IMG/VR virus record: IMGVR_UViG_2579778956_000003
Location: 1 to 8,716 of that record
DNA: 8,716 bases
Direction: 5' to 3' (one strand)
Source: a virus
Lineage: Duplodnaviria; Heunggongvirae; Uroviricota; Caudoviricetes
Part shown: piece after piece, positions 1 through 8,716 of the stretch
Position numbering within the stretch: position 1 is the first letter of the stretch
How the letters are laid out: every line of letters begins with the position of its first letter
Translations under genes and position numbers: made by a program
The notes under the pieces: model-generated
What the model was told of the DNA's origin: nothing
What the model saw: only the letters and a program-made list of their open reading frames with translations
The model's database searches: none

Positions 1-1818
1 TTATCTTGCGTTTATTGATATATCAAAGAATGCGTTTCCTGTATTAAACATGTTTTGTTTTATATCGTCTGATGCTCCAGCTCTAAATATTCTCCTGAAA
101 TATATCCTTCCATCTGCCACATAAGGCTCTACGGCAAAAAGATTGGTATCTGATCTTATTGAGGTTGTAAGATTATTTGTTATTGAGCCAACAGCACTAC
201 CTGCTATTGTTGATAGGTAAGGAGGTAGTTGAATGTAAAATGTATCTCCTGAAGAATTATTAGTTATATTGCATGTTATAACTACACGTCCAATTACGGT
301 TTTTTGTAAAATATTATGCGTATATGACTGATTTGTATATGTACACGGTATATTTACTGTTGGCTTGTAGCTACCGCTTGCGATTGGATACAAATATGTA
401 GATTGCATATTTCCACCATAAACATAGTTGTTTAGCGGGCTTGCCGAATCTGTAAATGTGAAAAATCCATCATCTTCAATGTATGCATAATCACCTATTA
501 AGGGGCTAATAAAGGTATTCTCAGAACCAGATATCAGAAAAACCTTACCATATTTCAAGCCACAATCCTGATGAGATAGGTTCCTAGGTGATAAAAATGT
601 GTTGTTAAAACCAGAAATTACATAACCAATCCCTCCATTTGTAATACTGGCTGCTTGTGTTTTGTTTATTTTTTTCGGTGAGTCAGAATAGAATTGCACT
701 ACGTTATTACCACTACCGCTCATTTTAAGGCCGAATAACATATTACGAGTGGTTCTATCTGGTGATGACATTCCCCAGCAGTGGGCCTTTGATACTTGAT
801 TAGCATTTCCAGGCATATCAAGTCCAGTAGTATATCCTGAAACTATAACGTTAGAATAAAATGAATCTGACGTTTCATGTCTAATTCCTGCATAATCATG
901 AGAGTTATTTTGATCAAAAGGTGCAATGATTGAAATGTTTGATATGTTCCATCCATACCCCTTAACAATCTTAATTCCTCCCCTTCTCATGTTGAATGTT
1001 CTTAATCTTGATATGATCGGATCCACTCCATCAGTACCAAGAATACCAACAGCATCTATTACAGAGTCAGGGGCAATATATAGACCATCAATATGAACTC
1101 TATCACCTGTATCTATTGCCGTTATTCCATCATTGTAAGGATCCCTCCACGCGTCGTCTTTTACCTCAATAACAACATCATCTGAAAAGTCACGGGGTTT
1201 TATTTCTCCGAGATGCGTGACTCGTGAACCTGATTTATGAATAAGTCTTTCAGTTATACAACTTTTACCTACAAAAATAATATCTCTTTTGTTATCAGCA
1301 GACCAGTCAAGAGCAGTTTGATTTGCTATTGTATCATCAGTTACACCATCACATTTCGCACCAAAATATTTATTTGTAGGAATGTCTTTTAGAATGTCGC
1401 CAACGCTTCTAACAATGAATGGAGCTGATCCAGTCATGACTATGTCAGCACCAGAACTACTCTCAAGCTGTTGCCTTAACTGATCTGGGTCGTATTTTGC
1501 AATGTCAGGGAAGTAGAACTGCTGCGATCCATAGGCGTCGTAAACAGCCATGCTGTAATTCTGCACAGTAACGAACTTTGATATCTGCCCGTTGTAAACA
1601 GGATACCCACCCGCGTTAATAACTATCGGCTGAGCAGTTGGAATCAGATCTCCAGTTTCACTTTCAATATAAACAGGGATTTGATTCGCTGGGATTGTAG
1701 GATCGGTATCTGGTAGCCCAAGATAGATTTTACCGTTGGCATTTGCTTTAAATGAGCGTGCCAGCGTGAAAAGCTGCGCAGGCATCCCTACCACTAAGTT
1801 TGCGGTGATATCTGACAT
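1..1818 (-). CDS. Tailspike protein (P22 gp9-like N-terminal head-binding domain, divergent receptor-binding domain); 605 aa, stop codon at 1..3
   Basis: The N-terminus [34 protein letters not shown]...[10 protein letters not shown]...[10 protein letters not shown]...KYDPDQ closely matches the P22 tailspike head-binding domain as I recall it. The first Met of the tracked ORF (1866) adds 16 residues with no RBS; the ATG at 1818 is preceded by GGAG with a 7 nt spacer. The rest is Gly/Asn/Ser/Thr-rich as expected for a beta-helix receptor-binding domain. Confidence 0.9.
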
Positions 1819-1843
1819 TTCATTACTCCAAACGAATGATATG

Positions 1844-1866
1844 ATGCAACCATGATGTGATTGCAT
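1844..1866. promoter_or_regulatory. Near-perfect inverted repeat ATGCAACCA-N5-TGATTGCAT in the divergent tailspike/mnt intergenic region; candidate Mnt operator
   Basis: The two 9 bp arms match at 8 of 9 positions around a 5 bp spacer. It sits 26-48 bp upstream of the tailspike ATG and about 75 bp upstream of the mnt ATG. Ribbon-helix-helix repressors such as Mnt bind dyad operators of this size. Promoter hexamers could not be assigned with confidence. Confidence 0.35.
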
Positions 1867-1939
1867 ACCGAAATGGTACTATTGAGTATTTATCCAGTAG
1901 GTTACGATGCCATTCCACCCAACTGGTGAGGCATCAAGG

Positions 1940-2200
1940 ATGTACAGCAAATACGACGAGGCGCAGTTTCACTTGAGACTTCCGCATGAACTCCACGAGA
2001 AAATTAAACAGCGCGCGAAGATGAATAACAGGTCGCTGAACTCTGAGATAATTGCAGCGATTGAAGAATCATTGACTAAACAAAGCTCTGCATCAGTTTA
2101 CATTGACGATGCAGAGCGTATGGCAGAACAACAATCTGATATGGTTAAGAAAATTGTCTTTGATACGCTCAAGGAGCTATATAAAAAAGACAGCAACTAA
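1940..2200 (+). CDS. mnt: Mnt-like ribbon-helix-helix repressor (Arc/Mnt family), 86 aa
   Basis: The protein aligns over its whole length with P22 Mnt as I recall it: FHLRLPHELHEKIKQRAKMNNRSLNSEII versus FNFRMPMEVREKLKFRAEANGRSMNSELL, and C-terminal DDAERMAEQQSDMVKKIVFDTLKELYKK versus NDAERLADEQSELVKKMVFDTLKDLYKK. The start at 1940 is chosen because GGTGAGG lies 8 nt upstream; the tracked ATG at 1907 would add an 11-residue extension ahead of the DNA-binding strand. Confidence 0.85.
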   Translation: MYSKYDEAQFHLRLPHELHEKIKQRAKMNNRSLNSEIIAAIEESLTKQSSASVYIDDAERMAEQQSDMVKKIVFDTLKELYKKDSN

Positions 2201-2220
2201 CCATCCATTACGGAGGATTT

Positions 2221-2298
2221 ATGCAAAGAGATATGATGAATATTGCATTCTACATATTTGGTTTTTGCACTTTCCTGGTATTTGCAAAGCTATTCTGA
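2221..2298 (+). CDS. Hypothetical 25 aa hydrophobic peptide (MQRDMMNIAFYIFGFCTFLVFAKLF) just downstream of mnt
   Basis: GGAGG at 2212..2216 lies 4 nt upstream of the ATG at 2221. The product is a single predicted transmembrane helix. It is below the ORF-track length cut-off and its last codons overlap the convergent 3' end of the gp16-like gene. Confidence 0.25.
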   Translation: MQRDMMNIAFYIFGFCTFLVFAKLF

Positions 2299-4683
2299 CA
2301 ACGCATCAGACTTAGCCCCCTGCGTCAGAGCGTTAATTGTATTTTGTGCCTGCTGCATTGCTTTCTCAAAGGCTGTTGATCCGCGTGGGGTGTTTGCCAT
2401 TCGGAGCATTGCATTTCTGAATGGCTCGCTCTCATAGGCGCGAGTAAGAAGTCCGTAGCTTACTGCTGCGCCAGTTGTCGCCGGGTTCATTGCCGTCCCA
2501 TACCCAATAATGAACGGGATAGTTTGCTGTCCTGTGGGTGTTGTTACTGCCGCTTTTGCAGCCTGCTGCGTGGATTGCAGGTAGTTTTTCAATCCTTTCA
2601 GATAAGCAGCGTCCTGCCCCTTAAATGTGATGCCAGTCTGGTTTTGCAGGATGTTAAGCTGCCGAAGGAACTGGTCAGGGGATCCGCCAGATTTCTCCAT
2701 CGCCTTTCCAATGATGCCATTGCGCATTTGCGCCCTGCCAACACGACCAACTGAGTTATACAGCGTCTTAATTTCAGATTTGTTCTTGCTGAATAGCATG
2801 TTGTTGACAACTTCCGGCGTCAGATCGCCTTTCATGAGAACATTCTTCAGCCTGGTATTCTTTAGTTTCTCTGCTTCGTCAGCGTAGACGGCATTGGCCT
2901 GCTGATATTTACGGAGAGTATCGTTGCCAAGATTCTGACCAATGGCACCATTGATATCGTCGGTCATTGCCTTGTAAACGCGCTGAATGGCGGCATCGGA
3001 ACGGTTTGGTAACACTGGTCGCTCACCCTTCACGTCCATTCTGAACTGGCTGCGCAGGTCACTTAATTGCTTCAAATCCAGATTTACCGGACCATCAGGG
3101 CCAGCATTGCGAACAAGCTCATCACGATATGACTGAAGTTTTGAAATAGTCTCGTTATCAGCAACCTTACCAAGCTTCTGCAGGTTAGATATTTCTGTAT
3201 CAATCTGCTGAATTGCTCGCACAGGCTGAATGTTTACTCCAGCCATAGCATTCTGAACCTGCTCCAGTCGATTACCGGCGGCACGACGAATTCCTGATGT
3301 TTTCGCCTTAAGGCTGTCAATAACAACCGCTGGATCATACTCACCGAATTTATCGGCAAATCTCTGCACCAACTGGCTTCTCGCTTCCTGTTGCGTTGCT
3401 CTCATTCCGCTTGTGCCAGCCAGGGGGATATTTTCTGCTGTAGTCTGCGCCATTTTCCCGACGCGGGAAGTAGGCTGTAACAGGTCTGTGGTGTGCAGAG
3501 GAACTCCTTCACGCTCTGCAAACCTGATAGCCTGTTGAGCTTCTGGTGCTATCGAACCACGAACACCACGATAAGCAGCACCTAATCCACGTCCGGCAGC
3601 GTTAATAGCACCGCCAGCCAGCACACCAACGCCTAAATCGGTGGCGAGTGCTTCCGCATCATCTTTCGCACTGTTTGCAGCAAGTGATCCAACTGCGTTT
3701 TCTGCTAGAAGGCGAGTTGCCCCCTGAGCAATTCGACCAGCAAGTGTTGGTGCCTGTGTTGCCGCTCTCTCAACGCCAGCAGGAGTGAGGTAAGGCAATG
3801 CTTCGGCAAATACCCTTCCCTCTGTCGTTTGTGGAGTCAGCGCGCCTTGCTGAAGGCCAAAGTCCTGCTCTAATCCCTGCGTTGTTACTCGTGGTGCTGG
3901 TTGATATGTACCATCGCCAATGCCGAGTTTACCGCCAGCCCAAGCCGCCGCGCTTGTTACAGCATCAGTGAGTTCAGCAGGTATGTTCGCTACGTTGATT
4001 CCTGCCTGTAGTAAGCCGCGCCCGGTTTCAGCAAGTCCATTACCAAGGTCAGACATTATTCCGCCTTGCTGCTGAACAGGTTTCGGTGCGACAGAACTTA
4101 CGGGTTGAGGTGGCTGCTGACTGGCTGCCTGCTGCTCAATCTGAGCAAATGGATTATTTGGGTCTGACTGCACGCCTGATGCCGATACTTGTTCGGATGA
4201 CTGTGCTTCCAGTTGTGCAAACGGGTTGTTAGGGTCTTGCTGAGGATGTACCTTTGCAGAGGTGGCGCGCTGTTCGACTGTTGAGTCTGTCACCGGGTCA
4301 CCCGCCCATTGAGCAAAGCGATCATCAACGTAACCGCGGCCTTCAGGTCCTGGCGTATATTCACCACGCTTTGCCTTCATAACGTTGCCGGGACCGTCGT
4401 GATAAGCCTGAAGAGCGTCACGCCAGTTACCAAACTGCTGGTACATCTTTGCCAGATAGCGCGCGCCAGCGTCAGCCTGATATTCGGGGTTTTGCATTTG
4501 CTCATCGGTATAACCCATATCACGCCATGTCCCAGGCATGACCTGAGTCAATCCTACAGCCCCGGCGGAGCTTACTGCGGCAGGGTTGTAAGAAGACTCC
4601 TTGGCACCCAGTGCAGTCATCAACCCTTCTGGCACACCGTAACGTGCGCCAGCCTGCTCTAACAAATCACGGTAATTAGCCAT
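2290..4683 (-). CDS. DNA-ejection / internal virion protein (P22 gp16 position) with N-terminal lytic transglycosylase (SLT) domain, 797 aa
   Basis: The N-terminal ~110 residues carry SLT family hallmarks: GAKESSYNPAAVSSAGAVGLTQVMPGTW ... AGARYLAKMY ... ALQAYHDGPGN. It is the last of three tightly packed genes between gene 10 and the tailspike, and its ATG directly abuts the upstream TAA. A Gln/Ala/Gly-rich linker contains a duplicated DPNNPFAQ(L/I)E motif. Confidence 0.85.
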   Translation of the reverse strand: MANYRDLLEQAGARYGVPEGLMTALGAKESSYNPAAVSSAGAVGLTQVMPGTWRDMGYTDEQMQNPEYQADAGARYLAKMYQQFGNWRDALQAYHDGPGNVMKAKRGEYTPGPEGRGYVDDRFAQWAGDPVTDSTVEQRATSAKVHPQQDPNNPFAQLEAQSSEQVSASGVQSDPNNPFAQIEQQAASQQPPQPVSSVAPKPVQQQGGIMSDLGNGLAETGRGLLQAGINVANIPAELTDAVTSAAAWAGGKLGIGDGTYQPAPRVTTQGLEQDFGLQQGALTPQTTEGRVFAEALPYLTPAGVERAATQAPTLAGRIAQGATRLLAENAVGSLAANSAKDDAEALATDLGVGVLAGGAINAAGRGLGAAYRGVRGSIAPEAQQAIRFAEREGVPLHTTDLLQPTSRVGKMAQTTAENIPLAGTSGMRATQQEARSQLVQRFADKFGEYDPAVVIDSLKAKTSGIRRAAGNRLEQVQNAMAGVNIQPVRAIQQIDTEISNLQKLGKVADNETISKLQSYRDELVRNAGPDGPVNLDLKQLSDLRSQFRMDVKGERPVLPNRSDAAIQRVYKAMTDDINGAIGQNLGNDTLRKYQQANAVYADEAEKLKNTRLKNVLMKGDLTPEVVNNMLFSKNKSEIKTLYNSVGRVGRAQMRNGIIGKAMEKSGGSPDQFLRQLNILQNQTGITFKGQDAAYLKGLKNYLQSTQQAAKAAVTTPTGQQTIPFIIGYGTAMNPATTGAAVSYGLLTRAYESEPFRNAMLRMANTPRGSTAFEKAMQQAQNTINALTQGAKSDALSE
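4135..4236 (-). repeat. Duplicated 10-residue motif DPNNPFAQ(L/I)E inside the gp16-like protein (nt 4207..4236 and 4135..4164)
   Basis: Both copies translate to the same peptide but use different synonymous codons (gaccctaacaacccgtttgcacaactggaa versus gacccaaataatccatttgctcagattgag), which argues for conservation at the protein level. Confidence 0.6.
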
Positions 4684-6015
4684 TTACTGCCCCAAAGATG
4701 GAAGATATCCGTAGCGATTAATGAAGTCGATTGACAGCTCGGGGTGCTGCTTCAGGTAATCTATAGAAGCCTGAGGCGCTTCCACTCGCTTGATACCGTT
4801 TTGCTGAACGTACTTACCAACCGCCTCATTACGCTTCTGGTTGAGCGTGTTCAGGATGACGCCAGCGTTGCGACGAAAGGACTCCTCGCTCTGCGAGTTC
4901 TGCAGCGAACCAACAGCCTGGTCGAGCTTTTTGCCCTCGGCATCAGAAAGTGCGCCCATGCCTCGCATGGCCTGAACCGCTGTCAGGTATGCTTGTGATT
5001 TAAAGGTATCAAGTCGTGCCTGAGTGTCTGCAGCCTGTGAGCCTGGAACGTTGGGGATTACTCCACGTAAGCCTGTAATGCTCTTAAGTGAAGGAGAACT
5101 AACGATATCGTTCAGAGTGAACATGCTGGTTGTGAGGGTGTTGATGCCGTCTTTGTAGCCATCATTTAGCGCTTGCTGCTTCTGCTGCAACTGCTGGTTG
5201 TTGGCTGCTATGCGGCTCTGTATTTCCTGGCGCTTCAGGTCGTTAGTTTCTGCTGATAGCATCCGGTCAAGGCGCTTATTTTCGTTGTTAATGCGGTTTG
5301 TTTCTGCGTCCAGATTAATGCGCTGCTGACCTAAATTCGCCTGGATATCTTGCCCGCGCATTGTGATTGCCTGATTCCGAGCGGCGGTTTGCGAATCCAG
5401 GTCCTGACCGCGCATGGTAACCTGGCGGCCCTGCATTTTATCCTGTAGGTCAAAGTATTTTTCGGGTCCGAGACTGTTCATCCCCAGGTGATCGACAAAT
5501 TCGCCGAACTGCCGCGGGTTCTGTTGGTACATCTGAGCGACGTCCTGAGGATTAACGCCAACACGAGCTAACTCACCGGCGTTGTTTTGCAGCCATGATT
5601 GCATTGCTTCTGGAGACGATGACGCAAGGCGTGCGCCAGCCGCTAAGGTGCCGATAGAATTACGCTGGTCTTCATCAATGAATCCCATGCCTTTACGAAC
5701 AGATTCAATCTGGTCTGGATATTGAGTAGCCAACTGACGCAAAGCACCGCGATCACCAGACGCATAAGCATTAGCGTATGCCTGCTGAAATTCTTTCTGC
5801 CGCTGAGCCTGCTTTTCCTGCTGAAACACCCCCGCAATACCTGAAAGGCCTTGCAAAGCAGTCAGCCCAACATTGTTAGCGCCTGAACGCTCAATATCAT
5901 TGTTCTGCCTGATAAGCTGAAGCGTATTGCCGATGTCATTTACGCTCGGAGCGTTTGAGTTGACGCCGCCGATACCAGCCAATAATCCGCCATTTAATCC
6001 TTGCCAAGTAGCCAT
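4684..6015 (-). CDS. DNA-ejection protein (P22 gp20 position), 443 aa
   Basis: This is the middle of the three ejection-protein genes, with size close to P22 gp20 (about 470 aa as I recall). It is Gln/Asn/Ala-rich with coiled-coil-like segments, starts 6 nt after the gp7-like stop behind a GGGG RBS, and its stop TAA abuts the gp16-like ATG. Confidence 0.8.
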   Translation of the reverse strand: MATWQGLNGGLLAGIGGVNSNAPSVNDIGNTLQLIRQNNDIERSGANNVGLTALQGLSGIAGVFQQEKQAQRQKEFQQAYANAYASGDRGALRQLATQYPDQIESVRKGMGFIDEDQRNSIGTLAAGARLASSSPEAMQSWLQNNAGELARVGVNPQDVAQMYQQNPRQFGEFVDHLGMNSLGPEKYFDLQDKMQGRQVTMRGQDLDSQTAARNQAITMRGQDIQANLGQQRINLDAETNRINNENKRLDRMLSAETNDLKRQEIQSRIAANNQQLQQKQQALNDGYKDGINTLTTSMFTLNDIVSSPSLKSITGLRGVIPNVPGSQAADTQARLDTFKSQAYLTAVQAMRGMGALSDAEGKKLDQAVGSLQNSQSEESFRRNAGVILNTLNQKRNEAVGKYVQQNGIKRVEAPQASIDYLKQHPELSIDFINRYGYLPSLGQ

Positions 6016-6024
6016 GATTACCCC

Positions 6025-6717
6025 TTAAAACAACGAGCCAAGCAATCCGATACCAGCACCAATGCCAGCACCCCAAGGTGTTGATGTTCCCAAAAGGCTG
6101 GCAAGACCTGCACCGGCAATCGCACCAGACGTTCCGCCACTAATTGCTGTCTGAAGACTTGATGGTTTGTTGGCATTAGCAGCGGCAAGAGCTGCGCTTT
6201 GCTGTGCAATGCTGCTCATGTTGTTGGCGTACGTCTGCCCGGCGTTTGCCTGACCTTGCAGAGCACCAAGCCCAACGTTTGCCAGATTGTTGTAATTGCT
6301 CATCTGGTTTGATAACCAAGACTGACCGAGAGTCGGCGCGATCGTAGCCAGTTGATTGCTTGTGGCTGTCGAACCAAGTCCACCCGTCGCCTCCGCAGCA
6401 GCAAGACTCTGGTAACGCGCCTGACCTGCAAGGTCTTTATACTGCTGAGAGTTGTAATACTGATTAAGTGCCTGCCCCTGACCTTCTAAACTGGAAAGAT
6501 TCTGCAACTGGTTAACATACTGCTCCGCAAGAGGCGTGAACGGAGCAAGGTTTTTCATGATCGTCTGCCACTGCTGATTTTGCAGGTCTGCTGCATACTT
6601 CTGAGCTTCTGCGGCATACTTTGCGCTTTTATCAGAACTGCCACCTTTCCCACCCTTTTCAGGGCAATAAGGTTCCTCGCCGCGCAGTTTTCTGCCCAGC
6701 TTAAATGCATATAACAT
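6025..6717 (-). CDS. DNA-ejection protein (P22 gp7 position), 230 aa
   Basis: Length is almost identical to P22 gp7 (about 229 aa as I recall). The N-terminus MLYAFKLGRKLRGEEP is followed by low-complexity Gly/Ala/Gln/Ser-rich sequence. A GGGAGA RBS lies 5 nt upstream, and the start sits 2 nt after the stop of the upstream ORF. Confidence 0.8.
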   Translation of the reverse strand: MLYAFKLGRKLRGEEPYCPEKGGKGGSSDKSAKYAAEAQKYAADLQNQQWQTIMKNLAPFTPLAEQYVNQLQNLSSLEGQGQALNQYYNSQQYKDLAGQARYQSLAAAEATGGLGSTATSNQLATIAPTLGQSWLSNQMSNYNNLANVGLGALQGQANAGQTYANNMSSIAQQSAALAAANANKPSSLQTAISGGTSGAIAGAGLASLLGTSTPWGAGIGAGIGLLGSLF

Positions 6718-6719
6718 GG

Positions 6720-7091
6720 CTATCTCCCGTGATTCAGGAAGTCGATTAGTTCTTCGCGTGTGGCGCTGTAAAAAGTCACGTCATCCACGCCTTTGAAGTA
6801 TTTCTTGATGGTTCCTACTCGCTTAAGGCCAATCATTGCGCAGTACATCTGACCGTGGCGGAATTTGCGTGCAGCGAACGATGTGACGCACTGAACGGTG
6901 GTGTTAGTCAGAATGTATCGCCAGAACGCCAGCCCGATTTCCTTGCTGAATCCACGAATCTCTGGCAGGTACATGGCGTGGCAATCAAAGGTTAGCGGCT
7001 GAATCTCCTGATAGTAAACAATTCCGCCGAACTGCCCGTGCACGTTCACCTCAAAGTAACGGCATACAGTCCTGTTTTCAACACACACCAT
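6720..7091 (-). pseudogene. 3' remnant of the gene preceding gp7 (gene-14 position in P22), out of frame with the gp10-like ORF; alternatively a small independent ORF starting at GTG 7043 (107 aa)
   Basis: The reading frame ends 2 nt before the gp7-like ATG, with the gp7 RBS inside its last codons, as expected for the authentic 3' end of a late gene. Its 5' end overlaps the end of the gp10-like ORF in a different frame. A possible restart signal (GAGG, 5 nt spacer, GTG at 7043, overlapping the upstream TGA) exists but may be fortuitous. Confidence 0.35.
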
Positions 7092-8110
7092 TGCGGACCA
7101 TTGGCGCTTGAAGATGCGTCGTACACGAGAACATGGCGCGCAAGATGGATAATCAGCAACTCATGCGCATCAAATCGCAGAGACTCCATCACGCCATCAG
7201 CCAGTTCATCAGCAGTGTAGGAGCGTAGTATTTTCTCAATGCTCGCGCTGGCGATTGGTGATACCTGACCAGAGCCGATGATATACACAGACGGCGCACC
7301 TGTTGCCGGATTGCTGATGAACGCATACGAATCAGCGAACTGCGTTTTGCAGTAGGTTCCAGCGATACCTTTCTGCACCATTAACGATGGCTGGGCGACA
7401 TACAAAGCAGCACCAACGGTGGTTGCGCCAGTCAGGGAGAAATATTCAATCGTCGATGAACCAAAGCAGACGATAAAGTCTCGCCATGTACCTATGCCGA
7501 TGATGCCGTCAGGCTGCGATTCTGCACGATATTGTGCGCTGTAGCGGTCAGGGTGCGATTCGTCTTCAAGGTCAGTGATAAACCATGAATCAGTACCGTC
7601 TTTTGACCACGCATAACGCCCACGTAAGCGCGTAATGTCGCGAACTGAACCTAACTCATACTGCGTAAAACCGCTGTCTGCAGGCCAGTTTGATACGGTT
7701 TTAACCGTGCCATCATAGCGATACTCGACCAGTTGACCATTAACGCCTACAGCCTGAGATGTTCGACCATGCGCCATTGATACGCGGCCACTTCCGGCGA
7801 CGTCACCGACTTCGCTTTCGCCCTTATACAGCTTGCCACCACACACGCGATAAACAGCATTCTGCGCCATGTTGTACTCGACGCCTCGCGATACGCCGTT
7901 CACATCAGAACGTTTGGCAATGCCCGGGAATGAGCGAAGATATCCGCTGCTGTTCAGGATTTCTTTGGGTGTAGCCAACATATTCACTGGCAGATAGTCG
8001 ATATAGTCGGCGTTTCGAAAGTCTTTGCCGACACCTTTCATAAGCGGAAGTTGCTGAACCTTGAGGCTAAATGCGCGAAGATGGCTGCTGAAAATACCTC
8101 GCTTAAGCAA
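7046..8110 (-). pseudogene. Tail hub / packaged-DNA stabilisation protein (P22 gp10-like), lacking its C-terminal ~125 residues and probably its native start
   Basis: The region from LPLMKGVGKDFRNADYIDYLPVNMLATPKEILNSSGYLRSFPGI to QWCVLKTGLY matches my recollection of P22 gp10 residues ~9-345 at high identity. Similarity stops after TGLY, followed by AVTLR and a stop, whereas gp10 is about 472 aa. The tracked start is a TTG at 8110 with no RBS, the first ATG (8041) also lacks an RBS, and the 5' end overlaps a plus-strand gene. Confidence 0.6.
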
Positions 8111-8365
8111 TCTGAGAAGGAATTTAATGACTTTTGTCGTGAGGAGTTTAGCGAATGGGAAGATGATGTTACTGAAACCCCAGCCACCGATGCTTTCCTG
8201 GCTGAAGTACGGGCGCAGGGGGTAGAGATGTACGCAGATAACCTCGACAACGGAGCAGACGACGCAGAACGAGGTGGTTTTGATTATGCCGTTAAGTTTC
8301 TACGCAGTGAAGCGTCTAGTGTACGTTTGTTCGCCGACCAGCTTCGCAAAGGAGGCAACCAGTGA
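8081..8365 (+). CDS. Hypothetical acidic protein (about 94 aa from ATG 8081; start uncertain, possibly 5'-truncated)
   Basis: The ORF has roughly 22 Asp/Glu against 10 Lys/Arg. No convincing RBS precedes the ATG at 8081 or the TTG at 8051, while an internal ATG at 8228 has GGGGG 5 nt upstream. Its stop overlaps the GTG of the next ORF (GTGA), suggesting coupled translation. It is on the same strand as the downstream AlpA-like gene. Confidence 0.4.
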   Translation: MAAENTSLKQSEKEFNDFCREEFSEWEDDVTETPATDAFLAEVRAQGVEMYADNLDNGADDAERGGFDYAVKFLRSEASSVRLFADQLRKGGNQ

Positions 8366-8481
8366 GCAAGATTGACTATCAGGAACTGCGTGAGATAGCA
8401 AAGCACCAGAGACTTACAGAAGAATCAGCGAGCTACGCAAGGACTAACGCCTCACACTCGATGAGGCCTGTACATATCTGA
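8362..8481 (+). CDS. Hypothetical 39 aa protein (MSKIDYQELREIAKHQRLTEESASYARTNASHSMRPVHI), translationally coupled to the upstream ORF
   Basis: GGAGG at 8351..8355 lies 6 nt upstream of the GTG at 8362, which overlaps the upstream stop codon. The ORF is below the ORF-track length cut-off and ends just before a terminator-like hairpin. Confidence 0.3.
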   Translation: MSKIDYQELREIAKHQRLTEESASYARTNASHSMRPVHI

Positions 8482-8484
8482 TAG

Positions 8485-8510
8485 AGCCGCTATATGGCGG
8501 TTTCTTTTTT
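8485..8510 (+). terminator. Candidate intrinsic terminator (short GC stem AGCCGCT / GGCGGTT with ATAT loop, followed by a T-rich run TTTCTTTTTT)
   Basis: The hairpin and T-tract lie 4 nt after the stop of the 39-codon ORF and about 15 nt before the RBS of the AlpA-like gene. The stem is short and includes G-U pairs. Confidence 0.3.
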
Positions 8511-8524
8511 CCTGGAGAATTAAG

Positions 8525-8716
8525 ATGACCGATACCAGCCTGATTCCTGAGAAAGAAGTGATGAACAAGCTCGGTGTTTCATCACGTCAGACAATCTGGA
8601 ACTATACCAAACGGCACGGATTTCCGAAGCCAGTCAGAACCCACCCCAAATCATACCTTCGTGAAGCTGTTGAAGGGTGGATTCTTAACGGTGGCGTTAA
8701 TCAGAAATGCTCCTGA
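8525..8716 (+). CDS. AlpA-family phage regulatory protein / excisionase-like DNA-binding protein, 63 aa (complete; stop at 8714..8716)
   Basis: The sequence KEVMNKLGVSSRQTIWNYTKRHGFPKPVR...PKSYLREAVEGWI fits the AlpA/Xis-type helix-turn-helix signature (L-G-V/L-S-x-x-T-I/L ... FPKP ... W-x-x-x-E-V-x-x-W-I). GGAG lies 7 nt upstream of the ATG. Its orientation, opposite to the late genes and reading away from them, is what a prophage xis gene pointing toward int would show. Confidence 0.75.
   Translation: MTDTSLIPEKEVMNKLGVSSRQTIWNYTKRHGFPKPVRTHPKSYLREAVEGWILNGGVNQKCS

Follow-up and report, generated by a model that had tools for sequence, protein, structure and literature searches.

The window analysed here (the whole stretch of 8,716 nucleotides) is, with a probability of roughly 0.9, the middle part (8.7 kb) of a cryptic prophage of 11.5 kb lying at sbcB, which descends from an Sf101/IME10-like parent of the P22 type (Lederbergvirus) through a large deletion and a later one. 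Through a single illegitimate deletion, about 23.5 kb in size, gene 10 was fused at its nucleotide 8 to an early-left (ea) gene at nucleotide 175. A later deletion of 1,170 bp, between 7-bp direct repeats, is carried by the contig of this strain only. The element is routine as a cryptic prophage; it adds a documented Sf101-type element at sbcB, cut down to its integration module and distal late genes, and deletional decay is caught underway across near-identical genomes.

Gene Content

The window matches the NCBI contig AYKE01000009.1 at 100% identity. Its genes are, in order, those of the tailspike, Mnt, an SLT-gp16-like protein, gp20, gp7, a 5′-truncated gp14, a gp10 shortened on both sides, an ea gene of which the 3′ two-thirds remain, and an AlpA/Xis-like protein. 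Its features, followed by the attachment (att) cores of the element, are listed below, with a slash at the breakpoint.

1–1818, minus strand: tailspike, 605 aa, intact (Pfam Head_binding, E 5e-56)
1819–1939: divergent tailspike/mnt intergenic region, with presumed promoters and operator
1940–2200, plus strand: mnt-like Arc/Mnt ribbon-helix-helix repressor, 86 aa (Pfam Arc, E 4e-16; Repressor_Mnt, E 3e-14)
2290–4683, minus strand: SLT-gp16-like ejection protein in the P22 gene 16 position, 797 aa, intact (Pfam SLT, E 3e-25)
4684–6015, minus strand: gp20 ejection protein, 443 aa, intact (Pfam Inj_translocase, E 8e-68; same length as IME10 gene 20)
6025–6717, minus strand: gp7 ejection protein, 230 aa, intact (Pfam P22_gp7, E 2e-134, over the full profile length)
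6720–7062, minus strand: gp14 (DUF2824) remnant without about its first 35 codons (the Pfam DUF2824 match begins at profile position 36)
7063–7069: junction 2, surviving copy of the 7-bp direct repeat (alignments to sister loci)
7070–8058, minus strand: gp10 remnant, about codons 3–335 of 472 (Pfam Phage_stabilise, profile positions 6–332 of 469)
8057–8060 (8058/8059): junction 1, GCTGAA/CCTTGAGG, joining gp10 nucleotide 8 to ea nucleotide 175
8059–8365, plus strand: ea gene remnant, the last 102 codons of an early-left gene encoding 160 aa (3′ part of WP_086186016.1 from E. coli 730V1 matched at 99.7% identity)
8362–8481, plus strand: unannotated 39-codon ORF (ORF reading)
8484–8503, plus strand: terminator-like hairpin and T run after the 39-codon ORF (sequence)
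8525–8716, plus strand: AlpA/Xis-like helix-turn-helix gene, 63 aa (Sf101 “AlpA family” gene region matched at 98.9% DNA identity)
L005 1717 (inside sbcB, 5′ end) and 13227 (upstream of dacD): att cores CGTAATCGTGAAA, 13 bp

The genes named in the original prediction, which was made from the letters of the window, all lie where it had placed them, with strong Pfam support for the tailspike, mnt, SLT ejection protein, gp20, gp7 and gp10; the AlpA match is weak (Phage_AlpA, E 0.003, below the family cut-off). Its list was incomplete, since the gp14 remnant and the 1,170-bp deletion had both escaped it. One of the two small ORFs that it placed upstream of the AlpA-like gene is indeed the 39-codon ORF, but the other (8059–8365) is the 3′ part of the 160-aa early-left gene. 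Gene 10, described as broken, does lack its first 7 nt at junction 1, but its second break, at junction 2, had been overlooked.

The call of the 605-aa tailspike gene is identical in 10 assemblies. In this protein, the head-binding domain at the N-terminus is conserved and the receptor-binding part (about residues 175–605; window 1–1470, GC 36%) is of a distinct type, the PDB matches (Sf6 and P22 tailspikes) spanning residues 1–174 only. Taken from position 1907, the mnt ORF would encode 97 aa. In the 797-aa ejection protein, the lytic transglycosylase (SLT) domain is N-terminal, PDB matches (Slt70, EmtA) are limited to residues 4–110, and there is a precomputed match to PF26808 (Phage_P22_gp16). 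The Pfam-supported gp10 fragment (7046–8058, minus strand) has neither a start codon nor the C-terminal third, and its alignment to IME10 does not reach the ATG of gene 10, ending 7 nt before it. Intact gp14 has 151 aa in the sister genomes. Gene callers begin the ea remnant at the ATG at 8081, which gives 94 aa without any Pfam family, and a 123-aa fusion ORF has no record as a called gene. No Rfam match was obtained within the window.

Integration Site and Flanks

As had been predicted, an integrase gene lies just beyond the right edge of the window, where its end is overlapped convergently by the AlpA-like gene; its product is identical to Sf101 Int at 388 of 392 residues (99%). The attachment site is of another kind than the tRNA type that had been proposed: no tRNA gene was detected by ARAGORN in 21.8 kb around the element, and the site is the 13-bp core in sbcB, present in two exact copies 11,510 bp apart, against a chance expectation of 0.04 copies. 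The same core was published for Sf101 and phage 2851 (PMC4159516). With its Sf101-type tyrosine integrase and its duplicated core, the element thus belongs to the Sf101/phage 2851-type elements that integrate at sbcB. The “298-aa integrase” calls in sister contigs are not truncations, the DNA being identical to that of the 392-aa version; they only reflect the start chosen by the gene caller.

The second core is found before dacD. No gtr gene is present in the flanks of the element; the left one, where an attR or gtr genes had been anticipated, instead encodes a 342-aa acyltransferase (Acyl_transf_3), outside the window and between the tailspike gene and attR. It is not the same as OacB, with 32% identity over 62 aa only, and it may act in O-antigen modification.

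The late genes are those of a P22-like phage (Lederbergvirus), with the Pfam families in the expected order and strand and a P22-type head-binding N-terminus on the tailspike; gp26 is absent from this operon, and gp10 and gp14 have been shortened by the secondary deletion. The complete head, terminase, lysis, replication and immunity set of a functional phage is lacking. Neither the source contig nor any of 12 sister contigs has one of these genes between sbcB and dacD, which agrees with the predicted absence of head, lysis and replication genes and makes the element a remnant rather than a phage. It cannot make particles; since Int, AlpA, attL and attR are all intact, it may still excise.

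The flanks of the element find their best match among complete E. coli genomes at 99.8%. No complete E. coli genome carries junction 1 or at least 80% of the window, and an exact 33-nt junction 1 probe has zero matches in the GTDB species-representative genomes.

The Main Deletion and Its Breakpoints

That everything from the early-left arm up to the beginning of gene 10 was lost, as the original prediction held at its core, is confirmed: the window is colinear with the two ends of a 38.5-kb prophage that is intact in E. coli 730V1 and occupies the same place in the chromosome. The deletion runs from ea codon 59 to gp10 nucleotide 7 and amounts to about 23.5 kb as measured on this prophage, where the missing interval holds the recombination, immunity, replication, nin, lysis, terminase, portal, scaffold, coat and gp4 genes. 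This one event took away every gene that serves recombination, immunity, replication, late-gene activation, lysis, DNA packaging or head assembly. Junction 1 shows a microhomology of 1–2 nt and is identical in 13 distinct contigs (NCBI and Logan assemblies).

The gene 4/gene 10 boundary region is a recurrent place of breakage. A hot site (...GGTTTGGATA/ACCGGAC...) lies in gene 4, 102 nt ahead of its stop. Deletions that arose independently have ended there at least 10 times, with 10 different partner sequences, and about 11% of the complete E. coli genomes with this gp4 type also stop at this position. Common descent does not account for these junctions, each junction-bearing locus being closest to a different intact phage. 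The junction of the window uses a second site, at gp10 nucleotide 7/8, 110 nt from the hot site. This second break recurs once, in E. coli GPEC1240, where the other side has been retained; with the left side kept, the break at gp10 nucleotide 7 was seen in 0 of 270 loci. The ea-side break of the window has the same heptamer, GATAACC, and the same cut position; the ea160 site recurs in 0 of 82 loci. A further gp10 site (GGATA/ACG), used by the sister locus L007, shows no recurrence among about 190 gp10-context loci.

It is conceivable, although this can only be put forward tentatively, that the deletions making P22-like remnants are non-random and seeded by sequence-specific nicks or breaks in this boundary region. 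An I-HmuI-like nicking HNH homing endonuclease is a candidate agent, since such genes occupy this region in other P22-like phages; a host nuclease or a replication-arrest site are equally open alternatives. An HNH cassette found within the gp10 5′ end does not seem to be the agent at the hot site, because its carrier phage (L414, on the same contig as L157) keeps the hot site unchanged. Other candidates fared no better. Likeness of the hot site to XerCD/dif, at 14 of 22 matches, is not supported, since 32 sites in IME10 score equally high and 15–18 matches are reached in shuffled genomes. Likeness to the P22 pac sequence is at background level, a hairpin at the site is weak (z about −1.7), and no Chi octamer was seen by eye near the site. 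The reverse strand, TTATCCAAA, matches 8 of the 9 positions of a DnaA box; an estimated eight or so such 8/9 matches occur by chance per phage genome. If the gene 4 breakpoint were truly a specific nuclease or arrest site, it would offer a testable mechanism for the disarming of lambdoid prophages and would explain why remnants so often retain the last part of the late operon.

The nearness of the two sites raises the question of whether junction 1 arose in two steps, the gene 4 break site being first joined to ea and a deletion of about 117 bp then producing the 8058/8059 joint. Such a first joint does exist: locus L015 (at torS, with a different integrase) joins gp4, at the position 102 nt before its stop, to the same ea gene, 8 nt from the ea breakpoint of the window, whose gp10 break is itself 110 nt from the gp4 site. 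However, no joint of this type was found on the background of the present element, the gp10 of L015 is only 93% identical to that of the window, and a single event explains the joint equally well. The two-step origin is thus considered unlikely.

Second Deletion and Ongoing Decay

Junction 2 was mapped by overlapping alignments to sister loci L004, L006, L011 and L014. The 1,170-bp deletion took ~137 codons from the end of gp10, the whole of gp26 and ~35 codons from the start of gp14. A probe for this junction is found in this contig alone, which was reported from two samples. The sister genomes differ by at most 2 SNPs per ~12 kb, yet they show six other deletions in the gp10-to-tailspike block: gp16 in L019, gp16 and gp20 in L010, gp20 to gp10 in L007 and L009, the mnt stop codon to gp26 in L020, and the tailspike head-binding domain to gp10 in L018. 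Such losses in near-identical sisters indicate that the late genes are decaying rather than conserved.

The surviving set was described from the start as intact, which holds for gp7, gp20, gp16, mnt and the tailspike. The accompanying suggestion that these genes could still be expressed is unsupported, since the late promoter and antiterminator are gone and the sisters have deleted different parts of the same block. The gp10 and gp14 remnants, gp7, gp20 and gp16 are therefore most likely silent passengers; a cryptic promoter or read-through could transcribe them. Mnt and the tailspike perhaps have a present-day role, with divergent transcription from their own intergenic region (1819–1939), where the only sigma-70-like matches are weak (9/12) and fewer than in shuffled sequence. 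The intactness of the five genes fits a recent origin, and some selection is also compatible with it.

This last point bears on the idea that the host has domesticated the ejection-protein/Mnt/tailspike block, for instance for O-antigen trimming against related phages or with the SLT-gp16 protein as a weapon. The five genes are indeed intact and tightly packed in this strain, and a P22-like remnant in E. coli O104:H4 likewise kept a tailspike and an acetylase (PMC3303846). The tailspike and acyltransferase are also intact in most sister contigs, in a sample skewed to intact tailspikes by a look-up that demanded an exact match. Against this, near-identical sisters have independently deleted parts of the block (L019, L010, L007, L009, L020 and L018), and no promoter rises above chance-level matches, which leaves domestication improbable.

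A helper-dependent satellite or mobilisable island, bringing its own tail and ejection proteins and packaged by a P22-like helper, has in its favour the intact Int, AlpA, attL and attR, with which excision is conceivable. The content does not correspond to that of a PICI or P4-like satellite: only int, the AlpA-like gene, the truncated ea gene, late structural genes, mnt and the acyltransferase are present; a replication gene is missing, as are a small terminase or pac-bearing gene and one for capsid remodelling. Since the element is moreover seen only at sbcB, in one near-clonal genome set, and is being progressively deleted, this explanation is very hard to sustain. Finally, an assembly chimera of two unrelated prophage fragments, which the draft status of the source contig and the restriction of junction 2 to it might have suggested, is scarcely credible, as independent assemblies (NCBI and Logan) give the same junction 1 in all 13 contigs, both junctions are enclosed in a 149-kb contig whose chromosomal flanks are normal, and the contig with junction 2 comes from two samples.

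Comparison with Known Systems

When the window is aligned to P22-like phages, as the original prediction had advised, the late genes are 95% DNA-identical to those of IME10 and Sf101 and ~79% identical to those of Salmonella P22-like phages. Sf101 (NC_027398), a complete 38.7-kb inducible phage of Shigella flexneri (Jakhetia et al. 2014, PMC4159516), shares with the element its integrase, AlpA region, att core and sbcB site. It has the same order gp10-26-14-7-20-(SLT-gp16)-mnt-tailspike-acyltransferase, with about 95% DNA identity from gp10 to gp20. It differs by another tailspike receptor domain and by its acyltransferase, OacB, of 390 aa, which is remotely related to the 342-aa enzyme found here.

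The prophage of E. coli O19:H7 730V1 (NZ_CP061764) lies at the same site between sbcB and dacD, with the same att cores, an int-AlpA-ea160 arm that is 99.7% identical, and a P22-like late operon ending in tailspike and acyltransferase genes. In contrast to the remnant, it has 38,531 bp between its att cores, with every functional module present, and it carries an arc/ant-type immI region, another tailspike and another acyltransferase. Coliphage IME10 (NC_019501), to which related E. coli Lederbergvirus prophages can be added, is the best overall DNA match to window 1478–8058, at 95.4% in two alignments, one on each side of the second deletion (1.2 kb); it differs in being a complete phage, with IntS integration (argW type) and another early-left arm.

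A parallel in terms of decay is the P22-like remnant of the E. coli O104:H4 German outbreak strain, which kept an O-antigen-specific tailspike and an adjacent putative O-antigen acetylase (Scholl et al. 2012, PMC3303846). Both remnants have lost much of the prophage, and they differ in locus, tailspike and deletion. The one described here preserves, beside an acyltransferase, a tailspike receptor domain without a solved relative. In O104:H4, the tailspike of the tailspike/acetylase pair reported the host O-antigen, and a targeted bactericidal agent was constructed with it (PMC3303846).

Gene content of the window

The genes of the window, as deduced from six-frame open reading frames (ORFs) and Pfam searches, are listed from left to right.

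1-1818, minus strand, tailspike with a Head_binding domain
1940-2200, plus strand, Arc/Mnt repressor gene (Pfam)
2290-4683, minus strand, 797-aa ejection protein with an N-terminal SLT domain
4684-6015, minus strand, gp20
6025-6717, minus strand, gp7
6720-7062, minus strand, DUF2824/gp14 fragment
7070-8058, minus strand, gp10 fragment (positions 6-332 of 469 of the Phage_stabilise profile)
8059-8365, plus strand, 102-codon ORF without family
8362-8503, 39-codon ORF and terminator-like hairpin
8525-8716, plus strand, 63-aa AlpA-like HTH gene

The gene inventory of the original prediction, made from the sequence alone, agrees with both analyses for the genes it named; the gp14 fragment and the total lack of gene 26 had been left out. 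No Rfam match was obtained anywhere in the window. The receptor region of the tailspike (1-1470) has a GC content of 36%, against 52% in the ejection genes. Past residue 174, no structurally solved relative of this protein was found.

Two deletion junctions

By megablast, coliphage IME10 matches positions 1478-8058 in two pieces at 95.4% identity, and the AlpA region of Sf101, a Shigella phage, matches positions 8448-8716 at 98.9%; for Salmonella P22-like phages the identity is only ~79%. The IME10 alignment ends at 8058, 7 nt before the gene 10 start codon. A single contiguous stretch of a prophage in the E. coli O19:H7 strain 730V1 matches the window from 8057 onward at 99.7% identity. This stretch begins at nucleotide 175 of an early-left “hypothetical” gene of 483 nt (ea160), crosses the AlpA-like gene and reaches into the integrase. 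Because one match stops where the other starts, the first junction can be written GCTGAA/CCTTGAGG (the slash marks breaks throughout), with a microhomology of 1-2 nt.

The 730V1 prophage is apparently complete and lies at the same site, with 38,531 bp between the same attachment cores and the same int-AlpA-ea160 arm. On its map, ea160 nucleotide 174 and gp10 nucleotide 7 are separated by ~23.5 kb, comprising abc2, erf, the immunity region, the replication genes, the nin region, Q and the lysis genes, as well as both terminase subunits, portal, scaffold, coat and gp4. The large internal deletion proposed from the gene order is thus exactly borne out by this map. The second junction (7063-7069) was delineated against near-identical sister loci: 1,170 bp are absent between 7-bp direct repeats, which took the last ~137 codons of gp10, the whole of gp26 and the initial ~35 codons of gp14. 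Only ~13 nt from the first junction there is a sharp mosaic boundary in E. coli P22-like prophages: about three quarters have the same gp10 5′ end, but their gp4 is of a different type, the switch coming ~6 nt ahead of the gp10 ATG.

Chromosomal site

Contigs carrying the element were retrieved by looking up exact matches to two proteins, the tailspike and the truncated ea product of 94 aa. AYKE01000009.1 (NCBI GCA_000511565.1) is 100% identical to the window across all 8,716 bp, and the first junction is common to 12 further distinct contigs. The element lies between sbcB and dacD in all of them. On the right, an integrase of 392 aa, matching Sf101 Int at 388/392 residues, precedes sbcB; on the left, a 342-aa Acyl_transf_3 protein is followed by dacD, sbmC and yeeA. 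The attachment core of Sf101 and phage 2851 has been published as CGTAATCGTGAAA (PMC4159516). Two exact copies of CGTAATCGTGAAA, 11,510 bp apart, are found inside the 5′ end of sbcB and upstream of dacD, for 0.04 copies expected by chance. The integrase had been anticipated to the right of the window, as found; the tRNA-type attachment site and gtr genes also anticipated are not present around the element, their places being taken by the core in sbcB and by the acyltransferase. Identification of the latter as OacB was rejected on sequence comparison, and the “298-aa integrase” of some sisters reflects the start choice of the gene caller, not a mutation.

Among complete E. coli genomes, the best match to the chromosomal flank is 99.8% identical. 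In one sister (L016, 11977-20285), the remnant is ~7.5 kb from hisL/hisG, and hence near the place where the O-antigen gene cluster usually lies; this could link a tailspike and acyltransferase pair to O-antigen exchange via recombination. An identical pair is carried by E. coli 2017.15.01CC (L023, 6937-9818), in a full-length P22-like prophage beside tRNA-Arg/intS. On the dacD side of the locus in which the two cores were mapped (L005, 17676-21689), the DNA past yeeP is rich in IS elements, with IS3-family fragments, an IS110-type transposase and the reverse transcriptase of a group II intron. Such a flank may point to a Shigella-like or pathovar genome.

A recurrent breakpoint in gene 4

The 94-aa look-up also retrieved a different remnant (L015), at torS and with a lambda-type integrase, in which the last 102 nt of gene 4 are joined to this ea gene at a point 8 nt away from the break seen in the window. 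In E. coli 3PT, a remnant at sbcB has the same 102-nt gp4 stub joined to abc2. Public collections were then scanned with a 22-mer ending at this gp4 hot site (...GGTTTGGATA/ACCGGAC..., 102 nt before the gene 4 stop). With L015 and 3PT included, ten independent junctions use this site, each with a different partner. Their independence is deduced from the closest intact phage, which differs for each junction-bearing locus. TA microhomology is observed wherever the intact partner sequence is known, and in the remaining 22-mer loci ordinary gp4 continues past the site.

Further junctions at the gp4 hot site
L024, partner unknown
L030 and L169, near DUF2740/O (region hit twice)
L107, to portal
E. 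coli ETEC4068 and P15-25, to small terminase
E. coli GPEC1240, to DUF2560
L212, opposite side kept
Site coordinates: L001 (IME10) 10919/10920; L022 12196; L015 ~9989; L024 10471; L087 9300; L408 6111; in reverse complement, L030 9800; L107 5598; L169 481; L212 6268

In the set of complete E. coli genomes, a probe ending 45 nt past the site is covered in 246 records and one ending 65 nt past it in only 219, so that ~27 (11%) stop at the hot site, a count of records and not of independent events.

GPEC1240 (L408, 6001/6002) keeps only a 110-bp piece, from the gp4 site to gp10 nucleotide 7 (CACAAA/TCGGCAT); its left break coincides with that of the window in gp10 (nucleotide 7/8), with the opposite side retained. 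No further example of the latter break was found in 270 and 206 loci. The heptamer GATAACC is common to the window's ea break (8053-8060; TTGATA/ACC in the intact ea gene) and the gp4 site (TTGGATA/ACC), cut at the same place, and the gp10 endpoint of sister L007 reads GCGGATA/ACG (~8824 in L014, the least-deleted sister). In-phase GATAAC is therefore seen at 3 of ~19 distinct endpoints, against ~0.03 expected by a rough estimate. Neither the ea site nor the L007 gp10 site recurs among the other loci examined. CCGATA/ is found at two endpoints of the L010 deletion. One end of the element's founding deletion belongs to a breakpoint cluster at the gene 4/gene 10 boundary.

Candidate mechanisms

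Likeness to dif/XerCD or pac sites and a local hairpin were all at or under background at the gp4 hot site. Other P22-like prophages carry free-standing NUMOD4-HNH genes in this region (L325, E. coli OZ040490, 725-3371; L087, 7225-7758; L409-L438). One cassette follows gp10 nucleotide 92 and precedes a recoded gp10 5′ end; a second separates gp26 from a gp10 that is recoded at its 3′ end. These recoded ends are 72-82% identical. The left boundary of the first cassette is within 2 nt of the gp10 deletion endpoint of sister L009 (window 7972). The sole relative of these proteins with a solved structure is I-HmuI (1U3E), a nicking homing endonuclease. A replication fork that meets a site-specific nick at the hot site could turn it into an exact 3′ end, which would be rejoined through 2-3 nt of homology; such a route would explain both the fixed end and the variable partner. 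The HNH enzyme of the first cassette is probably not the agent, since the gp4 site is unchanged in a phage bearing that cassette.

Ongoing decay

Compared with L014, the sisters differ by at most 2 substitutions across ~12 kb, yet carry seven different deletions.

Deletions relative to L014
Window, 1,170 bp, gp10 3′ end, gp26 and gp14 5′ end
L007, 2.2 kb, gp20 to gp10
L009/L017, 3.3 kb, gp20 to gp10, with the gp20 endpoint of L007
L010, 1.5 kb, gp16/gp20
L008/L012/L019, 1.3 kb, inside gp16
L018, 6.4 kb, tailspike head-binding domain to gp10
L020, 5.0 kb, mnt stop codon to gp26
Intervals in L014 coordinates: 2230-8637, 2948-7933, 3583-4854, 4938-6398, 6590-8823, 6590-9891, 7820-8979

The gp20 endpoint common to L007 and L009 (CGCAATA/CCTG, window 5839) has different partners. 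So many deletions among near-identical sequences argue against purifying selection on the late genes. The element lacks the late promoter and the antiterminator, and no promoter-like signal in the window rises above shuffled controls.

Relation to known elements

The object is a defective Sf101-like prophage at sbcB. Two illegitimate deletions, a large one and a small one, have shaped it, and its erosion continues. The part worth pursuing is the breakpoint cluster at the gene 4/gene 10 boundary. The element itself is ordinary and of a kind already known, with a precedent in the E. coli O104:H4 outbreak strain, where a P22-like remnant retains tailspike and acetylase (PMC3303846).

Follow-up and report, generated by a model that had tools for sequence, protein, structure and literature searches.

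The stretch of DNA analysed here (the window; 8,716 nucleotides) is 100% identical to part of contig AYKE01000009.1 in assembly GCA_000511565.1 (L004:3103-11818, reversed). It falls within an 11.5-kb remnant of a P22-like E. coli prophage (L004:1747-13226) that sits between sbcB and dacD, some 20-25 kb from the O-antigen locus, and that is bounded by an imperfect repeat of ~30 bp (CGTAATCGTGAAA...). The remnant carries, in order, an integrase and two small genes, then gp10 (truncated), DUF2824 (truncated), gp7, gp20, gp16, mnt, the tailspike and an acyltransferase. The features mapped in the window are listed below.

1..1818, minus strand: tailspike gene, 605 codons plus a stop codon at 3-1 (ORF list, translation, eight sister loci)
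1474..1818, minus strand: P22-type head-binding domain, the capsid/tail-hub anchor, residues 1-115 (PF09008, PDB matches, G+C)
379..1473, minus strand: linker and N-cap, then predicted right-handed parallel beta-helix, residues 116-480; presumed O-antigen binding/cleaving part
4..363, minus strand: C-terminal all-beta domain (predicted beta-sandwich), residues 486-605 (model strands)
1907..2200, plus strand: Arc/Mnt-family ribbon-helix-helix repressor gene (Arc PF03869, Repressor_Mnt PF11423)
2290-4683, minus strand: gp16-like ejection-protein gene with SLT domain (PF01464 and PF26808)
4684-6015, minus strand: gp20-like ejection-protein gene (PF16928)
6025-6717, minus strand: gp7-like ejection-protein gene (PF25688)
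7063..7069, no strand: junction of a 1,164-bp internal deletion, with a 7-bp overlap (blastn versus L003/L005/L010)

The RefSeq names used in related prophages agree with the assignment of the P22-type ejection genes (2290..6717). The repressor gene, which is divergent from the tailspike gene and called as 86 aa in the sister loci, is annotated 'Arc family DNA-binding protein' in those prophages. Read from the window, the sister loci and the intact prophage of E. coli strain 401651, the gene order is that of P22-type phages: gp7/gp20/gp16, the immI (mnt/arc) region, the tailspike, then conversion genes and att.

The original prediction placed this tailspike on a defective prophage, and the locus bears this out. 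Gene calls across the 11.5-kb remnant include no head, lysis, replication or immunity-C genes; everything from excision through the head genes is missing, with the left arm jumping straight into gp10, and the late-gene activator and late promoter region have been deleted. Within the window, blastn against sister loci L003, L005 and L010 gave two blocks, 1-7069 and 7063-8716, that lie 1,164 bp apart in the sisters, and a comparison of the gene calls in L004 with those in L003 bears out this deletion. Lost in it are the C-terminus of gp10, the gene for the tail needle and the first part of the DUF2824 gene, and the loss shows directly that the element is defective. Four other deletions are present in sister loci L006-L009 (2832/4105, 4187/5649, 5839/7063 and 5839/7972), making five internal deletions in all, each in ejection-protein, needle or gp10 genes of DNA that is otherwise at least 99.9% identical. 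This pattern points to a remnant that is still eroding, and quickly, within a single lineage.

Beside the integrase, the left arm has two small ORFs that are unrelated to P22 late genes. One (8051-8365, plus strand) encodes a 104-aa acidic protein; the other (8525-8716, plus strand; 63 aa) reads like an AlpA/excisionase-type helix-turn-helix protein but has no Pfam hit. The remnant integrase is of the Arm-DNA-bind_3 type and argW prophages use IntS, a difference suggesting that the remnant is itself a hybrid. In 401651 the sbcB-dacD site is empty, and that strain carries its own intact P22-like phage copy at argW.

The tailspike gene lies in a minus-strand ORF that spans window positions 1866 to 1 in the ORF list. 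Translation probably begins at the ATG at 1818-1816, which GGAG precedes by 8 nt, and yields a product of 605 aa that ends in ISINAR. Eight sister loci also have the tailspike called as 605 aa, and a 99%-identical copy in strain 401651 is annotated 'phage tailspike protein'. An alternative in-frame ATG at 1866 (window 1819-1866) would add 16 codons; it is an unlikely start, because GGAG precedes the ATG at 1818 and the start MSDIT is conserved in the family. Nucleotides 4-1473 encode residues 116-605, and 1-1473 adds the stop codon.

Residues 1 to about 115 had been predicted to resemble the P22 tailspike up to a conserved KYDPDQ hinge, and profile and structure-database searches give the same answer. 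Pfam Head_binding, PF09008, aligns with residues 1-113 along its full length (model positions 1-113 of 113; E=4.8e-56; score 188 bits, cut-off 24), and in PDB these residues find the N-termini of the tailspikes of Sf6 and P22 (E=4e-50 to 1e-33). KYDPDQ occupies residues 108-113, aligned with YDPDQ of P22. At the level of sequence, the anchor is shown to be of the P22/Sf6 type. These N-terminal 113-115 residues would dock the tailspike trimer on the podovirus tail hub. G+C content is 44-46% in the head-binding part, 34-38% in the body and 48-55% in neighbouring prophage genes, so the module boundary is visible in composition too.

Beyond the hinge, the body was expected to be unlike those of P22, Sf6 or HK620, and this proved correct. 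In single-protein phmmer searches no PDB chain matched the tailspike beyond about residue 175-188; the P22 alignment ends at residue ~117 and that of Sf6 at ~174-188, the latter taking in, past the hinge, only the linker and N-cap motif. A body-only family profile searched against PDB found no tailspike and no solved homologue of the body. Marginal PDB matches (Cas13h1, PDZ and others; E>0.05) were set aside as noise. PHROGs families match only the N-terminal ~200 residues, that is, anchor and N-cap, and NCBIfam holds no family for the tailspike or the neighbouring acyltransferase.

The body is nevertheless of a recognisable kind, contrary to what had been supposed. A translated search of phage genomes returned full-length body matches at 52% identity in two phages, Escherichia phage AV101 and EcoIv28_Lewi, and no record in that collection was closer. 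The AV101 match (tblastn, E=9e-164) is to the gene for WJJ54145.1, which is TSP3 in the AV101 paper (PMC10791037). By BLASTP, residues 114-605 align with TSP3 residues 158-647 with 257/492 identities, 68% positives and 2 gaps (523 bits), from the hinge to the C-terminus. A literature search found no paper characterising a closer relative. The AV101 authors themselves noted that the receptor-binding domains of TSP1-3 resemble E. coli prophage proteins (PMC10791037).

These alignments assign the body to the TSP3 family rather than to those of the P22, Sf6 and HK620 bodies. With the tailspikes of those Lederbergviruses and relatives the window protein has in common the head-binding domain, the KYDPDQ hinge, an overall beta-helix architecture, and the placement of its gene after the ejection genes and mnt/arc region and beside an att-end O-antigen conversion cassette; unlike them, it has a body without sequence similarity past the N-cap (~residue 188 of Sf6), their catalytic residues do not map onto it, and the target O-antigen differs. 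With TSP3 it has in common a body homologous over its whole length, a predicted beta-helix, and a tie to O153-type hosts. The two differ in their anchors, which is of the Ackermannviridae branched-complex type in TSP3 and a P22 head-binding domain here, and in their vehicles, a virulent myovirus of the genus Agtrevirus (Ackermannviridae) versus a temperate podovirus remnant; 48% of body residues also differ, and activity of the window protein is a prediction. Near-identity to a characterised tailspike, which the original prediction held would leave this as routine annotation, does not apply literally, the nearest being TSP3 at 52%, yet most of the finding does reduce to annotation: mechanistically and architecturally the protein is an ordinary tailspike of the Lederbergvirus type, and it is an uncharacterised member of the TSP3 family.

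The fold was examined in an AlphaFold2 monomer model built on the family alignment, with pLDDT of 80-96 from residue ~155 to the C-terminus; pLDDT is low in the anchor because the family alignment is heterogeneous there. Strands recur regularly up to about residue 470. A Foldseek search of PDB with this model returned solved tailspikes (best E ~1e-10): Det7 gp208, Sf6, P22, Klebsiella K2-2, HK620 and CBA120 TSP2 lead the matches (E=1e-10 to 1e-6). Identity to the fold neighbours is only 10-16%, and structural comparison with the P22, Sf6 and HK620 bodies gives only 10-20%. The body is accordingly predicted to be a right-handed parallel beta-helix, which fixes its fold class and not its chemistry. 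Acidic residues invariant in the family alignment are D141, D145, D161, D162, D171, D213, E218, D221, D230, D263, D318, D379, E448 and D557. The C-terminal domain, with strands at 492-504, 507-518, 560-568, 571-578 and 594-604 (pLDDT ~90-96), is conserved across the body family and by analogy probably serves in trimer stabilisation.

To the body we could assign 71 homologues in a large protein database. They comprise a group of near-identical proteins (P0002, of 605 aa and with 99 member sequences), a group at 87-88%, one protein at 67%, a large set at 57-60% (E. coli proteins of 604 aa that have this P22-type anchor), and a group at 52-55%, with AV101-like proteins among its members. The multiple alignment has the whole family collinear from the motif '...LRxxL...SGA...' just past the hinge. 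Upstream of the hinge the N-termini are of at least five unrelated kinds (PF09008, PF18668, T7-fibre-like, gp16-like and others), and the occurrence of one body behind at least five different anchors marks it, on alignment evidence, as a horizontally mobile receptor-binding module.

The module swap that had been proposed is also visible at the nucleotide level. Strains XPFI_3_2 and YJR have the body in common at 99.7% nucleotide identity and the whole gene at only 93.9%, and from this a recombination joint can be placed at the hinge. A second joint, inside the body, is indicated by the 604-aa group (for example WP_077897231.1, strain Ecol_545): it matches window 1265-1818 at 96-97% nucleotide identity, 911-1473 at ~75%, and is undetectable beyond. 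Its proteins resemble the window tailspike closely in the anchor and first ~70 body residues, which are nearly identical, and belong to the same body family (58% amino acid identity) in hosts that carry an O153-type cluster; unlike it, they have diverged in the rest of the body, and their partner is gtrABC rather than an acyltransferase.

One family member, P0001 (691 aa), equals the window tailspike from R115 onward and has a gp16-like N-terminus (PF26808). It is probably a deletion fusion of an ejection-protein gene to a tailspike body in another remnant.

What the body might recognise is indicated first by the experiments on TSP3. Purified TSP3 produced translucent zones only on O153 E. coli, apart from a small zone on an O8 strain, and cut plating of AV101 on the O153 host by ~5 logs; on the O8 strain the small zone came without blocking of infection, and the authors credit another polysaccharide (PMC10791037).

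We compared this with the O-antigen loci of complete E. coli genomes. Between galF and gnd, 401651 has genes for three glycosyltransferases and a 588-aa protein together with wzy and wzx; a gnu epimerase gene lies upstream of galF. Of 5,426 complete E. coli genomes only 80 carry this wzy (99.8-100% identity), among them a strain named CE-O153H30 and 2011C-4315, published as O153:H2 (PMC4929515). 'O153' here denotes the gene-cluster type shared with 2011C-4315, the genetic definition of O153 being disputed: its cluster and that of O178 were 99.9% identical in one study, and another disagrees (PMC4732683). A sensitive nucleotide search found a member of the body family in 13 complete genomes (four with the close variant, eight with the ~58% variant and one with a ~53% variant in a siphovirus-like prophage), and every one of the 13 has the O153-type cluster. 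Eleven were called from the wzy hit lists, XPFI_3_2 by inspection, and Ec-U18 by an identical galF-adjacent first glycosyltransferase. Against 80/5,426 the hypergeometric P is 5.6e-25, a value that assumes independence and is inflated by shared ancestry. This comparison takes up the proposal in the original prediction to set the tailspike against the O-antigen locus of its host, here by way of complete genomes that carry the gene. As to the window host, its sbcB-dacD flanks are 99.8-99.9% identical to those of 401651, with the same arrangement of IS and group II intron, and this likeness, a comparison of flanks alone, suggests that it is of the same serogroup.

In both 401651 (Kenya) and XPFI_3_2 (China) wzx is annotated as incomplete and is followed by a 144-aa ORF and an IS1 beside gnd (L012:27359-29747, L014:4640-7029). 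This could be either the normal layout of the cluster or the mark of O-antigen-defective strains.

An O-antigen modification cassette adjoins the tailspike in every context examined. Just past window position 1 lies a gene for a 342-aa Acyl_transf_3 membrane protein (L004:11854-12882), which by sequence is probably an O-antigen O-acetyltransferase acting in serotype conversion or superinfection exclusion. It resembles the phiV10 and Sf6 Oac modules in being an Acyl_transf_3 membrane protein encoded beside a tailspike in an att-proximal position (29% identity to phiV10 Oac); it differs in that its substrate and its effect on O153 are putative and its gene lies outside the window. The cassette varies with the body: Acyl_transf_3 accompanies the window variant, and gtrA-gtrB-gtrC the 58% and 53% variants.

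Homology to TSP3, the TSP3 experiments and the host association together make O153-type O-antigen the best-supported and most likely receptor. The body would bind and depolymerise this O-antigen, letting the virion reach the outer membrane. We put at roughly three in four the reading that the gene encodes a two-module tailspike, a P22-type anchor joined to a mobile TSP3-family body, most likely an O153 O-antigen depolymerase, in a decaying remnant.

The target might instead be a polysaccharide other than O-antigen, such as colanic acid, a group 1/4 capsule or ECA, with the O153 link a by-product of lineage. The best PHROG hit carries the label 'tail spike protein with colonic acid degradation activity', but it covers residues 1-202 only, anchor and N-cap rather than body, and for that reason we rejected the label as uninformative for the body. 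The small zone left by TSP3 on the O8 strain would also fit such a target; pre-treatment with TSP3, however, blocks infection specifically on the O153 host (PMC10791037). A by-product of lineage also sits poorly with the 13 strains, which come from different hosts, countries and continents and have prophages of different virion types in at least three integration contexts, and yet have one O-antigen cluster, and with neighbouring conversion genes that modify O-antigen. We regard a non-O-antigen target as very improbable.

Tailspike specificity can change at 52% identity. The protein could be an O-antigen tailspike whose specificity is other than that of TSP3, directed at modified O153 (O-acetylated or glucosylated) or at a related serogroup such as O178, with the ~100%, 58% and 53% subgroups each tuned to a different O153 variant. 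The subgroups are only 52-60% identical to each other and each is tied to a different cassette, acyltransferase or gtrABC; Ribf is present in both the O153 and O178 O-antigens, and the near-identity of the two clusters in one study (PMC4732683) points the same way. Against this, hosts of all subgroups carry the same wzy at 99.8-100% identity, and receptor-binding domains have been found to cluster by serogroup though their primary sequences 'diverge up to 70%' (PMC10408124). On balance a specificity differing from that of TSP3 seems unlikely, and we are similarly doubtful that the body variants discriminate acetylated, glucosylated and unmodified O153. Were they to do so, this would be an arms race between tailspike and conversion inside one serogroup, and no characterised spike would match the window variant in specificity.

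With O153-type O-antigen as the preferred target, a probable receptor can now be assigned to a widespread and so far unnamed family of E. coli prophage tailspikes. Experimental knowledge of this module comes solely from an Ackermannviridae phage, and the window protein gives it a member with a P22 anchor. The family is also a clean example of one receptor-binding module moving among at least five types of anchor. Among O153 strains are STEC, ETEC and ESBL producers, and a stable protein that binds or cleaves O153 could serve in typing or phage engineering, with modest practical value. The tailspike result opens no new biological question.

Three further strains with the O153-type wzy, MLI106K1 and CFSAN061763/8, have the head-binding region in common with the window (97% and 78% nucleotide identity), and a match to the body is undetectable in them. 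They may carry a second, unrelated body type directed at the same serogroup.

It had also been suggested that an intact tailspike on a defective prophage could still be made and act on the surface polysaccharide of its host, and here the locus offers little encouragement. A promoter and terminator scan of window 1-2400 found fewer promoter-like sites than in shuffled sequences, no terminator, and no convincing minus-strand promoter upstream of the tailspike. The late regulatory region is gone, and the Mnt/Arc repressor gene is divergent. The N-terminus, read from the sequence, has no signal-peptide-like export signal, leaving the protein no obvious way to the cell surface unless the cell lyses. 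Useful expression of the remnant's tailspike is improbable, as is any role for it in the present host.

A domesticated tailspike, expressed in the lysogen and trimming or remodelling the host's own O-antigen, might be read from the intactness of the ORF among neighbours that carry deletions, and from XPFI_3_2, where a second, independent remnant at argW likewise retains int, acyltransferase, tailspike and arc. Intactness in the sister loci is, however, a selection artefact: these loci were retrieved by exact match to the protein, and for this reason we did not accept the sameness of the tailspike across eight remnants with different deletions as a sign of purifying selection. Together with the scarcity of promoter-like sites and the lack of a path to the surface, this makes domestication a far-fetched account, and linkage to the att-proximal conversion gene explains the retention more simply. 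The tailspike would be intact by virtue of its position, att-proximal and beside the acyltransferase-like gene, while internal deletions erode the rest; on the simplest reading, it is the conversion gene that has been kept, and the tailspike has persisted as its neighbour.

Follow-up and report, generated by a model that had tools for sequence, protein, structure and literature searches.

The window, by which we mean the whole stretch of 8,716 nucleotides that was analyzed, carries a lone mnt gene whose product has the reading head QFHLR, and comparison of related loci ties this Mnt to a specific and previously unassigned candidate dyad, TACC-N5-GGTA, just upstream of mnt. We found no published description of this reading-head/operator class. 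The reading that best explains the locus as a whole is an mnt-only moron in which Mnt would bind at 1866–1878 and regulate its own gene, while the tailspike gene would be reached by read-through and its transcript would carry a stem-loop in the leader (probability roughly 0.55). The gene arrangement is known and common, and the reading-head/operator class is an addition to a well-understood family.

A lone mnt gene between gene 16 and the tailspike gene

The window comes from a P22-like (Lederbergvirus) prophage and covers the distal end of its late operon, whose genes are on the minus strand according to gene calls and Pfam matches. For an E. coli prophage at argW/intS, RefSeq annotates an identical gene order. 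What the window holds is a defective prophage remnant carrying deletions, and none of the complete E. coli genomes has these deletion joints. Its features are as follows.

1–1818, minus strand: tailspike gene, 605 amino acids (ATG 1816–1818, stop 1–3), with a P22-type N-terminal head-binding domain
1826–1829, minus strand: tailspike ribosome-binding site GGAG, 7 nt before the ATG and invariant across all leader variants
1844–1866, minus strand: predicted stem-loop AUGCAAUCA-CAUCA-UGGUUGCAU, 9 bp, one of them U.G, located about 25 nt upstream of the tailspike start codon
1866–1878, no strand: candidate Mnt operator TACCGAAATGGTA, 3 nt 5' of the mnt -35 hexamer and in the place of the annotated P22 Omnt
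1865–1879: extended form of the candidate operator, ATACCGAAATGGTAC
1882–1908, plus strand: putative mnt promoter TTGAGT (1882–1887), 15-nt spacer, TACGAT (1903–1908), in the position of P22 Pmnt
1906–1935: inverted repeat GATGCC-N18-GGCATC with an inner CACC/GGUG stem, overlapping the -10 hexamer and the mnt Shine-Dalgarno sequence
1928–1931, plus strand: mnt Shine-Dalgarno sequence GAGG
1940–2200, plus strand: mnt (stop 2198–2200), encoding an 86-residue ribbon-helix-helix repressor with the Mnt tetramerization helix
2221–2298, plus strand: hydrophobic ORF of 25 codons (MQRDMMNIAFYIFGFCTFLVFAKLF) with a GGAGG ribosome-binding site, 20 nt past mnt and overlapping the stop codon of gene 16
2290–4683, minus strand: ejection protein gene of the P22 gene 16 type, encoding an SLT lytic transglycosylase domain at the N terminus; the final gene of the late operon ahead of the moron
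4684–6015, minus strand: gp20 ejection-protein gene
6025–6717, minus strand: gp7 ejection-protein gene
6720–7091, minus strand: DUF2824 gene, N-truncated
7046–8110, minus strand: truncated gp10 gene (Pfam Phage_stabilise, profile positions 1–332 of 469)

The tailspike protein matches PF09008 (Head_binding; E = 5e-56, residues 1–113), and RefSeq annotates a 'phage tailspike protein' at the equivalent position in L003. Between the tailspike start codon and the divergent mnt gene lies a gap of 121 bp (1819–1939), as the first-pass annotation of this DNA had reported. That annotation had also described an immI-like module cut down to mnt, with arc, ant and sieA absent, and our searches bear this out: TBLASTN with Arc, Ant (of P22, CUS-3 and Kapi1) and P22 SieA found no match in the window at E < 0.4, no unassigned ORF in the window is of a size suited to ant, and the module also lacks sar (no Rfam match to this RNA at E ≤ 1 in 1500–2600). 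Rfam and tRNA scans likewise gave no matches. The locus is an mnt-only P22-like 'ant moron', the name that Villafane et al. 2008 gave to the variable segment between genes 16 and 9 (PMC2629481); here the homologs of those two genes flank mnt and one small ORF. The 25-codon ORF is open in 81 of 81 copies, with a pN/pS of 0.25. This ORF is present in Sf6 as well, where it is unannotated.

The moron occupies the same slot as immI of P22 (mnt – Omnt/Pmnt/Pant/Oarc – arc – sar – ant), and the two share the Mnt fold and a dyad that ends 1–3 nt before a TTGnnn -35 hexamer, with TAnGAT as the -10 hexamer. They differ in that arc, ant, sar and sieA are missing from the window and its Pant hexamers are degenerate, and the distance from mnt to the tailspike gene is about 1.4 kb in P22 but 121 bp in the window. 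A comparison of immI regions across P22-like prophages, which the first-pass annotation had proposed, confirms that the mnt-only arrangement has already been described, in ST64T, ST104, Para1 and phage L (PMC2629481, PMC8022706), and its suggestion that the wiring might depart from the P22 paradigm is thereby overtaken. The role of the lone mnt was left open both for phage L (Zaworski 2020, PMC8022706) and by Villafane 2008 (PMC2629481).

Among the known mnt-only morons, those of L, ST64T and ST104 share with the window the succession of tailspike start, leader hairpin, dyad, Pmnt and mnt. Phage L differs in its reading head (QFNLR), its dyad (AGACCAC-N-GTGGTCT), the size of the gap (135 nt, compared with 121 bp) and a convergent orf62 after mnt in place of the 25-codon ORF. 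The Gally prophage of E. coli LF82 has related late genes and an mnt gene that is divergent from the tailspike gene across a gap of 146 nt, but its head is also QFNLR and it has two additional moron genes between gene 16 and mnt; one of these is on the tailspike strand, and the window has no such gene. Sf101, IME10 and the argW/intS prophages of E. coli share the window's mnt allele (95% amino acid identity), operator and leader hairpin, with 94% DNA identity in Sf101 and IME10; these prophages and phages are complete, whereas the window is a deleted remnant. In Sf101/IME10-type records mnt is either unannotated or named 'partition protein ATPase', and a literature search for mnt of phage Sf101 found no paper.

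The arrangement is widespread. An mnt gene divergent from an adjoining tailspike gene is present in Sf101, IME10, Gally, JEP4 and L, and the same layout occurs in 285 of 5426 complete E. coli genomes (about 5%), including strain W and O26:H11 strains. The tailspike start lies 121–147 nt from mnt in most of 80 IMG/VR loci. In the loci that we compared, all 143 copies of QFHLR-type mnt have upstream of them either a tailspike gene or an HNH endonuclease gene followed by a tailspike gene, the HNH gene being an insertion that is present only sometimes. None of the 143 has arc or ant on the operator side, and we found no full immI region with a QFHLR head among them. Ant, KilA or Rha genes, if present, are on the opposite side of mnt and have their own repressor.

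The Mnt reading head and its candidate operator

The mnt gene is an intact Mnt-family repressor gene that is kept by purifying selection. Its product has an N-terminal Arc-like domain (PF03869, E = 4e-16, residues 7–49) and a C-terminal tetramerization helix (PF11423, Repressor_Mnt, E = 3e-14, residues 57–82), and it matches P22 Mnt in the PDB entry 1MNT over residues 6–79 (E = 5e-20). Residues 56–84 match the tetramerization domain 1QEY (E = 1.5e-8) with about 70% identity by a hand count on the alignment, in keeping with the strong conservation of the oligomerization region that had been noted before. The protein is very probably a functional tetramer of the Mnt family. Among 74 unique coding sequences of QFHLR-type mnt, pN/pS is 0.18 for codons 1–55 and 0.27 for codons 1–80, at a synonymous diversity of 0.33, and 71 of the 74 have a typical length of 84–88 codons, the other 3 being aberrant.

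In P22 Mnt the beta-strand residues H6, N8 and R10 reportedly read the operator. In the 1MNT alignment these positions are occupied by Q9, H11 and R13 of the window protein, so that the reading strand is indeed substituted, as the first-pass annotation had pointed out; when the alignment is extended by hand, K4 and Y5 face A1 and R2 of P22.

To compare operators, we lined up the mnt-proximal 75 nt of each orphan type and of P22. Every Mnt type has a dyad directly 5' of the -35 hexamer and retains the TTGnnn and TAnGAT hexamers. The annotated P22 Omnt, AGGTCCACCGTGGACCT, ends 1 nt ahead of the -35 hexamer of Pmnt (TTGAGA-17-TATCAT). Three reading-head classes go with three dyads at this equivalent position.

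HFNFR (P22, epsilon34): dyad AGGTCCACCGTGGACCT
QFNLR (Gally, L): dyad AGACCAC-N-GTGGTCT, with A, C, G or T as the center base
QFHLR (window): dyad TACC[G/T]AAA[C/T]GGTA

The P22 operator, written as AGGTCCAC-C-GTGGACCT, is 17 bp long, compared with 13–15 bp for TACC-N5-GGTA in the window. A scan with a single Mnt protein gave three loci. The pairing of the QFHLR head with TACC-N5-GGTA holds in all 32 unique upstream sequences obtained from the 143 mnt copies, regardless of which tailspike leader is attached. The link between head and dyad also holds across genera: the same pairing is seen in Escherichia sp. E1V33 and in Serratia marcescens, whose Mnt is 60% identical overall. TACC and GGTA rank among the best-conserved intergenic columns, and the operator is conserved across genera where its flanks diverge.

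TACC-N5-GGTA occurs once in the window, once in the complete Sf101 genome and once in the complete JEP4 genome, and no second Mnt site was found in the latter two when one mismatch was allowed. A scan of IMG/VR found 76 sites that adjoin mnt; the rest are scattered and about as numerous as the roughly 100 estimated by chance. In the flanks that we examined, none of these other matches has a ribbon-helix-helix gene with a QFHLR head, and a family of operator-like sites among them is probably coincidental.

Because its position matches that of P22 Omnt and the dyad covaries with the reading head, we consider it probable that Mnt binds the candidate dyad (A)TACCGAAATGGTA(C) at 1866–1878, an assignment that draws on the three reading-head classes. 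The first-pass annotation had predicted a distinct operator from the substituted strand, and the prediction stands because the QFHLR pairing holds across loci; the site is a different one, being the neighboring dyad at 1866–1878 instead of the dyad at 1844–1866 that had been singled out. The correction matters in practice, since an EMSA on mutants of the latter dyad would probe the wrong site. The three natural pairs, with heads HFNFR, QFNLR and QFHLR, form a small data set for studying recognition by ribbon-helix-helix proteins.

A probable RNA stem-loop in the tailspike leader

The dyad at 1844–1866 has arms of 9 nt (1844–1852 and 1858–1866) that are complementary at 8 of 9 positions around a 5-nt loop. 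It had been called a near-perfect dyad of 23 bp; it is present, but that description overstates its quality, and among 5000 dinucleotide shuffles of the 121-bp gap 592 (12%) contain an equal or better one, which is not beyond chance. We regard the dyad as real because it is conserved in related loci, not because of its quality. Structure prediction also places a stem there on the minus strand.

Matches to E. coli sequences have a mosaic breakpoint at about 1861–1866 of the window. To its left, loci that share this mnt and operator carry several different tailspike leaders, among them the following two; further variants exist.

Variant A: the type present in the window
Variant B, CCGCAGC-ATG-GCTACGG: located directly upstream of gene 9 in P22, and past the ant terminator in CUS-3, Kapi1 and epsilon34

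The stretch corresponding to variant B is annotated in CUS-3 as a 'boundary sequence'. Each leader has a stem-loop of 7–9 bp, and its distance from the GGAG of the tailspike gene is constant. A stem-loop stands at that position in Sf6 too, a phage that has no moron, and stem-loops whose sequences differ follow the ant terminator in P22, CUS-3 and epsilon34. The window's stem-loop would be the positional counterpart of the conserved hairpin that immediately precedes gene 9 in P22.

On the tailspike-sense strand, pairing is retained in 96% of alignment cells for variant B and 97% for variant A. Imperfect pairs tend to be G.U on this strand, where they would be A.C mismatches on the other: of the non-Watson-Crick cells of the 1844–1866 dyad, 10 are G.U when read on the sense strand and 0 when read on the antisense strand, and for both leader families together there are 35 and 2, respectively, at six different pair positions. 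Pair changes include a CG→UG→UA series in variant B and a GC→UA double change in variant A (in E1V33). Shuffle controls for covariation are weak because variation is low, with 145 of 500 and 75 of 500 shuffles reaching the observed number of double changes, and it is the strand asymmetry, together with the recurrence of unrelated hairpins at one position, that makes the case for an RNA hairpin. Going by these sequence patterns, the most likely identity of 1844–1866 is an RNA stem-loop of the leader that precedes the tailspike gene; it belongs to the tailspike module and not to the mnt module.

That 1844–1866 is instead a protein-binding DNA site, whether a second site for Mnt or a site for another regulator, seems very unlikely to us. 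The inverted repeat does adjoin the candidate operator, with T1866 common to both, and its arms are perfectly complementary in IME10, as a DNA site might have it; but substitutions preserve pairing on the tailspike-sense strand only, unrelated hairpins take its place beside the same mnt and operator, and differing stem-loops stand at the equivalent position even in a phage without mnt (Sf6) and beyond the ant terminator in the P22-type loci listed above. The specific proposal of the first-pass annotation that this dyad is the Mnt operator fails in the same way, as the dyad tracks the tailspike leader and not the Mnt type. We also rejected an intrinsic terminator: 3 pairs of the hairpin are G-C, the stretch after it reads CAUAUCAUUCG, and a search of 1600–2500 found no terminator-like site on either strand. 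The hairpin matches no Rfam family, and a literature search on the CUS-3 'boundary sequence' and the tailspike gave no explanation for a conserved leader hairpin.

What a lone Mnt might control

The putative mnt promoter was assigned by its position and is absent from the output of our consensus sigma-70 scan (cut-off 9 of 12 matches, with a chance expectation of 1.9 sites per region). Its spacer is an unfavorable 15 nt in the window, compared with 17 nt in JEP4-type alleles. The inverted repeat at 1906–1935 is kept in the orphan QFHLR and QFNLR types and is absent from P22 and epsilon34. At the position of Pant, the sequences are as follows.

P22: TTGACA-17-TATATT
Window: ATGGCA-15-TAAATA
JEP4 type: ATGGCA-17-CAAATC
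Phage L: TCGGCA-17-TATATC
Gally: TCGGCA-17-TGCATC

Read by eye, both T's of the -35 hexamer and the last T of the -10 hexamer are gone from all the orphans, lost by differing routes, and the Pmnt hexamers TTGnnn and TAnGAT persist where the Pant hexamers have decayed. The scan found no sigma-70-like site facing the tailspike gene in the gap at 9 or more of 12 matches. It did find, on the plus strand across the tailspike start (1812–1840), a 9/12 site that the other leader variants lack, and a further site inside gene 16 (2369–2341).

With Pant, arc, ant and sar gone, the control region of mnt itself would be the sole recognizable target, which implies autoregulation. On balance we lean toward Mnt regulating its own promoter, and probably with it the co-oriented 25-codon ORF 20 nt downstream, into which transcription of mnt would probably run on. 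The operator is centered near -43, and with Pant missing self-repression is not obvious; autoregulation also leaves the strong conservation of the operator unaccounted for. As for the tailspike gene, a passage in PMC2629481 citing Berget et al. describes that of P22 as the last gene of the late operon, reached through read-through. The window's tailspike gene would similarly be a distal late-operon gene, transcribed from gene 16, antisense through mnt, and into the tailspike; no terminator is predicted along this path. Expression by late read-through via the structured leader is, we think, the likely route.

Direct control of a tailspike promoter by Mnt, which the first-pass annotation had raised, would mean that a promoter in the gap, repressed by Mnt, drives the tailspike gene and possibly prophage genes further downstream without depending on the late operon. 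In its position between mnt and the tailspike gene the operator resembles P22 Omnt, which lies over the Pant start, and its conservation without another visible target needs a reason. By eye, weak TAnnnT hexamers can be found on the minus strand (TAACCT in the window, TATGAT in L, TATTAT in Gally). The negative scan of that strand and the decay of the Pant hexamers, which are degenerate in a different way in each orphan type, nevertheless leave such a sigma-70 promoter without support from the sequence, and we judge this reading unlikely. Evidence in its favor comes from Gally, the only orphan-mnt prophage for which we found transcript and knockout data. In macrophages, log2 fold changes are 5.3 for mnt (~40-fold), 4.4 for the tailspike gene (about 20-fold) and 4.9 for the gene after it; two moron genes are also induced (GALLYPH_14 by 3.8), and the gene 16 homolog stays at background (PMC9928086). 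Since the tailspike gene is up while the gene 16 homolog is at background, a source of tailspike transcription outside the late operon exists in at least one orphan-mnt prophage. However, the ~40-fold rise of mnt accompanies more tailspike RNA, not less, and GALLYPH_14, which is highly expressed on the tailspike strand upstream of mnt, could feed the Gally tailspike gene through read-through. The co-induction of mnt, the tailspike gene and the downstream gene hints at a further reading, in which the orphan Mnt and its operator would form a conserved, condition-responsive switch that, in the lysogen, gates transcription independent of the late operon from the moron into the tailspike gene and the conversion genes beyond it. 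If so, the prophage would express a structural gene when its host is under stress; we hold this to be quite unlikely.

Two other readings place the function of mnt outside the locus or deny it one. A P22 prophage Mnt represses ant on incoming genomes, and with this precedent an orphan Mnt might act in trans, silencing antirepressor promoters of superinfecting or co-resident phages that carry its operator and so shielding the lysogen from induction. Purifying selection without a target in cis is compatible with such a role, and Ant, KilA or Rha modules lie near some loci; but these modules bring their own repressors, and with 0 of 143 loci having arc or ant on the operator side we find a role in trans improbable. 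Finally, mnt and its dyad could be a decaying remnant of a former immI region with no present function, a possibility that was raised for phage L by its authors (PMC8022706). The loss of arc, ant, sar and Pant fits this, the window itself is a deleted and defective prophage, and in one reported assay a delta-mnt Gally lysogen had no phenotype, its survival in macrophages being equal to wild type (Misson 2023, PMC9928086). Purifying selection and the constant adjacency of the tailspike gene, with at most an HNH gene inserted, make decay highly improbable: at the synonymous diversity given above the low pN/pS and the intact length of 71 of 74 genes argue against it, as does an operator that outlasts its flanks across genera. 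In hundreds of Escherichia prophages purifying selection acts on this module even though the gene that it originally controlled has been lost, and the module is maintained beside unrelated neighboring modules. The lone Mnt is a tractable system in which to ask why phages keep such 'orphan' repressors.

Repressor systems and insertions in the moron

JEP4-like loci have a separate antirepressor-type module, consisting of Rha, KilA and a small ORF, located 3' of mnt (L005, L058, L062, L066, L073 and L092 among the fetched loci). The controller of this Rha/KilA module is either a C2-like repressor or a second mnt, of the CUS-3 type, together with arc. In these two-repressor morons, the QFHLR mnt (the orphan type present in the window, named for its reading-head residues) is always the one that adjoins the tailspike gene. 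Because JEP4-like loci add a separately controlled Rha/KilA module beside the QFHLR mnt, the moron, which is the variable segment between gene 16 and the tailspike gene, can carry two repressor systems.

Some loci carry an inserted HNH homing-endonuclease gene in the interval that separates mnt from the tailspike start (L012, at 2996-3505, and also L014, L026, L037, L046 and L061); these HNH genes fall into two types unrelated to each other. The 5' end of the tailspike gene is duplicated over a short stretch in the HNH-bearing locus L012. Phage Kapi1 has the same HNH type upstream of its own tailspike gene.

The putative mnt promoter, an inverted repeat and copies of the candidate operator string elsewhere

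In the putative mnt promoter, the spacer (window 1888-1902) is 15 nt long in the commonest allele, which is that of the window, whereas it is 17 nt long in JEP4-type alleles (window compared with loci L005, L010 and L013). This 2-nt indel should change the strength of the putative promoter markedly. The window also contains the following feature:

1906-1935: inverted repeat GATGCC-N18-GGCATC plus an inner 4-bp stem, covering the putative mnt -10 hexamer and Shine-Dalgarno sequence

The repeat is kept in both orphan Mnt types, with an inner stem that differs by type (CACC/GGTG vs CACTT/AAGTG), and no inverted repeat of this kind is present in P22 or epsilon34. It might serve in translational control, as a structure in the late transcript or as a protein site.

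The exact 16-nt candidate operator string, CATACCGAAACGGTAC, also occurs as two copies 515 nt apart in unrelated phage contigs (L103, L107, L126, L134, L155, L166 and L206)–for example, at 2522-2537 and 3037-3052 in L107. The pair may be a chance occurrence amplified by redundancy, or it may be a real shared operator. Every copy lies directly 3' of a TATATA box and 5' of a small gene, within a nucleotide-modification region, and one of these small genes has an Nmad4 domain; the flanks examined yielded no Mnt-like gene.

A small ORF, a deleted prophage and misnamed homologs

Downstream of mnt and at the end of the window are two further features:

2221-2298, + strand: hydrophobic ORF of 25 codons, MQRDMMNIAFYIFGFCTFLVFAKLF; its ribosome-binding site is GGAGG
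8525-8716, continuing past the window end: AlpA/excisionase-like gene, after the truncated early-region ORF 8051-8365

The 25-codon ORF is antisense to gene 16, whose stop codon overlaps it, and had no matches in Pfam or PHROG. Among related loci its reading frame is open in all copies (81/81), with pN/pS = 0.25. It is linked to the 3' end of SLT-type gene 16 and not to mnt, and in Sf6 it is found, unannotated, between genes 13 and 14.

The window prophage is a deleted remnant, with joints at ~7058-7064 and ~8058 that were found in no complete E. coli genome. It lacks ~1.4 kb that E. coli prophages have, namely the tail needle gene along with the C-terminal end of gp10 and the N-terminal end of DUF2824. 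The truncated early-region ORF, whose matches to PHROGs 614, 492 and 368 cover just the C-terminal part of these families, is joined to the 5' end of gp10.

PHROG 795 and several RefSeq phage records (Sf101, ST160, epsilon34, ST64T and ST104) label Mnt homologs 'partition protein ATPase', which is an annotation error, and the mnt gene of IME10 has no annotation at all. Keyword searches miss mnt through this naming error.

Follow-up and report, generated by a model that had tools for sequence, protein, structure and literature searches.

Among the closest described counterparts of the locus analyzed here is sieA of phage P22. SieA is a superinfection-exclusion protein of ~164 aa, hydrophobic and polytopic in the inner membrane, that is expressed from the prophage. 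Its gene lies inside the "ant moron", tail to tail with gene 16 and antisense to the late operon, and ends 22 nt from gene 16. Mutations that escape SieA fall in the C-terminal regions of gp16 and gp20, and phage-borne sieA has been reported only from Salmonella phages (PMC10883804). For Sf6, the stretch from gene 16 to the tailspike gene has been described as empty (PMC2629481). The ORF described below occupies the sieA slot, in the same orientation, in phages with an Sf6-type gene 16 end. Its product is far smaller than SieA and is closer in size to two sets of short peptides. Bacteria make single-helix membrane proteins no longer than 50 aa, such as AcrZ, MgtS, MgrB, CydX, and KdpF. Type I toxins of the Ibs, ShoB, TisB, Ldr, and Hok kinds are likewise small hydrophobic peptides carried on mobile elements.

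In the window (the whole 8,716-nt stretch of DNA analyzed, from a P22/Sf6-type Escherichia coli prophage), an ORF of 25 codons plus a TGA stop runs on the + strand from an ATG at 2221 to 2298. From its sequence and the conservation of its frame, it is assigned as a hydrophobic microprotein, MQRDMMNIAFYIFGFCTFLVFAKLF. This is the 25-codon hydrophobic + strand ORF, behind a GGAGG and downstream of mnt, that the original prediction had put forward, and the sequence confirms it. The upstream gene (1940–2200, + strand) is an mnt-like Arc-family repressor gene (Pfam Arc, 5.7e-16; Repressor_Mnt, 3.3e-14; RefSeq WP_000287062.1, Arc-family protein), and a 20-nt spacer separates its end from the ORF start. 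On the – strand, convergent to the ORF, is a DNA-ejection gene of the gene 16/Sf6 gene 13 type (2290–4683), which encodes 797 aa with an N-terminal SLT domain. These gene identities, and the presence of sieA at the same position in P22, had been named correctly from the start. The ORF had also been described as lying in a convergent intergenic region. It is convergent, but not cleanly intergenic, as its last 9 nt (2290–2298) overlap the 797-aa gene. In this tail-to-tail overlap, the last two sense codons and stop of the ORF are paired with the last two codons and stop of the ejection gene. The DNA around the ORF is AT-rich (33–35% GC), compared with ~50% GC in the adjoining ejection gene.

The Shine-Dalgarno (SD) sequence GGAGG (2212–2216, + strand) lies 4 nt ahead of the start codon. 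The duplex that it is predicted to form with the anti-SD, at –9.5 kcal/mol, is among the strongest 0.6% of the window's 20-nt stretches. No terminator-like site was found between the mnt-like gene and the ORF or just past the ORF; weak candidates come no closer than 2514 and 2566. The ORF presumably shares one transcript with the mnt-like gene as its downstream partner. In this window it would be the second cistron of the mnt transcript, most likely translated from its own strong SD.

The peptide MQRDMMNIAFYIFGFCTFLVFAKLF has a GRAVY of 1.12. Residues 2–9 form a variable N-terminus and residues 10–21 a conserved hydrophobic core. The hydrophobic stretch, from I8 to F21 or F25, is ~15–18 residues long, which is short for a membrane span. 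The Hessa-scale sum for a 15-residue core is –1.6 kcal/mol, with some variants scoring ≥0, and the VSe13-type variant carries an Arg in the middle of the stretch. We infer a short variable N-terminus followed by one conserved hydrophobic helix, most likely in the inner membrane.

Taken within the single window, the ORF, its SD, and its hydrophobicity do not exceed chance expectation. The pattern GGAGG-N3-9-ATG occurs three times against 1.45 expected, and MQRDMMNIAFYIFGFCTFLVFAKLF ranks 6th in hydrophobicity among the 119 small ORFs of the window. Counting those of 20 aa or more, 30 ORFs overlap positions 1500–3000. The case that this ORF is more than chance therefore comes from its conservation in related loci and not from window features alone.

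About 200 related loci were collected through anchors outside codons 1–23 of the ORF. The nucleotide anchor was 21 nt long and only its first 9 nt, corresponding to the last two codons and stop, lie inside the ORF, leaving codons 1–23 unconstrained. Among the loci collected this way, 125 of 127 are open over exactly 25 codons and free of indels, and the start codon is ATG except for one CTG. Anchoring on the gp16 protein gave an intact ORF in 78 of 79 loci. Counted by haplotype, the ORF is intact in 52 of 53, at identity down to 78%. Over the ~200 loci, the frame is thus open, starts with ATG, has exactly 25 codons, and lacks indels, with two to three exceptions. Three nearby antisense ORFs of comparable length served as controls; they survive in just 17/47, 17/29, and 26/84 haplotypes (31–59%), though their DNA is more conserved.

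The ORF was seen only beside an Sf6-type gene 16 3′ end. The C-terminal 250 aa of gp16 are 97–100% identical across all 80 retrieved loci. A degenerate motif scan placed true homologs only at Sf6-type gp16 ends, the remainder being AT-rich chance matches. Carriers include phage Sf6 and at least 316 of 5,426 complete Escherichia coli genomes (~6%), among them the laboratory strain W and the Crohn's-associated strain LF82. In a GTDB scan, the only matches were in E. coli, E. whittamii, and one unrelated "archaeon" MAG, the last without the ORF. Loci lacking the ORF are rare (L236), and it is also absent from P22. This variable presence among syntenic relatives, together with the atypical base composition, is one of the marks of a moron, and the low GC and presence/absence polymorphism are consistent with an accessory gene. 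The carriers are mostly phages of E. coli and Shigella, in contrast to the Salmonella phages from which alone phage-borne sieA has been reported.

Substitutions within the ORF carry a coding signature. In the ORF frame (+1), pN/pS is 0.28. Four of the other five frames give 0.69–1.77; the fifth, the reverse frame that shares third positions, gives 0.35 but has stops in 54 of 55 haplotypes. All five alternative frames are interrupted by stops in some haplotypes. A tree-based count yielded 88 substitutions, distributed 26/21/41 over codon positions 1/2/3. Of these events 35 are synonymous, where 24 were expected (P = 0.005), and 53 are nonsynonymous; no stop codon arose on the tree (P = 0.049). 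The purifying signal is concentrated in codons 10–23, while the N-terminal eight codons are near neutral. In the hydrophobic core, events per site are 1.07/0.93/2.07 over positions 1/2/3. Selection on the protein sequence is moderate. The check proposed with the original prediction, that related prophages should keep the frame and favor synonymous changes, thus came out positive (125/127 loci; pN/pS 0.28; P = 0.005). On these two results, the alternative it had allowed, that of a chance ORF, is rejected.

The start codon coincides with a mosaic boundary (2220/2221). Homology to phages with unrelated upstream DNA begins at the ATG or one base before it, and BLAST matches to Sf6, Gally, and VSe13 all start at window position 2220. 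We compared three unrelated upstream contexts (mnt, a lipoprotein gene, or nothing, as in Sf6) and one that is strongly diverged. Between context classes, identity is 17–38% in the 40 nt upstream, 59–93% in codons 1–9, and 83–100% in codons 10–23. The initiation signal differs between contexts. GGAGG is kept in nearly all of the ~69 mnt-context loci. Duplex energies of –9.5 kcal/mol (mnt) and –9.8 kcal/mol (L038) mark the SD of these two contexts as strong; L108 has a moderate SD and lipoprotein-type loci a weak one. In Sf6-type loci the SD is at background (–2.8 kcal/mol, 31% of windows), and a scan of the Sf6 intergenic region for an ORF promoter found no sigma-70-like consensus.

This lack of a visible promoter or convincing SD in Sf6-type loci is one reason to ask whether the segment is instead a conserved non-coding flank of the ejection gene, in which the open frame is incidental. 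Such a flank could be an RNA structure or an element for read-through of the late transcript into the tailspike gene. A 70–80-nt segment always accompanies the Sf6-type gene 16 3′ end, the late transcript traverses the same DNA on the opposite strand, and the P22 ant moron has been proposed to affect tailspike expression (PMC2629481). Third codon positions are also less variable in the ORF than in gp16 (2.5 versus 3.9 events per site), leaving room for some nucleotide-level constraint. Against this, no Rfam family matched the ORF region at E ≤ 1, and the search for terminators gave nothing at the ORF. Folding is not significant on either strand (z = –0.57 and –1.64), and RNAalifold gives a consensus of –6.5 kcal/mol in which covariation is essentially absent. 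A non-coding flank also leaves unexplained the third-position bias, the ATG at the homology boundary, the broken control ORFs, and the absence of stops and indels at pairwise divergence up to 35%. We regard this alternative as unlikely.

Published RNA-seq of a carrier prophage bears on the transcribed strand. In the LF82 prophage Gally, the LB signal of the gene GALLYPH_13 is ~70 fpkm, where the median over the prophage is 15.6, and it increases by 2.55 log2 in macrophages. The convergent ejection gene stays at background level (PMC9928086 supplementary tables). GALLYPH_13 is on the same strand as the ORF and ends 24 nt upstream of it; the 4.5-fold excess over the prophage median in LB is that of this adjacent gene only. 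At a 5-fold cut-off, the authors of that study did not call the Gally region a moron in LB (PMC9928086). The ORF's strand is thus transcribed in this lysogen, and the data support expression on the lysogeny strand indirectly, through the adjacent gene.

Transcription in a lysogen also bears on a toxin-like reading, in which the product would be a membrane-depolarizing type I toxin or abortive-infection peptide, restrained in the lysogen and released on infection or induction. Its size and hydrophobicity resemble those of Ibs, ShoB, TisB, and Ldr-type toxins, and it is prophage-borne and antisense to a long convergent transcript. However, LF82 tolerates transcription of the ORF strand, and PADLOC returned no match. 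The ORF follows a repressor gene by 20 nt, with a strong, exposed SD and no long structured or occluded leader, a placement suited to constitutive co-translation with that gene. The sole antisense promoter-like site (2369→2341) is not conserved: in most homologs CAAAAT is CAAAAG, with loss of the –10 T. The only obvious antisense RNA would be the late transcript, which lysogens presumably lack at just the stage when mnt should be expressed. The sequence does not support an arrangement of the type I toxin kind, and we consider a toxin-like role very unlikely.

Database searches gave little to compare the peptide with. It has no match in Pfam, PHROGs, NCBIfam, or PADLOC, and a PDB sequence search returned one meaningless match (E = 1.6). 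None of six peptide variants had an exact counterpart among 15 billion proteins. One locus (L164) carries a natural 52-aa read-through variant; in a protein homology search this variant matched only itself, as "Uncharacterised protein [Klebsiella pneumoniae]". A literature search by peptide strings found no mention, and genome records likewise carry no annotation of the ORF. P22 does have an annotated 25-codon ORF, orf25, between rha and orf80. It has the same length and comes from a P22-like phage, but its product is hydrophilic (MSGLDNGLYHRLDIIRFIPSMWGGG) and unrelated, and it lies at another locus.

Membership of the SieA family was considered and set aside. In local alignment, the peptide fits best to the final hydrophobic helix of P22 SieA, with a score of 33 that is reached by 2% of shuffles; the similarity covers one hydrophobic helix only, and neither Pfam nor PHROGs gave a hit for the peptide. 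Both products are hydrophobic, but the ORF is six times shorter and has one hydrophobic segment where SieA has several. P22-type sieA is absent from all ~125 loci examined for upstream context. The same alignment, the location in the sieA slot, and the near-neutral evolution of the N-terminal codons could be read as signs of a decaying remnant, for example the final transmembrane helix from a sieA-like gene, or another membrane protein gene, that has otherwise been lost; the frame would be open yet non-functional. The match, however, is a compositionally biased one of 19 residues and is not significant. Among 5.8 billion protein clusters, no larger protein shares words with the L164 variant. 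A remnant would not hold its ATG, exact length, and closed frame through ~55 haplotypes in four upstream contexts when control ORFs do not stay intact. Of all the explanations weighed, we find this one the hardest to credit.

The AcrZ, MgtS, MgrB, CydX, and KdpF class offers another likeness. Like its members, the ORF falls in the same length class, is predicted to encode a single hydrophobic helix, was missed by annotation, and is a conserved frame, in this window with a strong SD and presumably as the terminal cistron of an operon. It has no homology to these proteins and differs in being phage-borne and confined to one phage module. Two features expected of a small membrane protein gene are present: a frame of no more than 50 codons that stays open at fixed length in diverged relatives, and purifying selection at the protein level.

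We conclude, with a probability of roughly 0.7, that the ORF is a genuine, unannotated protein-coding gene for a predicted membrane microprotein, read from the lysogeny strand. Pipelines overlook it because it is only 25 codons long. It would be the constant gene at the gene 16 end of the otherwise variable ant moron in P22-like phages with an Sf6-type ejection gene 3′ end. Its reading direction would be opposite to that of the late operon, on the strand of prophage-expressed genes such as mnt and sieA.

For the function of the peptide, we tentatively favor a prophage-protective role, in which it would act at the inner membrane on the DNA-delivery conduit of incoming Sf6-type phages, by analogy with SieA. 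A somewhat less likely role is that it modulates a protein of the host membrane, in the manner of known small membrane proteins of bacteria. The specific proposal that the 25-residue peptide is a minimal superinfection-exclusion factor, the smallest known, replacing the 164-aa SieA of the P22 slot, is more doubtful than either. Under the exclusion proposal, the peptide would be made from the prophage, enter the inner membrane, and block assembly or function of the gp7/gp20/gp16 conduit through the conserved C-terminal region of gp16, which is encoded next to it. The exclusion guess is drawn from position and analogy only, and the tie between the ORF and the gp16 C-terminus may be mere physical adjacency.

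Sf6 and its relatives are models for DNA ejection and for prophage-encoded protection. The gene that we describe places a conserved coding sequence where the Sf6 literature has none (PMC2629481) and shows concretely what the length cut-offs of gene callers conceal. Located precisely where P22 has sieA, it is a small candidate for a membrane function expressed in lysogeny. Should it prove to exclude phages by acting on the ejection-protein conduit, it would provide a very compact probe of how that conduit forms.

The window comes from an E. coli prophage of the P22-like (Lederbergvirus) type; by BLAST, positions 1800-2500 are 99.9% identical to strain E2863 and ~97% identical to phage IME10. 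Its late genes lie on the minus strand: the tailspike gene, which starts at 1818 and runs past the window's left end, a DNA-ejection gene of gene-16/Sf6 gene-13 type (2290..4683), and further ejection and needle genes. The ejection protein has 797 aa, with an N-terminal SLT lytic transglycosylase domain (residues 7-110, Pfam 2.8e-25) and a DPNNPFAQ[LI]E stretch present in two copies; in other carriers, for example Sf6 (where it is gp13) and strain Ec40743, the protein is 665 aa long. In the late operon of the near-identical E2863 prophage (L001), RefSeq annotates a NUMOD4 domain protein of homing-endonuclease type directly 5' of the tail-needle gene (L001 12201-12701; about 8000-8716 on the minus strand of the window). 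Downstream of the E2863 tailspike gene, the annotation gives two neighbouring CDS (3008-4041) for an acyltransferase of O-antigen-modification type, which suggests a split or frameshifted gene.

Between the tailspike gene and gene 16, on the plus strand, lies a Mnt/Arc-family repressor gene (1940..2200; Pfam Arc 5.7e-16, Repressor_Mnt 3.3e-14). This mnt-like repressor is an orphan: the stretch 1819-2200 holds no arc or ant before the divergent tailspike start at 1818, and a consensus scan found no convincing sigma-70 promoter for it. The original prediction of a 25-codon ORF behind a GGAGG downstream of mnt was confirmed: an ATG, 25 codons and TGA occupy 2221..2298 on the plus strand, 20 nt 3' of the repressor gene, with the Shine-Dalgarno (SD) at 2212-2216. 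The product is MQRDMMNIAFYIFGFCTFLVFAKLF. That prediction missed that the 3' end of the ORF shares 9 nt with the convergent ejection gene, covering that gene's two final codons and its stop. Without comparison, no feature of the ORF stands out. The window has three cases of GGAGG followed by ATG versus 1.45 expected, the peptide ranks sixth in hydrophobicity among 119 small ORFs, many of them antisense to late genes, and the surrounding 1.5 kb is overlapped by 30 ORFs of 20 aa or more. The verdict must therefore rest on related sequences.

Related loci were collected with three anchors that do not constrain the ORF body. The DNA anchor, 21 nt from the gene-16 end, reaches into the ORF with its first 9 nt only. 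Among the 127 loci of this set (IMG/VR, GTDB, the window and reference phages), 125 have an open frame of exactly 25 codons, with ATG and without indels; the exceptions are one CTG start and one unrelated sequence. The second anchor, at the protein level, was the ejection protein's last 250 aa (97-100% identical across all 80 loci retrieved); it gave 79 usable loci, and the ORF is intact in 78. In the remaining locus, on phage contig L236 (~3240-3370), the same ejection-gene C-terminus ends in ...ALSW and a stop, and unrelated DNA replaces the ORF, so the ORF can be lost. With the third anchor, a degenerate motif, the only true homologs were those at Sf6-type gene-16 ends. Sf6 and VSe13 have the 25-codon frame too, and their differences from the window are synonymous or conservative. 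The negative controls were three antisense ORFs nearby, comparable in size. These were intact in 17/47, 17/29 and 26/84 haplotypes despite more conserved DNA, compared with 52/53 for the focal ORF.

Codons 1-23 are represented by 55 haplotypes with pairwise identity as low as 65%. The proposed frame has a pN/pS of 0.28, against 0.69-1.77 in four of the five other frames. The reverse frame sharing third positions reaches 0.35, yet is interrupted by stops in 54 of 55 haplotypes; each of the five alternative frames has stops in some haplotypes. Parsimony on a neighbour-joining tree gave 88 substitutions, distributed 26/21/41 by codon position. Synonymous changes number 35 versus 24 expected under random placement (P=0.005), and none of the 88 creates a stop (P=0.049). 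The conserved frame and synonymous bias for which the original prediction looked to related prophages are both found there. Constraint is uneven along the ORF: the hydrophobic core (codons 10-23) shows 1.07/0.93/2.07 events per site by codon position, while codons 2-9 come close to neutrality (3.75/2.0/3.5); the corresponding values for the adjacent ejection gene are 0.77/0.51/3.93. Codons 2-9 also vary with upstream context class. Residue 22 (2284-2286) switches repeatedly between Ala and Glu: the joint tree implies eight events at its second codon position and eight at its third, and both states have synonymous variants.

A structured RNA or other protein-independent element found no Rfam match; neither strand folds significantly, and the alignment fold is weak and without covariation. 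UGCAAAGA at the start codon (2222-2229) can pair with UUUUUGCA inside the ORF (2262-2269), an 8-bp helix that might occlude the start codon; in the alignment fold it is kept mainly through G-U changes, with negligible energy and covariation.

By BLAST, the DNA shared with Sf6, Gally, VSe13 and other phages starts at 2220, one base 5' of the ATG, and upstream of this they are unrelated to the window. The ORF follows mnt in about 69 loci, the window included, follows a lipoprotein gene in about 32, including VSe13 and Gally, and stands alone beside the divergent tailspike gene in 22, including Sf6. The L108/L038 loci carry a strongly diverged version of the Sf6-class spacer beside the tailspike gene. 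The 161-aa lipoprotein (phrog_6067; L007 995-1480, L258 3026-3541) has a lipobox, LAGC, and no Pfam or PADLOC match. Identity between class consensuses is 17-38% in the 40 nt upstream, 59-93% over codons 1-9, 83-100% over codons 10-23 and 91-99% in the ejection gene. This jump at the ATG indicates that the conserved unit begins at the start codon. The anti-SD duplex reaches -9.5 kcal/mol in the mnt type (window), -9.8 in L038, -6.2 in L108, -3.9 in the lipoprotein type and -2.8, background level, in the Sf6 type. The Sf6 spacer also yielded no consensus promoter. This and the background-level SD are the chief weaknesses of the gene call for Sf6 itself. A type I toxin locus gained no support: the sole antisense promoter-like site is not conserved, the 20-nt leader leaves the SD exposed, and PADLOC gave no match.

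The ORF and the late operon are on opposite strands. The ORF's strand carries mnt and sieA in P22, and the predicted correspondence in position was borne out, with sieA in the same place and orientation, 22 nt from gene 16. Likeness of the peptide to the last SieA helix is not significant, and P22 orf25, of equal length, is unrelated. RNA-seq of E. coli LF82 covers prophage Gally, a lipoprotein-type carrier (PMC9928086). There the lipoprotein gene, GALLYPH_13, ends 24 nt 5' of the ORF and shares its strand. It is one of the most-transcribed Gally genes in LB, at about 70 fpkm versus a prophage median of 15.6, and rises by 2.55 log2 in macrophages; mnt is up 40-fold in macrophages, and the convergent ejection gene is at background (PMC9928086). 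Co-transcription of the ORF with GALLYPH_13 is inferred from these values for its neighbours.

The ORF region is present in at least 316 of 5426 complete E. coli genomes, including E. coli W, and in seven sequenced phages. The ORF is annotated in none of the records inspected, the exact peptides have no match among 15 billion proteins, and a literature search did not find the sequence. A remnant of a larger gene was also considered; among 5.8 billion clusters, the sole word-sharing protein is a read-through variant of the ORF itself. This variant (L164 225-383) has TGA changed to AGA, giving a 52-aa product, the only family member in protein databases ("Uncharacterised protein [Klebsiella pneumoniae]").

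The best-supported reading, which we put at roughly 70%, is that the ORF is a real accessory gene, read from the prophage strand, whose product is a small peptide, probably of the inner membrane. In the window it would form the cistron after mnt. The peptide is of the same kind as other small hydrophobic membrane proteins of phages and bacteria, but its sequence fits none of the described families. A prophage-protective membrane role is a tentative guess, most likely by disturbing the DNA-delivery conduit of superinfecting phages that have the same type of ejection protein. We entertain it because the ORF occupies the sieA slot, is always linked to a single type of gp16 C-terminus, the region to whose P22 equivalent SieA escape mutations map (PMC10883804), and never co-occurs with P22-type sieA in the loci examined. 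Slot, linkage and lack of co-occurrence could all be no more than effects of adjacency. A role in modulating a host membrane protein has almost the same probability. Comparative work on P22-like phages described the "ant moron", the variable region between gene 16 and the tailspike gene, as absent in Sf6 (PMC2629481); with the accessory gene proposed here, that slot would not be empty.

Follow-up and report, generated by a model that had tools for sequence, protein, structure and literature searches.

The DNA analysed here is an 8,716-nt stretch, referred to as a whole as the window, in which a minus-strand frame resembling gene 10 of phage P22 stops prematurely and gives way to a second frame that runs up to a gp7-like gene, raising the question of whether the break between the two arose by frameshift, by misassembly, by module exchange or by loss of DNA. 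A sequence-only reading had placed this break at 7030-7100 and had explained it by deletion of the rest of gene 10, the tail needle gene and part of gene 14. The break is real, and its junction maps within that range, to 7063-7065 on the minus strand.

All 8,716 bases of the window (8,716/8,716) are identical to a draft contig that we denote L005 (GCA_000511565.1, AYKE01000009.1; the window is L005 5968-14683 reversed), which carries an 11.5-kb remnant of a P22/Sf6/Sf101-like prophage between sbcB and dacD of an Escherichia/Shigella-type chromosome. The prophage is integrated in the 5' end of sbcB: the 13-bp att core CGTAATCGTGAAA, reported for Sf101 and phage 2851 (PMC4159516), is present twice in direct orientation, at L005 4582 (sbcB 5' end) and 16092, 11,510 bp apart. 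The element reads int, xis, a fragment of an early-left (ea) gene, the remnants of genes 10 and 14 (gp10' and 'gp14), gp7, gp20, gp16, mnt, tailspike and a gene for a 342-aa Acyl_transf_3 protein. As judged from sequence, int (392 aa) and xis (63 aa) are both apparently intact, and the remnant may still be excisable via int, xis and the att sites. Between int/xis and gene 10 we found no terminase, portal, scaffold, coat, gene 4, lysis, replication or repressor gene. The absence of these particle and lytic genes, compared with the intact Sf101, marks the element as a defective prophage, as do the known att site with its core repeats and the integrase gene.

All large ORFs of the window but three lie on the minus strand (ORF list), and Pfam matches of the minus-strand ORFs correspond to the right-hand end of a P22-like late operon. 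The gp7 homologue (6025..6717, minus strand, 230 aa; PF25688 positions 1-230/230, E = 1.8e-134) and the gp20 homologue (4684..6015, minus strand, 443 aa; PF16928) are intact ejection protein genes, equal in length to Sf101 orf11 and orf12, respectively. They are followed by a 797-aa gp16 homologue (2290..4683, minus strand; PF01464, PF26808) whose N-terminus carries an SLT lytic transglycosylase domain; its match to the 911-aa 'transglycosylase' of Sf101 is confined to approximately the first 200 codons, beyond which the two diverge. A Mnt/Arc-family repressor gene (1940..2200, plus strand; PF03869 and PF11423), 86 aa in the public call or 97 aa if started at ATG 1907 (window 1907-2200), stands alone between gp16 and the tailspike gene, with neither an arc nor an ant partner; Sf101 orf14 is a like-sized ORF on the same strand and in the same place (DNA match 85%), and an Rfam scan of the window returned no RNA family and no sar-like RNA near this gene. 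The tailspike gene (1..1818, minus strand, 605 aa; Pfam and phage-record comparison) combines a P22-type head-binding domain with a divergent receptor-binding part, residues 114-605 being ~52% identical to the best-matching phage records, AV101 and EcoIv28_Lewi. Beside the tailspike gene, just outside the window (L005 14719-15747), lies the 342-aa Acyl_transf_3 gene, which by its sequence probably encodes an O-antigen acetylase and is not oacB. The tailspike and acyltransferase pair occurs in only 4 of the 5,426 complete E. coli genomes, and in strain 401651 it resides within an apparently intact prophage beside an Arg-tRNA gene. At the opposite end of the window, xis (8525..8716, plus strand; ORF list and prophage homology) encodes an excisionase-like helix-turn-helix protein and is convergent with, and overlaps, the integrase gene that lies just beyond the window on the source contig. 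A scan of the window for promoters and terminators returned counts that did not differ from those in shuffled sequences; all that stood out was a terminator-like hairpin with a T-run behind it (8484..8513, plus strand; detected by consensus scan only), which separates the ea fragment from xis.

The gene 10 remnant occupies 7046..8058 on the minus strand (PF11134, alignments to Sf101) within the ORF 7046..8110, which terminates in VLKTGLYAVTLR and a stop codon. This ORF matches PF11134 (Phage_stabilise, P22 gp10, the tail-hub/DNA-stabilisation protein) with E = 2.5e-208 and 692.9 bits, the match being confined to profile positions 1-332 of 469, so that the protein is not a full-length gp10. Compared with the 472-aa gp10 of Sf101, it keeps native residues 4-334, the last one being Y334; residues 1-3 and 335-472 are missing relative to both Sf101 and Sf6. 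The frame does end in TGLYAVTLR and falls short of full length, as had been claimed, while the shortfall, put at ~125 codons, is 138 codons relative to Sf101. Beyond Y334 the frame reads five out-of-frame gene 14 codons (AVTLR) before a TGA at 7046-7048. At its other end the native start codon and ribosome-binding site are gone: the mechanically called ORF extends to a TTG at 8110 within unrelated DNA, and public gene calls begin at an internal ATG (8041), giving a 331-aa product.

The second minus-strand frame, 6720..7091, comprises 123 codons from an ATG, or 107 from the GTG at 7043 (preceded by GAGG) that is used in public calls, and its TAG stop is separated by 2 nt from the start codon of gp7 (ATG, 6717), which bears out the length and position first ascribed to it. 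It contains codons 38-151 and the stop of gene 14 (6720..7065, minus strand; PF11039, comparison with the sister contig L004), matching PF11039 (DUF2824, P22 gp14) with E = 1e-38 at profile positions 36-150 of 151 only, and it is identical at 114 of 114 positions to residues 38-151 of the L004 gp14 homologue. Residues 1-37 of the 151-aa protein are absent, so that it is not a full-length gp14 and would lack one quarter of its fold. The first nine codons of the 123-aa frame (MVCVENRTV) come from gene 10 sequence translated in a different frame, which makes the ATG at 7091 an accidental start; and since the public calls start at GTG 7043, an exact-sequence look-up of the 123-aa frame in these calls gave zero matches. 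With such E-values and one-sided profile coverage, both fragment matches lie far beyond chance. Taken together with the loss of the late promoter upstream of gp10', these truncations suggest that gp10' and 'gp14 are non-functional pseudogene remnants, of which no function would be expected.

These identities bear directly on whether a frameshift or sequencing error in an otherwise full-length gene 10 could account for the break, in which case the downstream frame should be the gp10 C-terminus. The sole point in favour of a frameshift is that the two frames overlap, at 7046-7091. The downstream frame, however, has no similarity to the gp10 C-terminus (best BLASTP E = 1.2), a difference that had been noticed from the start, and is instead 100% identical to gp14 residues 38-151; the frameshift is refuted on these two counts, and 1,170 bp are moreover missing relative to otherwise identical contigs. 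We regard its probability as negligible.

These contigs came from an exact look-up of the window's gp16 protein, which returned 16 contigs, 10 of which (L004-L013) were examined; an identical copy of this gp16 is also found in the apparently intact prophages L011 and L012. Three of the examined contigs (L004, L007 and L010) align with the reverse complement of the window in two blocks, 1-1654 at 100% identity on the gene 10 side and 1648-8716 at 99.986% on the gene 14 side, and all three hold, between the blocks, the 1,170 bp that the window lacks. This DNA comprises gene 10 codons 335-472, a complete 212-codon gp26 gene and gene 14 codons 1-37, exactly the losses that had been proposed. In L004 the gp10 C-terminus continues KTGLYDDVYRAIDF and ends in IRLE, and the 212-aa protein matches the P22 gp26 needle structures 4LIN, 2POH and 3C9I with E = 1.9e-88 to 4.6e-85. 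A needle gene is missing between gp10' and 'gp14, as previously noted, and none was found in the rest of the window or of the element as carried by L005. Thus neither of the two observations named beforehand as fatal to the deletion reading, a match of the second frame to the gp10 C-terminus or an intact needle gene at another place in the element, was made.

Comparison with phages gave the same picture. By BLAST against Sf6 genes 5-13, the window falls into two collinear pieces (window 5479-7075, corresponding to Sf6 genes 12-10, and 7060-8058, corresponding to Sf6 gene 8) that are separated by ~1.4 kb of Sf6 DNA, and a three-way alignment with Sf6 places the switch at ~7063-7070. Megablast of the window against 50,697 phage records matched 154, and in 96 of these a single place, joined from two pieces across the 10-26-14 stretch, accounts for 80% or more of the query. 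At the top are Gally, Sf101, HF4s and Sf6 with 95.6-96.2% identity, and every phage record listed shows the two-piece match, with a tail-needle gene among the annotated features beneath it. A naturally needle-less architecture, or a mosaic exchange of modules in which nothing was deleted, would explain the absence of the needle gene and nothing further. Against it, both neighbouring genes are cut at the junction, the flanks are identical to contigs that carry the missing genes, the annotations of Sf6, Sf101, IME10, HK620 and Gally (5/5) all have genes 10, 26 and 14 in this order, and the 96 two-piece matches span this same block. Such an architecture is hardly conceivable here.

The three-way alignment with L004, the alignment with Sf6 and the BLAST offsets together resolve the junction to 7063-7065, where the parental sequences share three exact nucleotides, which read ATG in the coding direction and CAT on the plus strand and are part of an imperfect 7-mer (7063-7069) whose gene 10 copy is CTGTATG and whose gene 14 copy is CTGAATG (6/7). 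The junction itself joins AACAGGACTGTATG to CCGTTACTTTG; on the gene 10 parent side GGACTGTATG is followed by ACGATG, and on the gene 14 parent side AACCTGAATG is followed by CCGTTAC. The site has no repeat and no IS.

Could the contig simply misjoin gene 10 to gene 14, the real genome having a full 10-26-14 block? The junction is restricted to one contig, from a single draft assembly: its 24-mer has 0 occurrences in species-representative genomes (n = 185,579), in IMG/VR and in JGI metagenomes, this contig is the only one on which a gp10' product of exactly these 331 aa is recorded, and no complete E. coli genome (n = 5,426) has 80% or more of window 6500-8716, an interval that includes both this junction and a second one (see below); the nearest flanking DNA is 99.8% identical. 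However, the three exact shared bases (6/7) are far below assembler overlap or k-mer length and should not suffice to create an assembler join, so the junction would have to have been present in the reads. The lack of a repeat or IS at the site, the occurrence of comparable, real-looking deletions in sister strains (see below) and the listing of the contig for two samples also speak against an artefact, which we consider very unlikely.

The second junction, a larger deletion at 8057-8058 that the sequence-only reading of 7030-7100 had missed, has a 2-nt overlap (AA) and emerges from alignments to phages and to E. coli 730V1. Here gene 10 lacks ATGCCGAT and, from its codon 4, abuts an early-left 'ea' gene that is interrupted in its middle. 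Homology to phage records ends at window 8058, and from 8057 on the window matches at 99.7% the int-proximal end of sbcB-integrated P22-like prophages such as that of E. coli 730V1, in which the 3' part of a 160-aa early-left gene is followed by an excisionase-like gene and the integrase gene. The ea fragment (8059..8365, plus strand) is the 3' part of this hypothetical gene (homologue of 160 aa, WP_086186016.1, E. coli 730V1) and leaves ORFs of 94 aa (ATG 8081) or 104 aa (TTG 8051). Relative to Sf101 (38,742 bp), the loss amounts to ~26 kb, roughly two thirds of the genome, and extends from Sf101 position 19,828 across the origin to 6,985; it takes in the recombination, immunity, replication, nin, Q, lysis, terminase, portal, scaffold, coat and gene 4 regions, together with the late promoter and the gene 10 start codon. 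The 28-mer across this junction has 0 occurrences in species-representative genomes, and the junction is common to L004, L005, L006, L007, L009 and L010 at 100% identity. As six contigs share it and only L005 has the junction at 7063-7065, the large deletion predates the one of 1,170 bp.

This order also determines what the loss of the needle meant. The element does lack a functional tail plug, as had been pointed out, and yet this has no consequence, because the ~26-kb deletion, including gene 4 and the head genes, had already taken the head, packaging, lysis, replication and immunity genes; going by gene content, the element would have been unable to make particles even before the 1,170-bp deletion. 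We consider it very probable that a real and recent deletion of 1,170 bp, specific to this strain, left the frame break as its scar in a defective P22/Sf6/Sf101-like prophage. The ~26-kb deletion had first taken gene 4, the gene 10 start and the late promoter. Later, codon 334 of gene 10 became fused to codon 38 of gene 14, which left a gp10 fragment that ends in five foreign codons and a C-terminal gp14 fragment behind accidental start codons; as the mechanism we propose illegitimate recombination or replication slippage between the two similar 7-mers, CTGTATG and CTGAATG. The three exact shared bases (6/7), a short match, suggest that it was microhomology-mediated. The 1,170-bp loss would most simply represent neutral deletional decay of prophage DNA that was already dead, and a deletional bias is a general expectation in dead prophages.

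The sister contigs show that this deletion has counterparts. L006 lacks the DNA corresponding to L004 6611-8844 and L009 that corresponding to L004 5543-8844, each deletion having a 2-nt TA microhomology and each creating an in-frame gp10::gp20 fusion (763 aa in L006), so that three distinct deletions (1,170, 2,234 and 3,302 bp) fall inside one 3.4-kb stretch from gene 10 to gene 20. The deleted contigs are 99.889-100% identical over the aligned blocks, with 4-15 mismatches in 13.5-14.8 kb downstream, and all of them retain gp16, mnt, tailspike, acyltransferase, int and xis. The L006 and L009 deletions end at an identical right endpoint in gene 20 (GGTA joined to TTGCGGGGG; 8846/8845) and could be nested events or reflect a local hot spot. 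Another, related lineage of remnants, represented by L008 and L013, has a different large-deletion junction (L008 5096-5456) and a full-length, 472-aa gene 10; it keeps the early genes DUF2737, DUF7739 and DUF551, and the 5' two-thirds of its gene 10 are only 93% identical to the window, the remainder being 99.7% identical.

The clustering raises the possibility that the 1,170-bp deletion was selected, for example against a harmful tail-plug or needle product read through from int, in a remnant kept for its acyltransferase and tailspike. In keeping with this, three different deletions struck one 3.4-kb stretch among near-identical contigs, the same genes were kept in all deleted contigs, and int lies upstream of gp10' on the same strand; since no convincing minus-strand terminator was found between them, low-level read-through into gp10' and 'gp14 is possible. 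The gp10' start codon and ribosome-binding site are lost, however, deletional bias alone leads one to expect such losses, and among the contigs listed the gene 10 to gene 20 stretch is undeleted in most remnants. Selection of the 1,170-bp deletion is therefore unlikely, although the two other sister-strain deletions in this stretch could reflect selection or a local hot spot. A broader version, in which the element is a domesticated and excisable remnant, kept for the O-antigen acyltransferase and/or the tailspike, whose repeated deletions result from selection or from a site-specific hot spot, appears quite improbable to us.

Among described phages, Sf101 (KJ832078; Jakhetia et al. 2014, PMC4159516) comes closest by sequence comparison, sharing the sbcB site and the 13-bp att core, an int and xis that are 98.8-98.9% identical, genes 10 to 20 at 94.6-97.8% identity, and the gene order of the element and its sisters (10, 212-aa needle, 14, 7, 20, an SLT-containing gp16, an mnt-like gene, tailspike and acyltransferase). 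Sf101 is an intact 38.7-kb phage, whereas the element lacks ~26-27 kb and differs from it in the C-terminal part of gp16, in the receptor-binding domain of the tailspike and in its acyltransferase, which is a 342-aa protein and not OacB. We considered whether the element is Sf101 itself carrying oacB and rejected this, as the receptor-binding part of the tailspike and the acyltransferase mismatch Sf101. The 10-26-14 block of Sf6 and P22 (Lederbergvirus) likewise shares the gp10, gp14, gp7 and gp20 families with the window, and Sf6 DNA is 93.8-95.6% identical to the window on both sides of the 7063-7065 junction; in Sf6, however, the needle is a knobbed protein of 282 aa and genes 10 and 14 are complete, whereas in the window the needle is gone and both neighbours are truncated. 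The element also resembles cryptic prophages that decay by deletion, in that integrase, excisionase and att sites are kept and morphogenesis genes are lost, with near-identical strains bearing nested strain-specific deletions and an acyltransferase cargo by attR that is kept in all. It is an ordinary defective prophage with a secondary deletion, and nothing new as a kind.

For annotation, these results mean that ORFs 7046-8110 and 6720-7091 should be entered as pseudogene fragments of gene 10 and gene 14, and not as proteins, and that the element should be labelled a prophage remnant that is presumably non-inducible. Beyond annotation the finding is of little importance, with possible interest for studies of serotype-converting prophage remnants at the sbcB site. 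The sister set provides a small, clean case of stepwise prophage decay, in which a large deletion was followed by separate microhomology deletions of 1-3 kb.
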